DNA from: an uncultured Flavobacteriales bacterium
GTDB taxonomy: Bacteria; Bacteroidota; Bacteroidia; Flavobacteriales_F; PHOS-HE28
Reading direction: 5' to 3'
Length of the DNA: 64,000 bases
Assembly (NCBI GenBank): GCA_963706125.1
Contig: CAVPLQ010000003.1
Location: 151,571 to 215,570 of the forward strand
Shown here: positions 1 through 64,000 of the stretch, one piece after another
How positions within the stretch are numbered: position 1 is the first letter of the stretch
Layout: every line of letters begins with the position of its first letter
Notes under the pieces: generated by a model
Seen by the model: the letters and a program-made list of their open reading frames with translations, nothing else
The model's database searches: none
Told to the model about the DNA's origin: nothing
Position numbers and translations under genes: made by a program

Positions 1-3000
1 CACCCTGCTGATACTGCGAGGCCAGTTCATTGCGGTTGTATTCCGCGAAAGAGCGCTGATGGCCGGTAGGGATGTTGTCGATACGGGTCTTCTCGTTCAT
101 GGCCCTGTCATGCGCCCCGGAAATAAGCTGCTTCTCCCGGGCCTCGCGATTCTGCTTCATCAGCTCCACCTGCTCCCGTTGGCGGTCCCCTGCGGCATTG
201 CCCCTGACATTCATCGAGGACAATTGATCTTCCTGCTGAAGCGCTTCGTCGCGGGCGGCATTGGTCCGCTCCATGCTCGCCTGTGCCTTATCGTTCAACT
301 GGGAGGTCCAGCTTTGTTGCTGCTCCCTGACGGTAATCACTTTGCTGGCATGTTCTTCTTGCCGGGCGGTGGCCATCTGCTGGATGTCCGTCTGTTTCGC
401 GGAGGTCGCGTCCATGGCCTGTTCACTGACTTCTTTATCCTTCTCCTGCAGTTCTTTCTTCCGCTGGGCCAATGATTCCCGGAAGGCCTCCACCTCTTCA
501 GCGTTGCGTTTGCGCATCTCCTCACTGCCGCGGTACAGCTCTTCGGAGCTGGCCACATAGTCCTTGTTCTGGTGCGCCGCGTCCTCCTGCCGTTGCTCGG
601 CCTTGGCTGCATTGTCCTCTTCCTGTTGCTGTACCAATTGCTGCAGGCGCTTTATCCGGCCGTACTTCTCCACTTCCTCACGTTCCCGTGCTTCGCGCAT
701 GAACTCTTCCGCCTCCTGTTCCTTACGGTTATCCGCATTACTGGTTTGAGGCGGCGGTGGCGGGGCCTCGTTGGCTTGTTGCTCGGCCAGTTCACGCTCC
801 CTTCTCAGTCGCTCCTGCTCGGCGAGCATCATGTCGATCTGGTCGATCTTCACCTGCGGATAAGTCTCCTTGGGCTTGATGTCCAAGGCCTGGGTGTAGA
901 GGCTGCGTGCGGAGGGATAGTCCTTGTCGGCCATGGCATTGTCGGCGTCCAGGACGATCTGTGCGTATCGGTCATCCAACGCTTTCTGCCCTTCCCGCTC
1001 CTGCCGGGCACGGTCCAAAGCCGCCCGGGCGGAATCAGCCGCCGCGGCCTCCCTTCTCAGGCGTTCCTCCTCGGCCAAGCGGTCCCGTTCGGCCGCAGTA
1101 GCTGAATCCTGCTGCGCCTTCAATTGGTCGGCAATGGCCTGATCGATGGCTTTGAGACGGTCCTTCGGATATTTCTCATCGGGTTTCACGCCGAGCGCCT
1201 CGGTATAACCTTCGCGGGCCGGGTCATATGCCTTCCTGTTGAAAGCCGCGTCCGCCTTGGCGATGGCCTGGTCATAACGGGCTTGAACATCCGCTTTGCT
1301 GTTGCGCTCCGCCTCCAGCCGTGCCCGTTCAGCCGCGTCCTGTGCCGCTTTCAAGCTATCGGCCTCCGCTTTCAACCGGGCCTCTTCCGCCAGCCGGGCT
1401 TGTTCGGCGGCATCCTTCGCCGCCTTCAAGCTGTCCGCGGCGGCCAATTTGGCTTTCAAGGCGACAATGGCGGCCAACTGGTCATTGGGGTATTTCTCCC
1501 CCGGCTTCACATCCAACGCCGAGGTATAGCCACTGGTTGCCGCATCATAGGCTTGGCCCTTGAATTCCTTGTCCGCCTGGGCGATCAGGTCCGCGTACTG
1601 TTTGTCCTTTTCCTGCTTCTCGCGTGCCAGGCGCTCTTTCTCGGCCTGCTCTTTCGCCTTGGCGTCCATCAGCTCATTGATCGCCGCGATGCGGTCCTTC
1701 GGATATTGCTCGTCCGGCTTCAATTGAGAAGCGTCCTTGTAGTCGTTCAAGGCGTCTCTGTTCTTCTTGGCATCGAAGTTCTTGTCCGCGCTGGTGATCA
1801 ACGCCGTGTACCTGGCGTCCAATTCATCCTTCTTGCGCTTCTCCTCCGCTTGGCGCGCCAGCTCGGCCAGCTTGGCATCGATCTCCACGATCCGTTCCTT
1901 CGGATGCGCTTCATCGGGCTTCACCCCCAGTGCTTCCTGGAATTTGGCTTTGGCATCCTCGTATTTCGCAGCCGTGAACAGGCCCTCTGCCTTATCCACA
2001 ATAGCTTGGTACTTCGCATCCAGTTCCTTGGCCTTCTTCTCCGCCTCCGCCTTCGCCGCGTTATCCGCTATGGCCTTGTAGATGGCGGCCAACTGGTCCG
2101 ATGGATACTTTTCCTTCGGTTTCAGGCCCAGAGCCTCGTTGTACTTCTTCTTTGCCGCGTCGTAGTCGGTGCTTAGGAAGGAGGCGTCCGCAGCGGTAAT
2201 GGCCGCTTGGTACTGTTCGTCCAGCTCCTTGGCGTTCTTGTCCGCTTCGGCCTTGGCGGCGAGTTCCGCCAGCTTCTTGTCAATGGCCATCAGCTGGCTT
2301 GCCGGGTATTTCTCTTTTGGCTTCATCCCCAGCGCTTCGTTGTACTTCGCCTTGGCCTCGTCGTAGTTCGTACTTTGGAATGCGGCATCAGCGGCGGTGA
2401 TGGCGGCTTGATACTGCTCGTCCAGCTCCTTGGCGTTCTTGTCCGCTTCGGCCTTGGCGGCCAGTTCCGCGAGCTTTTGGTCGATGGCCTTCAGTTGGTC
2501 GGCCGGATATTTCTCGTTCGGCTTCAAACCCAGAGCTTCGTTGTACTTCGCCTTGGCGGCATCATAGGTGGCGGCATTGAAGGCGGCATCCCCGGCCTTG
2601 ACCGCGGCGTTATACTGGTCGTCCAGCTCCTTGGCCTTCTTGTCTGCTTCGGCCTTCTTGGCCAGCTCGTCCAGCTTGGCGGCGATCGCGGCCAGTTGCT
2701 GCGGCGGGTACTTCTCGTCCGGTTTCAATCCCGCGGCCTCGGTGAATTTCCCCTTGGCGTCCTCGTACTTGGCGGCCTTGAAGGCGGCATCGCCCGCAGC
2801 AACGGCGGCATTGAACTTATCGTTGAGCTCCTTGATCTTTTTGTCGGCCTCCGCCTTGGCGGCCAGGTCGGCGATGAAGGCATCGCACTCCTTGATCTTC
2901 TGCTTCGGATAGGCTTCCTGGTCTTTCAAACCCGAGGCCTCCGCGTACTTGGCCTTGGCATCCTCATAGCTCTTCTTGCCGAAAAGCCCGTCCGCTGTCT

Positions 3001-3742
3001 TGATCAGGTCCGCATACTGCTGTTCCTTCTTTTCCGCGGCGGCCAGCTCGTTCAATTTGATCTGCGCGTCGCTTAGCTTCGCCGTGGCGATCGGATCCCC
3101 GGCCTTCAGGCCCAAGGCTTCCGTATAGCTCTGGACCGCTTTCTTGAAGTCCTTGGACGCCATGGCCGCGTTGCCTTGGTCCATCAACTTGTTGAACTGC
3201 TCGTCGGCATTAGCCTCCCGCTTCTTCTTGTCGTCGTATTCCTTCAGCAACCGCGCCATCTCCGAGCGGATCTGCTCGGTATATTCGAGGTCCCACGCCA
3301 GCATGTGGGTCGTAGGGTCGTACTTGGACTTGCCGATGGGCTGTTGAAGCAGCTTGAAGTCGATGCCCGGGATGTCCTGGAAAAGCGTCATCTCCACGTT
3401 CATCGCCAAGCCGCCCACACGGTCCTCCTCCGGGATGCTGCGCGTATTGATGGCGACGTTCTTGCCCACCATGCCGGGTTTGTCGAAGAGCAGTTTGTAC
3501 TCGTAGCCGTAGTCCAAGTTGAACTCGTACTTGCCGTTGGCGCTGGTGACCACCGTGGTGAGCTTGGTGCCGTCCTTGAAGACAGTGACGTTGATGCCGT
3601 CCAGCTTCTTCGAGGTGTTGTAGTCCTTCACCGTGCCGTAGACGTACACGTTGTCGACCTGGGCGCTGGCTTGCAGGCCGAAGAACAGGAGCAACAGCAC
3701 GAAGAAGGTCCGCAAGGGGCGAAGGAAGTGGGATACGGCCAT
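1..3742 (-). CDS. Large secreted tandem-repeat protein, partial because the 3' end lies beyond the window start. It has an N-terminal signal peptide and a carboxypeptidase-regulatory-like (CarboxypepD_reg) beta-sandwich, followed by at least 10 repeats of about 67 aa. It is possibly an OmpA/MotB-family or TPR-like envelope protein.
   Basis: The reverse-strand translation from the ATG near 3742 reads MAVSHFLRPLRTFFVLLLLFFGLQASAQ, a signal peptide, then GTVKDYNTSKKLDGINVTVFKDGTKL...GKYEF. Repeated KYxEALGxKPxEKYPxxQLxAID...AEAD units follow. The minus frame stays open to position 1. The + strand 'ORFs' at 1124-3766 are Leu/Arg/Gly-rich antisense artefacts. Confidence 0.6.
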   Translation of the reverse strand, partial: MAVSHFLRPLRTFFVLLLLFFGLQASAQVDNVYVYGTVKDYNTSKKLDGINVTVFKDGTKLTTVVTSANGKYEFNLDYGYEYKLLFDKPGMVGKNVAINTRSIPEEDRVGGLAMNVEMTLFQDIPGIDFKLLQQPIGKSKYDPTTHMLAWDLEYTEQIRSEMARLLKEYDDKKKREANADEQFNKLMDQGNAAMASKDFKKAVQSYTEALGLKAGDPIATAKLSDAQIKLNELAAAEKKEQQYADLIKTADGLFGKKSYEDAKAKYAEASGLKDQEAYPKQKIKECDAFIADLAAKAEADKKIKELNDKFNAAVAAGDAAFKAAKYEDAKGKFTEAAGLKPDEKYPPQQLAAIAAKLDELAKKAEADKKAKELDDQYNAAVKAGDAAFNAATYDAAKAKYNEALGLKPNEKYPADQLKAIDQKLAELAAKAEADKNAKELDEQYQAAITAADAAFQSTNYDEAKAKYNEALGMKPKEKYPASQLMAIDKKLAELAAKAEADKNAKELDEQYQAAITAADASFLSTDYDAAKKKYNEALGLKPKEKYPSDQLAAIYKAIADNAAKAEAEKKAKELDAKYQAIVDKAEGLFTAAKYEDAKAKFQEALGVKPDEAHPKERIVEIDAKLAELARQAEEKRKKDELDARYTALITSADKNFDAKKNRDALNDYKDASQLKPDEQYPKDRIAAINELMDAKAKEQAEKERLAREKQEKDKQYADLIAQADKEFKGQAYDAATSGYTSALDVKPGEKYPNDQLAAIVALKAKLAAADSLKAAKDAAEQARLAEEARLKAEADSLKAAQDAAERARLEAERNSKADVQARYDQAIAKADAAFNRKAYDPAREGYTEALGVKPDEKYPKDRLKAIDQAIADQLKAQQDSATAAERDRLAEEERLRREAAAADSARAALDRARQEREGQKALDDRYAQIVLDADNAMADKDYPSARSLYTQALDIKPKETYPQVKIDQIDMMLAEQERLRRERELAEQQANEAPPPPPQTSNADNRKEQEAEEFMREAREREEVEKYGRIKRLQQLVQQQEEDNAAKAEQRQEDAAHQNKDYVASSEELYRGSEEMRKRNAEEVEAFRESLAQRKKELQEKDKEVSEQAMDATSAKQTDIQQMATARQEEHASKVITVREQQQSWTSQLNDKAQASMERTNAARDEALQQEDQLSSMNVRGNAAGDRQREQVELMKQNREAREKQLISGAHDRAMNEKTRIDNIPTGHQRSFAEYNRNELASQYQQG
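1150..3060 (-). repeat. Intragenic tandem repeats with a period of about 201 bp (67 aa). The copies between about 2020 and 2830 are about 85-90% identical at the nucleotide level.
   Basis: The motif ccagctccttggc(g/c)ttcttgtc(c/t)gcttcggcc recurs at about 2221, 2422, 2623 and 2821. More diverged copies lie upstream. Confidence 0.6.
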
Positions 3743-3831
3743 GCAGGGCGTGCTTGTTGGGGCTGATGCACGAAGCCGCAAAATACGACAACTTTGGCCC
3801 GTGGCCCAAAGTTGCAGGCCGCACAACGCGC

Positions 3832-4953
3832 ATGTACAGCATTTGGGAAAGTCGCTCGTTCCGTGGAGACCCGGACCTGGTGGTGGTCGGGGCGGGGATC
3901 ACGGGGCTTTTCACGGCCTTGCATTACAAACGCAAATTTCGGCGGAAGCGTGTTGTGGTGCTGGAGCGCGGCCCCCACCCTTCCGGCGCCAGCGTGAAGA
4001 ACGCGGGCTTCGCCTGCTTCGGCAGCCCCAGCGAGCTGCTGCACGATATCGATACGGAAGGCGAGGCCGCAGCGCTGCACCGGGTGGAGGAACGCTGGCG
4101 CGGACTGGTAGAGCTGCGCGAAACGCTGGGCGATGCGGCCATCGGCTTCGAGGCCGTGGGCGGATATGAGCTCTTCGTGAAGGATAGCCCCCTGTACACG
4201 CGCGTAGCCGAACGGCTCGATGCGCTCAATGCCGCACTGCAAGGCATTTTCGGGAAGAACGTGTTCACCTGGGCGGACCAGCGCATCCCCGCATTGGGCC
4301 TCAACGCCGATCATTTGGTCTGGAACCCGCTCGAAGGCGCGGTGGACAGCGGCATGCTGATGCGCGCACTGCTGGCGAAGGTGCAGGGCGAAGGCGTCGA
4401 GGTAAGGTTCAGTTCCTCCGTGGAAGGCTGGGAGGAGGAACCGGACGGCGTGGAATTCCGGCTGGCCGATGCCGGCACCGTGAAGGCCGCACAAGCGGTG
4501 ATCGCCACCAACGGCTACAGCCGGACATTGATCCCCGTGATCGACGTACTGCCCGGTCGCGGCCAGGTGGTGCTGACCTCCGTGATCCCCGGCCTGCAGC
4601 TGAAGGGTACCTTCCACATGGACGAGGGTTTCTACTATTTCCGCGAATACGACGGACGCGTGCTACTGGGCGGCGGTCGCAACCTGAACAAAGCCGGGGA
4701 GACCACCACGGAGGATGGCACTACGCCACAGATCCAGACCGCGCTGGAGGAACTGCTGCGACAAACCATCCTGCCCGGGCGGGCCTTTAGCATTGCGCAG
4801 CGCTGGAGCGGCGTGATGGGCTTTGGCTCGCAGGGCGGGCCGCCCGTGGTAGAGCGGATCTCACCCAACGTGGTGGCGGCAGCGGGCCTGGGCGGCATCG
4901 GTGTGGCCATCGGGATACGGGTGGGAAGGCTGGCGGCAGAGTTGGTGGGGTGA
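3832..4953 (+). CDS. FAD-dependent oxidoreductase, DAO / glycine-oxidase-like family
   Basis: It has a Rossmann motif, DLVVVGAGITGL. Overall it looks like the D-amino-acid-oxidase family. The ATG at 3832 is preferred over the TTG at 3754, because 3754 lies only 12 bp from the divergent gene start. Confidence 0.65.
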   Translation: MYSIWESRSFRGDPDLVVVGAGITGLFTALHYKRKFRRKRVVVLERGPHPSGASVKNAGFACFGSPSELLHDIDTEGEAAALHRVEERWRGLVELRETLGDAAIGFEAVGGYELFVKDSPLYTRVAERLDALNAALQGIFGKNVFTWADQRIPALGLNADHLVWNPLEGAVDSGMLMRALLAKVQGEGVEVRFSSSVEGWEEEPDGVEFRLADAGTVKAAQAVIATNGYSRTLIPVIDVLPGRGQVVLTSVIPGLQLKGTFHMDEGFYYFREYDGRVLLGGGRNLNKAGETTTEDGTTPQIQTALEELLRQTILPGRAFSIAQRWSGVMGFGSQGGPPVVERISPNVVAAAGLGGIGVAIGIRVGRLAAELVG

Positions 4954-5043
4954 GCACTATGGCGTTGTGCTGAAGTCGACGCTGAAGATCAGGATTCTGC
5001 CGCCCCACAGGATCAATGCGTCTGCCGTGAAGGTGGCATACAA

Positions 5044-7566
5044 ATGAGTGCAAAAATTGTTTGTTCACATTTCGTATCCATCTCGATATCTTGCAGAAGC
5101 ATTGGAGGATCTATGCTGACCAAAACGAGTACACATGAACACTCCACGAATATTTCTGATGCAACGGCCATCGCCTTGCTCGTATCCGGCTGTAGAAAGG
5201 ATGACCCAACGCCGGACATGGATGTGCCATTGCCCACCTCCGGCATTTCGATCACAGTGACCGGTAGGGTACTTGATGTGAACGGCACCTTCCTCTCGAA
5301 CGCAACCGTGCAAATGAACGGGCGCACGACGACCAGTGATGCCGATGGCATTTTCCGGATGAGCGGTGTTCCTGCCCACGAAGGCCGGAACTTCCTGCGG
5401 GTGGACAAGACCGGGTTTTTCTTCGGTGGCCGGAACCTCCACGTGGTTGGGGATGGCAATTATCGGGTCCAGGCCATTCTCGCTCCTCGCACCTTGATAA
5501 GGTCCTTCCAAGCATCGGCAGGTGGTACCGTGCAGACCGGCGATGGCTTGGTCGTCGAGGTACCGGCGAACGGGATCGAAGGTGGGTACCAAGGAGAAGT
5601 GAAGGTCCATGCGAGGTATCTGGATCCCACGCTCAGCTCCACGATCATGGAAATTCCCGGACTGGATGCCATCAACAACGACGGTGATCCAGGGATCATG
5701 CGGCCATTCAGTATGGGGCATATCGAGCTATCGGATGCGAACGGCGATCGACTCCATCTGGCCTCGGGCGCATCAGCGCAGTTGACCTTCCCGGTGCATT
5801 CGGATCTGTAGGCTTCCGCACCGGCCACCATTCCATTGTGGTACTTCGACGAAGCGGAAGGGGTTTGGCAGGAGGAGGGAAACGCCACGCTACAAGGCGG
5901 GGAATACACTGGTACAGTGGAGCATTTTACCCTCTGGAACTGCGATGACTTCATATGTAGTTACCGCTTCAGTATCACCATTTCCTGTGGGGGAATTCCG
6001 GTGGCGGACATGCCCATGGTCTTTCGGAACAGCAATTTCGACTCAGGTCTTACCGCAACAGGCTCCACCAATGACCAAGGCACTGTTGTGTCAGCACTGC
6101 AGTGCAATGCAACGTTAGAACTCTATGTGATACCTCCCGGGGGTAATGGTACGGAATACCTGATGGGCACGGTGCAGACCGCGATCACCGTCCAAGGACC
6201 ACAGACCCTATCGATGCAGGGGATTTGCGGGCCGCATGCTTCGGTTCGTGGCAGTGCTGTCACTGGCGCGGGGCTACCGGTCACCAACGGCTACATGTAC
6301 CTGCAGTTCGACGACTTCCATCCGGAGCCGGTCTTCTTCAACGGCCAAGGCGAATTTTCGGCTTCATTCTTCGATCATACGCCACAACAATTGGCCACAG
6401 GAGCCCAGATCATCGCGTGGGATCTGGACAACTCCCTCATGTTAGAGGGGCCGATCATTCCATTCAACGAGCAGGTTAGCATATTGCCCGAACCCATTGT
6501 CATTGGCACATCAGCCTCCATCGGCGGTCGCATCTACACCGGAGGCTACGACCAGAGCAATTTCTATTGCCTGGATGCGAATGATGGCAGCGTGATCTGG
6601 ACCTTCGATTCGCCGTCCCTCGCCTTCGATGTTTCACCGGTGATATTGGACAACAAGGTCTACTTCACCAGCTTGAGCGGTGAATTGTTCTGCCTGAACG
6701 CTTTCGATGGAACCGAGATCTGGTCCGCATTCAGCTACGCTGATAGCTATGCGCCATTCGCCGAGAATGGTGTGCTCTACATCAGTTCCAACTATGGGAA
6801 TATCAAGGCCATCGATGGCAACTCCGGTTCGATGCTCCGGCAATACAGCCCTGGCAGCAACGGCTTGTACTCGGCGCCCACCATCGTCGGGAATACCCTG
6901 TACTGTGGCGGGGGCGATACTTCACCTCGCATGCTCGCGCTGAACAAGACCAATGGATCGCTGCTTTGGCAATTCGATGCTCCCGACCAAGTGAATACGT
7001 CACCTTGTGTGTCCGACGGCAAGGTCTTCTTCGGTTGCAACAACCAGAAGATCTATGCATTGGATGCTACAACAGGCGCCTTGCAATGGGAGCAAACGAT
7101 CGACGACGCAACCGATCTTACTGGAGCACTGACCGCAGGACAAGGAATGGTCTATGCACAAGCACTAAGCAAATTGGTCGCCATGAACACCAACAACGGG
7201 AACATCGTTTGGGAAAAGGACATCTATGCGCAAGGCGGGGGTGGCAATCCGTACCTCGATGGTAACCGCTTGTTCGCGAGCAACATCAGCGGTCCGGTCT
7301 ATTGCTATGACGCTGCCACGGGGGCGACCAACTATACGGTTCCCGGCACGGGTTCTGGTGGGGAGATCGCTACGCACTTCCTAGCGGTGGATGGTGTGCT
7401 CTTGATGAATCGCTATGCGCACCCTTCGGCCTTGGAAGCACGGAATGCACTGACCGGCGAACTGATCTGGTCAGGGGCGCCGCAAGACGATTGCACAGCT
7501 CCCATCGTGCCGGTGGATGACAACGGCGTGGCCCATTATTCCACAGCGAGCGGTATGCGGCAGTAA
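5044..7566 (+). pseudogene. One reading frame interrupted by an in-frame TAG at 5809-5811. The N-terminal part has a CarboxypepD_reg-like domain. The C-terminal part is a PQQ-like beta-propeller repeat protein. It could instead be two adjacent CDS.
   Basis: ORFs 5044-5811 and 5836-7566 are in the same frame. The sequence reads ...LTFPVHSDL*ASAPATIPLWYFDEAEG... The PQQ-type blades include KIYALDATTGALQWE, SVIWTFDSP, LFCLNAFDGTEIWS and MLALNKTNGSLLWQF. The second ORF in the track starts with TTG only. Confidence 0.5.
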
Positions 7567-7818
7567 GTGGTCAGCCTTGATCGGCGATCCGATCGAGATC
7601 TCGATCAATGTTGCATTCCCTCACACCACCTGTCCATGGGTGAACAGGGAGTGGTCCTTAAGGTATCATTAAGAATTACATGAGGCCACATGGATCCGTT
7701 CACAATTGAACGGCCGGACAGATCGATGCGTTCCGGTCCACCAATGCTCGGTTGAGGCCATCGATGTCCTCCGTTCGGAAGTATATTGCCCTGTCCTGCG
7801 CTGGGCTACCTTGCGGCC

Positions 7819-9315
7819 ATGCGTTTTCCTCTACCCTTCCTGCTCGTTTCACTCTCTATTGGTCCACTATCCGCACAGACCTGGGAACCCGTGGGCAGTG
7901 GTGCCAGTTCCACCGTGTATGCCTTGGAACCATTCGGCGGGGAGCTTTTTGTAGGTGGGGTGTTCACGGAGATCGGCGGAGTGAACACGAACTACTTGGC
8001 GCGGTGGGACGGATCTGAATGGAACGCGGTGGCCAACCTCATCACTTACATGGCCGCGGACGGCCTCTATGCGAACGACACTGCCCTCTTCATCGGCGAT
8101 GGTGGCCGGGTGCGGTTCTGGAACGGCACCAACCTGTTCAACCTCACCGGGGTCAGCAGTTCATCGTTCAACAGCACCGCGTACAGCATGGCCCATTTTC
8201 AGGATACGTTGTACGTGGGCGGCTTCTTCTCCTCCCCGTTCGCCCGGATCGCAAAGTGGACCGGCAGCGGGTATGAGTCCCTCACCTCGGGCTGCAATGC
8301 GCAAGTATCAGCGCTTACACCTTTTGAAGGCCAACTCTTTGTTGGCGGGAACTTTTATAACGCCGGGGATTCATTAGTGCGCCACACCGCCCTGTGGAAC
8401 GGTAGCGAGTGGAACCGCATGGGCGACGGGGTGAATAACGATGTGTTCACGCATTGCATGTACCGGGACACGCTGTACATCGGTGGGCGCTTCACCCAAG
8501 CGAACGGCTTGGCCGCCAGCCGCGTGGCCAAGTGGAACGGCAGCCAATGGGTGAAGGTGGGCGGCACCTTGAACGATTACGTTACCGCCATGACCGTGTA
8601 CCGCGACCAGCTTTATATCGGCGGAGCATTCACAACACCGAGCTACATCGCCCGTCTTTCCGGCAGTGCATGGGTGCCCGTGGGGCTAGGCTGCGACAAC
8701 AAGGTGCGCACGATGGAGGTTTACCACGACAGTCTGTTCGTGGGCGGCGACTTCACTATGGCAGGGGGCGATCCCGCAAACCACATTGCCAAGTGGCACT
8801 TGCCCGAAGCGCCAGCAGCCACCTTCAGCGTAGGCAGTCCAACACTTTGCCCGAACGAATGCACCAGCTTCACGGACAATTCGCCGAACGGCGTTTCCAC
8901 CCGGGCCTGGAGCTTCCCCGGAGGCACGCCCGCCACCAGTGCGGACAGCATGCCCACGGTCTGCTATGAGCTGCCCGGCACCTATTCCGTAACGCTCACA
9001 GTAACGAACGCGGGCGGAAGCGATACGGCAACGGACAGCACTGCCGTATTGGTGGACGTCTGCTCCGGGATCGAACGATCAACCGTTGTGGGAGACCTCT
9101 TAGTGAGGCCCAATCCCGTCCATCGGTCGCTCCACCTGAAACTGCCCGGCAGCGGCCGCATCGCGGTGATCAATGCACAGGGCCGCGTGGTGCTCACGAT
9201 GCACAGCCCAAGTGAAGAGCACGTGCTGGATACCGCCGACCTGCCAGTAGGCATCTACGTCGTGCGCTTTACCGGGGAAGGTCTTGTGGCCTCCGCGACG
9301 TTCGTGAAGGAATAG
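7819..9315 (+). CDS. T9SS cargo protein with a beta-propeller-like repeat region, a PKD domain and a Por_Secre_tail C-terminal domain
   Basis: It has a signal peptide, MRFPLPFLLVSLSIGPLSAQ. A PKD-like motif, AWSFPGGTPATSADSMPTVCYELPGTYSVTLTVTNAGGSD, is present. The T9SS C-terminal domain reads LLVRPNPV...GIYVVRF...FVKE. Confidence 0.7.
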   Translation: MRFPLPFLLVSLSIGPLSAQTWEPVGSGASSTVYALEPFGGELFVGGVFTEIGGVNTNYLARWDGSEWNAVANLITYMAADGLYANDTALFIGDGGRVRFWNGTNLFNLTGVSSSSFNSTAYSMAHFQDTLYVGGFFSSPFARIAKWTGSGYESLTSGCNAQVSALTPFEGQLFVGGNFYNAGDSLVRHTALWNGSEWNRMGDGVNNDVFTHCMYRDTLYIGGRFTQANGLAASRVAKWNGSQWVKVGGTLNDYVTAMTVYRDQLYIGGAFTTPSYIARLSGSAWVPVGLGCDNKVRTMEVYHDSLFVGGDFTMAGGDPANHIAKWHLPEAPAATFSVGSPTLCPNECTSFTDNSPNGVSTRAWSFPGGTPATSADSMPTVCYELPGTYSVTLTVTNAGGSDTATDSTAVLVDVCSGIERSTVVGDLLVRPNPVHRSLHLKLPGSGRIAVINAQGRVVLTMHSPSEEHVLDTADLPVGIYVVRFTGEGLVASATFVKE

Positions 9316-9322
9316 CCCTGCC

Positions 9323-9700
9323 TCACTCTTCTTGCACCTCGATATCCTTCAGTGCCGCCAGCTTGATCCCCGGCTTGCCGTCATGCTCGGAGACCATGCC
9401 ATGGATGAGCAACGTCTTCCCGGAATAGCGTTCCGGTATTTCACTGATCTCCGCACCGGCCACGGTACCCCAGATCACCACGGTGAAGGTGTGGTCGGGA
9501 TACTTTCCACCGAAGTTGAGGAATACCGGCCCCTCATGATCCTTCCCCCGGATTGTGACCTGGGCGGGCGCGCCGCAGAAGTCCACCATCTCGCCCACTT
9601 GCTGGGCAATGGTCTCCAAGGTGGAAGTACATCGGTCGTCCTGGGCGGCGACGCTTATCGCCAGCGTTAGGCTCAGGAAAATGAAGATCTGTCGAAGCAT
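9323..9700 (-). CDS. Small secreted hypothetical protein
   Basis: Signal peptide MLRQIFIFLSLTLAISVAAQ. No recognisable family. Confidence 0.45.
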   Translation of the reverse strand: MLRQIFIFLSLTLAISVAAQDDRCTSTLETIAQQVGEMVDFCGAPAQVTIRGKDHEGPVFLNFGGKYPDHTFTVVIWGTVAGAEISEIPERYSGKTLLIHGMVSEHDGKPGIKLAALKDIEVQEE

Positions 9701-9846
9701 GGAGAACGTGGGGTGTGGGGCCATCAAAAGTAATTAGCCTTCCACTGGCTCCTTGTTTTATCTCGGAACTTCAGCTAGGAAACAGCCAGACACAACATGG
9801 GCGAAGAACTCCCGCTCCCCGCCCGCCCATTTCATATGAATGGTTA

Positions 9847-10059
9847 TCAATGGACCTTCGTGTGCTGTTGCACGGCATCGATCATCTCCTTCACTTGGGC
9901 CTTGGTCTTGCCAAGCTTCTGCTGGAGACGACCGTACAACTCTTCTTCCTTGCCTTCGGCATAAGTGAGGTCGTTATCCGTAAGCTGACCGTATTGCTGC
10001 TTCAGCTTGCCTTTCAGTTCGTTCCAGTTGCCTTTGATCTTATCGGTTGTAGCGCTCAT
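9847..10059 (-). CDS. csbD: CsbD-family general stress protein
   Basis: [56 protein letters not shown] is a typical CsbD sequence. The upstream extension in the ORF track is not credible. Confidence 0.7.
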
Positions 10060-10232
10060 GGTTGTTTGTGTTTGGGGTTCGCCGTGGAAGGTGCACGAAG
10101 GATACCATGAAGCCAAAAAAGCCCCAAAAGGCCGTAGAATCAGGGGGTATGGGCCCTCCATCTAAAGATCGGCGGTGAGATCATTCCCCGATCCACGCGG
10201 ATCTGGGGAGAGGGCTGCCCGATCCCCGGGCA

Positions 10233-10266
10233 CAAACGAAAAAGCCCCCGTGGAAACGAGGGCTTT
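10233..10266 (-). terminator. Rho-independent terminator downstream of tRNA-Thr
   Basis: On the minus strand the sequence is AAAGCCC-tcgtttccacg-GGGGCTTT, followed by TTCGTTTG. Confidence 0.5.
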
Positions 10267-10271
10267 AGGAG

Positions 10272-10343
10272 AGCCTCCTGTCAGAATTGAACTGACGACC
10301 TGCTCATTACGAATGAGCTGCTCTACCGCTGAGCTAAGGAGGC
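10272..10343 (-). tRNA. tRNA-Thr, anticodon CGT
   Basis: The reverse complement, GCCTCCTTAGCTCAGCGGTAGAGCAGCTCATTCGTAATGAGCAGGTCGTCAGTTCAATTCTGACAGGAGGCT, folds as a cloverleaf with a 7-bp acceptor stem (GCCTCCT/AGGAGGC). The anticodon loop is TTCGTAA and the T-loop is TTCAATT. CCA is not encoded. Confidence 0.85.
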
Positions 10344-10448
10344 ATTCATGAACCGCTTATTCGGGATGAGCGGGCGGCAAATGTAAACCTCCTCCGCACA
10401 CATCGGGAATGCCGATCGGGGAAAAGGACATCCGACCCCGGTGATCGC

Positions 10449-11096
10449 TCAGATCTTCACTTGGAACCCGATCTGAAGCTGCACGCCTGAGGTCTTCAGC
10501 GTGGCGGAATAATCCACAAGGTCAAAAATGGGGTCCCCCGGATCACGATCCCGCCAACGGAGGTTGTTCGTAGTGTATTTCAGCCCGACGTTCATACCGA
10601 ACACGGAGCCAAAAAAGAACTGCGAGGTCGCACCGATGCGGACATGCTCGCCACCATACCGGTCATTGTAGCGGTTCGTCCCGTTGACCACATCGCCGAT
10701 CCGGAGGTAGCTGAGCCCGAGATCGGCATTGAAGTAGAGGGCGAAGCGGTCCTTGTTCACCAAGTAGTAGCGCGGCGATAGGCTTATGAGGAACAGTTTG
10801 TTGGGGTGGGTGCCGGCGGAATCGAGATAGCTGCCCGGCTCGAAACAAAGACCGATACTGAAGCGGTCCGCCAAGCCATATTGCGCTTCAATAGGTACGG
10901 TCACGGTGACGGCGCCGTCCCGATGGTCCTCCTGCTTGGAGAAGCCCGTATAGGAGACCTCGTTCGTGAAATGCGTGGCATGCACGCCTAGGCTTGCCCC
11001 GATGCCGAACTGAAGGACACCCTTGGCGTTCACTTGGGCCGAAGTGCTGGTAATAAGCGCTATGGTGGCCAATGAAAAAATCGTTCGTTTCAACAT
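10449..11096 (-). CDS. Outer-membrane beta-barrel protein, porin-like, with a signal peptide
   Basis: Signal peptide MLKRTIFSLATIALITSTSAQ at the internal Met. The sequence alternates hydrophobic residues in a beta-strand pattern and ends in an aromatic residue-x-hydrophobic tail, IGFQVKI. The 5' extension in the track overlaps the divergent GNAT gene. Confidence 0.6.
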   Translation of the reverse strand: MLKRTIFSLATIALITSTSAQVNAKGVLQFGIGASLGVHATHFTNEVSYTGFSKQEDHRDGAVTVTVPIEAQYGLADRFSIGLCFEPGSYLDSAGTHPNKLFLISLSPRYYLVNKDRFALYFNADLGLSYLRIGDVVNGTNRYNDRYGGEHVRIGATSQFFFGSVFGMNVGLKYTTNNLRWRDRDPGDPIFDLVDYSATLKTSGVQLQIGFQVKI

Positions 11097-11150
11097 GGGC
11101 GGGTCGATGATGGCGCCAAGGTAGATCGTGCGCGGAACTATCTTGGCGGC

Positions 11151-12008
11151 ATGCAGGACCATGAGCTGAGGCCGGTACATGTGGATGATGCTACCATCGC
11201 CAAGATGACGGGCCTGTTGCGGGCGGTCTTTCCGGGATCGGACCATTTCACGGAGGAGGTGCTGCGCTGGCAGTACAAGGACAACCCGGACGGCACCGCG
11301 GTCGGATTCAACGCTTGGCATGGCGAGGAACTGGCCGGCCATTATGTAACGATCCCTATGAAGGCCATGGTGGACGGGACCTTGGAAAAAGGCCTGCTTT
11401 CACTGAACACCGCCACGCATCCATCGCATCAAGGCAAGGGCCTTTTCACCAAGCTGGCCAAGGCGACATACACGCGCGCAGCGGAGGAAGGATACAGCTT
11501 CGTCACTGGCGTGGCCAATGCCAACAGCACGCACGGCTTCACGAAAAAGCTGGGCTTCGAGCTTGTTTCACCACTTCGGGCAATGATCGGTATCGGGGCG
11601 CTGCCGCTCGGGGAGCGCACCCCGGACGTGCAATTCGCACATGCCTGGGACCCCGCTTCTGTCGCGTGGCGGCTCCAACACCCGGCCTATCGATATTCCA
11701 TAAAAAAGGAACGCGGTCATGGACTGGTCCTTTCCCAACGCAGACAGTATGGCGCCCGCTATGTACTTGGAGTGCGGGACCTACCGCTTCCCGATGCATC
11801 GGTCCCCATGGAGAAGGGCAGCATTCACCGGAAGATCTGGATCGGGCTGGACCCCGCGATGCGCTGGGCTGGTGCAGCTTATCTGAACATCCCCTTGCGT
11901 TTCCGCCCCTCCCCGCTCAACTTGATATTCAAGGACCTCACGGGACAGGGCCGTGTTTTGGATCCCGCACGCGTGCGCTTCGATGCCATGGACTTCGATA
12001 TCCTGTGA
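11151..12008 (+). CDS. GNAT-family N-acetyltransferase
   Basis: It has an acetyl-CoA-binding-like Q/HxxGxG motif, HQGKGLFTKLAKA, and a GNAT fold pattern. Confidence 0.55.
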   Translation: MQDHELRPVHVDDATIAKMTGLLRAVFPGSDHFTEEVLRWQYKDNPDGTAVGFNAWHGEELAGHYVTIPMKAMVDGTLEKGLLSLNTATHPSHQGKGLFTKLAKATYTRAAEEGYSFVTGVANANSTHGFTKKLGFELVSPLRAMIGIGALPLGERTPDVQFAHAWDPASVAWRLQHPAYRYSIKKERGHGLVLSQRRQYGARYVLGVRDLPLPDASVPMEKGSIHRKIWIGLDPAMRWAGAAYLNIPLRFRPSPLNLIFKDLTGQGRVLDPARVRFDAMDFDIL

Positions 12009-12504
12009 GGCTCGGTCGGTCCGATCAAGGTGCATCCTCGGAAGCCCATCCATGATCCCGCCCCCTTCCTTTTGTTGCGTTATTTTTAGAACCTGTCTAT
12101 ATTTAGCCCCGCATCCCTGCAAGGATCACGTTGCCCTATGGAACAGAACGATAAGAAGGAGCCGGACACTGACCGCTCTTATACCGCCGAAAGCGGTGCC
12201 GCTCATCTCAACTTCGATCCGTTGAAGGATCTGAATCTTCCCTCAAGCTATGAGGAGGTCCTTTCCCGCTTTCGCCAATTACAGGGCGAACGCGCATGGG
12301 AGGCATTGAACTGAGCGAACGCCGTTCAGCATCTTGGCCCCGGGTTCTCCGGGGCTTTTTCGTTCACCACATATCACATAAGGGCTGTTGCCGGAATTTG
12401 GAGAAGTTCCGCGGCGGAGTAATTTCAGGCTTGCTAACGGCGGTGGCCGGTGCACTTGCCGGGAGCTTCACGTTCCTTCCTTAACAGGCAAACACCCTTG
12501 TGCC

Positions 12505-14634
12505 ATGAAGACCTATGATGAGAAACACATCAAGAACGTCGTACTGCTGGGCTCTCACGGATGCGGCAAGACGACGCTGGCCGAGACCATGCTCTTCGAA
12601 GCAGGCCTCACCACGCGCCGCGGCCGCATCGAGGACAAGAACACAGTGAGCGACTTTACCGAGCTGGAGCAGGAGCGCGGCTGTAGCGTCCACGCCACCT
12701 GCCTCCACACCGAGTGGCGGAACTACAAGATCAATGTGATCGATACCCCGGGGCTGGATGACCTTGCCGGGGAGGCCGTCCCAGCGATCCGCGTGGCCGA
12801 TACCTGCGTGCTGCTGTTGAACGCGCGCAACGGCGTGGAGGTGGGCACGGACCTGATCTGGGAGCATATCTCCTCCGCCTCGCGTCCGGTGATCATGGCC
12901 GTGAACCAGTTGGACCAGCCCTTGTCCGATTTCGAGGACACGGTGGCGCAGGCTAAGGAACACTATGGGAACGCCGTCACCCTGATGCAATATCCCTTGG
13001 AGCAGGGCGAAGGCTTTCACCGCATCATCGACCTTTTGAAGATGACGATGTATGTCTTTCCCGATGACGGCGGCAAGCCCCGCAAGGAATACATCCCCGC
13101 ACAGGAGCGCGATCGTGCCGAGGCCCTGCACAAAGTGCTGGTGGAAAAAGCGGCGGAGAACGACGAGGCCTTGATGGAACACTATTTCGAGCAAGGGGAA
13201 CTGAGCGAGGACGAGATGCGCGAGGGGCTCAAGAAGGGTATGATGTCCCGAAACTGCATTCCGGTATTCTGCCTCAGTGCATTGCGCAACATGGGAAGCG
13301 GGCGGCTGATGGGCTTCATCGACAATGTGGCGCCCAGCGCGGAAGAGATGCCTGCGGCGATAACGGAAGAAGGTGTTGAGCTGCCCTGCTCGATCTGCGG
13401 CCCCACGGTGCTGTTCACCTTCAAAACGACCATCGAACCCCGGAGCGGTCGCATCACGCTGTTCAAAGTGATGAGCGGTGAGTTGAAGGAAGGTGATGAA
13501 CTGACGAACGCCAACACCGATGCCAATGAGCGGTTGAACCAATTGTTCATCCTGGAAGGCAAGGAACGGAAACCCGTGGACCGGTTGGTGGCCGGGGATA
13601 TCGGTGGGGCCATGAAATTGAAGGACACCGGCACCGGGCAGACCCTGCATGCCAAAGGCGCCGAACAAAAGCTCCCAGCCATCGGATTTCCCGAACCACG
13701 CCTGCATCGAACGGTAAAGACCACCGACCCCAAACAGGAGGAGCGGTTGCACACAGCACTATTGGAGCTGCAACAGGAGGACCCGGCGTTCACCCTGCGC
13801 TACGTCCGCGAGACGGCCGAGCAGGTCATCGGCACCTTGGGTGAGCTGCATTTGGGCGTGATCCAGTGGAAACTGGCCAAGCAGTACAAAGTGGACGTGG
13901 AGTTCGGAAGTCCGCGCGTGGCGTACCGGGAAACGATCCGGAAGCCGGCGGCGGCCATGCACCGGCACAAAAAGCAGACCGGCGGCAGTGGCCAGTTCGG
14001 CGAGGTGCATCTGCGCATCGAGCCTTGGCATGAAGGCATGGAGGAACCCACCGGCGTGAGCATCCGCGGCAAGGAGGTGATCGATCTGCCCACCGGGGGC
14101 AAGCTGATCTTCTACAACTGCATCGTGGGCGGGGTGATCGACAACCGTTTCCTGCCCAGCATCCTCAAGGGTGTGATGGAGAAGATGGAGCAAGGCCCGC
14201 TCACCGGCTCACCCGCGCGGGACATCCGCGTAGTGGTGCATGATGGCAAGATGCACCCGGTGGACAGCAACGACATCAGCTTCCGCATCGCCGGTCTGAT
14301 GGCCTTCAAGGAAGCCTTCACCCAGGCGGACCCACAGTTGATGGAACCGATACAGGAAGTGGAAGTACGCGTGCCGGAGGAGCTCATGGGCGACGTGATG
14401 ACGGACCTGCAAAGCCGGCGAAGTATCATCCTCGGGATCGAAGGCACGGGACAGATACAGGTGATCAAAGCGCAAGTGCCGGTGGCCGAGCTGGACCGGT
14501 ACAGTACACGCCTGCGGAGCCTCACACAAGGCCGGGGCAGCCATACCGAACGCTTCCTTGAGTACAGGCCCATTTCCGCAGAGCTGCAGCACAAGCTGGT
14601 ACACGGCCATCTACGGGAGGAAACACCCGCTTGA
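12505..14634 (+). CDS. Elongation factor G-family translational GTPase, EF-G paralogue
   Basis: It contains the G1 motif GSHGCGKTTL and the G3 motif DTPG, plus EF-G domains II-V. It begins at MKTYDEKHIKNVVLLG. Confidence 0.8.
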   Translation: MKTYDEKHIKNVVLLGSHGCGKTTLAETMLFEAGLTTRRGRIEDKNTVSDFTELEQERGCSVHATCLHTEWRNYKINVIDTPGLDDLAGEAVPAIRVADTCVLLLNARNGVEVGTDLIWEHISSASRPVIMAVNQLDQPLSDFEDTVAQAKEHYGNAVTLMQYPLEQGEGFHRIIDLLKMTMYVFPDDGGKPRKEYIPAQERDRAEALHKVLVEKAAENDEALMEHYFEQGELSEDEMREGLKKGMMSRNCIPVFCLSALRNMGSGRLMGFIDNVAPSAEEMPAAITEEGVELPCSICGPTVLFTFKTTIEPRSGRITLFKVMSGELKEGDELTNANTDANERLNQLFILEGKERKPVDRLVAGDIGGAMKLKDTGTGQTLHAKGAEQKLPAIGFPEPRLHRTVKTTDPKQEERLHTALLELQQEDPAFTLRYVRETAEQVIGTLGELHLGVIQWKLAKQYKVDVEFGSPRVAYRETIRKPAAAMHRHKKQTGGSGQFGEVHLRIEPWHEGMEEPTGVSIRGKEVIDLPTGGKLIFYNCIVGGVIDNRFLPSILKGVMEKMEQGPLTGSPARDIRVVVHDGKMHPVDSNDISFRIAGLMAFKEAFTQADPQLMEPIQEVEVRVPEELMGDVMTDLQSRRSIILGIEGTGQIQVIKAQVPVAELDRYSTRLRSLTQGRGSHTERFLEYRPISAELQHKLVHGHLREETPA

Positions 14635-14637
14635 TAT

Positions 14638-16494
14638 TCACCGCTCCATCACCCCTTGCGTGCCGGGGGTGATGGACATGCCGTCGTTGGAGCGGTCCAC
14701 GTCACCGAGCCTTCCGAAGGGGTCCAGTTCGATGCGTTGGATGCGCGCCAGCGGCACCGGGATGGTGAAGGAATACGTGGGGTCGGTCCATTGCCATGGA
14801 GGCAGTGTGTGCCATTCGTGCCTATCGGGCTGTTCTTTGCGCGCGCCCAGCATTAACGAGAGCGGGATGTGGAACAGCTCCAATTCGCCCTCTGCTCCTT
14901 GCACGACCACGTCCACCGGCATCAGCATGAGGTCCTTGCGCTCCAAGGTCACCGTGGTGCTGTCAGCTTGCTGCATCACGCCCTTCACCGCATAGTCCAA
15001 TTTGCGCGTGGTATTGATCCATTCGTTGAAGTACCACGCTAATTGCAGGCCGCTCTCCTTCTCCATAGCCCGCTGCACATCAATGGGCCGGGGATGTTTG
15101 AACCCGCAAGTCGCGTAGTAACGGCGCAGTCCCCGGAGCAGCGTGCTGTCGCCGATCACCGCACCGAGCTGGTCCAGGAAGAATTCGCCCTTGCTGTAAG
15201 TGTTGTCACTGTACGTCCGGTTGGTGGCGAACTGGTCCGCTTCGAGGCTCATCGGCTCATGATGCGGGGATGCCACAAGCCGCAGATAAGCGGCCATGGC
15301 ATCGGAGTGGACGCGTCCTTTTGTGTTTCCGGGAAAGAGTTCTTTCATCACTTTACTGCCCGCGTACTCCGAAAAGCCTTCATCCATCCATGGGAAGCTC
15401 AGCTCGTCACTGGCCAGCACTCCGTAATACCAGTTGTGCAGCACCTCATGCACCCCCGTGCCCACGAGGCTGCCTAAGCGCCGCTCGCCGGTGATCAAGG
15501 TGAACATGGGGTATTCCATCCCGCCATCACCACCTTGGGCAAAGGTGAAGGTGGCCCACGGGTACTTGCCGAAATTCCGGTCCATGTATTCCACCGTGCG
15601 CACCATATAGCCTGGCAACTGGCCCCAGACTTCTTCAAACTTTGGGGAGTCTTTGTAGATGAAGCGCAGCAAAGGCCCGCCGGGCACTTGGGCGGTGACG
15701 TTCTTATAGTCCGGGTCAGCGGACCAAGCAAAGTCATGGACCTTCGGGGCCTTGAAGTGCCAGGTGAGCTTACCGTCGGTACGCTTTTGCGTCTTGGTCC
15801 GCTGTGCATAGCCGTGGCCGATCTCATTCGCATTGGCCAGCACCCCGGTGGCGGCCACGGTGAATGCGCTGTCCAACGTGATCTTCACCTCGTAGTCCCC
15901 CCATTCCCCATAGAACTCGCGGCTCACATAGGGATCGGCATGCCAGCCTCGGTCATCGTATACCGCTACTTTCGGGAACCATTGCGTCATGCTATAAGCG
16001 ACCCCTTCGGCATTGTCGCGGCCACTGCGGCGGATCTGGACCGGCACCTGCCCATGAAAATCGATGCGCAATGTGGTGTGCTTCCCCGGGAGCAATGGTT
16101 TGGCGAGCGTGATGCGGAGCACCGTTCCCAGCGGTTCCAACCGTACCGCTCTCCCGTCTTGTGTAATGAGGGTGCAGGTCAGGTCGCCTAGCTCCTCCGG
16201 CGAAAGAGCAGCGATGCGTTCGCCCACCCGGGCGTCCGGATCGACGATGGTGCGCGACCTAACATCCATTTCACTGCCCGGCTTGAAAGCATTGAGATAC
16301 AGGTGGAAGAATAGCTCCCTGAGCGTGTCCGGGCTATTGTTCTCGTACCGGAGGACTTCCGTACCCGTGAAACGGTGCGACTTCACGTCCAAGTCCACGA
16401 CCAGGTCGCAAGTGATGTGTTGCTGCCATCGGTCACATTGGGCGCTTACGGAAAGCGCGACGAAAAGCGCCGCAGCGATGGAATAATTCCGCAT
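14638..16494 (-). CDS. M1-family zinc metallopeptidase (aminopeptidase N-like), secreted
   Basis: It contains HEVLHNWY...E, the HExxH-x18-E motif, and GGMEYP, a GxMEN-like motif. The signal peptide is MRNYSIAAALFVALSVSAQ. Confidence 0.8.
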   Translation of the reverse strand: MRNYSIAAALFVALSVSAQCDRWQQHITCDLVVDLDVKSHRFTGTEVLRYENNSPDTLRELFFHLYLNAFKPGSEMDVRSRTIVDPDARVGERIAALSPEELGDLTCTLITQDGRAVRLEPLGTVLRITLAKPLLPGKHTTLRIDFHGQVPVQIRRSGRDNAEGVAYSMTQWFPKVAVYDDRGWHADPYVSREFYGEWGDYEVKITLDSAFTVAATGVLANANEIGHGYAQRTKTQKRTDGKLTWHFKAPKVHDFAWSADPDYKNVTAQVPGGPLLRFIYKDSPKFEEVWGQLPGYMVRTVEYMDRNFGKYPWATFTFAQGGDGGMEYPMFTLITGERRLGSLVGTGVHEVLHNWYYGVLASDELSFPWMDEGFSEYAGSKVMKELFPGNTKGRVHSDAMAAYLRLVASPHHEPMSLEADQFATNRTYSDNTYSKGEFFLDQLGAVIGDSTLLRGLRRYYATCGFKHPRPIDVQRAMEKESGLQLAWYFNEWINTTRKLDYAVKGVMQQADSTTVTLERKDLMLMPVDVVVQGAEGELELFHIPLSLMLGARKEQPDRHEWHTLPPWQWTDPTYSFTIPVPLARIQRIELDPFGRLGDVDRSNDGMSITPGTQGVMER

Positions 16495-16614
16495 GGTCCA
16501 AAGATGGCCCCGTTCCGTATCACGGTCCGGCCCCGGCTTGTTAAGAGAGCCAACGGCGATCACATCCCGGAACAGAGGCGGAGGGGCTGACCGGCGTGTG
16601 GATAAACTCTTGGA

Positions 16615-16666
16615 AACCTGTTGGCAACCTGTGGAGAAGCCGAGGAATACCTGTTCGGAACCTGTG
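16615..16666. promoter_or_regulatory. Two direct copies of a roughly 19-bp element, wACCTGTTsGsAACCTGTG, upstream of the M1 peptidase gene
   Basis: aacctgttggcaacctgtg is followed, after a 14-bp spacer, by tacctgttcggaacctgtg. Confidence 0.3.
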
Positions 16667-16701
16667 CGTAGCCCGTTCGTCCACCGTGGACAACTTGTTG
16701 A

Positions 16702-17184
16702 TCAAGACAGAAGGCTCTGCCGGAGGGCGAACTCCAATTGCCGATTGGATTCGATCAACTTCTTCGTGAAAGCGGCGCGCTCAAGTTCGGCCTTGTGATC
16801 GGCCCAAGCGGACATCACGGCCGTGCGGACCTCCTCGGCCTCCCAAGGCTTTTGGATGTAGTGGCACACCCCGGCCTGATTGAGCGCATCCACCAATGCC
16901 TGCAGGTCGGCATGGGCGGTTATCAACATCCGCCTCACCTGTGGGAACCGTTCCTTGATCTGGCGCAACGCCTCACAACCCACCACACCGGGCATACGCT
17001 GATCGCAGATCACCACATGGACCTCGTGCTGCTGTAATATGGGCCAAGCCTCAGGCAGGTCGGCCGCCACCAATACGTTGAAAGTGTTGCGGAACGCCGC
17101 CTTGAAGGTTTGCCTGTTAGCAGCCTCATCGTCGATATAGAGCACGGTGGGGAGCAGGGTTTGGGAACGGTGGATCTGATGCAT
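16702..17184 (-). CDS. Stand-alone response-regulator receiver (CheY-like) protein. Only a short helical C-terminal tail follows the receiver domain, and there is no DNA-binding output.
   Basis: LYIDDE...D(Q)RMPG...KPW are the conserved receiver positions (acidic pocket, phospho-Asp, Thr/Lys). Confidence 0.75.
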   Translation of the reverse strand: MHQIHRSQTLLPTVLYIDDEAANRQTFKAAFRNTFNVLVAADLPEAWPILQQHEVHVVICDQRMPGVVGCEALRQIKERFPQVRRMLITAHADLQALVDALNQAGVCHYIQKPWEAEEVRTAVMSAWADHKAELERAAFTKKLIESNRQLEFALRQSLLS

Positions 17185-17234
17185 GCTGTAGGGGGTTGAT
17201 CGTCAGCCTCCATACGTTGCTTGTCGAAAAAAAG

Positions 17235-17266
17235 TTATCAACGATCCGATCTTTTTTTGTTGATAA
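17235..17266. promoter_or_regulatory. Perfect 8-bp inverted repeat, TTATCAAC-N16-GTTGATAA, in the divergent promoter region. It is a candidate operator.
   Basis: The sequence is gttatcaacgatccgatctttttttgttgataagg. It lies between the response-regulator start at 17184 and the E1-nitroreductase start at 17325. Confidence 0.35.
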
Positions 17267-17324
17267 GGTCCGCCATGCTACATTCGACCCCTATTCATCG
17301 TCATTCACAGCCAGTTATTGCTCT

Positions 17325-19643
17325 ATGGACAACACGTTGGAAACCTTACTGGCCGCCGGTACCGTTCCCGGCACGGACGAATACCGTCCCACGTTCTATC
17401 GGCTTCCTGCCGACGAGGCGGCCTTGAAGAACCTCCTCAAAAGCAGGCCCGGCATCCGGGTATCGGACCACATACTGGCACAGGTACGCGAACTGGTGAA
17501 GTCACTTGCTCCGAGCACGCAGTTCACTAATGATTCACTCGATGAAGCTGTAAACAAGCACCTGTCAGGCAGGAAGTTGATCAACTATGGCTCATGGGTC
17601 TTCTATCCATGGAGCGACCGCTTGGTACACGTGCTTGATGAGGAGGAGTTCAGCGTGGTGCGCACCGACAGGAACCGTAACAAGATCACCCGCGAAGAGC
17701 AGGCCGTGCTCGCCACGAAGAAGATCGGCGTCATCGGCTTGTCCGTAGGGCAATCCGTTAGCGTGACCATGGCCCTGGAACGCTGTTTCGGCGAGATCCG
17801 GCTGGCGGACTTTGACACCTTGGACCTCAGTAACTTGAACCGCATCCGGTCCGGCACCCACTCCTTGGGCTTGAACAAGACCATTGTAACCGCCCGAGAG
17901 ATCGCAGAGCTGGACCCTTACCTGAAGGTGATCTGCTTTACGGACGGCCTCACCAAGGAGAACATGGACGCCTTCTTCACCAAAGATGGAAAATTGGACA
18001 TATTGGTGGAGGAATGCGACAGTGTGGACATCAAGATCCTGGCCCGGCAAAAAGCCAAGTCACTGGGCATTCCGGTGGTGATGGACATGAGCGACCGCGG
18101 CTGCTTGGACGTGGAACGTTTCGATCTGGAGCCCGAACGGCCCCTGATGCATGGCTGGATCGACCATCTCGACCTGGAAGCGGCCACCCTCCCCATGACA
18201 GCGGAGGAAAAAGTGCCCTACATGCTGCCCATTTCGGGCGTGGACACGCTAAGCCCCCGGATGAAAGCCTCGGTGATCGAACTGGGCCATACCGTGAGCA
18301 CCTGGCCGCAGCTTGCCACCTCGGTGGTGTTAGGCGGCGCCTTGGCCGGGGATACCGTAAGGCGCATCGCGCTCGACCAGTTCCACGCCTCGGGCCGTTG
18401 GTTCGTCGACTTAGAGGAAATAGTGGCCGATCCGCCGGCACCTGCCTCTCCAGCCCCATCCGTACCACCAGCGTTCGAGCTCCTTTCCTCCGACATCGAG
18501 GCCATGGACGAACACCTGGGCCATGCCCCTTCCGATGCGCTTGATCTTGATCAGGAAATGGTCGAGCAGCTTGTAGTGGCAGGTGGCATGGCACCGAGCG
18601 CGGGCAACATGCAGCCTTGGAAATTCATTTGGAGCCAAAAACGCTTGCTGCTTTTCCATGACGAGAGCCGCTCGTATTCCCAACTAGATCCGGACCATCA
18701 GATCGCGGATGTTTCATTGGGAGCTTGTATTGAGAACATCGTTTTGAAGGCCCATGAACTGGGGTTAGAGGTACGGTCCACGCTTTCCCCGGACAAGAAC
18801 ACACCGTCGCTAACCGCCATGTTCGACTTCCTTGGTTCACCCGCCAAGGGCACGGAACCCCATGTGGTGGATGATCTGGCCCCCATGATCGCAAAACGAT
18901 GTACCAATCGCAAATTCGCCCTGCCGCAGCCCTTGCCGGAAGGAGCTGTTGAACGCATGGTTAAAGCGGTCCTGACGATGCCCGGATGCACTGCCGACCT
19001 GCTTGACAGCCGTGAGTCGCTTTCCAGATTAGCCGACCTGTGCGGTGCGGCCGAACGGATACGGGCGGTCAATCCCATCGGCCACCGGGAATTCTTTGGG
19101 CATGAGGTGCGCTGGACGGAGGAAGAGGCTAAGCGGACCAAGGACGGTCTGGACTTGGCCACGATGGAACTTCGCCCGGTCGACCTGGCGGGAATGCAAG
19201 TGGCTTCCGACCCACGCGCGATCGAGCTGATCGATCAATGGCGGGGAGGTAAGGGGTTCGAGGGGATCTCAGCACCGGCGATCCGCATGTCTTCCGCAGC
19301 GGCATTGATAAGCGTCACGGACAATACCAAACAGGGGCGCCTGAACGGAGGTCGTGCGATGGAGCGGCTATGGATGAGGGCCAATGCCGAAGGACTCTCC
19401 GTCCACCCGGTCGCGGCCCCCATCTTCCTTACGCAGATGTTGCCATACGACCTAAAAGCATTTAGGGACCATGAGCGTGCCGAGCTGGAGCAGATCCGAG
19501 ACAACTTCAACACCCTTTGGGGCCTTATCGGTCGGCATCCGTTGTTCCTGGTCAGATTGACCCCCGGTAGCGAACCCAGCGCACGCTCCTTGCGCCTTGA
19601 CCTCCAGGACCTATTCCTCCAAACTCCGATAACCGCGTCCTAG
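17325..19643 (+). CDS. E1-like (ThiF/MoeB/HesA) adenylyltransferase domain fused to a tandem nitroreductase-fold (SagB/McbC-like) module. The architecture resembles MoeY/Rv1355c.
   Basis: The ThiF signature is KKIGVIGLSVGQS...LADFDTLDLSNLNRI. The nitroreductase signatures are GMAPSAGNMQPWKF, a second half-domain beginning KRCTNRKFA, and ...VHPVAAPIF. The start was chosen at the ATG 141 bp from the divergent receiver gene. Confidence 0.7.
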   Translation: MDNTLETLLAAGTVPGTDEYRPTFYRLPADEAALKNLLKSRPGIRVSDHILAQVRELVKSLAPSTQFTNDSLDEAVNKHLSGRKLINYGSWVFYPWSDRLVHVLDEEEFSVVRTDRNRNKITREEQAVLATKKIGVIGLSVGQSVSVTMALERCFGEIRLADFDTLDLSNLNRIRSGTHSLGLNKTIVTAREIAELDPYLKVICFTDGLTKENMDAFFTKDGKLDILVEECDSVDIKILARQKAKSLGIPVVMDMSDRGCLDVERFDLEPERPLMHGWIDHLDLEAATLPMTAEEKVPYMLPISGVDTLSPRMKASVIELGHTVSTWPQLATSVVLGGALAGDTVRRIALDQFHASGRWFVDLEEIVADPPAPASPAPSVPPAFELLSSDIEAMDEHLGHAPSDALDLDQEMVEQLVVAGGMAPSAGNMQPWKFIWSQKRLLLFHDESRSYSQLDPDHQIADVSLGACIENIVLKAHELGLEVRSTLSPDKNTPSLTAMFDFLGSPAKGTEPHVVDDLAPMIAKRCTNRKFALPQPLPEGAVERMVKAVLTMPGCTADLLDSRESLSRLADLCGAAERIRAVNPIGHREFFGHEVRWTEEEAKRTKDGLDLATMELRPVDLAGMQVASDPRAIELIDQWRGGKGFEGISAPAIRMSSAAALISVTDNTKQGRLNGGRAMERLWMRANAEGLSVHPVAAPIFLTQMLPYDLKAFRDHERAELEQIRDNFNTLWGLIGRHPLFLVRLTPGSEPSARSLRLDLQDLFLQTPITAS

Positions 19644-19666
19644 CTCCGCAGCTCAAACCAGATCAG

Positions 19667-20425
19667 ATGGAACAGGTAACACTCATCAGCTTCAGGGCTC
19701 CGCAAGAACCTGCGCTTTGCGAAGAATTCAAGACAGAGCATGCCAAGGTCTTGGAGGACTTCGGCATATTGAATGTAACAAAATGCAGTGGTGAATGGCA
19801 TTTGGACAATGATTGCCATGTTATCGTCGCCGTGCATCCCCAGCTTGGAATGGTCGGAGGCATTCGCTTGCAATTGGACCACGAGGGTTTTAAATTACCC
19901 ATGGAAGTTGCCGTGGGGGGACAGGATGCACGCGTGGGCGAGTTCCTGAGCAATATCCGCGAATTAGGGAATGGCGAAGTCTGTGGCCTCTGGAATGCGA
20001 GTCGCTACGCCAACATGGGCGTCCCGGTACTTTTAAGCCAAGCTGTCACCGCGATCTCATTGCAAGCCGGCATGAAGCGCATGGTCTGCTTGGTGGCGCC
20101 CTATACCAAGCGACACCCAAGCAACAATGGGTTCGTCCTGGTGGAAGAGGTTGGCGAGAAAGGTGTTTTTGCATATCCTCGCCCCGATTTCAAAGGAATA
20201 GTCATGCTCAATCCGGACACCCATTTGCTCAGTTATGCACATCCCTTGCAACGGGCGGTCCTGATGAGCCTTCGGGTACGTCCGGTCCAGACCCGGATCG
20301 AGCAACCTGGCCGCGCACCGCTGGAAGTGCACTATCAACTTCAGGTAAATTCCGACCAAGGCCAAGCCGAGGCCTATCAGTATATCCTAGAGGACCACCG
20401 CAGATACCTCGGTCGGGTCGCGTAA
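19667..20425 (+). CDS. GNAT-fold N-acyltransferase resembling the autoinducer-synthase (LuxI) / N-acyl-amino-acid-synthase superfamily. This is a tentative call.
   Basis: The motif pattern is HAKVLEDFGIL...GEWHLDNDCHVIVAV...GMVGGIRLQL (RxxVF...ExDxyD...GxvGxxRL), with a later WNASRYA that resembles the SRFAV-like motif. It sits 24 bp after the E1-nitroreductase gene on the same strand. Confidence 0.4.
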   Translation: MEQVTLISFRAPQEPALCEEFKTEHAKVLEDFGILNVTKCSGEWHLDNDCHVIVAVHPQLGMVGGIRLQLDHEGFKLPMEVAVGGQDARVGEFLSNIRELGNGEVCGLWNASRYANMGVPVLLSQAVTAISLQAGMKRMVCLVAPYTKRHPSNNGFVLVEEVGEKGVFAYPRPDFKGIVMLNPDTHLLSYAHPLQRAVLMSLRVRPVQTRIEQPGRAPLEVHYQLQVNSDQGQAEAYQYILEDHRRYLGRVA

Positions 20426-20456
20426 CCCGAAGGCTGCCTTGCCGTAGTAAGGTGCC

Positions 20457-22634
20457 ATGGAACGAAGCGGCCGGTGGCACCGGCTCATTCCCTATTGGCT
20501 TGCAGTGGTCAGCTCCTTCTTGTTGGGAATTGTTCCATGCCATGCATCGGGAATGCCCCAGCTGGATGGGTACATGTTCAATGGGGAAGATCGCTCCCCC
20601 TATTTAGGCCGGCAACTCACGATCTTCGAGGATAAGAGTGGAAGGATGACCCTTCCGGAGGTCCTGCATTCCGGATCGTTCCAACCGCAATCCTCTGATA
20701 TACCGGATCTTGGCCTCAGTCGGTCCGCATACTGGGTCAGACTTAATCTGTACAATCTATCGCCATCCGACCGGATATTCCTTCACATCGCCCACAGTGA
20801 GATCGATGAGTTGGATATTTATGAATTAACGGACAATGACCAGTTCTCCCGAATTGTGCGCGCCGGCCTTTCCCGAAAAGTGGACACCCGATCACAGTCG
20901 ACATCCGAATTCGCTTTCCCGGTCCAAGTACCCCAATTCACCAAGGGGAGCTTCTACATCCGGCTTCGCAGCACGAAGCAGTTACGACTGCCGATCACTG
21001 CGGAATCATCCCAAGGTTTTTATGCTCAGCAGTTAAACCGGAACTTGTTCATTGGGGGCTATCTGGGCATCATGCTTGTGATGGCCTTGTATAATTTCTT
21101 CATTTTCTTCTCAACCCGGGAAAAGGCCTACGCATACTACGTGGCCTACATCATCCTGGTCGCATTGACCCAGATGGCGTTTATCGGAATGCTCGCATTC
21201 ACGGTATTTCAGGACATGCCTTGGCTGTCGTCCCATTCGGCATTGTACCTCACTGCCTTCACGGCTATCGCCGCCTGCGAGTTCATGGTGCGTTTCATCC
21301 ATATGAAGGACCTCTATCCGGGTTGGATGCGTGTCATGCGGTTCTTCTATGTGGCATTGTTGCTTGGGCTGGTGATCGATCTGGACGCGCATTCTTCCAT
21401 GGCCTATCGGGTCATTCAAGTCGGGGCCGGGAGTTTTGCGCTTTTTCAACTTGTGGTCCTCATCCACGTTGCGGCGCAAGGGTCACGACCGGCGCGTTAC
21501 TTTCTCTTGGCATGGATCTCCTTCCTACTGGGCATTATTTCCTTTATTTTTAAGGACTTCGGAATCTTACCCTTCAACGATCTTACCCGCTTTGCCATGA
21601 CCATCGGCTCTGCGGTGGAGGTCGTCCTACTTTCCTTCGGTCTGGCCGATAAGATCAACGTGCTCCGCCAGGAAAAGGAACTATCCCAGGCGAATGCCAT
21701 CGCCATGGCCAAGGAGAATGAACTCTTCGTCCTGAACCAGAACGTAGACTTGGAACGGAAGGTGATCGAACGGACACATGCCCTGCAGGAGACCAATGAT
21801 CATTTGAAGCGCACCCAGACACAGCTGGTGAGCGCCGAGAAGATGGCGTCATTGGGCCAATTGACCGCCGGCATCGCCCATGAGATCAACAACCCGTTGA
21901 ATTTCATCAGCAGCAACCTCCCCCCGCTCAAACGCGATCTGCTGGAGCTTAAAGAGGTATTGGACGCGTATCGCAGCGTCACAAAGGACGGTGCCGGACT
22001 TGAGGATGTGCGAGCCTTGGAGGAGCGTATCGGCGTAGACTTCACGGTTAACGAGGTGCGGGAGATCCTCAATTGCATTGAGACCGGCGCGACGCGCACC
22101 TCGGACATCGTTCGCGGCCTGCGCACGTTCAGCCGGTTGGATGAGGACGATCTGAAGACGGCGGACATCAACGAGGGGCTACGCAGCACCGTTGTGGTGC
22201 TGGGCCCCCAGTTCCGTGATGTGGTGCAAATTGAATATGAACTGGGTGATATCCCGCAGGTCGAATGCTATCCGGGCAAGTTGAATCAGGTGTTCATGAA
22301 CCTCCTGAACAACGCGGCCCATGCGGTGAAGCAGCGGCACGGCGATTCCGGCGGGGTGATCGGGATCGCCACGTCCATCAGTGGTGAAGTGGTCACGATC
22401 ACGATCAGTGACAATGGCATGGGTATGAACGAGGCCGTTCAAAGCCGGATGTTCGAACCGTTCTTCACCACTAAAGACGTGGGTGAAGGCACCGGGCTCG
22501 GGCTGTCGATCGTTCAGGGTATCATCGAGAAACACAACGGGGTTATCGAACTGGAGAGTGCGGTGGGGCAAGGCAGTACGTTCACCATTACACTACCGGT
22601 CTCGCAGACGGTAGAACTCGCAAAAAGTGCTTGA
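20457..22634 (+). CDS. 7TMR-DISM-type sensor histidine kinase. It has an extracellular DISMED2-like domain, a 7TM domain, a HisKA domain and a HATPase_c domain.
   Basis: It has a signal peptide and an extracellular domain. Seven predicted TM helices lie between about aa 195 and 400. The H-box is GIAHEINNPL, and N, G1 and G2 boxes are present (NLLNNAAHA, DNGMGM, GTGLGL). Confidence 0.75.
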   Translation: MERSGRWHRLIPYWLAVVSSFLLGIVPCHASGMPQLDGYMFNGEDRSPYLGRQLTIFEDKSGRMTLPEVLHSGSFQPQSSDIPDLGLSRSAYWVRLNLYNLSPSDRIFLHIAHSEIDELDIYELTDNDQFSRIVRAGLSRKVDTRSQSTSEFAFPVQVPQFTKGSFYIRLRSTKQLRLPITAESSQGFYAQQLNRNLFIGGYLGIMLVMALYNFFIFFSTREKAYAYYVAYIILVALTQMAFIGMLAFTVFQDMPWLSSHSALYLTAFTAIAACEFMVRFIHMKDLYPGWMRVMRFFYVALLLGLVIDLDAHSSMAYRVIQVGAGSFALFQLVVLIHVAAQGSRPARYFLLAWISFLLGIISFIFKDFGILPFNDLTRFAMTIGSAVEVVLLSFGLADKINVLRQEKELSQANAIAMAKENELFVLNQNVDLERKVIERTHALQETNDHLKRTQTQLVSAEKMASLGQLTAGIAHEINNPLNFISSNLPPLKRDLLELKEVLDAYRSVTKDGAGLEDVRALEERIGVDFTVNEVREILNCIETGATRTSDIVRGLRTFSRLDEDDLKTADINEGLRSTVVVLGPQFRDVVQIEYELGDIPQVECYPGKLNQVFMNLLNNAAHAVKQRHGDSGGVIGIATSISGEVVTITISDNGMGMNEAVQSRMFEPFFTTKDVGEGTGLGLSIVQGIIEKHNGVIELESAVGQGSTFTITLPVSQTVELAKSA

Positions 22635-22636
22635 CC

Positions 22637-24169
22637 ATGGACATGGAACGCATCAAAGTCCTTTATGTGGACGACGAGGAAGGCAACCTGATGGCCTTCC
22701 GGGCGAGCTTTCGCCGGGATTTCGACATCCACGTGGCGTTAAGCGCTTCGGAGGCCTTGGCCTGGTTGGAGCAGAACACAGTGCATGTGGTGATCAGCGA
22801 CCAGCGGATGCCGGGCATGACCGGTTCCGAATTCCTTGCCATTGTTAAGACACGCTGGCCGCGGTGCGTCCGATTGTTGCTCACAGGGTTCTCGGATATT
22901 CAGGCCGTGGTCGACGCGATCAACTTGGGCGGCATCCATGCTTACATCACCAAGCCCTGGGACCCCACGGACCTCAAGCTCCGGATCGAGCAAGCACACG
23001 AAGTACATGCTCTACGCGAAGAGCGGGAACGGCTTTTCGACCGGTACCGGCAAGTATTCGACGCCTCGGGCGACCCGATCGTGATCGTGGACGGCAAAGG
23101 CTGCTTCCGTGAAATGAACGAGGCCGCCGAACAGTTGATGAAGGTGGACCGGGCCACCATGCTCAACTCCGGCTTGGGCACATTCGTGACGGATCTTCCC
23201 GAAGTGGTCCGCCGAATGCGGCACAATCGGCACGGCCGCACCTACAGAAATGTGGAAGTGACCCTGCACACACCGGGCGGCCATACCATTGACTGCTTAG
23301 TGACCGCCACGCGGGTGGGACGGACCCCGGAGGGTGTCAGCATGTACCAGGCGATGATCAAGGATATCACCGACCGGAAGCAACAGGAAGCTTACTTGAA
23401 AAAGCTCAACAGTGATCTGGATAAACGAGTGGTGGTACGGACCAAACAACTGCTTGAGGCCTTGGACGATCTGGGCGCTTTCTCGTATTCGGTGGCCCAC
23501 GACCTTCGTTCCCCATTGAAGAACATTAAAGTACTCAGCGACCATTTAAGCAGCCTGGCAGCCGTGCGCGGTGATGAGGAAGAGCGCGACCTCAGCCATC
23601 GGATCCACAAAGGGGCATCACGCTTGATCAACCTGGTGGACGACCTGTTGCGCTTTGCCCGCACGGACTCCCAACAGGTGGAATGCCGGGACACCGATAT
23701 CAACGAGATCATGCAAGAGTGCCTTAGTGACCTGGCCTTGCCGCAGGAGCATGTGGAATTCGTGTTTCCGGAACCGGGCACTGCCATCATCCATGCGGAT
23801 CCCGCCATGGTGAAGGTGGCGCTGAACAACCTGCTTACCAATGCGGTCAAATTCACCCGGAACACGGCCCAGGCCCGGATCGAGGTGGGTCATGCAACGA
23901 AGGACGGCGATGACATCATCTGGGTGAAGGACAACGGCGTCGGCTTCGAGAGCCAGAAGAAAGACCAGTTGTTCGGTGTCTTCAAGCGGCTTCACACCAC
24001 TGCCCAGTTCGAAGGCACAGGGATCGGACTGGCCCTTGTGAACCGCATCATGAAGAAGCATGGTGGTTCCTGCTCGGCTGAAGGTACCCCAAATGAAGGC
24101 GCGACCATCTATCTGCGGTTTCCCGGTCAGCGGCAGGCCGACGAAATGCAATACCGTCAAGCCGGTTGA
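22637..24169 (+). CDS. Hybrid signalling protein: N-terminal receiver, then PAS, then HisKA/HATPase histidine kinase
   Basis: The receiver region reads KVLYVDDE...SDQRMPG...KPW. The kinase has the H-box SVAHDLRSPL and a HATPase region NAVKFT...DNGVGF...GTGIGLA. It overlaps the upstream kinase stop, which suggests translational coupling. Confidence 0.75.
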   Translation: MDMERIKVLYVDDEEGNLMAFRASFRRDFDIHVALSASEALAWLEQNTVHVVISDQRMPGMTGSEFLAIVKTRWPRCVRLLLTGFSDIQAVVDAINLGGIHAYITKPWDPTDLKLRIEQAHEVHALREERERLFDRYRQVFDASGDPIVIVDGKGCFREMNEAAEQLMKVDRATMLNSGLGTFVTDLPEVVRRMRHNRHGRTYRNVEVTLHTPGGHTIDCLVTATRVGRTPEGVSMYQAMIKDITDRKQQEAYLKKLNSDLDKRVVVRTKQLLEALDDLGAFSYSVAHDLRSPLKNIKVLSDHLSSLAAVRGDEEERDLSHRIHKGASRLINLVDDLLRFARTDSQQVECRDTDINEIMQECLSDLALPQEHVEFVFPEPGTAIIHADPAMVKVALNNLLTNAVKFTRNTAQARIEVGHATKDGDDIIWVKDNGVGFESQKKDQLFGVFKRLHTTAQFEGTGIGLALVNRIMKKHGGSCSAEGTPNEGATIYLRFPGQRQADEMQYRQAG

Positions 24170-24233
24170 GCGTAACCAAGCGGCCCCTACCTCCGTTTAC
24201 ACCCGGTATTGAGAGATCATCATTGAGAGCAAC

Positions 24234-24752
24234 ATGAAAAACACAGCATTCACCCTGATCGCCCTTTTCGCGGCACCGACCTTCTGCCATGCCCAAAAAC
24301 TGGTGGAAAACAGGGACCAGGCCTCTGGTTGGTATGTGCCCGTAAAACTGAACGTGACCGCTGAAGGCACCAAGGCCAAGCACCTCGATGTGCAAGTCTA
24401 TCAAGACAACGAACTACTGCAGGAGATCCACTCCAAAAGAGGCAAGTTCACACTGAACTTGGACCTTGACAACACGTACACCTTCGTCCTTATCCAAGAA
24501 GGTTATCGCGCAAAATCAGTCTTCATCGACACCCATGTTCCGGACAAGTTGGTGCAATATTCAGAGTATGCGTGCTTCATGAACCTGGAAGCGGCCGACA
24601 AATTCACCCACTCCGATCCCTTCTACATGGATTTCCCGGGTGCGATCGTCAGGTGGAACGATGAGGCGCACGGATTCACGCCCAGCATGGGCTACCTCAC
24701 GGACATCCAGTCCAAGATCGGCATGCTGGAAGCTCAGATTATCCCACACTGA
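24234..24752 (+). CDS. Secreted hypothetical protein
   Basis: Signal peptide MKNTAFTLIALFAAPTFCHAQ. No recognisable family. Confidence 0.45.
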   Translation: MKNTAFTLIALFAAPTFCHAQKLVENRDQASGWYVPVKLNVTAEGTKAKHLDVQVYQDNELLQEIHSKRGKFTLNLDLDNTYTFVLIQEGYRAKSVFIDTHVPDKLVQYSEYACFMNLEAADKFTHSDPFYMDFPGAIVRWNDEAHGFTPSMGYLTDIQSKIGMLEAQIIPH

Positions 24753-24803
24753 CCGCATCCACCCGCCTGCCAAGCAACCAACGTACCTTGGCAGGGGCTG
24801 CGA

Positions 24804-24836
24804 TAAACGCCCGCCGCAAGGCCGGGCGTTTTTGCG
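24804..24836. terminator. Bidirectional rho-independent terminator between convergent genes
   Basis: AACGCCCG-ccgcaaggc-CGGGCGTT is followed by TTT. Confidence 0.55.
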
Positions 24837-24842
24837 TTGGGC

Positions 24843-25934
24843 TCAGTGCTGGTCGTAGTCCACTACTACGCGCTCGGTCAGCGGGTGGCTCTGGCAGGTG
24901 AGCACATAGCCGTCCGCCACCTCCTCGTCGGTGAGCGCGTAATTCATGTCCATGGCCACCTTGCCTTCCACGATGCGGGCCTTGCAGGTGCAGCAAACCG
25001 CGCCCTTGCACGCGTATGGCACGTCCAGTCCCGCAGCCTCCGCGGTGTCGAGAATGCTATCGCCCTTCGCCCCTACTTCGATCTCCGTTTCGTTACCGTC
25101 GAGAATGATCTTCACTTTGGCCTTCCCGGTCAGGGGCGCGCCGCTTGAGGGAGCTGCGGGAGTTTCAGGCTTCTTCGGCTCGCTGGTCACCGGTGTGGAG
25201 AACAGTTCCACATGGATGTGCTTCTTTTCCACGCCGGAACGCTCCAAGGCCTCGCTCACGTTCACCATCATCTGCTCGGGTCCGCAGATGAAGAATTCCT
25301 TGTGCAGCGGGTCGTTCACAAAAGCCTTCAGCAGGTTCACGGCTTTTTCATTGGTGATGCGGCCATTGAAAAGCGCCTCCATATCATTCCCGCGGCTCAG
25401 GATGTGGAATACGTTGAGACGGTCCGGGTGGTGGTTCTTCAATTCGTCCAATTTCTTCCGGAAGATGATGCGGTCCACGTCGGAATTGCCGAAGAACAGG
25501 GTGAACTTGCTCTTATGCTCAGTGCGGAGCACCGTGGTGAGGATACTGAGGATGGGCGTGATACCGCTGCCGGCCGCGAAGGCGATGTAATGGTGCTCTT
25601 GTGCGGGGTCCAGCGCGGTGTGGAAGTTGCCCATGGGCGTCATCACCTCCAGCTTGGAGCCGGGCTTGAGCTGTTCCACCAGCTGCGTGGAGGCCCTGCC
25701 TCCGTCCACTTTCTTCACCGCGATGCGGATCTCACCCGGGTCCAGCGGGCTGCTGCAGATGCTGTACGACCGGCGCAGTTCGGTGCCGTTGACATTGAGC
25801 TTCAGGGTAAGGTACTGGCCATGGATGAAGGTGAAGTCGGCCATCAGCCCAGGCGGGACGCGGAAGCCGATGGAAATACTATCCGCGGTCTCGTGATGGA
25901 TGTCGGCTACTTCAAGGGTATGGAAACGGGCCAT
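24843..25934 (-). CDS. paaE: Phenylacetyl-CoA 1,2-epoxidase reductase subunit PaaE (ferredoxin-NAD(P) reductase plus a 2Fe-2S ferredoxin domain)
   Basis: It has a flavin-binding motif RSYSICS, an NAD-binding GxGxxP-type motif (FAAGSGITP), and a C-terminal CxxxxCxxC...C [2Fe-2S] motif. It begins [15 protein letters not shown], like E. coli PaaE. Confidence 0.8.
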
Positions 25935-26094
25935 TCTGACTGGGGTATCTGACATTGCGGACAAAGGCGCCCCGGAGCATGTGGACCGGGCGGGCGGCAA
26001 AAATAGCCGCCGATCACCGCATCGCGAAGCCTGTGGCATATATCGAAACCCATCGCCTATCGCTCCTTACCTTAGCGACCACCAATCACGCAGG

Positions 26095-27036
26095 ATGATG
26101 GAAGAGAAACAGGCCGAGCAGGACTTTCAACGGAAAGTGGATGCCGAGCAGAAGATCGAACCGAAGGATTGGATGCCGGCGGACTACCGGAAGAACCTGA
26201 TCCGGCAGATCAGCCAGCACGGGCACAGCGAGATCGTGGGCATGCTGCCCGAAGGCAACTGGATCACCCGGGCGCCCAGCTTGCGCCGCAAGACCGTGCT
26301 TTTGGCCAAGGTTCAGGACGAGGCAGGCCATGGCCTCTACCTGTATAGCGCTGCTGAGACCCTGGGCATCGGACGTGATGAGATGGTGGACCAACTGCTC
26401 AGCGGCAAGGCCAAGTACAGCAGCATCTTCAACTACCCCACCATCACCTGGGCGGACATGGGTGCGATAGGCTGGTTGGTGGACGGTGCCGCGATCATGA
26501 ATCAGGTGATGCTCTGCAGAACGAGCTACGGCCCTTACGCCCGCGCCATGGTGCGCATCTGCAAGGAGGAGAGCTTCCACCAGCGGCAGGGGTATGAGAT
26601 CATGACCGTGCTGAGCAATGGCACGGCGGAGCAAAAGGCCATGGCACAGGACAGTCTGGACCGCTGGTGGTGGCCCAGCCTGATGATGTTCGGCCCCAGC
26701 GACGCGGAAAGCCCGCACAGCGCCCAGAGCATGAAATGGAAGATCAAGCGGCAGAGCAACGACGAACTGCGCCAGACCTTCATCGACCGCACCGTGCAGC
26801 AAGCCGAAGTGCTTGGATTGAAGATCCCCGACCCCAAGCTGAAATGGAATGAGGAAACGCAGCATTACGACTGGGGCGAGATCGACTGGACGGAGTTCTT
26901 CGACGTGATCAAAGGCAACGGACCGTGCAACAAGGAGCGGATGGCAGCACGCCGGAAAGCCTATGAGGACGGGGCTTGGGTGCGCGAGGCGGCGTTGGCG
27001 TATGCAGAGAAAAAAGCAAAGCGGAAGGCCGCGTAG
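26095..27036 (+). CDS. paaA: 1,2-phenylacetyl-CoA epoxidase catalytic subunit PaaA
   Basis: The di-iron carboxylate fold has Glu/His ligand motifs ([18 protein letters not shown]). The arrangement is paaABCD. Confidence 0.8.
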
Positions 27037-27117
27037 TTGTCAGTTCTTCGTTGTCAGTTGTCAGGCGTTGCCGCGCCAAGCACCATTCACCTATCACAAA
27101 ACACCGATCACTGGTAC

Positions 27118-27408
27118 ATGAGCAACGAAAAAGACTGGCCCCTCTGGGAGATCTTCATCCAGAGCAAACGCGGCTTGGACCACAAACATGTGGGCAGCCT
27201 CCACGCCGCCGATGCCCAAATGGCCATTGAAAACGCCCGTGACGTATATACGCGACGCAATGAAGGCAACAGCATCTGGGCGGTGCTGGCGGAGAACATC
27301 CATTCCAGCATGCCGGAGGACCAAGGCGCCTTCTTCGACCCAGCGGACGACAAAGTGTACCGGCATCCCACCTTCTATGTGATGCCCAAAGAGGCGAAGT
27401 ATATCTGA
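27118..27408 (+). CDS. paaB: 1,2-phenylacetyl-CoA epoxidase subunit PaaB
   Basis: MSNEKDWPLWEIFIQSKRGLDHKHVGSLHAADAQMAI is a typical PaaB sequence. Confidence 0.8.
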   Translation: MSNEKDWPLWEIFIQSKRGLDHKHVGSLHAADAQMAIENARDVYTRRNEGNSIWAVLAENIHSSMPEDQGAFFDPADDKVYRHPTFYVMPKEAKYI

Positions 27409-27410
27409 CC

Positions 27411-28169
27411 ATGACACAACAAGAAGCCTTGTTCCGCTATGCGGTGCGCATGGGCGACAACAGCTTAGTGCTGGGCCACCGCCTTAGTGAATGGTGCGGT
27501 CACGGCCCCCAGTTGGAAGAAGACATCGCACAGGCGAACATCGCTCTGGACCTGATCGGGCAGGCCCGCAACTACCTCACCTATGCCGGGGAGGTGGAAG
27601 GCAAAGGCCGCAGCGAGGACGATCTCGCCTATCTGCGCACCGACCGCGAATACCTGAACGTATTGCTGACCGAACTGCCCAAGGGCGATTATGCGCAGAC
27701 CATCGCCCGCAGCTTCCTCTTTGACGCATTCCACCTGCCGTTGCAGCAAGCGCTCACCACCAGCACCGACGAGCGCTTGAAGGGCATCGCGGAAAAATCC
27801 GTAAAGGAAGTGACCTACCACCTGCGCCACAGTAGCGAGTGGTTGATCCGTTTCGGTGACGGCACCGAGGAGAGCCACGACCGCGCACAAACCGCGCTGG
27901 ACAACCTGTGGCGCTACACGGGCGAGCTTTTCATCCCGGATGAGGCGGAAGAGCGATTGGCCAAGGCCGGTATTGCCCCGAAGCTGGACGACATCAAGAA
28001 TGAATGGAGCACCACGGTGGACAGCGTGTTGAAAGAAGCCACCCTGGAACGACCCGCGGACGGCTGGATGGCTACCGGCGGCAAGAAGGGCGTGCATTCT
28101 GAGCACATCGGACCCATGCTGGCGGAGATGCAGACACTTCAACGCACCTACCCCGGCGTGGAGTGGTAA
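27411..28169 (+). CDS. paaC: 1,2-phenylacetyl-CoA epoxidase subunit PaaC
   Basis: PaaC-like sequence and operon position. Confidence 0.75.
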   Translation: MTQQEALFRYAVRMGDNSLVLGHRLSEWCGHGPQLEEDIAQANIALDLIGQARNYLTYAGEVEGKGRSEDDLAYLRTDREYLNVLLTELPKGDYAQTIARSFLFDAFHLPLQQALTTSTDERLKGIAEKSVKEVTYHLRHSSEWLIRFGDGTEESHDRAQTALDNLWRYTGELFIPDEAEERLAKAGIAPKLDDIKNEWSTTVDSVLKEATLERPADGWMATGGKKGVHSEHIGPMLAEMQTLQRTYPGVEW

Positions 28170-28179
28170 ACGGAGAAAG

Positions 28180-28662
28180 ATGAGGACCGAGGCAGAGATC
28201 CGGGACCTGTTGGAGCAGGTGAAGGACCCCGAGATCCCCGTGATCAGCATCCAGGAGTTGGGTGTGCTTCGCGATGTGAAAGTGGACGGTGACCTGGTGG
28301 AGGTGACCATTACACCCACCTACAGCGGATGCCCTGCCATGGACGTGATGAAGGAGGATGTGGAAAAGGCGCTTCGCGAAGCCGGGATCGAGCGGTTCAA
28401 CGTGAAGCAAGTGCTCTCCCCGGCATGGAGCACGGACTGGATCAGCGAAAGCGGCCGGAAACATCTGCTGGATTACGGCATTGCCCCCCCGCCGCACACC
28501 TCGGACATCCGTGCCTTGAAAGGTGGTGTTCCGGTGACGGCCTGCCCCCAATGTGGCAGCACCGACACGGTTTTGGTGAGCCAGTTCGGGTCCACGGCGT
28601 GCAAGGCGCTGTACAAGTGCAATGCGTGCAAAGAGCCGTTCGATCTGTTCAAGTGCTTGTGA
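28180..28662 (+). CDS. paaD: Phenylacetate-CoA oxygenase subunit PaaD, with a DUF59-type domain and a C-terminal Cys cluster
   Basis: It contains VKDPEIPVISIQELGVL and a C-terminal CPQCGS...CKALYKCNACKEPFD. Confidence 0.75.
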   Translation: MRTEAEIRDLLEQVKDPEIPVISIQELGVLRDVKVDGDLVEVTITPTYSGCPAMDVMKEDVEKALREAGIERFNVKQVLSPAWSTDWISESGRKHLLDYGIAPPPHTSDIRALKGGVPVTACPQCGSTDTVLVSQFGSTACKALYKCNACKEPFDLFKCL

Positions 28663-28675
28663 GAAGATATACCAC

Positions 28676-28807
28676 GGAGGACACGAAGAACACGAAGGCA
28701 AGGTGCTTAGTTGAAAGGAGGCATTTAGGTTCAGATCAGCTTTCGCTCGCCATCAGTAGATTTCTCTCGGAATCCGGCATTCCTCTTCTTTGTGTTCTTC
28801 GTGTCCT
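28676..28807. repeat. Imperfect inverted repeat with arms of about 22 bp and a spacer of about 80 bp, in the paaD-GT2 intergenic region
   Basis: ggaggacacgaagaacacgaagg ... ccttctttgtgttcttcgtgtcct, with 20 of 23 positions complementary. Confidence 0.35.
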
Positions 28808-28872
28808 TTGTGGTCTAAAGCAAACTCTTGCGGTACAGGTCACACTGCGCCTCCGCAGTACATTCGCCGCGC

Positions 28873-29826
28873 ATGGATATTTCCGTCGTCATCCCCTTGT
28901 TGAACGAGCGCGAATCGCTGCCCGAACTGGTGGCGAAGCTGCATGAGGCCATCGGCGGCATGGACAAGAGCTACGAGGTCCTGCTGATCGACGATGGCAG
29001 CCGCGACGGTTCTTGGGAGGAGATCCAGCGCCTGCACGCTGCGGACGGCCGTGTGAAGGGCATCAAGCTGGGCCGCAACTACGGGAAAAGTCCGGCGCTG
29101 AACGAAGGCTTCCTTGCCGCACAGGGCAACATGGTGATCACCATGGACGCTGACCTGCAGGACGATCCGGCGGAGATCCCCGAGCTGTACCGCATGATCA
29201 CCGAGGACGGTTTCGATCTGGTGAGCGGCTGGAAGAAAAAGCGCCACGACCCGCTGAGCAAGACCATCCCGACCAAGTTCTTCAATGCCACCATGCGCTG
29301 GGCCAGTGGTGTACAGCTTCACGATTTCAACTGCGGCCTGAAAGCATATAACAGCAAGGTGGTGAAGGCCATTGAGGTCTATGGCGAGATGCACCGCTAC
29401 ATCCCCTTCATCGCGAAGAAGGAAGGCTTCCACAAGATCGGTGAAAAGGAGGTGCTTCACCACCCGCGGAAATACGGGGTGAGCAAATTCGGGCTGGACC
29501 GCTTCATCAATGGCTACCTCAGTCTACTGACGATCACCTTCGTCTTTCGCTTTGGCAAGAAGCCCATGCACTTCTTCGGGGCGATGGGTACGCTGATGTT
29601 CTTTCTCGGTTTTCTGGCCACGCTTTGGATCCTTGGCAGTAAACTCTACAGCGTGTTCCAACATGTGCGTGCACCGTTGGTAACGGACCAACCGTTGTTC
29701 TACCTCGCCTTGACGAGCATGATCATCGGGGCGCAGCTTTTCCTCGCAGGCTTTGTGGCGGAATTAGTGGCACGTAACTCGGCCGAGCGGAATAACTACC
29801 GGGTGAGCGAAAGGCTGGGGCTTTGA
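28873..29826 (+). CDS. GT2 polyprenol-phosphate glycosyltransferase (GtrB/ArnC/DPM1-like) with C-terminal TM helices
   Basis: It begins ISVVIPLLNE and has DDGSRD and MDADLQDDP (DXD) motifs. Two C-terminal TM segments follow. Confidence 0.75.
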   Translation: MDISVVIPLLNERESLPELVAKLHEAIGGMDKSYEVLLIDDGSRDGSWEEIQRLHAADGRVKGIKLGRNYGKSPALNEGFLAAQGNMVITMDADLQDDPAEIPELYRMITEDGFDLVSGWKKKRHDPLSKTIPTKFFNATMRWASGVQLHDFNCGLKAYNSKVVKAIEVYGEMHRYIPFIAKKEGFHKIGEKEVLHHPRKYGVSKFGLDRFINGYLSLLTITFVFRFGKKPMHFFGAMGTLMFFLGFLATLWILGSKLYSVFQHVRAPLVTDQPLFYLALTSMIIGAQLFLAGFVAELVARNSAERNNYRVSERLGL

Positions 29827-29923
29827 GTTTGGGCCGCAGAGCCGCGGAGACGCAGGGAAATGTGAACCGCAACGGCCGCAACGATCACAGGACCGCGGAG
29901 GCGCTGAGGAATGCAAACCGCAG

Positions 29924-31396
29924 ATGACGCAGATGGACGCAGATAAAAGCCGATCCACCCTGAAGTTCTCTGCGTCTCTGCGCCTCGGCGGCCTTTTGAG
30001 AGCGGCACTTGCGGTTTTTGTAGTTCTCCTCTGCATCTCCTTGCTGAAGTACTTCTGGCTTGCAGGCCATGCACACCCCGTGGCAGATGACTTCTGCTAT
30101 GCGGCCAAGTCGCGCGGGGCTTCGCTGTGGGCCTGGAGCTATTCCGAATGGATGTACTGGAATGGCCGCTATGCCAGCAATTTGTTGATGATCCATGGGC
30201 CGCTCAGTTGGTCCTCCGACTTCCTGCCCGGTTATCGGGCGGTGCCGGTCCTGTTGATCGTGCTCACGTTCTTGAGCATTTGGTTCATCCTTCGCCGCGC
30301 CACCCAGCATGCGCTTTCAACCGGCCGGGAACTGTTGGGGGCGCTCGGTTTTTGGGCGCTCTACCTCAACCTGATGCCGGACCTTGGAGAGGGCTTTTAC
30401 TGGTACACCGGCGCGGTGACGTACCAACTGGGAAGCATCCTGATGCTCCTGCACCTTGGCTTGCTTTGCGGTTGTTCCCGAAAAGGATGGCAGGGTGCGT
30501 TGAACCTGTTGGTGAACATCGTGCTCGCGGTGGCGATCGTTGGCATGGACGAGATCCACATGCTGTTGATGGTATGCCTGCATGCCGTTCGTTTCATTGG
30601 GCTACTTCGGAGGCGTTCCGGTATTGGGGCGGGCCTAGTGCTATTGGCCGCGGTGGCGGGCGGCGCGGCGCTGATGTACTTCGCCCCGGGCAATGCCGTG
30701 CGCGGAGGCATGTTCGCGGACACGCATCTGTTTTGGCGATCGCTCGGCATGAGCGCTTTGCAGGCGGTCAGGTTCATCGGCACATGGGTGCTCTCCCCTG
30801 CCCTACTGGCGTTCAGCGTGCTCTACATCCCGGTCCATCGCTACCTTCGGGAACATGTGCCAGCCATGAAAAATGTGCTGCGCTTGTCCCCATGGATCAT
30901 CGCATTGTTGCCTTTTTTCCTCGTGATGGCCAGCACATTCCCCGCCTATTGGGGCACCGGGCTGCTCGGCCAGCACCGCACGATCAATGTGGCGTGCCTG
31001 TTCTTTATCCCGCTCTGGTTCCTCAACCTTTCACTATGGCTGGAGCGAAGGCCGCTGCGGAAGTTAGCGGACATGAAGCTGCCGCCGAGGGCGATCGGCA
31101 TCGCCATGGTGCTCGCACTGCTGGGACTGAACCTTACAGGGAACGGATATGCGGCCAATTCGGACCTGTTCAGCGGGCGCGCCATGAACTACGACCGCGT
31201 CATGCTAAAGCGGGAGACTGAGGTGCGCGCGGCAGCGCAGGATCCCTCGACCCGTGTGACCTTCATCCGCCTGCCAGACCCACCACGGACGTTGCCCAGC
31301 TATGAGGAACTTGGTCCGTTGCGCAGATGGATGGTGGATTGCGAGGCACGGTTTTTTGGGGCGGAAGAGCGGCAGGTGGGCATGGGTATTGAGTGA
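29924..31396 (+). CDS. Polytopic integral membrane protein, a candidate GT-C-fold glycosyltransferase and the GtrC/ArnT-like partner of the adjacent GT2
   Basis: It has at least 10 predicted TM helices. The first extracytoplasmic loop carries an acidic HPVADDF motif, as in the GT-C fold. It lies between a GtrB-like GT2 and a GT4. Confidence 0.45.
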   Translation: MTQMDADKSRSTLKFSASLRLGGLLRAALAVFVVLLCISLLKYFWLAGHAHPVADDFCYAAKSRGASLWAWSYSEWMYWNGRYASNLLMIHGPLSWSSDFLPGYRAVPVLLIVLTFLSIWFILRRATQHALSTGRELLGALGFWALYLNLMPDLGEGFYWYTGAVTYQLGSILMLLHLGLLCGCSRKGWQGALNLLVNIVLAVAIVGMDEIHMLLMVCLHAVRFIGLLRRRSGIGAGLVLLAAVAGGAALMYFAPGNAVRGGMFADTHLFWRSLGMSALQAVRFIGTWVLSPALLAFSVLYIPVHRYLREHVPAMKNVLRLSPWIIALLPFFLVMASTFPAYWGTGLLGQHRTINVACLFFIPLWFLNLSLWLERRPLRKLADMKLPPRAIGIAMVLALLGLNLTGNGYAANSDLFSGRAMNYDRVMLKRETEVRAAAQDPSTRVTFIRLPDPPRTLPSYEELGPLRRWMVDCEARFFGAEERQVGMGIE

Positions 31397-31576
31397 GCGA
31401 GGTTCACCACAGGGGCACGGGGACACAGAGAACGCATACTTCTTCTTTACCTGCTCAAGGGTGAGGGAAACCGCAACGTGCGCAACGGAATACCCGATAT
31501 GCAGGAGTAGCCAGTTGCTCCAACGTCGTTGCGGGCATTGCGGTAGAGAAACGATGCCTGAGGCATCCTATCACGG

Positions 31577-32692
31577 TCACGAAAGGTCCGAAGTGAAGAC
31601 CACCAATCCCTTCGCAAAGCGTTCCCACGAAAGCTCCTCATGCAAGGCAGCAATGTTCGCACGCAGGGCAGAAGGGGCTTGGTCGAAGAACTGCTCGATC
31701 CCCTTCGCGATCGCGTTGGCTGTCACCACCGGAACGACCACACCGGTGCGGCCATGGTCCAACGCCTCCTTCAATCCACCAACATCCGTGGCGATAACGG
31801 GCACGCCGAAGTGGTAAGCGATCGCCGTAATACCGCTTTGGGTGGCGCTCCTGTAGGGCAGAACCACGGCATCGGCGGCACTGAAGAAGCTTGGCACCTC
31901 TACATCGGCAATGAAGCGGGTGTGCAGATGGATGTGCCCACGCTGTGGGCTGGCTTCGATAAGTCGTTTGTACTCGCCGAAGTCACCATACGGTTCACCG
32001 GCGACCACCAGATGGTAGCGTTCATCCAATTTCCCGAAGGCCTCGATCAGCAGGTCCAGCCCCTTGTATTCGCGGATCAGTCCGAAGAAAAGCAGCACGC
32101 GGGCCTCTTCCGGCAGACCCAGCTCCCGTCGCGCCTCCCCTTGTGCCAGCGGTGCCCCGAAATGGTCGTAAAGCGGATGTGGCATCAGCTTCACTTTTGC
32201 TGATGGGCACAGGGACCGGATGTCTTCTCCCACCGCCTCCGTCATGGCGATGAAGCCGTCGTTCCTGCGCAGGAACCAGCGGGTGAGCGGCCGGTCGTAG
32301 AAGTGCGGTTCATGCGGCAACGCATTGTCCACGATGGTGATCACCTTCACGCCGTTCTTCCGCAAGGTTGCGGCGACCGTGCCCATGGCCGGGGCGAAGA
32401 AGGGCATCCAGTAACGCAACACCGCCACGTCGGGCCTGGCCTCCAACATGCGTTGCGCGGCGCGCTTCCAGCTCAACGGGTTGATACTGTCCAGCACCCT
32501 GACGGCCCCGATGTCGTCCGTATTTTCTGTGTCGTACTGTGAGGTGCCAGGGAACAGCAGATCCGGATATTGGCGGGTGAAGGTGAATGCCTGCACGTCA
32601 TGCTCCTTCCGCAGCTCACGCACCAACGATGTGCTGAACTGCGCGATGCCGCCACGGTAGGGCGGGAAGGCGGAGAGGAAGGAGAAACGCAT
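31577..32692 (-). CDS. GT4-family (GT-B fold) glycosyltransferase
   Basis: The C-terminal sequence is EPYGDFGEYKRL...VLPYRSATQSGITAIAYHFGVPVIATDVGGLKE (EX7E-like). Confidence 0.7.
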   Translation of the reverse strand: MRFSFLSAFPPYRGGIAQFSTSLVRELRKEHDVQAFTFTRQYPDLLFPGTSQYDTENTDDIGAVRVLDSINPLSWKRAAQRMLEARPDVAVLRYWMPFFAPAMGTVAATLRKNGVKVITIVDNALPHEPHFYDRPLTRWFLRRNDGFIAMTEAVGEDIRSLCPSAKVKLMPHPLYDHFGAPLAQGEARRELGLPEEARVLLFFGLIREYKGLDLLIEAFGKLDERYHLVVAGEPYGDFGEYKRLIEASPQRGHIHLHTRFIADVEVPSFFSAADAVVLPYRSATQSGITAIAYHFGVPVIATDVGGLKEALDHGRTGVVVPVVTANAIAKGIEQFFDQAPSALRANIAALHEELSWERFAKGLVVFTSDLS

Positions 32693-32944
32693 GGTGCGGC
32701 CTTAATGGACCGTGCGAAGATGGGGAATGTGACCCAGCGGTCGTGTGCTGGGCCGTTCAACACCCTTTCCGCGTGGGCCGGGGACCGATATGAGGGCAAG
32801 GAATTATGCCCGCCCCCCCGGATCCCCTAACATTGCATGGTAAGATCCGTCCGCCTTCCACATTTTCTTGTTGGGATGTTTTCCGGAGGCCTGCCGTACT
32901 CCAACTGACGACCACAACCTTCGCTAGGATAAATTGCATACGAT

Positions 32945-35881
32945 ATGACCCGATCCGCGCTTTTCCTACCCTTCGCCCTTTTTGGTCTAATGGCGCCCGC
33001 CTTTACGGCCGAGGCCGCCGACTTGCCCGCGCCGGGCGCTCCGGCCATGCCGGGCGGGGGCGTCCCGGTCAACGACCTGTGCTCCAATATCACCCCCGAG
33101 GCGCTGACCATGGGAAGCAGCCTCTCCTTTTCAGGTGATAACACCAACGCCACCTTCGATGGGGATGCCGTGCCGGGTTCCCTGTTGGACCAGTTCCCCT
33201 TCCCGGACACGTGGCATGCCTTCACCACCACCGAATGCACCAGTGTGACCGTGAGCTACTGCGCCACGGACAGCGGCTGGAGCAATGTGTGGCGCCTGCT
33301 CACCACCCAATGCCCGGCCGATTCCGTGATCCAAGCATCCAACTCCGATCAGACCACCTGCGCGAATGGTAACTGGACCTTCAGCTTCAACCAGTTGGCA
33401 CCGGGCACTTATTACCTGCCAGTACCCCATGTGGGCTTCGGCCAAGGTGGTGGCCCTTATAACATCCAAGTGAGCGCTACGGCCTGTAGTAATGACCTCT
33501 GCTCCAACATCAGTCCCGAGACGCTTGCTATCGGCGGCACGCTCAACTTCATCGGTGACAACACCAATGCCACATTCCCCGGTGATGCCGAACCCGGATC
33601 ACTCTTGGATCAGTTCCCATTCCCGAACACTTGGCATGCCTTCACCACCACCGAATGCACCCGCGTGACCGTGAGCTATTGCGCTACGGACAGCGGCTGG
33701 AGCAACGTATGGCGCCTGCTCACCACCCAATGTCCGGCCGATTCGGTGATCCAAGCCTCGAGCTCCGATCAGACCACCTGTGCAAATGGCAATTGGACCT
33801 TCAGCTTCGACCAGTTGGCACCCGGCACCTATTACCTGCCTGTGCCCAATGTGGGCTTCGGCCAGGGAGGAGGGTCGTACAGCATCGAAGTGAACGCCGC
33901 CCCGTGCAGCAATGACTTCTGTGCCAATGTGATCCCTGTGGCGCTGGCAATAGGCGGATCGCTGACCTTCACGGGCAACAACACCAATGCCACCTTCAAC
34001 GGGGATGCCGTACCGGGATTCCTTCTGGACCAGTTTCCCTTCCCCAATACTTGGCATGCCTTCACCACTACCGAATGCACTCGTGTAACCGTGAGCTACT
34101 GCGCAACTGACAGTGGCTGGAGCAATGTGTGGCGTCTGCTCACCACCCAATGCCCGGCCGATTCGGTGATCCAAGCCTCCAGCACCGATCAAACCACCTG
34201 CGCCAATGGCAACTGGACCTTCAGTTTCGACGAGCTGGCGGCGGGCACCTATTTCTTGCCGGTACCCAATGTGGGCTTTGGCCAAGGCGGAGGGCCATAT
34301 ACCATCAACGTGAATGCTGCGCCCTGTAGCAATGACTTCTGTATCAATGTTATCCCGGCCGCACTAACGATCGGCGGTTCGTTGACCTTCACGGGCAATA
34401 ACACCAATGCCACCTTCGACGGGGATGCCGTACCGGGCTCCCTGCTGGACCAATTCCCTTTCCCGAACACCTGGCACGCCTTCACCACCACCGAATGCAC
34501 CAGCGTGACGGTGAGCTACTGTGCCACCGACAGCGGCTGGAGCAACGTATGGCGCCTGCTCACCACGCAATGCCCTGCGGAATCGGTGATCAATGCTACC
34601 TCCATGGATACCACCACCTGTGCAAATGGCAATTGGACCTTCAGCTTCGACGAACTTGCTGCGGGCACCTATTACTTGCCTGTTCCGAACGTGGGCTTTG
34701 GCCAGGGTGGTGGAGCTTATGACATCAGTGTCAGCGCGGCGCCGTGCAGTAATGACCTGTGCGCCAATGTGATCGCGCAGCCGATCGCGATAGGCGGCTC
34801 TCTGATCTTCACGGGCAACAACACCAATGCCACCTTCGACGGGGATGCCGTACCGGGATCACTGCTTGCCCAGTTCCCCTTCCCGAACACCTGGCACGCC
34901 TTCACCACCACCGAATGCGCCACCATGGTGATCGACTATTGCAACACGGACAGCGGCTGGAGCAACGTGTGGCGGTTGCTCACTACTCAATGTCCTGCGA
35001 ACACTGTGATCAACGCTTCCAATGCGGATACGATCACCTGCGCCAACGGGAACTGGACCATCCGCTTCACCAATTTGCCATCAGGCACCTATTACCTGCC
35101 CGTGCCGAACACCGGCTTTGGCCAAGGAGGTGGCGCGTACACCATCGAAGTGAGCGCGGTGCTGTGCTCCGACCTTCCACCGGCGTATGACCTATGCGCC
35201 GATGTGACGGCTGCAGCCCTCGCCGTGGACAGTACGCTCAACTTCACCGGCGACAACACCAATGCGACTTTCGCAGGAGATGCTGCGCCGGGTACGATAC
35301 TGGACCAATATCCCTTCCCCAACACATGGCATGCCTTCACCGTCAGCGAATGCTCCGACGTTTCGGTCAGCTATTGCACTACTGACAGCGGTTGGAGCAA
35401 CGTATGGCAGCTGCTCACCACGGATTGCCCTGCGGATTCCATCATCAATGTCTACGGCGCCGACACGACAAGTTGTGGCAACGGCAACTGGACATTCAGC
35501 TTCCACCAATTACAACCCGGCACGTACTACCTGCCGGTGCCAAATACCGGCTTCGGCCAAGGAGGTGGGGCGTACAACATCGATGTGAGCGCAGCGGCCT
35601 GCGTCCCTGACCATGTGAGGGACGCGAACAGCTCTGGCGATTGGTCCGTCTTCCCCAATCCCACCAATGGCGAGGTGACCATTATCGCGCCGCGTGACAT
35701 GGGAACGGCCACATTGGAGTTGATCGAAATGACCGGCCGCACGATGTACCGCACACAACTGGTGATGACCGCCGGCAACTCCCATCAATTGTCGCTCGCC
35801 AGGCACATCGCCCCCGGTACGTATGCGCTCCGCATGACCACCGCGAACGGGCGAAGCACACAGCTGTTGATCCTGAAGTGA
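32945..35881 (+). CDS. T9SS cargo protein composed of seven tandem Cys-rich modules of about 140 aa from an unrecognised family, followed by a Por_Secre_tail C-terminal domain
   Basis: It has a signal peptide. Seven repeats read CSNDxCxNIxPExLxIGGxLxFxGDNTNATFxGDAxPGSLLDQFPFPNTWHAFTTTECTxVTVSYCATDSGWSNVWRLLTTQCPADSVIxAS..TTCANGNWTFSFxxLAxGTYYLPVPNVGFGQGGGxYxIxV. The T9SS C-terminal domain reads WSVFPNPTNGEVTII...GTYALRM...LLILK. Confidence 0.75.
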   Translation: MTRSALFLPFALFGLMAPAFTAEAADLPAPGAPAMPGGGVPVNDLCSNITPEALTMGSSLSFSGDNTNATFDGDAVPGSLLDQFPFPDTWHAFTTTECTSVTVSYCATDSGWSNVWRLLTTQCPADSVIQASNSDQTTCANGNWTFSFNQLAPGTYYLPVPHVGFGQGGGPYNIQVSATACSNDLCSNISPETLAIGGTLNFIGDNTNATFPGDAEPGSLLDQFPFPNTWHAFTTTECTRVTVSYCATDSGWSNVWRLLTTQCPADSVIQASSSDQTTCANGNWTFSFDQLAPGTYYLPVPNVGFGQGGGSYSIEVNAAPCSNDFCANVIPVALAIGGSLTFTGNNTNATFNGDAVPGFLLDQFPFPNTWHAFTTTECTRVTVSYCATDSGWSNVWRLLTTQCPADSVIQASSTDQTTCANGNWTFSFDELAAGTYFLPVPNVGFGQGGGPYTINVNAAPCSNDFCINVIPAALTIGGSLTFTGNNTNATFDGDAVPGSLLDQFPFPNTWHAFTTTECTSVTVSYCATDSGWSNVWRLLTTQCPAESVINATSMDTTTCANGNWTFSFDELAAGTYYLPVPNVGFGQGGGAYDISVSAAPCSNDLCANVIAQPIAIGGSLIFTGNNTNATFDGDAVPGSLLAQFPFPNTWHAFTTTECATMVIDYCNTDSGWSNVWRLLTTQCPANTVINASNADTITCANGNWTIRFTNLPSGTYYLPVPNTGFGQGGGAYTIEVSAVLCSDLPPAYDLCADVTAAALAVDSTLNFTGDNTNATFAGDAAPGTILDQYPFPNTWHAFTVSECSDVSVSYCTTDSGWSNVWQLLTTDCPADSIINVYGADTTSCGNGNWTFSFHQLQPGTYYLPVPNTGFGQGGGAYNIDVSAAACVPDHVRDANSSGDWSVFPNPTNGEVTIIAPRDMGTATLELIEMTGRTMYRTQLVMTAGNSHQLSLARHIAPGTYALRMTTANGRSTQLLILK
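33079..35610 (+). repeat. Seven direct repeats with a period of 420 bp. The sixth copy carries a 9-bp insertion. Copies 2 to 5 are nearly identical.
   Basis: Repeat starts fall at about 33079, 33499, 33919, 34339, 34759, 35188. Confidence 0.7.
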
Positions 35882-35918
35882 TCAGAGGAGGTGGTCAACC
35901 TCCGCTCCTCGGCAACAA

Positions 35919-35963
35919 CTCCCGCAAGGTCCCGATCCGGTGATCTTGCGGGAGTTTCGTTTT
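35919..35963 (+). terminator. Rho-independent terminator after the repeat-protein gene
   Basis: CTCCCGCAAG-gtcccgatccggtgat-CTTGCGGGAG is followed by TTTCGTTTT. Confidence 0.6.
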
Positions 35964-36056
35964 AAGTGTGGACCAGTACGCCGCTGGTAAAGTCTCAAGC
36001 CTCGATGCATAACGCTAGCTGAGCGATCGAACCGAAATAGCGACCACCTTTGCCCT

Positions 36057-36441
36057 ATGCAGATCGAATTCATCCTCTACGTCGCGGACCAGTCTGCCAG
36101 CAGGGACTTCTATCGTGCCTTGTTGGCAAAGGAACCCGCCTTGGACGTGCCGGGCATGACCGGTTTCGACCTTAACGGATGCCGGTTGGGCCTGATGCCG
36201 ACTGCGGGCATCGCGAAGATCGATCACCCCTGTCCTGCCCCATCCGGATACCGCTCACGCCGTGCCTCGTTGTGAGCTGTACCTGCCGGTGACCGACCTG
36301 GACAAGGCGATAGAGCGCGGGCTGGCGGCTGGCGCGGTGCTGGTCTCGCCCCCGGCAGACCGGGATTGGGGCCACCGCGTGGGCTACCTCGCGGACCGGG
36401 ACGGGCATGTGGTGGCGCTGGCAGAGGCCGGGAGTGAATGA
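36057..36441 (+). pseudogene. VOC (glyoxalase / bleomycin-resistance-fold) family protein with one frameshift near 36225-36245
   Basis: The N-terminal half, MQIEFILYVADQSASRDFYRALLAKEPALDVPGMTGFDLNGCRLGLMPTAGIAKI, is in one frame. The C-terminal half, ...ELYLPVTDLDKAIERGLAAGAVLVSPPADRDWGHRVGYLADRDGHVVALAE, is in the +1 frame. Confidence 0.5.
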
Positions 36442-36458
36442 GGCCGCCTTGGGTCACA

Positions 36459-38312
<1,854 letters not shown>

Positions 38313-38487
38313 GGCGATCGAAGGTTGGCCAAGGTATCCGGCCCGCTCCAACGTGCTTTGGAACAGTGGACTTAGTTTTCAACCCGGACATGGCAACCTG
38401 CCACCTACCTCCAAATGGGTATTTTGCGGCGCCACCGACAATTCGGGCCGATCGCCCCCTACCTTTAATGCCCGTGCCACACACGCC

Positions 38488-39279
38488 ATGAACGACATTC
38501 TCTGCCCCACCGATCTGAGCGAAACCTCGCTGAAGGGAGTACACTATGCGGACCTTCTGGCCGCACGGTTTGACGGCTCGGTCTCGCTCCTGCATGTGAT
38601 GGTTAAAAAGGAGCTCACTGAAGATGGCCGCAGCAAAGCAAAGGACCGCATGGCGCACCAGCGCTCGCAGATAACGAAGTCGCCAGCGGTGGTACACTTT
38701 CGGGAAGGCGACTTCATTTCGGAGATCGCCGACGAGAGCAAGAACGGGCACCGTCTCATGGTGTGCGCCACCCATGGGCTTCGGGGTCTCCGGCAATCAC
38801 TTTTCGGGTCGGACATCCTGAAGCTGGTCCGCAACGTGGAGCTTCCAACCTTGGTGGTGCAGGCACAAAGCCCGGTCGAGAATGCCTTTCCGGTGATCGT
38901 GATGCCGGTGGCCGCACACGCAGGGATCGATCATCTACTGACAGTGGTGTCCATGCTGGCAAAGGCCTTTGGCAGCGCCGTCCACATCTACCAGTTGGTC
39001 AGGCCGGGGGAAGTTCCCAGCGACGAGTTGATCGCCAACAAGGCCCGCATGGTGGAATGGCTGGAAAAGGAGGGTATCCCGGTGAAGACCGTGGAGGAGC
39101 CCAGCACCTCGTTCTCCGTCGGCTTTTCCTGGCCCACCATCGACTATGCGAAGCGCGTGGGGGCCGGATGCATCGCCATCATGTCGGTGGCCTCGGAAGA
39201 ATATCGTTACATCGCTGATGCGGAGAAGGAACGCCTGCTCACCAACGAGCCGGGGATACCGGTGTTGTGCGCGAAGTAG
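38488..39279 (+). CDS. Tandem universal stress protein (UspA-family)
   Basis: Two Usp domains. Sequence includes HVMVKKE...VCATHGLRG...LVRNVELPTLVV. Confidence 0.6.
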   Translation: MNDILCPTDLSETSLKGVHYADLLAARFDGSVSLLHVMVKKELTEDGRSKAKDRMAHQRSQITKSPAVVHFREGDFISEIADESKNGHRLMVCATHGLRGLRQSLFGSDILKLVRNVELPTLVVQAQSPVENAFPVIVMPVAAHAGIDHLLTVVSMLAKAFGSAVHIYQLVRPGEVPSDELIANKARMVEWLEKEGIPVKTVEEPSTSFSVGFSWPTIDYAKRVGAGCIAIMSVASEEYRYIADAEKERLLTNEPGIPVLCAK

Positions 39280-39392
39280 TTGTCCGTTCCCAGTTGTCAG
39301 TTGTCAGGGGTGCCGCATTGAACCCATTCCAAGTTTTTCATTTTCCCTCCGATTTTTATCGGGGCTACATTTTTCATTTCAATCCCTCCTTC

Positions 39393-39971
39393 ATGGAACC
39401 GAACGCCGACTTTTGGAAGGAACGCTATGCCACAGGTGACACGCGATGGGACCTCGGTGCTGTGAGCACGCCGCTGAAGGTTTACTTCGATCAGCTCGCC
39501 AATAAGGACCTGCGGATCTTGATCCCCGGCGGAGGCCGGTCCTACGAGGCGGAATACCTGCACCGATCGGGCTTCCGGAACATCCTCGCCCTGGACCTTG
39601 CGGAAGCGCCGCTCGAGGACCTGCTCCAGCGCTGCCCGGACTTCCCGCGTGAGCACCTGATCGTCGGTGATTTCTTCCACCATCAAGGGCAGTACGACCG
39701 CATCATCGAGCAGACCTTCTTTTGTGCGCTGCACCCGAGGTTCAGGACGAGTTATGTGGACCGGATGCACGAACTGCTCGTTCCCGGCGGCATGCTCACG
39801 GGCGTGCTCTTCGATGACCCCATGGACACGGATCACCCTCCCTATGGTGGCGATGCCGGGGAATACCGGCAGGTTTTCGGCCACAAATTCCAGGAATTGA
39901 AGCTGAGCCCCTGCTATAACTCCATAGAGCCACGTGCCGGACGGGAGCTGTGGCTACGAGCGGTGAAGTAG
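39393..39971 (+). CDS. SAM-dependent methyltransferase, thiopurine S-methyltransferase-like
   Basis: It begins WKERYATGDTRWDLGAVSTPL and has a motif I region LRILIPGGGRSYEAEYL. Confidence 0.55.
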   Translation: MEPNADFWKERYATGDTRWDLGAVSTPLKVYFDQLANKDLRILIPGGGRSYEAEYLHRSGFRNILALDLAEAPLEDLLQRCPDFPREHLIVGDFFHHQGQYDRIIEQTFFCALHPRFRTSYVDRMHELLVPGGMLTGVLFDDPMDTDHPPYGGDAGEYRQVFGHKFQELKLSPCYNSIEPRAGRELWLRAVK

Positions 39972-39978
39972 ACGTAGC

Positions 39979-40629
39979 TTGTTGCGTTTCTTCGTTCCCA
40001 TGTCCCTTTCGCAGCCATTTCCCACCACTGGCCTTCTTCCTAATGGGTGGGCGCGGAATTTCATCACCGGGCTGTTGTTCAGTGCGATCGTGGATGCCTC
40101 CGCACAAGAGGTGCGCTTCATGGTCCTCAAGGGTGACGACCCCGTGGTCAGTATCCGGGCTTCGCGCTCCATTGCTGCCGAGCGCACCTCCTACCTCATC
40201 ACCTCTTCCGCGGAACTGTGGATGATCTGGAAACAGGAGGTGGAGACGTCAATGGCCGCGGAATACACCGGAGGAACTCTTTGGTCCAGCAGTTTCACAC
40301 TGATCGTGAACGGCAACATGCGCGATTCCAGCCGGATGTCCTCAAATGCCTACGGTAAGTGGGCCTACGTGCATCCCGATGCCCCGCACCCCTATCGGAG
40401 CACGAGCCAATGGACCACCGCACGGATGTACTTCGAAGAACCGATCGGGCAATCCTTCATCATGGTGGAAAGCGTATTGCACGACTGCCCGATACGCCGC
40501 ACCGGGCTAGGCATCTATGAAGTGACGTTGCCGAACAACGACCGCAACCAGTACGTCTACAGGGGTGGTAAACTGATGGAGGTGCAGGTGGACCGCCTGC
40601 TCATCAACCTTGTTTTCCGCAGGGCGTGA
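39979..40629 (+). CDS. Hypothetical protein
   Basis: Open frame with coding-like composition. No recognisable family. Confidence 0.4.
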   Translation: MLRFFVPMSLSQPFPTTGLLPNGWARNFITGLLFSAIVDASAQEVRFMVLKGDDPVVSIRASRSIAAERTSYLITSSAELWMIWKQEVETSMAAEYTGGTLWSSSFTLIVNGNMRDSSRMSSNAYGKWAYVHPDAPHPYRSTSQWTTARMYFEEPIGQSFIMVESVLHDCPIRRTGLGIYEVTLPNNDRNQYVYRGGKLMEVQVDRLLINLVFRRA

Positions 40630-40649
40630 GCGCCGAAGGACATTGTGCC

Positions 40650-41348
40650 CTATCGCCCGGTCAGATACAGATAGTCGGCGAGCAGCGCACGAAGGAATTT
40701 CTCAGGGTCTGCTTGGTGCTCCAGTGTAAATTCCTCTTGGAACCGGTTGGCGAGCTTCAACACAGCGACCGGTTTGGCGGCGCTGGTATTGCCGAGCACT
40801 TCCTTGATGAGCCGTGCTTGCTCGTCCGTGAGGCGCGCAGCTTCCCGGAACTCCACCTCATGCCCTTCGGGAACATCCGTCAGCAGCGTATCTTCCAAGG
40901 AGAAGCGTTGTTTGAGGGAGATCACCGTGGTGCCCGCCGCAATGTCGCCGAGCCGCTGCCCCTTGCCGTTGAAGAGGATCACCACTGCGCCGAGGAAGAA
41001 GAGCGCGTCCACCATGCGGAGCATCCAGCGCAGCAGGTAATGGCCCAAGCCGGGCTGCCCCCCGTCCAGGCGGGCCACCTTGATGTTGCGCGCGCGCTTG
41101 CCGAGGCTCTGCCCGTCCATCAGCAGCTCGCTCACTAGGTGGTAGAAGGTCCACGGAACGCCAAAAAGGATGACCTGGACCCATTGCGGTGGCTCGATAT
41201 GGAGCTTGTTGCCCAGCATCACCAAGGCGATCGTCCACCCTGCGAGCAGCAGCCAATCGATCACCACGGCGAAGCCCCGGTCCACGATGGTGGCCACCTC
41301 GTAGTGCAGGGCCACGTTCTGCGTGGTCTCGATGTGGACGGTCTCCAT
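40650..41348 (-). CDS. RDD-family membrane protein
   Basis: TM segments with an RDD-like motif (LMDGQSLGKRARNIKVARLDG). Confidence 0.6.
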   Translation of the reverse strand: METVHIETTQNVALHYEVATIVDRGFAVVIDWLLLAGWTIALVMLGNKLHIEPPQWVQVILFGVPWTFYHLVSELLMDGQSLGKRARNIKVARLDGGQPGLGHYLLRWMLRMVDALFFLGAVVILFNGKGQRLGDIAAGTTVISLKQRFSLEDTLLTDVPEGHEVEFREAARLTDEQARLIKEVLGNTSAAKPVAVLKLANRFQEEFTLEHQADPEKFLRALLADYLYLTGR

Positions 41349-41405
41349 GGCGGGCCGCAAAATAGGGTAACGGAGGAACGTTATGTTTGCTCAAGTGATC
41401 TGCAC

Positions 41406-42392
41406 ATGCGTGAAGCGGCGTTCGTAAAGCGGAACAACGGGAAGTGGCGTCGGCTGGAACTGCTGGTGGCAGGCCGCAGCGTGGACATCACCCCGGATGA
41501 GGCCAGTGCGCTGTACATCGAGCTCAACGACGACCTGAGCTACGCGCGCACCTTCTATCCGGGTGCCAAGGTCACGGGATACCTCAACACCTTGGCCGCG
41601 GGGATGCACCGGCACATCTACCGGAATCAGCGCACGGGCATGGGGCGTCTCATCTCGTTCTGGGTCACGGAGCTGCCCTTGCTGATGGCTTCCACGCGCA
41701 AGCAGTTGGCGATCGCCGCCGGGGTCTTTCTTGTTGCCGTGATCATCGGTGGCATCAGCGCGCGGTACGACGCTGACTTCACGCGGCTGGTCATGGGTGA
41801 CGGCTACGTGGACATGACCATGGAGAACATCAAAGAAGGCAAGCCCATGGGGGTCTATGGCAGCGCCCCGATGATGGACATGTTCTTCGGCATCACCTTC
41901 AACAACATCAAGGTCTCGTTCTATGCCTTCGCTTTGGGGCTGCTTTTGAGCTACGGCACCTGGATGATCCTCGTGCAGAACGGCATCATGCTGGGCACCT
42001 TCCAATACTTCATGTACGATCAAGGCGTGCTGCGCGAGAGCCTGATGGGCATCTGGTTGCATGGCACCGTGGAGATCAGTTGCATCGTGATCGCCGGGGC
42101 CGCCGGGATCGTGATGGGCAATAGCATCCTCTTCCCGGGAACGTATACGCGGCTGGCGAGTTTCCGGCGCGGTGCCTTGAAAGGCGTGAAGATCGTGATG
42201 GGCCTAGTGCCCTGCTTCATCTTGGCGGGCTTCATCGAATCCTTCATCACCCGGCGCAGCGCCACCATGCCGCCCGCGCTGAACATCGCAATCATCGGTG
42301 GCAGCCTTGCTTTCATCATTGGTTACTTCATCCTGTACCCCTACCATGTCGAACGGACCCAACAACTACATCGAGCTACGCCAACAGCGTGA
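41406..42392 (+). CDS. SpoIIM-like / DUF95 integral membrane protein
   Basis: Multi-TM protein. It sits in the conserved position of the RDD / DUF95 / DUF4129 / DUF4350 / MoxR / DUF58 cluster. Confidence 0.5.
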   Translation: MREAAFVKRNNGKWRRLELLVAGRSVDITPDEASALYIELNDDLSYARTFYPGAKVTGYLNTLAAGMHRHIYRNQRTGMGRLISFWVTELPLLMASTRKQLAIAAGVFLVAVIIGGISARYDADFTRLVMGDGYVDMTMENIKEGKPMGVYGSAPMMDMFFGITFNNIKVSFYAFALGLLLSYGTWMILVQNGIMLGTFQYFMYDQGVLRESLMGIWLHGTVEISCIVIAGAAGIVMGNSILFPGTYTRLASFRRGALKGVKIVMGLVPCFILAGFIESFITRRSATMPPALNIAIIGGSLAFIIGYFILYPYHVERTQQLHRATPTA

Positions 42393-43227
42393 CTTCAGCG
42401 CCGTGATCAGCACCGGCTTCCAGTTCATCCGCCAGAACTGGAAAACGCTCTACCGGCCACTGGTCTTCATTTGCCTGCCGGTGTACCTGGTGGCCTCGGT
42501 GCTCTTTGGCAACTTCTTCCGCACCATGTTCACCAGCTCCCAGGGCGGCAATATCGAAGGCATGATGGCCAGCATGGGCAGCATGATGATCGGCTATGTG
42601 CTCCTTCTGATCTCCATGCTGTTGCTCTATACCATGGTGTACGAATACATGCGCTTCTACATGGTGAACAACGGCTTGGCGCCCACCATGGGCGAACTGT
42701 GGAAGGAGGTAAGCCGACAACTGCCTTCGTACTTCGTGATCGGGCTGTTGGCCGGGATCATCGCTTCTTTCGGCGTGATCCTTCTGTTCGTAGGGGCCAT
42801 CTGGCTCAGCATCGTTTTTACCATGGCATTTCCGCTGCGCGCCTTCGAGCGCGCGGATATCGGCGATTGCATTGGGCGCTCCTTCAAGGTGATCAAGGGG
42901 CGCTGGTGGATGACCTTCGGGCTGGTGATCGTGCTCTCCATGCTGATCGGCTTCATCGGCTATATCATCTACCTGCCCTTTTTACTGCTTTCCGGCTTCG
43001 GGGCCATGAGCGGGATGGGCGGCATGGACGACCCGGCGGCCATGGGCGAGCGCATGGGCTGGCTGATGACACTGATGATGGCCTTGGGCGGGGTGATGAG
43101 CGTACTGTTGCAACCCTTCCTGCAAGTGCCCATCGGCCTGCACGCGCTATCGCTGATCGAGGAGAAGGAAGGCCGCGGGCTGTTGGAGCGCGTGGACGAG
43201 GTCAACGTGACGCCGCCCACCGCCTGA
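42346..43227 (+). CDS. Integral membrane protein, Met/Gly-rich, hypothetical
   Basis: At least 6 TM segments. It overlaps the upstream gene end. Confidence 0.45.
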   Translation: MSNGPNNYIELRQQRDFSAVISTGFQFIRQNWKTLYRPLVFICLPVYLVASVLFGNFFRTMFTSSQGGNIEGMMASMGSMMIGYVLLLISMLLLYTMVYEYMRFYMVNNGLAPTMGELWKEVSRQLPSYFVIGLLAGIIASFGVILLFVGAIWLSIVFTMAFPLRAFERADIGDCIGRSFKVIKGRWWMTFGLVIVLSMLIGFIGYIIYLPFLLLSGFGAMSGMGGMDDPAAMGERMGWLMTLMMALGGVMSVLLQPFLQVPIGLHALSLIEEKEGRGLLERVDEVNVTPPTA

Positions 43228-43251
43228 GCTGGCAAGCAAGCATCTCCTTCC

Positions 43252-44055
43252 GTGAGCCGCACGTCCGTTTCCCTTCTCGTCGCCCTGTTGGTGGCGGCAG
43301 CGCCCTGTGTTGCCCAAAGCGATAGCACCGCCACGGATAAAGATGCGGCCATTGATGCTGCGACCGCCAAAGACGCGGCCAAGGACAGCACGCTGGACAA
43401 GAATGACCGGGCGGTCATCGGTAATGATACCCTTTCGGTGCGCGCCGAGCAATTCGACACCACGGCGGTCCGCGCACTTCAGGCCGACCCGGAATACGAC
43501 TACGACCGCGACCTGCATGTCAACACGCTTTGGTGGGAACGCTTGAAGGAGTGGATCGGCCATTGGCTGCAAAGGCTCTTCGGCAGCAAGGCCGGTGGCT
43601 GGGTGTTCGGCCACTTGCACTGGGCGATCTTGGCCTTCGCGGTGATCTTCCTGCTGTTCTTCTTCCGGAAACGGCTCTTCCACAGTGTCCTCATCCCGGA
43701 GTCCGGCAGGCCGCGGCAGGTCACCGCCGTCGAGGAGAACATCGAAGCGCTCGATCTCGATAAGTTGCTCGCCAAGGCGGAAAAGGCGCAGGACTGGCGC
43801 ACGGCGCTGCGCTATCACTACCTCAAGGTGCTGCGGCAGTTGATGGACGAGGGCCTGATCAAATGGCAGCCGCGATACACGGACCGGGACTATCTGGGCC
43901 AACTGAAGGAACCCGCCAAGAACGCCGCTTTCAGTGAAGCCAGCTTCTTCTTCAAGTGGGCGTGGTACGGCAACGCCCCCATGGACGAGGCGCGCTATCG
44001 CGGCATGCTGCCTGCCTTTGTGCGCCTTCACACCCCGAACGGGAACGACCGATGA
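43252..44055 (+). CDS. DUF4129-domain protein with a signal peptide and one TM segment
   Basis: GTG start with signal peptide MSRTSVSLLVALLVAAAPCVAQ. A C-terminal DUF4129-like region reads DWRTALRYHYLKVLRQLMDEGLIKW. Confidence 0.5.
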   Translation: MSRTSVSLLVALLVAAAPCVAQSDSTATDKDAAIDAATAKDAAKDSTLDKNDRAVIGNDTLSVRAEQFDTTAVRALQADPEYDYDRDLHVNTLWWERLKEWIGHWLQRLFGSKAGGWVFGHLHWAILAFAVIFLLFFFRKRLFHSVLIPESGRPRQVTAVEENIEALDLDKLLAKAEKAQDWRTALRYHYLKVLRQLMDEGLIKWQPRYTDRDYLGQLKEPAKNAAFSEASFFFKWAWYGNAPMDEARYRGMLPAFVRLHTPNGNDR

Positions 44056-45281
44056 GCCGCACGGAAAAGATCATCCTCGCAGTGACACTAGCAGTGCTGG
44101 CATTGGTGGTCGTCTTGGAGCAGCTAACGCCGAAGGAGCCGAACTGGCAGCCCAGCTATACGCGGTACCGCACCGACCCCTTCGCCTGCGGCCTCGTGTA
44201 CGGCCGCCTCACGGACCTCTTCCCGCAGGGCATCACCACCGTGCGGGAACCTGTTTATGTCACCGCGCAGGAACGCTTGGCCACCGACAGCACGGAGCGG
44301 CCCGTGATCTACATCTTCATCAACGGCGAGTTCAATTTGAACGACCTGGATCTGGAGAACCTGTTGAAAATGGTGGACCGCGGCGATGACGCCTTTATCG
44401 CCGCGCAATACTTCCCGGACGAAATGATGGACACCCTCCGGTTCCGCACGGAATACCACTGGAAGAAGCCGGACAGCTTGGCCACCACCGCAGGGCTGAA
44501 TAAGCTCCTCCATGGGGATACCGGCTTGGTGCGCTTCACAAGCTGGCCCTTGCGCCAGGCCGGGGACTTCCAATTCGCGCACGGCGGCATCGACTACTTC
44601 TTCAAGAACTTCGGCATGGACAGCGTGCAGGTGCTGGCGGAAAACCAGCATCACGAGCCCGTGCTTCTGCGGATGCGCCACGGCAAAGGCTCCCTCTGGC
44701 TATGCACCGCACCGCGCGCCTTCACCGACTACTACCTGCTGAAGGACGGTGCGCGCGGCTTTATGGAAGGCGCCTTCAGCATGCTGCCGGACCGGCCCGT
44801 GCTGTGGGACGAATACTACAAGGTGGGCCGCGAGGGCAGCAGGACGCCCTTGCGCTACATCCTCTCCCAGCCCGCGCTGAAAGGGGCCTACTGGTCCGCC
44901 ATGGCCCTGTTGCTGCTCACCGTGCTCGTATACACGCGCCGCCGCCAGCGGGCAATACCCGTAGTAGCGCCCCCACGCAACACCAGCCGCGAATTCGCCG
45001 ACACCATGGGGCGCCTCTACTACTTCCGCGGCGACCATGCCGACATCGCGCGGAAGCTCACGGTGCAGTTCAAGGACGAGGTCCGCCGTAAACTGCGCCT
45101 GCATCGCACGGTCTGGGATGTGGAGACGATCCAGGAGATCGCCCTGCGCACCGGCATCAGCGAAGAAGAGCTCAACCACGCCAACCGCCTCATGGACCAC
45201 TACAACAAAGTGGAACAAGTCTCTGAAGAACAACTGCTAACCCTCAACAAGACCCTCAGCAGCCTGCGCAGCAGGCTGTGA
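44052..45281 (+). CDS. DUF4350-domain protein
   Basis: An N-terminal TM segment, then a DUF4350-like sequence. Its ATGA start overlaps the upstream stop. Confidence 0.5.
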   Translation: MSRTEKIILAVTLAVLALVVVLEQLTPKEPNWQPSYTRYRTDPFACGLVYGRLTDLFPQGITTVREPVYVTAQERLATDSTERPVIYIFINGEFNLNDLDLENLLKMVDRGDDAFIAAQYFPDEMMDTLRFRTEYHWKKPDSLATTAGLNKLLHGDTGLVRFTSWPLRQAGDFQFAHGGIDYFFKNFGMDSVQVLAENQHHEPVLLRMRHGKGSLWLCTAPRAFTDYYLLKDGARGFMEGAFSMLPDRPVLWDEYYKVGREGSRTPLRYILSQPALKGAYWSAMALLLLTVLVYTRRRQRAIPVVAPPRNTSREFADTMGRLYYFRGDHADIARKLTVQFKDEVRRKLRLHRTVWDVETIQEIALRTGISEEELNHANRLMDHYNKVEQVSEEQLLTLNKTLSSLRSRL

Positions 45282-45321
45282 GGGTAAAGGCGATGCATGC
45301 ATCGCCTCAACACTCGAAAAC

Positions 45322-46312
45322 ATGGAAGAAGAAACCACCAATCCCGACTACTCCCCCGGCCTCCCACTCGCCGAACTGCGTGACGCCGCCGGGCGCATCC
45401 GCAATGAGATACAGCGCGTCATCATCGGGCAGCACGCTGTGATCGACCAGCTCATCATCGCGCTGCTCAGCGACGGCCATGTGCTGATCGAGGGCATGCC
45501 CGGCGTGGCCAAGACGCTTGCCGCGAAACTGCTGGCCCGCACCGTGGCAACGGGCTTCAGCCGGATCCAGTTCACCCCGGACCTGATGCCCAGCGACGTC
45601 ATCGGAACCAGCATCTTCGACCCGCGCACGAACACCTTCGCCTTCAAGCCCGGCCCCATCTTCAGCAACATCGTGCTGGTGGACGAGATCAACCGCGCAC
45701 CGGCCAAGACGCAGAGCGCGCTCTTCGAGGTGATGGAGGAGCGGCAGGTCACCGTTGACGGCGTGACGCACCCCGCTGGCGTACCGTTCATGATCGTGGC
45801 CACGCAAAACCCCATCGAGCACGAGGGTACCTACCGCCTGCCGGAAGCCCAGTTGGACCGCTTCCTTTTCAAGATCGACATGGGGCATCCCTCGCTGGAG
45901 GAGGAAGAACAGTTGCTGCTGCGGGCGCAGGAAGGTCCCCATCGCTTGGAGGCAAGCCAAGTGCAGGCGGTGATCACCACGGAGGAACTTGCACGGCTGC
46001 GCGCACTGATCGACCATGTGCGCTGCGACGCCAAGCTCGTGCGCTACATCGCGGAGATCGACCCACGCCACGCGCAACGACAGTTCACTGATGCTGGGTG
46101 CCTCCCCGCGCGCCAGCCTCGCCGTGCAACGCGCCTCCAAGACGGTGGCCGCCATGCAAGGCCGCGATTTCGTCGTGCCAGAGGATATTCAGCAGGTGCT
46201 GCCGGCCATCCTGCGCCACCGCATCCTGCTCACCCCCGAGCGCGAGATGGAAGGTTTGCGCCCTGATGAAGTGGTCGAACAGGTCATCGCCAAAGTGCCC
46301 GTTCCCCGGTGA
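45322..46312 (+). pseudogene. MoxR-family AAA+ ATPase carrying a single +1 frameshift near 46055
   Basis: Walker A is GMPGVAKT and Walker B is VLVDEINRA. The protein continues in the +1 frame (ORF 46016-46312) as ...NDSSLMLGASPRASLAVQRASKTVAAMQGRDFVVPEDIQ. Confidence 0.6.
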
Positions 46313-47643
46313 AACGGATCGTCACATCGCTTTTTCTCACCCGGCGCTTTTTCGGCCTCGGATGGGGTGTCGTGGTGCTTTTCGTCGCGGCATTCCTCCT
46401 GCCCGTGCTGCTGCCTTTGGCGGTGTTGGCCGCCGGGCTGTTGGCCATCGGGACCGTGCTGGATCTCAGCCGGCTTTTCGGGGTCCGGGAGGGCATCGCG
46501 GCATCACGTCACACCTTGGCCAAGTGGAGCAACGGCGATGAGAACCCCGTGACCGTGGAGGTGAGGAACCGCTACAACTTCTCCGTGCATGTGCGGGTGC
46601 TGGACGAGCTGCCGGCACAACTGCAGGAGCGCGGCTTGGACCTGAGGCGGCGCATTCCCGGCGGCTCGATGGCACAACTCGCGTACATGGTGCGGCCGCT
46701 CACCCGTGGCGTGTATGCCTACGGTGCGATCAACGTGCTGGTGCGGACCGGATGGGGCATGGCCGAGCGGCGCTACAAGCAGGAACAGGGGCGCGAGATC
46801 GCCGTGTATCCCAGCTACATCCACCTGCGGAAGTACGAGCTGATGGCCGAGGCCGACCTCTTCAGCATGTCCGGCGTGCGCAAGGTGCGGCGCAGTGCGC
46901 AGCGGAGCGAGTTCGAGCAGATCCGCGACTACATCCCCGGTGACGACCGCCGCACCGTGAACTGGAAGGCCACCGCGCGCAGGGCGAAGCTGATGGTAAA
47001 CCAATACCAGGACGAGAAAGCGCAGCAGATCGTCTCGCTGATCGACACCGGCCGCACCATGAAGATGCCCTTCGGCGGCCTCACGCTGCTGGACCGCGCC
47101 ATCAACGCCGCCCTCGTGCTCAATGACATCGCCCTCAAGAAGGACGACAAGGTGGGCATCATCACGTACAGCAACACGGTACATAACGTGCTACCCCCGG
47201 CCCGTGACCGCGGCTGGATGCACCGCGTGATGGAATTGCTCTACGCCCAGCGCACCGACTTCGCGGAGACCGACATCGAGGCGCTCTTCCTCCGCGTGAA
47301 GCGCACCGTGGCCCAGCGCAGCCTGCTGGTGCTGTACACCAACTTCGAGAGCCTCTCCGCCATGCGGCGGCAACTGCCCTTTCTGCAACTGCTCGCCCGG
47401 GCGCACTTGGTGGCCGTGGTGATCTTTCGCAACACCGAGCTGGACCAGCTGCTCCTTCCGCCGGACAAGGACACCATGGACGTGTATGTGAAGGCCGTCA
47501 CCCGCATGTTCATCCGCGAAAAGGAACTGATCGCCAAGGAACTCGAGAGCCATGGCGTGCTCACCATCCTCACACCGCCGGAGGAGCTGAGCGTGAACGT
47601 GCTGAACAAGTACTTGGAGATCAAGGCTCGGGGAATGCTGTAA
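46309..47643 (+). CDS. DUF58-domain (vWA-like) protein, MoxR partner
   Basis: Two N-terminal TM segments and DUF58 conserved blocks. Its start overlaps the MoxR stop. Confidence 0.6.
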   Translation: MKRIVTSLFLTRRFFGLGWGVVVLFVAAFLLPVLLPLAVLAAGLLAIGTVLDLSRLFGVREGIAASRHTLAKWSNGDENPVTVEVRNRYNFSVHVRVLDELPAQLQERGLDLRRRIPGGSMAQLAYMVRPLTRGVYAYGAINVLVRTGWGMAERRYKQEQGREIAVYPSYIHLRKYELMAEADLFSMSGVRKVRRSAQRSEFEQIRDYIPGDDRRTVNWKATARRAKLMVNQYQDEKAQQIVSLIDTGRTMKMPFGGLTLLDRAINAALVLNDIALKKDDKVGIITYSNTVHNVLPPARDRGWMHRVMELLYAQRTDFAETDIEALFLRVKRTVAQRSLLVLYTNFESLSAMRRQLPFLQLLARAHLVAVVIFRNTELDQLLLPPDKDTMDVYVKAVTRMFIREKELIAKELESHGVLTILTPPEELSVNVLNKYLEIKARGML

Positions 47644-47660
47644 GCTTTTCCCCAATGTGA

Positions 47661-49649
47661 TCACTCCTTCACGAACTGTTGCCTGCTCATCTCCGTGCCG
47701 CTCCGAACGGAAAGCACATAGACCCCGGTGTTCAGGCTGGAAACATCCACATGACCGCGGTCCAGTGTTCCTTGCAGCACACGCTTCCCGGTCACGTCCA
47801 AAACCTCGAACGGATCGTTCAGCGCAACATCCCCGCCGATCACCGTCAGGACATCCTTCACCGGGTTCGGGAACAAGCCGAAAGCATGCTCCGATGCGGC
47901 ATCCGCGATACCGGTGGTAAGGGTCATGCCCTCCGTAATGGTCATCGCTTGGTCCACCTCGGCGGAAGAGAACTCATCAACAATGCCGGAGGGCCAATGC
48001 ACCGTCACCCCGGTGATGACCGAGTCCGTGCCAAAACCGAAGTGGGCATTGAGACTGCTCATGTACCGGAAGCCATCACCACTGCGGATGTCCCTGATCT
48101 GCGAACCAAGTTCGCTGGAGACCTGGACCCGGGCGCCGATGCCGTTCCTGTTGCTCACCGTACCGATCAGGTTTACCGTGAGCCAATGGTTGTCATTGCC
48201 TTGGTTCATCATGGCCGTGCTGCCGACGACGATATCCAGGAAGCCGTCATTATTGAGGTCGCCGATGGGGCCGTTCTGCGGTGCCGTGTTGTCCGGTGAA
48301 AAGGTGAGGTCGCCGTTGTTGTAGTGGATGGCACCACCGCCGATGATGTCCAGGTATCCGTCATTGTTGAAGTCACGGGTGTTCCATTCAATGCTCTGCC
48401 CACCGAAGCTGTCGAAGCCCGAACCGGTGGTGATGTTGGTGAAAGTGCCGTCCCCATTGTTCCGCATCAATTTGTGGAAGCTGCTGGAGCTGGATCCCAC
48501 GAGCACGTCCATGTCGCCATCGTTGTCGAAGTCGCCCCATGCGCTGGACCAGCTCTGGTGGTTGTCCGCGAATCCCAATGCGGCGGCCATGCTGGTGAAG
48601 GTGCCGTCCCCGTTGTTGCGCATCAGGATGTCCACGGGATCGCAGCCGCACTTGGCCACGAAGAGGTCCATGTCACCATCATTGTCATAATCCACCCAGA
48701 TGCTCCCATAGTTGCCGCAGGTGACCCCGAACTGGCCCTGCCCAAAGGTGAGCGTACCCGTGCCATCGTTCATGTAGTAGACATTCGCGTTCACATCGTG
48801 GCACATGAAGGCGTCCAGATTCCCGTCATTGTTGATGTCGATCATGTTGCCCCGTTGGCTGAACACATATTGCGGAAAGTTCTGCACCATATAATCGGTG
48901 CCGGTGCTGTTCGCCATCAGGAAAGAAACTCCGCTGCCGTTGCCGTACTGGAGGTCGTTATAGCCGTTCCCGTCCAGGTCGCCTGCCGCCATGCTCCATG
49001 TGGCCGGGAATTGCACGTTACCTGTGGGATAATTATGTGCCGTCATACCGCCCGTGACCCCTTGCTGCAAGATGTTGATGTTCGAACCGGTGACCGAGAC
49101 CATGTCGTCCAGAAAATCCCCGTTCATGTCAACGGCACCGTAGCTGTACCCTGAGACCCCCGAGAACGTCTGCGGAGTGAAGGCCACTGTACCCTCGGCC
49201 GGTGGCGGCGGAGTGATCACCACGTTTTCCTCTAGGGTGAAGTCAAAGGTGTTGGAGTTCCATTTGTTGTCGAACGCTATGATGTATGTGGTCCCTGCGA
49301 CCACATTGAACGTTGCAAGCGAGGTTAGATTTACTCCGCCATCATCGTCGCCTGCATAACAAAGCAAGGCGCCGCATCCGCCGGTGTAGACATGAAAGCG
49401 CGTATCGAGGCCGCTGGCTTCCGTGCTTACTGTGACCGCTGTATCAATGGCAGGCGTGTAACTATACCACGCACCCATGGTAGCTCCTTCCCCATATTGC
49501 GAACAGATGGGCAGGGGCACTTCCGAGCCGCTGACAAAGTTCACGGTGTACGTGTCCGGTGTGATCGGCAACGCCGTGGCGCAGGTGGTCTGGGCATCGG
49601 CCTGGGACAGAAGCAGGCCAGCGACGGAAAGGAGCAGTGTTTTCTTCAT
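47661..49649 (-). CDS. FG-GAP / VCBS-repeat (CRTAC1/UnbV-like) secreted protein with a T9SS C-terminal domain
   Basis: Signal peptide MKKTLLLSVAGLLLSQADAQ. Repeated DxDxDGxxD calcium-binding-like FG-GAP motifs. The C-terminal domain reads FGLFPNPVKDVLTV...GVYVLSV...FVKE. Confidence 0.7.
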   Translation of the reverse strand: MKKTLLLSVAGLLLSQADAQTTCATALPITPDTYTVNFVSGSEVPLPICSQYGEGATMGAWYSYTPAIDTAVTVSTEASGLDTRFHVYTGGCGALLCYAGDDDGGVNLTSLATFNVVAGTTYIIAFDNKWNSNTFDFTLEENVVITPPPPAEGTVAFTPQTFSGVSGYSYGAVDMNGDFLDDMVSVTGSNINILQQGVTGGMTAHNYPTGNVQFPATWSMAAGDLDGNGYNDLQYGNGSGVSFLMANSTGTDYMVQNFPQYVFSQRGNMIDINNDGNLDAFMCHDVNANVYYMNDGTGTLTFGQGQFGVTCGNYGSIWVDYDNDGDMDLFVAKCGCDPVDILMRNNGDGTFTSMAAALGFADNHQSWSSAWGDFDNDGDMDVLVGSSSSSFHKLMRNNGDGTFTNITTGSGFDSFGGQSIEWNTRDFNNDGYLDIIGGGAIHYNNGDLTFSPDNTAPQNGPIGDLNNDGFLDIVVGSTAMMNQGNDNHWLTVNLIGTVSNRNGIGARVQVSSELGSQIRDIRSGDGFRYMSSLNAHFGFGTDSVITGVTVHWPSGIVDEFSSAEVDQAMTITEGMTLTTGIADAASEHAFGLFPNPVKDVLTVIGGDVALNDPFEVLDVTGKRVLQGTLDRGHVDVSSLNTGVYVLSVRSGTEMSRQQFVKE

Positions 49650-49915
49650 GGGTCGTTTGGGTTCTTTGGGCGGGGTCGTCTTGCAATTGACGGACGCGGC
49701 AGGGAGGCTGAAGGAACACCACCATTCCACCTTCCGGCCCGTCAAGATAAGTCAAGGACGTAAGTGAAAGGAAAAAGGTGGCTTCAGGGAGCGGCGTTGC
49801 CGCAAGTATCTTGCGGCCAAAACCACGATCGCGGTCCCGGCACCGGAATATGCTGGAACTCAACCTTCACCCCCGATCACCGTTCAAAGCGTTTTACAAG
49901 TAAAGGACCGTACCC

Positions 49916-52379
<2,464 letters not shown>

Positions 52380-52388
52380 GATAGTCCC

Positions 52389-53441
52389 CTACCCCAACGA
52401 CTTCATATCGATCACGAAGCGGTAGCGCACATCGCTTTTCAGCATGCGCTCGTAGGCCGTGTTGATCTGGTCCATAGGGATCAGCTCGATGTCGCTGAGC
52501 ACATCGTGCTTGGCGCAGAAGTCCAGCATCTCCTGCGTTTCCTTGATGCCGCCTATGAGGGAGCCGGCCAGTTGGCGGCGTTGCAGCACGAGCGAGCTGG
52601 CGTGGATGGGTGCGGCATCGGGCATACCTACCAGCACCATGGTTCCGCCCCGGTGCAGCAGGCCGAGGTAGGCATTGTAATCGTGTGGCGCAGAGACGGT
52701 ATCCAAGATGAAGTCGAATCGCTTGGCGTTCTTCTTGAAGGCATCGGCATCCTTGGAGAGCAGGAAGTCGTCGGCGCCCAAGCGCTCGGCATCGGCCTGT
52801 TTGCTGGCGGAATGGCTGATCATGGTGACGTGCGCGCCCATGGCCTTGGCGTTCTTCACGCCCATGTGGCCCAGACCACCGAGGCCCACGATGCCCACCT
52901 TGTCGCCCGCCTTAACATCGAAACGGCGCAAGGGCGAATAGGTGGTGATGCCCGCGCACAACAGCGGTGCCGTACGGTCCAACGGCATGCCTTCCGGGAT
53001 CCGCAGCACGAAATCCTCATTCACCACGATGCCGGTGGAATAGCCGCCATGGGTCACCGTTCCATCACCGTATCGGTCCATGGAATTGTAGGTGCCGGTC
53101 ATGCCATTCTCACAAAACTGTTCCTCGTGTTCCTTGCAGGAAGCACAGGTCCGGCAGCTGTTCACCATGCAGCCCACGCCTACTTGTTGGCCCACCTTCC
53201 AGCGGCTCACCTCGCTGCCCACGGCGGCGACCGTGCCCACGACCTCATGGCCCGGTACGATCGGGTAGCGCGTGCCGCCCCATTCGTCGCGTACCGCATG
53301 CACATCCGAATGGCAGACGCCGCAATAGGCGATCTCGATAGCGACATCATTTGGACCTGGGGCACGACGTTCGATGGTGACCGGCTCAAGGGGCGATGTG
53401 GCGTTTTGTGCAGCGTAGGCTTTTGTGGTTGACATGGCCAC
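52389..53441 (-). CDS. Zn-dependent NAD(P)-alcohol dehydrogenase (cinnamyl-ADH-like MDR family)
   Basis: It contains GVCHSDVH, GHEVVG, a structural-zinc motif CxxCxxCxxxxxxxC, and GLGGLGHMG. Confidence 0.8.
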   Translation of the reverse strand: MAMSTTKAYAAQNATSPLEPVTIERRAPGPNDVAIEIAYCGVCHSDVHAVRDEWGGTRYPIVPGHEVVGTVAAVGSEVSRWKVGQQVGVGCMVNSCRTCASCKEHEEQFCENGMTGTYNSMDRYGDGTVTHGGYSTGIVVNEDFVLRIPEGMPLDRTAPLLCAGITTYSPLRRFDVKAGDKVGIVGLGGLGHMGVKNAKAMGAHVTMISHSASKQADAERLGADDFLLSKDADAFKKNAKRFDFILDTVSAPHDYNAYLGLLHRGGTMVLVGMPDAAPIHASSLVLQRRQLAGSLIGGIKETQEMLDFCAKHDVLSDIELIPMDQINTAYERMLKSDVRYRFVIDMKSLG

Positions 53442-53542
53442 AAAGGTCGTCGATCCTTGAGGACATGAAGGAAGTTGCCATCAGATCGTACCGTAGCAAG
53501 GGCAGTGACAGCCCTGATTTCCTCCGCTCCTACCTTTGCTCC

Positions 53543-54073
53543 ATGACCGAAAAGAAAGGGATCACCATGGACAAGGCCTTCGCGGCCCTGTTGAGCGAGG
53601 ACGATGCCAAAGCTTTGGACGCGCTGGCAGTGATCCATGAAAAGGGGGACGCCAACTCCATCTTTCCACTGTTACATGCATTGGCAGCAACAGAAGAACC
53701 GGCGCGCCAGCGCCGTATTCAGGCCTTGCTCTTTCAAGTTAAGGTGAAGGACGCCGCAGCCGAGCTGGGCCGTGCGCTGGAGGTGCCGGAACTACTGGAC
53801 GTACGAAAGACCGTGATCGCGGCTTTCTGGAACGCCGGGCTCGACGCGGGGCCGTACACGGAACGGTTGGTGCAGATCGCCACTGAAGGCGATGCCCATG
53901 AAACCTTCGAGGTGCTCACGGTGATCGAAAACCAGGAATTGCTGCCGGAGAAGGCGGCGCGGCTGGGGTTGGCACACTTGAAAAATGCCGTGGTCGCGGA
54001 GCCGGACGAATACAAGAAAGCACTGCTCGAAGACCTGCGCACGGTGCTGGAGGACCGGCTCGGCGTGAAGTAG
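53543..54073 (+). CDS. Hypothetical helical protein. The start is uncertain; alternatives are 53465 and 53567.
   Basis: Open frame divergent from the ADH gene. No recognisable family. Confidence 0.35.
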   Translation: MTEKKGITMDKAFAALLSEDDAKALDALAVIHEKGDANSIFPLLHALAATEEPARQRRIQALLFQVKVKDAAAELGRALEVPELLDVRKTVIAAFWNAGLDAGPYTERLVQIATEGDAHETFEVLTVIENQELLPEKAARLGLAHLKNAVVAEPDEYKKALLEDLRTVLEDRLGVK

Positions 54074-54120
54074 ATCCGACGGATCGAAAGGTGTGCATGA
54101 AGGCTTGACCTATTTCCACC

Positions 54121-54846
54121 ATGGCCATTGGTCCTTGGATCAAAAACCTGCCCCAGAAGCAACGCACGCGATTGGCGAGATCGCTCGTGCTGGGCCTTTC
54201 GGTGGTCGCGGTTCTTTGGGGCTTGAAGGTGTACTACCTCCCTTCCCTCCGGTTAAAGCAGGCGGACCATGCCTTGGTCGAGCTAGCGGACAAGCACCTG
54301 TTGCAGGATGGCGACATCATCTTCCAAACCTCCCGATCGGCGCAAAGCCAGGCCATCCAGTTGGCCACACATTCGAAGTACAGCCACTGCGGCTTGATCT
54401 TTCGAGCGGGCACCGGCATGCCGGAATGGTATGTACTGGAAGCCGTTCAGCCAGTGAAGTGGACCCCGCTCGCCGGTTGGATCGCCCGCGGAGATGGCGG
54501 ACATTATGTGATCAAGCGACCACGTGTAGAGCCTCCGCTATCGGGTCAGGACTTACAGCGCGTGAAAACCGTCGGCGAGCGTTTCGTCGGAAAGGATTAT
54601 GACGTGTATTTCGGCTGGAGCGACAAGCGCATCTATTGCTCGGAGCTGATCTGGAAAGCCTACCGCACCGCCACCGGGCTGGAGATCGGAAAGCTGCAAA
54701 AGCTCCGCGAATTCGACCTGTCCGACCCCGTCGTCGCCAAAAAGCTCCGGGAACGTTATGGTGACAGACTTCCCTTGGAAGAGGAAGTGATCTCCCCGGC
54801 GAGCATCTTTGAGAGCCCGTTGCTTTCGACCATCGCGGAGGAATGA
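54121..54846 (+). CDS. YiiX/YebB-like permuted papain-fold (NlpC/P60 superfamily) protein with an N-terminal TM segment
   Basis: It begins DGDIIFQTSRSAQSQAIQLATHSKYSHCGLIF and has a C-terminal region YCSELIWKAY. Confidence 0.5.
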   Translation: MAIGPWIKNLPQKQRTRLARSLVLGLSVVAVLWGLKVYYLPSLRLKQADHALVELADKHLLQDGDIIFQTSRSAQSQAIQLATHSKYSHCGLIFRAGTGMPEWYVLEAVQPVKWTPLAGWIARGDGGHYVIKRPRVEPPLSGQDLQRVKTVGERFVGKDYDVYFGWSDKRIYCSELIWKAYRTATGLEIGKLQKLREFDLSDPVVAKKLRERYGDRLPLEEEVISPASIFESPLLSTIAEE

Positions 54847-54902
54847 GCAAAAGGCTTCCGAAACACGGGACTACATGAACGAGGGAGCAATTGAAGGAGC
54901 AC

Positions 54903-55853
54903 TCACCCTATCCACTGCTCCAGCGCTCGCTGGGCTCGCCCATTGATGTCCTCCGTATCCGCTGGCACGAACTGCTCTCCGGTGATCCGCTCATACAGTT
55001 CCACATAGCGCTCAGTGACGCTATGCACGAACGCATCGTCCATGGCAGGCAGCTGCTGGCCTTCCTTGCCCATGAAGTGGTTCGCGATCAGCCATTCGCG
55101 CACGAACTCCTTGCTCAATTGCTTCTGGCGTTCCCCTTTGGTTTGCCTTTCGGCATAGCCATCGAGGTGGAAGTAGCGTGAGCTGTCCGGCGTGTGGATC
55201 TCGTCGATCAGCAGGATGCGGCCATCCGGGGTGCGTCCGAACTCATATTTGGTGTCCACGAGGATCAGCCCACGTTCCTTGGCGATGCGGCTGCCTTCGG
55301 CGAACAAGGCCAAGGCATAGCGGCACATGGTCTCCCATTCTTCCGATGTGCAAAGGCCGCGCGCCAAGATCTCTTCCGGCGTGATGTCCTCGTCGTGACC
55401 CTCATCGGCCTTGGTGCTGGGCGTGATCAGCGGAGCGGGAAAGGCATCGTTCTCCTTCAGCCCTTCCGGCATTTCGGCACCGCAAAGCATGCGTTTCCCT
55501 TGCTGATAAGTGCGCCAGGCGTGGCCCACGAGGTAGCCGCGCACCACCATCTCCACCTTCACGGTCTCGCAGCGCAGGCCCACCACCACGTTCGGGTCCG
55601 GAGAGGCGATGGCCCAGTTGGGCGCGATGTGCGCCGTGGCTTGCAGCATGTTCCAGCTGAGCTGGCTGAGCACTTGCCCCTTGTGCGGAATGCCACGCGG
55701 CAACACCACGTCGAACGCGCTGATGCGGTCCGTGGCCACAAGAATCGTACGGCCGTCCTTCAGGTGGTACACGTCCCGCACTTTTCCGTGGTAGACTTCA
55801 GCGACACCCGGCAGGTCCAGGTCGGAACGCATGAGCGTGTTGGACAATTTCAT
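54903..55853 (-). CDS. purC: Phosphoribosylaminoimidazole-succinocarboxamide (SAICAR) synthase
   Basis: It contains YHGKVRDVY, ILVATDRISAFDV and LILVDTKYEFG. Confidence 0.85.
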   Translation of the reverse strand: MKLSNTLMRSDLDLPGVAEVYHGKVRDVYHLKDGRTILVATDRISAFDVVLPRGIPHKGQVLSQLSWNMLQATAHIAPNWAIASPDPNVVVGLRCETVKVEMVVRGYLVGHAWRTYQQGKRMLCGAEMPEGLKENDAFPAPLITPSTKADEGHDEDITPEEILARGLCTSEEWETMCRYALALFAEGSRIAKERGLILVDTKYEFGRTPDGRILLIDEIHTPDSSRYFHLDGYAERQTKGERQKQLSKEFVREWLIANHFMGKEGQQLPAMDDAFVHSVTERYVELYERITGEQFVPADTEDINGRAQRALEQWIG

Positions 55854-55927
55854 TGATCCGCGGATGCAAAGGATTAGCTGATAGCTCCGTTTAGAAAGAC
55901 ACCAATGATGCTTTCAGCTTTCCTGTT

Positions 55928-56905
55928 TCAACTTTCACCTTTCTTATTCGCCGGAGGGCGGTTCTCTTCAATATCCTTGAAAGCGGCGATCACACGGGTC
56001 ACCAGTTCGTGGCGGATCACATCCTTCTCGTCAAGGTCGATCACGGCCACGCCTTCCACGCCGCGCAGATGGTCCACGGCGGGCACCAGTCCCGAGCGCA
56101 CACGGTCCGGGAGGTCTACCTGGGTGGCATCGCCGGTGATGACGAATTTGGCATCGCGGCCCATACGGGTGAGGAACATCTTCATCTGCGGCAGGCTGGC
56201 GTTCTGGGCCTCGTCGAGGATCACGAAGGCATGGTCCAGCGTGCGGCCGCGCATGAAGGCGAGCGGGGCGATCTGGACCACGCCCATCTCCAGATATTCC
56301 ACCAGTTTTTGTGGTGGCACCATGTCCTTCAGCGCATCGTAGAGCGGCTGCAGATAGGGATCGAGCTTTTCCCGCAGGTCCCCTGGCAGGAAACCGAGGT
56401 TCTCCCCCGCCTCCACGGCCGGACGGGTGAGAATGATCCGCCTAACCTGCTTCTCCTTCAACGCCCGGACTGCCAATGCAACAGCTGTGTAGGTCTTGCC
56501 GGTACCCGCAGGTCCCACGGCGAAAAGCATGTCATGGGTAGCGATGGCATCCACCATCCGCTGCTGGTTGCGGGTGCGCGCTTTCACCCGGAGGCCCGAG
56601 TTGCCGTGGACGATCACATCATTCCCATCGCCGCCTTCCTCGGCCTCGCCGTCGCCACTGCCCATGATCTCATCCAGCACCTTTCGCGGGATCTCATTGT
56701 ACTTGGCCACGTGGCGCTGTAGCTGCTCGAAGCGTTCAAGGAACACATCGACCTGCTCGCCGGGCCCGATCACCTTCAGTTCATCGCCGCGGGCGACGAG
56801 GTTCAATTTGGGAAAGTGTTCCCGGATGGCCCGCAGGTTCTGGTCGTTGGGGCCGAACACCGCCATGGGCTCCACGGCGGTGATGTGGATAGTGCGTTCG
56901 CTCAA
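55928..56905 (-). CDS. phoH: PhoH-like ATPase. The start is ambiguous: TTG 56905 is preferred, with ATG 56998 or ATG 56866 as alternatives.
   Basis: It contains LFAVGPAGTGKTYTAVALAV (Walker A) and VILDEAQN (Walker B). The ATG at 56998 would leave only 3 bp to the divergent start at 57002. Confidence 0.65.
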   Translation of the reverse strand: MSERTIHITAVEPMAVFGPNDQNLRAIREHFPKLNLVARGDELKVIGPGEQVDVFLERFEQLQRHVAKYNEIPRKVLDEIMGSGDGEAEEGGDGNDVIVHGNSGLRVKARTRNQQRMVDAIATHDMLFAVGPAGTGKTYTAVALAVRALKEKQVRRIILTRPAVEAGENLGFLPGDLREKLDPYLQPLYDALKDMVPPQKLVEYLEMGVVQIAPLAFMRGRTLDHAFVILDEAQNASLPQMKMFLTRMGRDAKFVITGDATQVDLPDRVRSGLVPAVDHLRGVEGVAVIDLDEKDVIRHELVTRVIAAFKDIEENRPPANKKGES

Positions 56906-57001
56906 AGGAATGGATGGATTGAAACTGCTTTCCGCCTGATCGCTCAAGGCGGTTAAATTTGACCGGTCGAAGGTAATCCGACGACGCGTTCCCCACATTA
57001 A

Positions 57002-57826
57002 ATGGCCATTATCACCCTCACCTCGGACATGGGCACGCGCGACCATTACGTCGCAGCTGTGAAAGGGGCTATTCTCACGCAGTACAACGAGGCCGTGGTC
57101 GTGGACATCAGCCATTCCATCGCGCCGTTCAATAACATGCACGCGTCCTTCGTGCTGCGCAATGCGTGGCCGGAATTCCCCAAGGGCACGGTACACATCA
57201 TCGGCGTGAACCCCGAGGCCGACGGACAGACCCCGCACGTGGTGGTACGCCATGGCGGCCATTATTTCATCGGTGCGGACAATGGCATTTTCTCGCTGCT
57301 CTTCGACAAAAAGCCGGAGGAGATCTATGAGCTGACCATGAAATTGGACACCGACCATCTGGCCTTCCCCACGAAGAACATCTTTGTGAAGGCGGCCTGC
57401 CACATTGCGCGGGGCGGGACCATCGAGGTGCTGGGCCGCAAGGTGAACACGGTGCGCGAGCAGCTCAATGTGCGCCCGGTGGTAATGGACGACACCATCA
57501 AGGGCGAAGTGATCCACATCGATCACTACGGCAACGTGGTCACCAACATCACCAAGGCGCTGTTCGCCTCCGTAGTGAAGCACCGCGACTTCAAGATCTC
57601 CTTCGGGCGGCCCATGCACGATATACGCCAGATCCACAAGACCTATTCCAACGTGCCCCATGGTGAACGCGTTGCCTTCTTCGGCGATTCCGGCTACTTG
57701 GAGATCGCGCTGAACAAAGGCGTGGCCGGTGCCGGTGGTGGTGCCGCCCAGCTCCTCGGGTTGCATGTCACCGATGTGGTGCGGCTTGAGCTGGAAGCCG
57801 TGGCACGAACCGTTGCCCGCGCATGA
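57002..57826 (+). CDS. DUF62-family SAM hydroxide adenosyltransferase-like protein, the family that also includes fluorinase and chlorinase
   Basis: It begins MAIITLTSDMGTRDHYVAAVKGAIL and continues VVDISHSIAPFN...GTVHIIGVNPEAD. Confidence 0.65.
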   Translation: MAIITLTSDMGTRDHYVAAVKGAILTQYNEAVVVDISHSIAPFNNMHASFVLRNAWPEFPKGTVHIIGVNPEADGQTPHVVVRHGGHYFIGADNGIFSLLFDKKPEEIYELTMKLDTDHLAFPTKNIFVKAACHIARGGTIEVLGRKVNTVREQLNVRPVVMDDTIKGEVIHIDHYGNVVTNITKALFASVVKHRDFKISFGRPMHDIRQIHKTYSNVPHGERVAFFGDSGYLEIALNKGVAGAGGGAAQLLGLHVTDVVRLELEAVARTVARA

Positions 57827-58155
57827 TCGTCCGGCTGGTGAAAATGACCTTCCGGACCGAGGAGGTGGCGCGCTTTCAAGAACTCTTCGAGGGATGGCGG
57901 CACCGGATCATCGCATTTCCAGGCTGCAAAAGGCTGGAACTGTTGCATGATATCGCCGAGCCGGGCATCTTCTTCACCCAGAGTGAATGGGATACGGCGG
58001 AAGACCTGGAGGCCTATCGCAACTCGGCGGTCTTCGCGGACGTTTGGCCGGTGGTGAAAGGGCTTTTCGCGGCCCGTGCCGAGGCATGGTCCTTGCACCG
58101 GGAGCACAGCATGAACACTGCAAACACCGGTGAACCGGGAACCACCATCGCATGA
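57823..58155 (+). CDS. ABM-family (antibiotic biosynthesis monooxygenase-like) protein
   Basis: About 110 aa. Its ATGA start overlaps the upstream gene. It has an ABM-like ferredoxin-fold pattern. Confidence 0.45.
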   Translation: MIVRLVKMTFRTEEVARFQELFEGWRHRIIAFPGCKRLELLHDIAEPGIFFTQSEWDTAEDLEAYRNSAVFADVWPVVKGLFAARAEAWSLHREHSMNTANTGEPGTTIA

Positions 58156-59027
58156 AGATCCTTACCGCCCTGCTCTTCTCCCTGTCCGTGATCCCCGCCT
58201 TCGCACAGTCGGATGCGGAGACCCACATGAGGGCCGCAACGGCCGCATACGATGCCGGGAAATTGGACAGTGCCTTGGCGGAGGTGGACCGGGCCATCGC
58301 CTTCGACCCCGCATTAGCCAAGGCCTTCAAGCTCCGCGGCGACATCCATCAGCACAAGCGGAAATATGATGCGGCGATGGACGACTACAAAGCCTCGGAG
58401 AAGTTGGATGACACCGACCCGCGCCTCTACGTGAGCCGCAGCGCCCTGCGCATCACGGACGGCAACTACAAGGCCGGGCTTCGCGATGCGGACAAGGCCC
58501 TGGAACTGGACCCGAATGATGCCGATGCTTGGTACAACCGGGGTTGGGCGCTTTTCAAAGGCAACGATGAGGATGCCGCGCTGAAGAGCGTGCGCAAGGC
58601 GCTGGACTTCCAACCGCAATTCCCGGAGGCGCTCTACCTCTCCGGCGTGATCAAAGGCGCCCGGTACGACGAGAAGGAAGGCGTGGATGAGATCGCGGAG
58701 GCGTTGGCCATGAAGCCCTCCATCCCCGGCGGCCTGATGAGCTTGGCCGTGCTGCTGTACGAGGACAAGCGCTACGAGGATGCTATTCCGAAATTCACCG
58801 AGGTGATCGCCAACGACACCACCGAGCTGGCCGGCGCCTATTACTACCGCGCCGACAGCTACTACAACATCGGCGACAAGGACAACGCCTGCTTGGACTG
58901 GAACAAGAGCATGCGCTTGGGCGACAAGGACGCGGCGTTCATCAAGCGGAACTATTGCGACACGGACGCCAAGAAGATCCCCAAGAAGCCCAAGCGGTTG
59001 CCGCGGAAGACGACCATCGAGTTCTGA
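58152..59027 (+). CDS. TPR-repeat protein with a signal peptide
   Basis: Signal peptide MKILTALLFSLSVIPAFAQ. Repeated TPR motifs read AxxxYNRGxALxxxxxxxxAxxDxxKALELDP. Confidence 0.65.
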   Translation: MKILTALLFSLSVIPAFAQSDAETHMRAATAAYDAGKLDSALAEVDRAIAFDPALAKAFKLRGDIHQHKRKYDAAMDDYKASEKLDDTDPRLYVSRSALRITDGNYKAGLRDADKALELDPNDADAWYNRGWALFKGNDEDAALKSVRKALDFQPQFPEALYLSGVIKGARYDEKEGVDEIAEALAMKPSIPGGLMSLAVLLYEDKRYEDAIPKFTEVIANDTTELAGAYYYRADSYYNIGDKDNACLDWNKSMRLGDKDAAFIKRNYCDTDAKKIPKKPKRLPRKTTIEF

Positions 59028-59200
59028 GCATTCCCTGACTGGAGGCTGTATTGGAGATGATCGCTCCTGTTTTCCCCATCGTCGTTGGCTCATAACTAAC
59101 GGAACCAAAATCGGGTGAATAACTAATTGCCAGACCATAAGCGAATGAGGCGGAGCTGTTCTTACATTAGCTGCCCAACCAATCCCCACCCTCAGATGTA

Positions 59201-59241
59201 CCAAACGCCAAACGCAAACGCCAAACGCCAAACGCCAAACG
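59201..59241. repeat. Heptanucleotide simple-sequence repeat, (CCAAACG) in six units with one unit 6 nt long, lying 34 bp upstream of the lipoprotein gene start
   Basis: ccaaacgccaaacgcaaacgccaaacgccaaacgccaaacgcgc. Confidence 0.7.
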
Positions 59242-59274
59242 CGCATAGCGCTTAAGCAAGCAGGCCTTTTCACC

Positions 59275-60258
59275 ATGCTGCTATGTGGCCTGTCGGCCTG
59301 CCAAAAAGAAGAGACCACTTTGCCTTCAAGCGGCGGGACCACGATCGCGGACGTAACACCACGGGTAAAAGGTTTTGTAGCGCAAGCCACGCACCGCAGC
59401 CACGACCGTGACGATGCGACCATAAGCTCGGACAGTGCTGTTTGGTATTTGGAAGCCGGTATCAACTACAGTACCGCACAGATCTGGATCGACCATTCCG
59501 AAACTACGACCGACACCTTGGTCCTTCCTTTCGACTTCAGTTCGGGAATTGTTTCTGAAGGCACTTTGTTCGATGCCTATGCCCAACTCGAGCAAGCGGT
59601 AGCGCCCCTCACCACCAGCGCACAAAACCTCCTGTTCGTGGATGTGGTCGAAACCCCTGAAGCGCTCAGTACCGGTCAGCTCATCGTGGTCTGTCAAATA
59701 GGAAGCGGGTACGACCGCAGCTACAACAATCCTCCGAGTACGTACTATCCCACAGGTTACTCCTGCTCGTGGGACAATTCACAACAACCAAGCATGCCCT
59801 GCAACCAGATCAGCGCCGATGAGGTGATCCAGTTCAGGATCAATTATGCGAACGCAGCCATTTTCATGTATGGCGATTACACCTATAGCGTGGAGTCATG
59901 GACGGTGTCACACATCCCCACCAACACTTCCGCCAAGAATTTCTATTGGAAGGATTCCTACATTGCCAGTAGCACCCCGAACAACAACGGTGTCCATGAA
60001 ACACTGTTCTTTTCAGCTAAAATGGTGAGTCCGGCCACGTACAATTGCTTGGACGATACGGAAATGGCCTATTGGACGGGCAACGCCACCACCAATGGCA
60101 CATGGAGGGGCATTACCAAGATCCGACAAGGGTATTGCCCAAGTAAAATTTTCTTTAGCTGTACTATAAACGGTGCGGTGTTGGGGTATGGCGGTGCAAC
60201 CTATGGCCTGCATGCTTCACAAATGAGTTTTGGCCTCATCGGGCACACCCGTAACTAG
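59275..60258 (+). CDS. Hypothetical lipoprotein
   Basis: Lipobox LLCGLSAC. Ser/Thr/Asn-rich. No recognisable family. Confidence 0.45.
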   Translation: MLLCGLSACQKEETTLPSSGGTTIADVTPRVKGFVAQATHRSHDRDDATISSDSAVWYLEAGINYSTAQIWIDHSETTTDTLVLPFDFSSGIVSEGTLFDAYAQLEQAVAPLTTSAQNLLFVDVVETPEALSTGQLIVVCQIGSGYDRSYNNPPSTYYPTGYSCSWDNSQQPSMPCNQISADEVIQFRINYANAAIFMYGDYTYSVESWTVSHIPTNTSAKNFYWKDSYIASSTPNNNGVHETLFFSAKMVSPATYNCLDDTEMAYWTGNATTNGTWRGITKIRQGYCPSKIFFSCTINGAVLGYGGATYGLHASQMSFGLIGHTRN

Positions 60259-60268
60259 GGGATTTCCG

Positions 60269-61788
60269 ATGCGCAGGCTTTTCCTGTTATGGATTTTCGG
60301 TTTGTTGCTCACCGTTAGCGCTCACTGCCAACCGGTCTGGGAAGTGACAATAAACCCAAACGGCGAATACGGGCTCGTGATCAGCTGCTCTTTTCAACAG
60401 TGAAGGCCGTCTGTTCATTTCCCTGGATGAATTTGGTCCACCCTATCTTCCTGGGCGCATTTGCGAGATCTCAAGCGAGAATGGGACCGTGCTCGCTTCG
60501 AACTCCATTGCACTGCCTGATCGCATAAGCCCATACGTCCTTCTTCTCGGCGAGAACGGGGACGGCGACCTGCTTGCCTTTTCTCCAGGATACATCCAAG
60601 ATCCCGGTGACGGCGATTCCGCGCGCATGGTTTTTTGGCGCTATAGTACCGATCTGGAACAATTGGACGCGAGATTGATCGGCAAGCCCGGCAAGGACAT
60701 TAGTTTAAATGCGGGTTTCATCGGACCCGACAGCACGATCCGGATGGTCTACACAACCGATGATTGGGCAGGCAATATGCACCAATTGGAAGCCCTGAAG
60801 CTCAGTCTGAACGGAGACTCGATCACCGGAAGCCAGCTTTACAACGGGATGAGCCAAGGGGCTGTAACTTCCTTGGCCATGCATCCCAATGGACAAATGG
60901 TGATGGGTTCGGCCTACGCGGACTGGGGTTATGTTCCCACCTCCGGAGGTAACGCCACCTATTTGGAAGAGGATTTCAGCATCGACAGCACCTATTATCT
61001 GGAGCCTGTGGACCTGAACAACCCATCCCCTTTATTCGATGCTCCACAACATCCGATCCAAGTGCTCCCGTTGCAAAGCGGTAACTCTATTAATCTCCGG
61101 CCAGTTCTGGCGGGATTTCGGGGAGAACCACCGCGCAGTGATCCAACGGACCGATGCGCAAGCCCATGTGATCAACCAATACGTTCACGACAGCCCATGG
61201 GACGAGGACAACCCAGCCATTACCAAGGCCATGGACATAGCGGGCGACGGGACCCTGTACTACGCCCAGATGAACAACTGGAACGGAAATGCCTATGTCT
61301 ACAGCAATTCCCCCTCCCAAGTGGAGGTCACGCATCTGGACACCTCGCTGAACGTACTGGGGCGCTATGTTTTCGATGGATCTGCTGACAGTGTGGTTTA
61401 CCTGCCTTTTTATGTGCTCTCCACGCCGGATGGGGGCGTGCTGGTGATGGGCATGAAGCACGAGCTTTCCATCCCCGGCGCCCCCGCCAAGGCATGGATC
61501 GCCAAGCTCGGCCCGGAAAACTTTACCGCGATACGGGAAGATCACGACCTGGTACTGAAACTCTATCCCAATCCAGGCAGGGACGGTTTCAACCTGAACC
61601 TGAAGGAGCGCGTGGAGCAAGGGCGGATCCAATTGCACGACATGCAAGGGCAGGTGCTTCTGGACCGGGCGTTGGACGGTATCAATGTGCGGGTGCCCAC
61701 GCCCAACTTGGCTGCAGGACTGTATGCCGTCACCATCCGCGACCGCAATGGAAAAATCCTCCAAAGCCTGCGTTGGGCAAAGGAGTGA
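60269..61788 (+). pseudogene. T9SS cargo protein (hypothetical, with a Por_Secre_tail C-terminal domain) disrupted by two frameshifts, near 60381-60403 and 61090-61140
   Basis: The signal-peptide ORF MRRLFLLWIFGLLLTVSAHCQ... ends at TGA 60401-60403. The protein continues in the +1 frame (ORF 60489-61388), and its C-terminal part is in another frame (ORF 61039-61788). That part ends LKLYPNPGRDGFNLNL...GLYAVTIRDRNGK...WAKE. Confidence 0.5.
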
Positions 61789-62067
61789 GGAAGCTTTTCC
61801 GACGGGTCGATCTCCGCTCCAAGCGAGTGCGCCTCAGGTCCGCACGACTTTTCCTTGGCTGATCTTTGGCGCGGGAGTTTGGCGAGCGTGGACGAGTGTC
61901 AGATTCTGTAAATCCCGTAATCCTGTCCCTAATGATCATGTCTCCCGTCCTAAACTATTCCAACACGGTCCGCCGTTCCTCGGAAAGCCCGGGATCCGCA
62001 TGAAGGCCGCATTACCTTCGGCCCCTTCATCCCCCGCCCTGTTCAGGTCCGTGGGTGACAAAGGAGC

Positions 62068-62793
62068 ATGCGCGCACTGATCGGTAAGGAGATAAATGGC
62101 TTTCTGGGTTCACTGATCGGCCACATCGTCATCGTGGTCTTTTTGCTGCTCACCGGCCTTTTCGTTTGGGTATTTCCGGACAATGTGCTGGACAAGGGCT
62201 ACGCGGACCTCGGCACCCTCTTCTACATCGCCCCGTGGGTCTTCCTCTTTCTCGTGCCGGCCGTCACCATGCGCAGCTTCAGCGAGGAGCGCCGCACGGG
62301 CACCATCGAACTGCTGTTGACCAAGCCGATCACGGAGATGCAGCTGGTGCTGGCGAAATATCTCGCCGCCGTGGTGCTGGTGCTCTTGGCGTTGATCCCG
62401 ACATTGGTCTACTGGTACAGCATCGGCAATTTGGCCATGCCCGCTTGGAACATCGACAGCGGTGGGATCTGGGGCAGTTACATCGGCCTGTTCTTCCTCG
62501 CCTCCACCTTCACGGCCATCGGCATCTTCGCCAGCTCGCTCACGGAAAGCCAGATCGTGGCCTTCCTGGTTGCCGTCTTCCTCTGCTTCATCATCCATGT
62601 GGGCTTTGAGCTGATGGCGGACTTCAGCGTGATGGGCGCCTTGGAAGGGCCGATCAAGAACCTCGGGATCCAGCAGCACTATGACAGCATGAGCCGCGGG
62701 GTGATCGACCTCCGGGACGTGCTGTACTTCCTCGGCGTGGACGTGATCTTCCTGTTGGCCACCCGCACCGTGATCCAAAGCCGCACATGGTGA
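62068..62793 (+). CDS. gldF: Gliding-motility ABC transporter permease GldF
   Basis: 241 aa, six TM helices, typical GldF sequence. It is followed by gldG. Confidence 0.7.
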   Translation: MRALIGKEINGFLGSLIGHIVIVVFLLLTGLFVWVFPDNVLDKGYADLGTLFYIAPWVFLFLVPAVTMRSFSEERRTGTIELLLTKPITEMQLVLAKYLAAVVLVLLALIPTLVYWYSIGNLAMPAWNIDSGGIWGSYIGLFFLASTFTAIGIFASSLTESQIVAFLVAVFLCFIIHVGFELMADFSVMGALEGPIKNLGIQQHYDSMSRGVIDLRDVLYFLGVDVIFLLATRTVIQSRTW

Positions 62794-64000
62794 TGAAGAT
62801 CTCCAAGCACACCACCCGAAAGGCAGCCGGGGTCATGGAACTCGGCATCGGCATCGCCTGTGTGGTGCTGGTGTTGTTCATCGGCTCCTTCACCCGGGTG
62901 CGCGCCGACCTCACCTCAGAGAAACGCTACACCCTCACGCCGGCCACGAAAAACCTCGTGGACAGCCTGAAGGATGTCGTCTTCGTGAAGGTCTATCTCA
63001 GCGGGGACCTTCCGGCGGACCTGCAACGGCTCAGCGGCAGCCTGAAGGACCTCTTGGACGAGATGCGCGTGCGGAACCCGGAGGAACTGCAATATGAGTT
63101 CACCGATTCCAGCGCCAGCGTAGATGAAAAGACACGCAACCAGGTGTATGAGCAACTCCAGAAGGAAGGGCTGCAATACACCAGCATCCGCACGCAGGAC
63201 AAGGGCGCGCAGAGCGAGGTGATCGTCTGGCCGGGCGCCATCATCACCTACCAGGGCAAGAGCATGCCTGTGCAACTGCTGAAATCGCAGTTGCGCGCCA
63301 CTGACGCCGAGATGGTGAACCGCTCGATCAACAATCTCGAGTACGACATGGCGAGCGCCATCCGGCAGATCACCAACTCTTTCCGGCCACGTGTGGCGTT
63401 CATCGAGGGGCAGGGCGAGCTCGGGAAATTGGCGGTGCAGGACCTCACCGACGCCTTAAGCGAGGAATATGATGTGAGCCGTGTCCGCTTGGACGGGAAG
63501 ATCGACGCGCTCAGTGACAGATCGGAGGGCATCACCTACCGGGCGAACAACTTCGAGGCCGCCATCGTGGCCAAGCCGGACAGCCAGTTTTCTGAGAAGG
63601 ACCGCTTCATTCTCGACCAGTTCATCATGAACGGCGGCAAAGTGCTCTGGGCGGTGGATGCCATGGACCCGCACTTGGACAGCCTGCGCACCAACCAGTT
63701 CTCCATGGCCACCCCCTTGGACCTGGGCCTGGACCAGATGTTCTTCGCATACGGCGTGCGCATCAACAAGGACCTGCTGTTGGACAAACAATGCGCCCCC
63801 ATCCAGATCTACACCCGGCCATACGGGGACCAGCCCAAACTGGAGACCCTGCCCTTCCCCTTCGAGCCCTTGGTGCTCCCTTCCAGCGACAATCCCATTG
63901 TCAGCAACATCGACCCGGTCCACCTGAAGCTCGCCAGCAGCATCGATACCATCGGGCTGGACAGCGCGCACAGCACTATCCTGCTCACCACTTCGCGGTA
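62787..64000 (+). CDS. gldG: Gliding-motility-associated ABC transporter substrate-binding / auxiliary protein GldG, partial (it runs off the window end)
   Basis: MVMKISKHTTRKAAGVMELGIGIACVVLVLF, then a GldG-like periplasmic domain (DRFILDQFIMNGGKVLWAVD). The frame is open to 64000. It overlaps the gldF stop. Confidence 0.65.
   Translation, partial: MVMKISKHTTRKAAGVMELGIGIACVVLVLFIGSFTRVRADLTSEKRYTLTPATKNLVDSLKDVVFVKVYLSGDLPADLQRLSGSLKDLLDEMRVRNPEELQYEFTDSSASVDEKTRNQVYEQLQKEGLQYTSIRTQDKGAQSEVIVWPGAIITYQGKSMPVQLLKSQLRATDAEMVNRSINNLEYDMASAIRQITNSFRPRVAFIEGQGELGKLAVQDLTDALSEEYDVSRVRLDGKIDALSDRSEGITYRANNFEAAIVAKPDSQFSEKDRFILDQFIMNGGKVLWAVDAMDPHLDSLRTNQFSMATPLDLGLDQMFFAYGVRINKDLLLDKQCAPIQIYTRPYGDQPKLETLPFPFEPLVLPSSDNPIVSNIDPVHLKLASSIDTIGLDSAHSTILLTTSR

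Follow-up and report, generated by a model that had tools for sequence, protein, structure and literature searches.

Two adjacent genes in the window (the whole 64,000-nucleotide stretch of Flavobacteriales DNA that was analysed) probably form the Bacteroidota counterpart of trzA/trzS (oxzA/oxzB, tyzACB), set within a kinase-linked module whose favoured ligand is the product of the pair. We give this reading a probability of about 0.7. Taken jointly, the enzymology and a functional coupling to the phosphorelay are very likely. N-acyl-oxazolone pathways have been characterised for OxzAB (bioRxiv 10.1101/2020.06.11.147165), TyzACB (PMC10404671), and TrzAS, which is Rv1356c/Rv1355c (PMC12856293). 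The earlier note on this DNA took the function of Rv1355c/MoeY to be unknown and the gene combination to lack a characterised precedent. However, OxzAB, TyzACB, and TrzAS are biochemically characterised, so the combination of enzymes is a characterised one.

Five ORFs were located in the window by ORF calling, at the same coordinates that had been read from the sequence before. These, the control region, and a downstream ORF are as follows.

16702-17184, minus strand: REC-only response regulator, 160 aa, divergent (Pfam Response_reg, 82 bits)
17185-17324, no strand: divergent control region, 140 bp (inverted repeats, shuffles, and relatives' intergenic regions)
17325-19643, plus strand: gene 1, trzS/oxzB-type oxazolone synthetase, 772 aa (NF005901, Pfam ThiF and Nitroreductase)
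19667-20425, plus strand: gene 2, trzA-like N-acyl amino acid synthase, 252 aa (GNAT / AHL-synthase-like fold)
20457-22634, plus strand: gene 3, 7TMR-DISM sensor histidine kinase, 725 aa (Pfam)
22637-24169, or from TTG 22631, plus strand: gene 4, REC-PAS-HisKA-HATPase hybrid kinase (Pfam)
24234-24752, plus strand: 172-aa protein with an N-terminal signal-peptide-like segment, without a family match

The intergenic gaps are 23 bp (genes 1 and 2), 31 bp (genes 2 and 3), and 2 bp (genes 3 and 4), and not 24, 32, and about 3 bp as first given; the alternative TTG start of gene 4 at 22631 turns the last gap into a 4-bp overlap with gene 3. The longest ORF for gene 1 begins at TTG 17196, and we prefer the start at ATG 17325 because of homologue N termini and a promoter-like box at 17279-17286. 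From the gene 1 start to the gene 4 stop, the search for terminator-like sites on the plus strand gave a single weak match, which lies within gene 4. Pfam and NCBIfam models agree with the domain calls made before for genes 1, 3, and 4 and for the divergent REC gene. The enzyme pair, the kinases, and the REC proteins form a conserved module in Bacteroidota that is probably co-transcribed.

Gene 1 joins a ThiF-like ATP-dependent cyclase (approximately aa 90-365) to an Acg-type tandem-nitroreductase oxidase (approximately aa 405-765). It passes the NCBIfam equivalog model of the TrzS family, NF005901 ("Rv1355c family"), with 743.6 bits against a cutoff of 476, over aa 28-762 and model positions 21-716 of 722. 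This confirms the fusion of a ThiF/E1 domain to nitroreductases in the Rv1355c architecture that the earlier note had proposed. Pfam ThiF scored 61.5 bits and Pfam Nitroreductase 46.6 bits, and the Acg-family model NF047509 covered aa 416-700 with 142 bits, which is under its stand-alone cutoff of 199. Identity to actinobacterial "Rv1355c family" proteins is 33-36% over 86-93% of the length. Residues invariant with those proteins include G135xxGLSVG142, D162, D164, N170, N172, R173, D232, D257, and G259 in the cyclase and A423, P424, G427, N428, Q430, P431, W432, R529, R580, and H587 in the oxidase. The adenylation site is intact (the Gly-rich loop, D162/D164, N170-L-N-R173, and D232, the Asp of "ECD"), and D232 would correspond to D217 of TrzS. 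The Acg-type flavin oxidase expected of an oxazolone pair is also present in gene 1. Even so, the flavin oxidase domain is dispensable, as judged from the 18 of 59 Flavobacteriales genome loci that lack it; several distant modules lack it too. Therefore, the final desaturated oxazolone cannot be a universal signal. A sequence search of PDB chains with gene 1 gave no match. The E1 catalytic Cys is irrelevant to oxazolone chemistry.

The acyltransferase nature of gene 2 is visible solely through fold and profile-profile comparison. Its nearest solved structure by fold is FeeM, although its identity to FeeM and LuxI-type AHL synthases (PDB 2g0b, 1ro5, and 3p2h) is 9-13% and, unlike them, it has an extra C-terminal β-hairpin/helix region of approximately 60 residues. 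The 252-aa protein had been called LuxI/NAS-like, and the fold upholds this, whereas matches to Pfam PF00765 and PF13444 did not appear at E ≤ 0.01. FeeM (PF21926) was not matched either, alongside Acetyltransf_5 (PF13444) and Autoind_synth (PF00765). Gene 2 is therefore neither a LuxI-type protein as defined by PF00765 and its conserved N-terminal Arg/Phe/Trp/Asp residues nor a FeeM/NAS protein as defined by PF21926 and PF13444 above the gathering score. The sole relative to reach FeeM, a distant one (P0257), did so at 21.3 bits, under the 27-bit cutoff.

The link to TrzA came from comparing the gene-2 family with the genes found at the TrzA position, that is, those followed by genes of the Rv1355c family and of the GGDEF-EAL type, as in Rv1356c-Rv1355c-Rv1354c of M. 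tuberculosis. Here hhalign gave 97.4% with an E of 1.5e-11, which makes gene 2 a homologue of TrzA/OxzA, the N-acyl amino acid synthase expected next to gene 1. This kinship emerged only with a broad gene-2 profile and profile-profile comparison; a narrow gene-2 profile found no match in actinobacterial Rv1355c loci, and single neighbour sequences were not significant. The gene-2 profile had no match among PDB chains, and tblastn of gene 2 against plasmids had none. Within the family (588 representatives at 50% identity, the named ones nearly all "hypothetical protein"), E104 is invariant and H25, W44, G65, R67, C106, and W109 are nearly so. There is also a natural fusion of a ThiF domain to a gene-2-like domain (P0264). 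The family can be described as TrzA-like N-acyl amino acid synthases. However, because gene 2 and the TrzA-position family are only remotely homologous, gene 2 could use another substrate and make another product than the characterised enzymes.

The N-acyl-tryptazolone pathway of TrzA/TrzS in Mycobacterium and Rhodococcus (PMC12856293) shares with the window genes a two-protein logic and a ThiF-cyclase/flavin-oxidase fusion. Signalling genes adjoin both pairs. In actinobacteria these are GGDEF/EAL genes, whereas in Bacteroidota a 7TMR-DISM kinase, a REC-kinase, and REC proteins take the place of c-di-GMP enzymes. Other differences from TrzAS are the just 33-36% identity of gene 1, the profile-level kinship of gene 2, an oxidase domain that is optional in Bacteroidota, and a gene order that is often synthetase then acyltransferase, where TrzAS has acyltransferase then synthetase. 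OxzA/OxzB (tyrazolone/phenazolone, Pseudoalteromonas rubra, Proteobacteria) and TyzACB likewise combine an N-acyltransferase, a ThiF protein, and a nitroreductase-type oxidase, the last being fused in OxzB (bioRxiv 10.1101/2020.06.11.147165) and split in TyzB/TyzC (PMC10404671). OxzB comprised 56 proteins, only from alpha-, beta-, and gammaproteobacteria (bioRxiv 10.1101/2020.06.11.147165). The likeness of the window genes to OxzAB and TyzACB is drawn from the descriptions in those papers, where a kinase linkage is undescribed.

Gene 3 is a 7TMR-DISM sensor kinase with four Pfam models above their cutoffs (7TMR-DISM_7TM, 143.5 bits; 7TMR-DISMED2, 86.5 bits; HATPase_c, 88.2 bits; HisKA, 36.3 bits). 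It is laid out as an extracytoplasmic DISMED2 domain, a 7-TM bundle, HisKA, and HATPase, with its phospho-acceptor H475 in a HEINNP H-box. RetS and LadS of Pseudomonas have the same DISMED2, 7-TM bundle, and kinase core; their reported cues are calcium or glycans, and they are encoded apart from small-molecule synthases. DISMED2 is usually discussed in terms of carbohydrate or ion sensing and not lipid sensing. To our knowledge, few natural ligands of 7TMR-DISM sensors are established. Gene 4 has REC, PAS, HisKA, and HATPase_c domains by Pfam, with D55 and H288 when numbered from ATG 22637. Going by ORF length alone, the PAS insertion is confined to the subclade of the window (519-581 aa, versus approximately 365 aa elsewhere). 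The REC-only protein is a receiver with its phospho-acceptor D61 in a CDQRMPG motif, followed by a C-terminal helix of approximately 35 aa and no output domain. In fact, no DNA-binding or enzymatic output domain was found in the module. The 172-aa ORF at 24234-24752 had no match in family-model searches. Most of the 59 genome loci encode it, at 34-73% identity, but its synteny is confined to the Flavobacteriales clade, and distant modules hold the REC-only gene in that place. Therefore, we doubt that it belongs to the module.

The 140-bp region shared by the divergent genes was measured at 17185-17324, as had been noted. The perfect palindrome reported there is instead a pair of interleaved inverted repeats spanning 17227-17266, both with 8-nt arms and a 16-nt spacer. 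The first is AAAAAAAG/CTTTTTTT at 17227-34/17251-58, and the second is TTATCAAC/GTTGATAA at 17235-42/17259-66. When the control region was shuffled 5000 times, two such repeat pairs arose in 1% of the shuffled sequences. The right arm of the second, GTTGATAA at 17259-17266, is a conserved box of the GTTnATAA type. Of 55 related intergenic regions, 47 contain this box, mostly as a direct tandem, and it is the only widely conserved element of the control region; the inverted partner is restricted to the window plus 7 close relatives. The box is overlapped by TTTG at 17256-17259, and TACATTCG lies at 17279-17286, 19 nt beyond the TTTG. The Bacteroidota promoter consensus is TTTG at -33 and TAnnTTTG at -7. 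By resemblance to it, TTTG and TACATTCG may be a -33/-7 promoter that serves gene 1.

Conservation of the neighbourhood was counted in the complete loci of a genome set with 59 Flavobacteriales loci. The 7TMR-DISM kinase, the REC-kinase, and the REC-only proteins accompany the pair in all of them. However, the EF-G2, M1-type peptidase, and PaaE/PaaA flanks of the 59 loci are likewise conserved and in the same order. Because these unrelated flanks are also syntenic, the 59-locus set alone cannot prove a functional link.

More distant relatives are informative here. In stand-alone Bacteroidota contexts, a 7TMR kinase lies beside the enzyme pair in six of six: Thermoflavifilum, Sphingobacterium, Mucilaginibacter, a Cytophagaceae MAG, another Flavobacteriales lineage, and one 3.3-Mb genome. 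These share a synthase, a ThiF protein with or without the oxidase, a 7TMR kinase, and a REC-kinase, and most also have the REC-only gene, but they are flanked by unrelated genes, and the acyltransferase is 5' or 3' of the ThiF gene. We also gathered metagenome loci with a ThiF-domain alignment (the 80 closest relatives, at least 53% identity) and screened them with seven home-made HMMs. Among the 36 loci with sufficient flank, the synthase and the 7TMR kinase were present in 36 each, a figure that covers this Bacteroidota subfamily only, and the REC-kinase and REC-only genes were present in 35 each. These loci show 15 gene orders, and in 35 of 36 the REC-kinase comes after the 7TMR kinase. 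Actinobacterial homologues are without such kinases. The earlier note had asked if the same four genes would turn up together in other Bacteroidota. They do, on Flavobacteriales, Sphingobacteriales, Chitinophagales, and Cytophagales-type contigs, with differing flanks and in shuffled order. We found no published account of this linkage in a search that mostly left out subscription journals, so it may have been described before; the trz paper supplement (PMC12856293) mentions neither Bacteroidota nor kinases.

The main proposal of the earlier note stands: a small acylated molecule would be the joint product of an N-acyltransferase and an adenylating and oxidising enzyme, and a dedicated phosphorelay accompanies them. 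Carried over from the characterised homologues, the chemistry would begin with the GNAT-fold synthase of gene 2, which would N-acylate an amino acid from acyl-CoA or acyl-ACP. In gene 1, the ThiF-like domain would then adenylate the carboxylate and close a 5(4H)-oxazolone ring, and the fused flavin oxidase would desaturate the C-alpha/C-beta bond with O2. The cue for the 7-TM kinase could be this lipid-like oxazolone, or the N-acyl amino acid from its hydrolysis. The kinase would phosphorylate the receiver of the second kinase, which would control the REC-only protein. That the product of genes 1 and 2 is the ligand of the 7-TM kinase is, in our judgement, a little less than an even bet. Two-component genes often cluster with biosynthetic genes that they merely regulate, which counts against this step.

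There are precedents for such a layout. In CqsA/CqsS, LuxM/LuxN, and LqsA/LqsS/LqsR, an autoinducer-type synthase gene lies beside a polytopic membrane kinase and a receiver, and the signals are hydrophobic acylated small molecules. The window locus shares this gene layout, but the sequences are unrelated, and the sensor type and chemistry differ. By analogy, the module may be a synthase/receptor-kinase circuit akin to CqsA/CqsS or LqsA/LqsS/LqsR. We know of no dedicated autoinducer system that is established in Bacteroidota. The broadest version, in which a TrzA/TrzS-like oxazolone or its ring-opened form is the cognate 7TMR-DISM ligand and feeds a kinase-kinase-REC phosphorelay in a widespread Bacteroidota cell-cell or self-signalling circuit, is tentative.

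The same enzymes could also operate under the reverse logic. Here the phosphorelay would respond to an unrelated cue from outside the cell or from the envelope (for example glycans, ions, or membrane stress), and the oxazolone would be an output or a co-regulated product that might serve as an antibiotic, a stress lipid, or a membrane component. We regard this as a serious contender, though not a probable one. Proteobacterial oxazolones are reportedly induced by sub-inhibitory antibiotics, the tyz locus of M. tuberculosis is linked with oxidative stress, and tryptazolones are reported as mostly intracellular. The DISMED2 ectodomain of gene 3 is present and conserved, and the conserved promoter box 5' of gene 1 suggests regulated expression. 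However, the module has no transcription-factor output to switch the operon on, and the kinases are within the apparent enzyme operon and not upstream of it. Linkage that persists through 15 rearrangements is typical of synthase/receptor pairs, although it is compatible with a regulator and its target too.

Two other explanations are very improbable. The first is chance, with the five genes adjacent merely through the synteny of one Flavobacteriales lineage; the conserved order of the EF-G2, peptidase, and PaaE/PaaA flanks would fit, but the core recurs in other orders and between other flanks, in all 36 metagenome loci, and the ThiF-acyltransferase fusion protein also argues against it. The second is a peptide-modifying system like that of thiazole/oxazole microcins, or a sulfur-carrier E1 system for molybdopterin or thiamine, as the names MoeY and ThiF suggest. 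Gene 1 does combine a ThiF fold with a McbC-like nitroreductase fold, and it weakly matched MoeB/ThiF models. However, matches to the MoeB/ThiF/TcdA models were all far under their cutoffs, the Rv1355c model was far above its own, and N-acyl amino acids are the substrates of the characterised members with exactly this architecture (PMC12856293; PMC12596934). YcaO, MoaD/ThiS, and rhodanese domains are absent from the module proteins, as is a defence-type E1-E2 architecture, and YcaO was not found among the tested module and flanking proteins. Only five gene types recur in the module of the 36 metagenome loci, but these were screened with only seven home-made HMMs, so that result alone does not exclude YcaO. 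The resemblance to microcin biosynthesis raised by the earlier note is unneeded, since there is no YcaO or precursor peptide and the known substrates are small molecules. Anti-phage defence was considered separately and rejected. PADLOC gave generic E1-fold matches only (gene 1, at most 25.5 bits), no match for gene 2, and single matches under 25 bits for gene 4 and the REC-only protein.

What N-acyl oxazolones do is given as unknown in the OxzAB, TyzACB, and TrzAS papers, with signalling as speculation (bioRxiv 10.1101/2020.06.11.147165; PMC10404671; PMC12856293). The OxzAB and TyzACB authors proposed a signal or stress function (bioRxiv 10.1101/2020.06.11.147165; PMC10404671), and the trz paper likened oxazolones to signalling molecules, with M. 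tuberculosis trzAS beside c-di-GMP turnover genes (PMC12856293). In Bacteroidota, the pair nearly always adjoins the same receptor kinase and phosphorelay, which suggests that oxazolone lipids act in signalling. Because this linkage persists across many rearrangements, it makes the question of their role testable, and Sphingobacterium spp., Mucilaginibacter arboris, and Thermoflavifilum thermophilum are culturable organisms in which to do so. If the kinase link is merely regulatory, then the pair is still a well-supported member of a known biosynthetic family. The locus puts forward a class of candidate ligands for a 7TMR-DISM sensor, and the circuit reading, if true, would give oxazolone lipids a physiological role and a 7TMR-DISM receptor a class of small-molecule ligands.

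Five genes make up the module, and an ORF list bore out the coordinates proposed for them in the earlier note:

16702-17184, minus strand, receiver-only (REC-only) gene
17325-19643, plus strand, gene 1
19667-20425, plus strand, gene 2
20457-22634, plus strand, gene 3
22637-24169, plus strand, gene 4

Genes 1 to 4 are separated by 23 bp, 31 bp, and 2 bp, and the divergent REC-only gene lies 140 bp from gene 1. A TTG at 22631 is an alternative start for gene 4, giving a 4 bp overlap with gene 3. The longest gene 1 ORF begins at a TTG at 17196. From the sequence, we favor the ATG at 17325 because of homologue N termini and a promoter-like box at 17279-17286. In a simple scan, the only plus-strand terminator-like site from gene 1 to the end of gene 4 was a weak one inside gene 4. 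HMMs built by us found no second kinase, receiver, ThiF, or acyltransferase of the module types elsewhere in the 64-kb window.

Pfam and NCBIfam confirmed the expected domains in every protein except that of gene 2. Gene 1 has ThiF and Nitroreductase domains, gene 3 has 7TMR-DISMED2, 7TMR-DISM_7TM, HisKA, and HATPase, gene 4 is REC-PAS-HisKA-HATPase, and the divergent gene encodes a receiver domain alone. Gene 1 also scored 743.6 bits (cutoff 476; residues 28-762) against NCBIfam equivalog NF005901, "Rv1355c family protein." It is 33-36% identical to actinobacterial plasmid "Rv1355c family" proteins over 86-93% of its length, and all alignable hallmark positions are shared with them. These are G135-x-x-GLSVG142, D162/D164, N170-L-N-R173, D232 (the "ECD" Asp), and D257/G259 in the ThiF domain and the APxxGNxQPW motif, R529, R580, and H587 in the oxidase.

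The earlier note considered the function of Rv1355c still unknown and the enzyme combination uncharacterized. However, both have been characterized. A review of ThiF-like enzymes (PMC12596934) points to three experimental oxazolone studies: OxzA/OxzB of Pseudoalteromonas rubra (bioRxiv 10.1101/2020.06.11.147165), TyzACB of M. tuberculosis (PMC10404671), and TrzA/TrzS, which are Rv1356c/Rv1355c (PMC12856293). Each pathway begins with a NAS-type acyltransferase that attaches an acyl group to the nitrogen of an aromatic amino acid. A ThiF-like enzyme then uses ATP to close the acylated product into an oxazolone, which an Acg-type flavin oxidase desaturates with O2 (bioRxiv 10.1101/2020.06.11.147165; PMC10404671; PMC12856293).

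Gene 2 had no Pfam or NCBIfam match, including to the LuxI and NAS models that had been proposed for it. Even so, the fold-level guess behind that proposal was correct, though without Pfam membership in either family. A confident AlphaFold model was obtained from 54 sequences (pLDDT 91.2, pTM 0.87). An initial search returned 122 relatives, every one of them "hypothetical" and from uncultured Flavobacteriales or Bacteroidetes. When 1.84 billion representatives were searched with a profile, a family of 588 members emerged, and a second, broader profile search gave 799 proteins. Named proteins among the 799 are from Bacteroidota only (Sphingobacterium, Mucilaginibacter, Rubrolithibacter, Chitinophagaceae, Cytophagaceae, and Daejeonella). 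E104 is invariant throughout this broad family, and H25, W44, the GG-x-R motif, C106, and W109 are almost always conserved.

For comparison, we seeded a family with a 259-aa hypothetical protein adjoining a Rhodococcus Rv1355c-family gene. It has 410 proteins, from Rhodococcus, Williamsia, Mycobacterium, Mycolicibacterium, and Nocardia. One member is followed by a 738-aa Rv1355c-family protein (998 bits) and then a GAF-GGDEF-EAL protein, an order matching Rv1356c-Rv1355c-Rv1354c of M. tuberculosis. Profile comparison related the gene 2 family to this one (probability 97.4%, E 1.5e-11, 194 columns), with GG-x-R, the catalytic Glu, a Trp, and Tyr-Pro in register; the narrower gene 2 profile by itself did not detect the relationship. 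The putative link of genes 1 and 2 to the named M. tuberculosis, OxzA/B, and TyzA-C proteins is drawn from the NCBIfam model, gene context, and taxonomy.

Some gene 2-like domains occur in other proteins. They are fused C-terminally to ThiF (P0264, 632 aa, L064 6409-8307, annotated "Rv1355c family protein"), to a TIR domain (P0231, 570 aa, L070 269-1981), and to leucine-rich repeats (P0172, 662 aa, L069 1670-3658), and P0123 (479 aa) is a tandem duplicate. No kinases lie near the fusion proteins in the three loci looked up (L064, L069, and L070). The TIR and leucine-rich repeat partners may point to a separate role for the domain, possibly one related to conflict. On a Kitasatospora sp. NBC_00070 plasmid (L061 4263-7147), a 616-aa "ThiF family adenylyltransferase" matches the ThiF domain of gene 1 at 48% identity in its C-terminal half. 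An additional N-terminal domain of ~245 aa shows a GNAT/NAS-like register, though a weak one (hhalign E 7.6e-4, probability 25%). The gene is followed by one for a ketoacyl-ACP synthase III, and a LuxR-type regulator is close by. This locus may be another pathway variant.

The earlier note had asked whether the same four genes occur together in other Bacteroidota, and they do. A genome scan found 59 loci, all from Flavobacteriales or Bacteroidota MAGs, with identical gene content and order in all that were sufficiently long. However, unrelated flanks (EF-G2, M1-type peptidase, and PaaABCDE epoxidase genes) are also kept, so by itself this set is evidence of lineage synteny rather than of function. 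The core was also present in 6/6 distant stand-alone members, each with unrelated flanks. Thermoflavifilum thermophilum has the acyltransferase, a ThiF-only protein, the 7TMR kinase, and the REC-kinase; Sphingobacterium has these plus a REC-only gene. In Mucilaginibacter arboris, a divergent REC gene precedes ThiF-oxidase, acyltransferase, 7TMR kinase, REC-kinase, and REC genes, and a Cytophagaceae MAG has acyltransferase, ThiF-oxidase, 7TMR kinase, REC-kinase, and REC genes. The others are a second Flavobacteriales lineage and a 3.3-Mb genome.

A metagenome scan with a ThiF-domain alignment gave 80 loci, which we annotated with HMMs built from the module proteins. These are the nearest relatives of this ThiF domain (at least 53% identity), and the counts therefore describe a Bacteroidota subfamily. 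In the 36 loci whose flanks reached 4 kb or more on both sides, the acyltransferase and 7TMR-DISM kinase were present in 36/36 and the REC-kinase and REC-only gene each in 35/36, in 15 gene orders. The kinases were upstream in one locus and on the opposite strand in one. A 317-kb contig (L073, Ga0209063_1000007) carries the whole module, with 95% identity to the ThiF half of gene 1, and could provide longer genomic context for the window's organism.

In contrast, actinobacterial loci have GGDEF/EAL or other genes instead of these kinases. TrzA-like/TrzS-like pairs adjoin GGDEF or GAF-GGDEF-EAL genes on a Rhodococcus plasmid (L062 1851-5944) and a metagenome contig (L072 5001-9869). Therefore, the same enzyme pair lies beside signaling genes in two phyla, but the types differ.

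The module itself varies. Roughly one in three related modules has a ThiF-only protein. In 18/59 genome loci, gene 1 stops after the ThiF domain (about 365-375 aa), and there is no oxidase within the locus and no room for one (L005, L007-L010, L012, L013, L015, L016, L026, L041, L042, L044, L047, L048, L052, L059, and the cut contig L006). This form is also found in Thermoflavifilum, Sphingobacterium, 5/36 metagenome loci, and L071, which with L063 and L065 extends the list. The short forms are not monophyletic but scattered on the ThiF-domain tree, so the fusion was repeatedly gained or lost. TrzS with a crippled oxidase or limiting O2 yields the cyclized saturated intermediate (PMC12856293). 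Without an oxidase gene at another site, ThiF-only modules would therefore be expected to go no further than the saturated oxazolone; either this product is sufficient or such a gene exists. From ORF length alone, the gene 4 PAS domain seems restricted to the window's subclade.

The "perfect palindrome" reported in the control region is actually two interleaved 8-nt inverted repeats; 1% of shuffled sequences also contain two pairs of this kind. A GTTnATAA box (17259-17266 in the window) lies upstream of gene 1 in 47/55 related intergenic regions. Usually two copies stand in direct tandem, 11 bp apart, e.g. GTTGAAAActtGTTAATAA; among the 55, only the window and seven close relatives have the inverted arrangement. 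A TTTG overlaps the box, and a conserved TAcaTTCG-like element follows about 20 nt downstream. In our reading, the two together resemble the published Bacteroidota -33/-7 promoter consensus. The box may thus be a promoter element, an operator, or both; one candidate role is that of an operator that overlaps the promoter.

Directly downstream of the module, at 24843-28662, is a complete set of phenylacetyl-CoA epoxidase genes (paaE on the minus strand, followed by paaA, paaB, paaC, and paaD), and all five proteins exceed their NCBIfam cutoffs. Synteny of this set with the module holds inside the Flavobacteriales clade and is absent from other orders, so its position beside an aromatic-amino-acid-derived lipid pathway is probably coincidence. 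Between them, 24234-24752 encodes a 172-aa protein with a signal-peptide-like N terminus and no family match. Its gene is kept 3' of gene 4 in most Flavobacteriales loci, in two copies in L024 and L052; a small REC-only gene takes that position in other orders. Upstream, an EF-G-like gene (12502-14634) has its best match in the "elongation factor G2" model for Bacteroidota, where its 934 bits fall just short of the cutoff of 1000. It shares in the synteny found across the clade and has no apparent connection to the module.

By transfer from the published biochemistry of the homologues, the enzymes would carry out acylation, ATP-dependent ring closure, and O2-dependent desaturation. The oxazolone, or a hydrolyzed N-acyl amino acid, might then be perceived by the gene 3 kinase (H475), which would phosphorylate the gene 4 receiver (D55). 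The gene 4 kinase (H288) might in turn act on the REC-only protein (D61). These two receivers are 38-47% identical and share a DQRMPG motif, and none of the module proteins has an output domain. The leading alternative would have the relay respond to some other cue, with the lipid as an output. For a synthase/receptor module, the comparative evidence is strong. What the analysis established directly is gene content, domain identity, homology to characterized enzyme families, and conserved linkage.

This kind of enzyme pair is already known, and Bacteroidota is an additional phylum for it. In the literature searched, we found no description of the invariant coupling of the oxazolone pair to a 7TMR-DISM phosphorelay. 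This kinase coupling speaks to the stated question of what purpose oxazolones serve.

Follow-up and report, generated by a model that had tools for sequence, protein, structure and literature searches.

Characterised members of the PPC (pre-peptidase C-terminal, PF04151), galactose-binding-domain-like and CUB-like jelly-roll group bind collagen, claudin, glycans and other proteins, and beta-sandwich arrays can serve as passive spacers too. [quoted passage not shown] The fate of T9SS cargo after cleavage of its C-terminal domain (CTD) has been described in model species, and in Tannerella forsythia the major class of O-glycoproteins consists of T9SS cargo, S-layer proteins included (PMC8550257). 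Our literature search returned no paper joining the T9SS with PPC. Here we describe a predicted T9SS cargo protein of an uncultured Flavobacteriales bacterium that carries six copies of a module remotely related to PPC. The protein is real but fairly ordinary and probably of adhesin type, cargo with tandem beta-sandwich modules being common and the protein itself therefore unsurprising; its modest value lies in the module, which represents a large family that curated libraries miss at threshold.

Layout of the protein

The window, by which we mean the whole stretch of 64,000 nucleotides analysed, contains at 32945-35881 on the forward strand one genuine open reading frame of 978 aa, laid out as follows.

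32945..33016, + strand: predicted Sec signal peptide (aa 1-24, MTRSALFLPFALFGLMAPAFTAEA), from its hydrophobic core
33017..33079, + strand: N-terminal linker rich in Pro, Gly and Ala, from the alignment of orthologue N-termini
33080..33499, + strand: module 1 (aa 46-185), putative six-cysteine PPC-like beta-sandwich, HMM score 276
33500..33919, + strand: module 2 (aa 186-325), the copy used for modelling (AF2, PPC match, Foldseek)
33920..34339, + strand: module 3 (aa 326-465), from the repeat HMM and alignment, and part of the tandem model of modules 2 and 3
34340..34759, + strand: module 4 (aa 466-605), whose nearest copy is module 3
34760..35194, + strand: module 5 (aa 606-750), 145 aa long, the linker towards module 6 holding five inserted residues (LPPAY)
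35195..35614, + strand: module 6 (aa 751-890), the copy that has diverged furthest, and the positional orthologue of the last module in syntenic orthologues
35615..35647, + strand: short linker from the last module to the CTD (aa 891-901)
35648..35881, + strand: T9SS type A C-terminal sorting domain (aa 902-978) and stop codon (PF18962, TIGR04183)

By inspection the signal peptide consists of MTRS, the hydrophobic core and the boundary AEA/A. The core is present only when translation starts at the ATG at 32945, and a comparable signal peptide begins all of the orthologues; the database version of the protein (P0001, 963 aa) begins at M16 and its signal peptide is thus truncated. The precomputed domains of that entry include PF27610.1, which appears in no other homologue and is unlikely to be the module family. 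A conserved P-x-N-D-L motif closes the N-terminal linker and the same motif stands ahead of every module. At the other end of the protein the CTD scores above the curated cut-offs of both PF18962 (aa 902-975, 41.9 bits, cut-off 27) and TIGR04183 (aa 902-977, 40.8 bits, cut-off 23) and, together with the Sec-type signal peptide, bears out the assignment as T9SS cargo made in the first-pass annotation. Because two other type A CTD proteins are encoded in the window (7786-9315 and 47661-49745) there is indirect support, at the level of sequence, for use of a T9SS by this organism; none of PorK/L/M/N, SprA/Sov and PorU/V was found among the 26 window ORFs scanned. The neighbouring genes (GT4, RecQ) offered no functional clue and a scan for promoters and terminators gave nothing usable, the four terminator-like matches on the minus strand being artefacts that sit within the coding repeats and share their periodicity.

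Copy number and age of the array

Tandem repeats finder (TRF) detects a single array with a period of 420 bp (140 aa) at 33140-35602 (score 2277, 5.8 copies), in agreement with the tandem unit first read from the sequence, and the motifs that had been quoted for it (GDNTNATF/GNNTNATF, GFGQGGG and C-SND-x-C) are found in the modules. Six cysteines fall in each 140-aa period as had been described, and each of the six columns is at least 95% conserved among 450 homologue modules. The same annotation had counted seven modules with about 95% DNA identity between several of them. A six-frame HMM search of the window returns exactly six, with none outside the array, and no pair comes near that identity, pairwise values being 70-82% for DNA and 64-88% for protein. 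Exact runs common to copies extend to 39 nt at most, and identity peaks at 93% in 60-nt windows.

These values bear on the explanation that the array was amplified very recently, that gene conversion still keeps its copies alike, or that it arose in assembly and its copy number is not to be relied upon. Between modules dS is 0.7-1.7, similar to the 0.67-1.14 of neighbour genes and their orthologues in L001, the nearest syntenic relative; module 4 and its nearest copy, module 3 (88% aa identity), have a dS of 1.17. With a dN/dS of 0.07-0.23 between copies we conclude from these substitution estimates that the array is old and under purifying selection, and that each copy is functionally constrained. 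A shared run of 39 nt in copies that are 70-82% identical is too short to collapse reads of at least 100 nt, which argues against the earlier concern that the assembly had misjudged the repeat count.

Comparison with orthologues in conserved synteny, which contain 5, 5 and 3 modules against the 6 found here (1-9 in the wider family), yields the evidence in favour of this explanation. In a neighbour-joining tree the interior modules group by genome and not by position, with bootstrap values of 96% for modules 1-4 of L002 and 98% for modules 1-2 of L003; modules 1-4 of the window protein also group, without bootstrap support except for modules 3 and 4 (66%). The best match of modules 1-4 within the protein (84-88% aa) likewise exceeds the best match to an orthologue (76-82%). 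Against this, the last modules of the different genomes are cleanly orthologous by position, module 6 of the window protein forming one group with module 5 of L001 and module 5 of L002 at 100% bootstrap. The first proposal of very recent amplification or ongoing gene conversion is not supported as it stood, but survives in a weaker form, as homogenisation or module turnover within lineages; taken together the recent-amplification or artefact explanation has largely failed, and we consider it highly improbable. The orthologue comparison is a clean small case of repeat-array evolution in which the terminal module is fixed and the interior modules are lineage-specific.

Sequence and fold of the module

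The module had initially been described as one that could not be placed in a known family. Searched with the whole protein, the PPC family scores 78.3 bits summed over six stretches (E 8e-22, cut-off 25.9), and each of the six copies matches along positions 3-66 of the 70-position profile. Taken singly, the modules score 19.6-21.2 bits, below the 25.9 gathering score, with module 2 at 21.2 bits (E 5.6e-4), and among 70 diverse family modules only eight match PPC at E <= 0.01. Isolated single-module homologues have no precomputed Pfam domain on the module, with a T9SS tail or PF23759 only, on four of them, and our Pfam and NCBIfam searches found no curated model that covers the module at threshold. 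Alignment of the module with GBD_T9SS_assoc (PF23759) by hhalign gave a probability of 70% and an E-value of 3.9e-5 over 91 columns. Sequence searches of the PDB with a single module and with a 70-sequence profile gave nothing significant, the best being filamin (E 0.013) and a collagenase collagen-binding domain (CBD; E 1.9).

Several other candidates were rejected. The NCBIfam matches to glucose-6-phosphate isomerase (48 bits, cut-off 703), a BapA-type adhesin C-terminus (41 bits, cut-off 180) and FxDxF PEP-CTERM (35 bits, cut-off 50) are noise from the repeat and its composition, and the Pfam matches to CarboxypepD_reg, Big_13, SpaA, SdrD_B and similar families cover only the short G-T-Y-Y-x-P-V hairpin of about 25-40 residues and are generic beta-hairpin matches.

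The AF2 model of module 2 (pLDDT 92.7, pTM 0.87) is an all-beta structure folded as a beta-sandwich. Its best match in the PDB by Foldseek is the collagen-binding domain of ColG (1nqj_A, the PPC archetype), with a probability of 1.0, 15% identity and a TM-score of 0.44 normalised to the query and 0.59 to the target; further neighbours include CUB, CBM35/CBM6, the C-terminal domain of Clostridium perfringens enterotoxin (C-CPE) and BoNT HA70, all of which are binding modules. For the single module no PDB match reached E <= 1e-3, and with such E-values and TM-scores of 0.44-0.59 function cannot be transferred from any one structural neighbour. By the test that the first-pass annotation had set against its own claim the module can be placed, given the PPC match in six of six copies, the ColG CBD as best fold match and the alignment with PF23759, and the original description holds to the extent that the placement is remote, every copy lying under the PPC gathering score. 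On sequence and model together the modules are probably distant members of the PPC/galactose-binding-domain-like/CUB-like jelly-roll group. A tandem model of modules 2 and 3 (pLDDT 89.9, pTM 0.70) keeps a pLDDT of 84-89 over the linker, which suggests that the chain is fairly stiff.

A family of modules in T9SS cargo

The module family falls into no fewer than 2,150 clusters at 50% identity and is seldom found outside T9SS cargo. Family members combine it with Por_Secre_tail and GBD_T9SS_assoc, GEVED, HYR or TSP_3, and neither the 19 of them that were scanned nor the window protein contain a catalytic or peptidase domain. Two related modules lack both Cys53 and Cys136, which were lost together, a hint that these two cysteines may pair in a disulfide. 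One reading of the family, which we put forward tentatively and rate at somewhat under an even chance, is that the module forms a large uncurated family of its own, sister to PPC and GBD_T9SS_assoc and with its own ligand specificity, whose interior modules are gained, lost or homogenised in each lineage behind a fixed C-terminal module. If this were true, a family whose carriers are nearly all T9SS cargo proteins from uncultured Flavobacteriales and other members of the Bacteroidota would represent a class of surface lectins or adhesins of variable valency by which environmental Flavobacteriales attach to particles or polymers. Now that the module has been modelled with confidence and linked remotely to PPC and GBD_T9SS_assoc, it would serve well as the seed of a new domain model.

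Putative function

We consider it probable that the protein is a non-enzymatic T9SS cargo, with a multivalent cell-surface binding or adhesin role the likeliest one because related jelly-roll modules are binders. The Sec signal peptide would take the protein into the periplasm and the type A CTD would direct its passage through the T9SS, the CTD then being removed by the PorU sortase if studied cargo is a guide. The mature protein, acidic (pI about 4) and of about 92 kDa, would by the same analogy be attached to surface polysaccharide or released. The mature part is an array of six 140-aa beta-sandwich modules with linkers of four residues between them (C-S-N-D-x-C), each module probably braced by three disulfides. 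Both the AF2 beta-sandwich model and its structural neighbours are consistent with the disulfide-braced, non-catalytic, lectin- or adhesin-like module that had been suggested at the outset. A candidate ligand would be polymeric or particulate, reach and valency would depend on how many modules the chain has, and the module is thus a candidate binding module for studies of particle and polymer attachment in uncultured Flavobacteriales.

The analysis brought out neither a ligand nor a binding site or Ca2+ site for the module, which counts against the binding reading. The lack of a binding site also favours a structural role, in which the six modules would make up a passive stalk or a coat resembling an S-layer, perhaps glycosylated and devoid of a specific ligand, and their conservation would come from folding and packing alone. 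The short, well-predicted linkers and the tandem pTM of 0.70 point the same way, as do the S-layer proteins among the O-glycosylated T9SS cargo of T. forsythia (PMC8550257). Such a coat would also fit the eight D(S/T)(A/I/L/V/M/T) sites of the protein (aa 126, 266, 406, 555, 695, 762, 831 and 840), at least one in each module, which had been taken at first reading to be O-glycosylation motifs. The sites are present, but they are neither significantly enriched (8 observed, 4.6 +/- 2.0 in shuffles that preserve composition, with 8 reached in 8% of them) nor conserved, the best column in the family being only 20% conserved. N-x-S/T sequons, also part of that argument, number 21 against 14.4 +/- 3.3 in the shuffles, and we know of no glycosylation system for N-sequons in Bacteroidota; judged by these motif counts the argument for glycosylation appears weak. 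The fold neighbours are moreover all ligand-binding modules, and the surface-loop motifs GDNTxAT and W-H-x-F are more strongly conserved in the family than a spacer role would require. We regard a purely structural coat or spacer as unlikely, and continue to favour multivalent surface binding.

A mobile gliding-motility adhesin such as RemA or SprB, propelled along the cell surface after export, is a further alternative, and a T9SS cargo of repetitive, binding-type architecture in a Flavobacteriales genome would be compatible with it. Yet no search linked the protein to SprB or RemA by sequence or by domain, gld and spr genes were not seen in its vicinity and, at 978 aa, the protein is small beside SprB, so that a gliding role seems very unlikely.

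Comparison with known systems

With the characterised type A cargo, namely the gingipains and HBP35 of Porphyromonas gingivalis and TfsA and TfsB of T. forsythia, the protein shares a signal peptide, a type A sorting domain and potential O-glycosylation motif sites (PMC8550257, PMC5445135) and, by analogy, would share CTD cleavage and surface attachment. In contrast to these proteins its passenger region is unrelated, with neither a protease nor an S-layer domain, and its host is an uncultured Flavobacteriales MAG in which the protein is known from sequence. CUB, CBM35/CBM6 and C-CPE have the same jelly-roll beta-sandwich by Foldseek and are ligand-binding modules, often tandem and often Ca2+-dependent; the likeness is at the level of the fold, with E-values of 0.003-0.09 for the single module, identities of 6-16%, TM-scores of 0.3-0.46 and no signal in sequence. 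PPC comes closer, being the sole Pfam family whose profile is matched almost end to end in every copy of the module and, as the module is predicted to be, a beta-sandwich accessory binding module of secreted proteins. The module described here differs in being about 40 aa longer with six conserved cysteines, and in standing, with no peptidase attached, in a six-fold tandem array ahead of a T9SS CTD. GBD_T9SS_assoc shares with the module a P-x-N-D-x-C start, the motifs G-x-x-x-G-A-T and V-W-x-x-F and conserved cysteines, and the two co-occur in the same proteins among more distant homologues. Since they overlap in none of 63 homologue segments, and since hmmscan of the window protein gives no PF23759 match at E <= 1, we read them as sister families and not as one.

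A six-module T9SS cargo protein

The target is a single long ORF at 32945-35881 (+) encoding 978 aa, exactly as placed by the first-pass annotation, and the architecture of its product is near certain. Tandem Repeats Finder reports one array at 33140-35602 with a period of 420 bp, 5.8 copies, 77% matches and a score of 2277, and the motif positions in the translation define six modules where seven had been proposed. Module 5 extends to 145 aa through a 5-residue insertion within the linker. When all six frames of the window were searched with an HMM built from the six copies, exactly these modules were returned and no further copy elsewhere. The six cysteines described for each repeat are indeed present (36 in the array, six per period) and all six cysteine columns are 95-100% conserved across 450 modules from 119 homologous proteins; every motif originally quoted was also recovered in the translation. 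Four minus-strand terminator-like hits and long minus-strand ORFs within 33150-35275 recur at the 420-bp period inside the coding repeat (e.g. ORF 33599-34285, 228 aa) and were rejected as by-products of the repeat and its high G+C.

Modules of the target protein (plus strand, from motif positions in the translation)
aa 46-185, module 1
aa 186-325, module 2
aa 326-465, module 3
aa 466-605, module 4
aa 606-750, module 5
aa 751-890, module 6

A T9SS sorting domain of type A forms the C-terminal domain (CTD), at aa 902-978, as had been claimed, and scores above the cut-offs of both TIGR04183 (40.8 bits, cut-off 23) and PF18962 (41.9 bits, cut-off 27). Translated from the ATG at 32945, the protein starts with MTRSALFLPFALFGLMAPAFTAEA followed by AD. 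This is a typical signal peptide, and every orthologue opens with a comparable one. The database copy of the protein, P0001 (963 aa), is 100% identical, but its start is set 15 residues further on, at Met16 (window position 32990); this deposited start is probably mis-called, because the hydrophobic core of the signal peptide is lost from it and the ATG at 32945 restores an orthologue-like signal peptide. The N-terminal Pro/Gly-rich linker ends in P-x-N-D-x-C, and the same motif stands ahead of each later module. At aa 25-901, the mature passenger has a mass of ~92 kDa, a pI of ~4.05 and almost no lysine.

Age and turnover of the modules

Several of the modules had been described as about 95% identical at the DNA level and hence very recently amplified or subject to ongoing gene conversion. 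Our analysis shows pairwise identities of 70-82% for DNA and 64-88% for protein, with 39 nt the longest exact DNA run common to any two modules and 93% the best identity in a 60-nt window. Values of dS between modules (Nei-Gojobori) are 0.71-1.66, and those between the target genome and its closest syntenic relative, L001, are 0.67 for RecQ, 0.81 for PaaC, 0.91 for GT4 and 1.14 for the membrane-protein gene. The modules date back as far as the split of these two genomes, and every one is under strong purifying selection (dN/dS 0.07-0.23). The earlier reading of recent amplification or an assembly artefact is contradicted by both the dS and the identity values and is highly improbable; a repeat collapsed or expanded by short-read assembly is unlikely because the copies are so diverged. 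The original finding is real but was over-described.

A scan of one genome per species identified three related loci (L001, L002 and L003), all in Flavobacteriales MAGs, with 5, 5 and 3 modules, and proteins of the wider family carry 1-9. Neighbour-joining of the 19 modules from the target and these orthologues joins the terminal target module to the terminal modules of L001 and L002 (100% bootstrap), whereas interior modules cluster by genome (L002 modules 1-4, 96%; L003 modules 1-2, 98%). Target modules 1-4 form one group without bootstrap support (modules 3 and 4 alone, 66%) and have their best matches within their own protein (84-88%, versus 76-82% in orthologues). Together the tree and the within-protein matches point to lineage-specific turnover in which interior modules have been gained, lost or homogenised behind a fixed terminal module, on the time scale of species divergence rather than recently.

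Fold and family of the module

The Pfam PPC domain (PF04151, bacterial pre-peptidase C-terminal domain) matched the whole target at 78.3 bits (E 8e-22) in six stretches spanning profile positions 3-66 of 70. A lone module scored 19.6-21.2 bits (E ~1e-3), below the 25.9-bit gathering score, and among 70 diverse family modules eight matched at E <= 0.01 and none passed the cut-off. Other Pfam matches (CarboxypepD_reg, Big_13, SpaA, SdrD_B and others) were generic, covering the G-T-Y-Y-x-P-V hairpin only, and were set aside. NCBIfam gave no match to the module, and sequence and profile searches of the PDB were negative, with a collagenase CBD at E 1.9 only.

A confident AlphaFold2 model of module 2 from a 70-sequence alignment is all-beta with eight strands (pLDDT 92.7, pTM 0.87). 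Foldseek found no PDB match at E <= 1e-3; the top match, 1nqj_A, was the collagen-binding domain of ColG, which is the structural archetype of PPC and which the model resembles remotely (E 2.3e-3, probability 1.0, TM 0.44 query-normalised and 0.59 target-normalised). Next came the C. perfringens enterotoxin C-terminal domain, PliG, CUB domains, CBM35/CBM6 and GOLD. In more distant homologues the module alternates with PF23759 GBD_T9SS_assoc ("galactose binding domain-like"), with which it has the G-x-N-x-G-A-T and V-W-x-x-F motifs in common; hhalign of the module alignment against 63 GBD_T9SS_assoc segments gave a probability of 70% (E 3.9e-5, 91 columns). Profiles and model both point to the jelly-roll group of PPC / GBD-like domains, with the module as a distant, Cys-rich member. 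The module had been considered unplaceable, which holds for curated families at threshold but not at superfamily level.

Run exhaustively against 1.84 billion cluster representatives, a profile search returned 2,150 proteins at E <= 1e-3, of which 955 reach <= 1e-10 and 258 reach <= 1e-30. Those with names come from Flavobacteriales/Bacteroidetes MAGs and are called solely "hypothetical protein" or "T9SS type A sorting domain-containing protein". Precomputed Pfam domains do not cover the module in any of 24 short homologues from the profile search: 19 have no such domain at all and the others a T9SS tail or PF23759 only. Partner domains in 19 scanned family members were Por_Secre_tail, GBD_T9SS_assoc, GEVED, HYR, TSP_3 and, once, dockerin, with no catalytic domain among them. 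The dockerin is of type I and replaces the T9SS tail in P0245 (1744 aa), a member from the representative library, so the restriction of the module to T9SS cargo is not strict.

Module chain and glycosylation sites

Only four residues separate the last cysteine of one module from the first of the next, and a two-module AlphaFold2 model has pLDDT 84-89 over the junction (pTM 0.70). Judged from these confidence values only, the chain may be fairly stiff rather than one of floppy beads. Foldseek with this model returned multi-CUB proteins and botulinum HA70 at low TM (~0.2).

D(S/T)(A/I/L/V/M/T) is the Bacteroidota O-glycosylation motif, and in Tannerella forsythia T9SS cargo makes up a major class of glycoproteins (PMC8550257). 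Of the motifs on which glycosylation had been argued, the O-motif does occur in every module, but its count (8 sites, at least one per module) is not significantly above that of shuffled sequences (4.6 +/- 2.0; 8% of shuffles reach 8), and in the most frequent family column only 20% of modules carry it. O-glycosylation of the target is thus possible, but the family does not conserve it as a trait of the module. There are 21 N-x-S/T sites versus 14.4 +/- 3.3 in shuffles. At column 98 the G-N-x-T site reaches 76% conservation and is more likely structural than a glycosylation site; Bacteroidota are not known to have an N-glycosylation system.

Genomic neighbourhood

On one side of the target, across a 252-bp spacer, lies a GT4 gene in divergent orientation, and on the other a RecQ gene in convergent orientation. 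A scan for regulatory signals gave neither a sigma-70-like promoter nor a convincing terminator, and the neighbourhood shows no sign of a dedicated partner.

Other features of the window
7786-9315 (+), T9SS type A CTD protein, beta-propeller/PKD, 509 aa
17196-19643 (+), 815-aa ORF with ThiF-family and nitroreductase-family domains, an unusual fusion
24843-28169, phenylacetate-CoA oxygenase set upstream of the target: PaaE-like reductase (-) and PaaA/PaaC-family subunits
28828-32692, GT2 / membrane protein / GT4 cluster directly upstream of the target, GT4 divergent
47661-49745 (-), T9SS type A CTD protein, FG-GAP / ASPIC-UnbV, 694 aa

L001 keeps gene order on both flanks (phenylacetate genes, GT2, 490-aa membrane protein, GT4 on the opposite strand, target, RecQ on the opposite strand, Usp, TPMT) and L002 on the upstream side; the phenylacetate set and the GT cluster are syntenic in both. 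The GT2 resembles ArnC-like polyprenyl-phosphate sugar transferases, although its 167 bits fall far short of the equivalog cut-off, and the 490-aa polytopic membrane protein has no Pfam or NCBIfam match. The cluster could comprise a lipid-linked sugar donor and a membrane glycosyltransferase; any link to the target cargo is pure speculation.

Between target and RecQ, 36057-36440 (+) holds an apparent small VOC/glyoxalase-type gene, assigned by eye and seemingly frameshift-split, with its N-terminal part (MQIEFILYVADQSASRDFYRALLAKEP...) in one frame from 36057 and its C-terminal part (...VLVSPPADRDWGHRVGYLADRDGHVVALAE) in a different one from ~36241. In L001, with a spacer of only 350 bp, no counterpart was found.

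Proposed function

The protein would be exported by Sec to the periplasm, translocated through the T9SS as directed by its type A CTD and, by analogy with studied cargo, freed of the CTD and attached to surface polysaccharide, so displaying a chain of six disulfide-braced binding modules. The structural neighbours of the module are all ligand-binding (collagen, claudin, glycans or proteins) and no enzyme domain occurs in the 19 family members scanned, and for these reasons we favour, with some reserve, a T9SS-displayed, multivalent adhesin or binding protein whose ligand would be polymeric or particulate. A passive surface spacer or coat, possibly glycosylated at the O-motifs present in each module, is rather unlikely beside these binding folds, and a mobile gliding adhesin of the RemA/SprB kind is improbable. 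The main value of this putative adhesin is as a seed for a large uncurated domain family, and it is an uncharacterised addition to the well-known T9SS-secreted repetitive beta-sandwich surface proteins.
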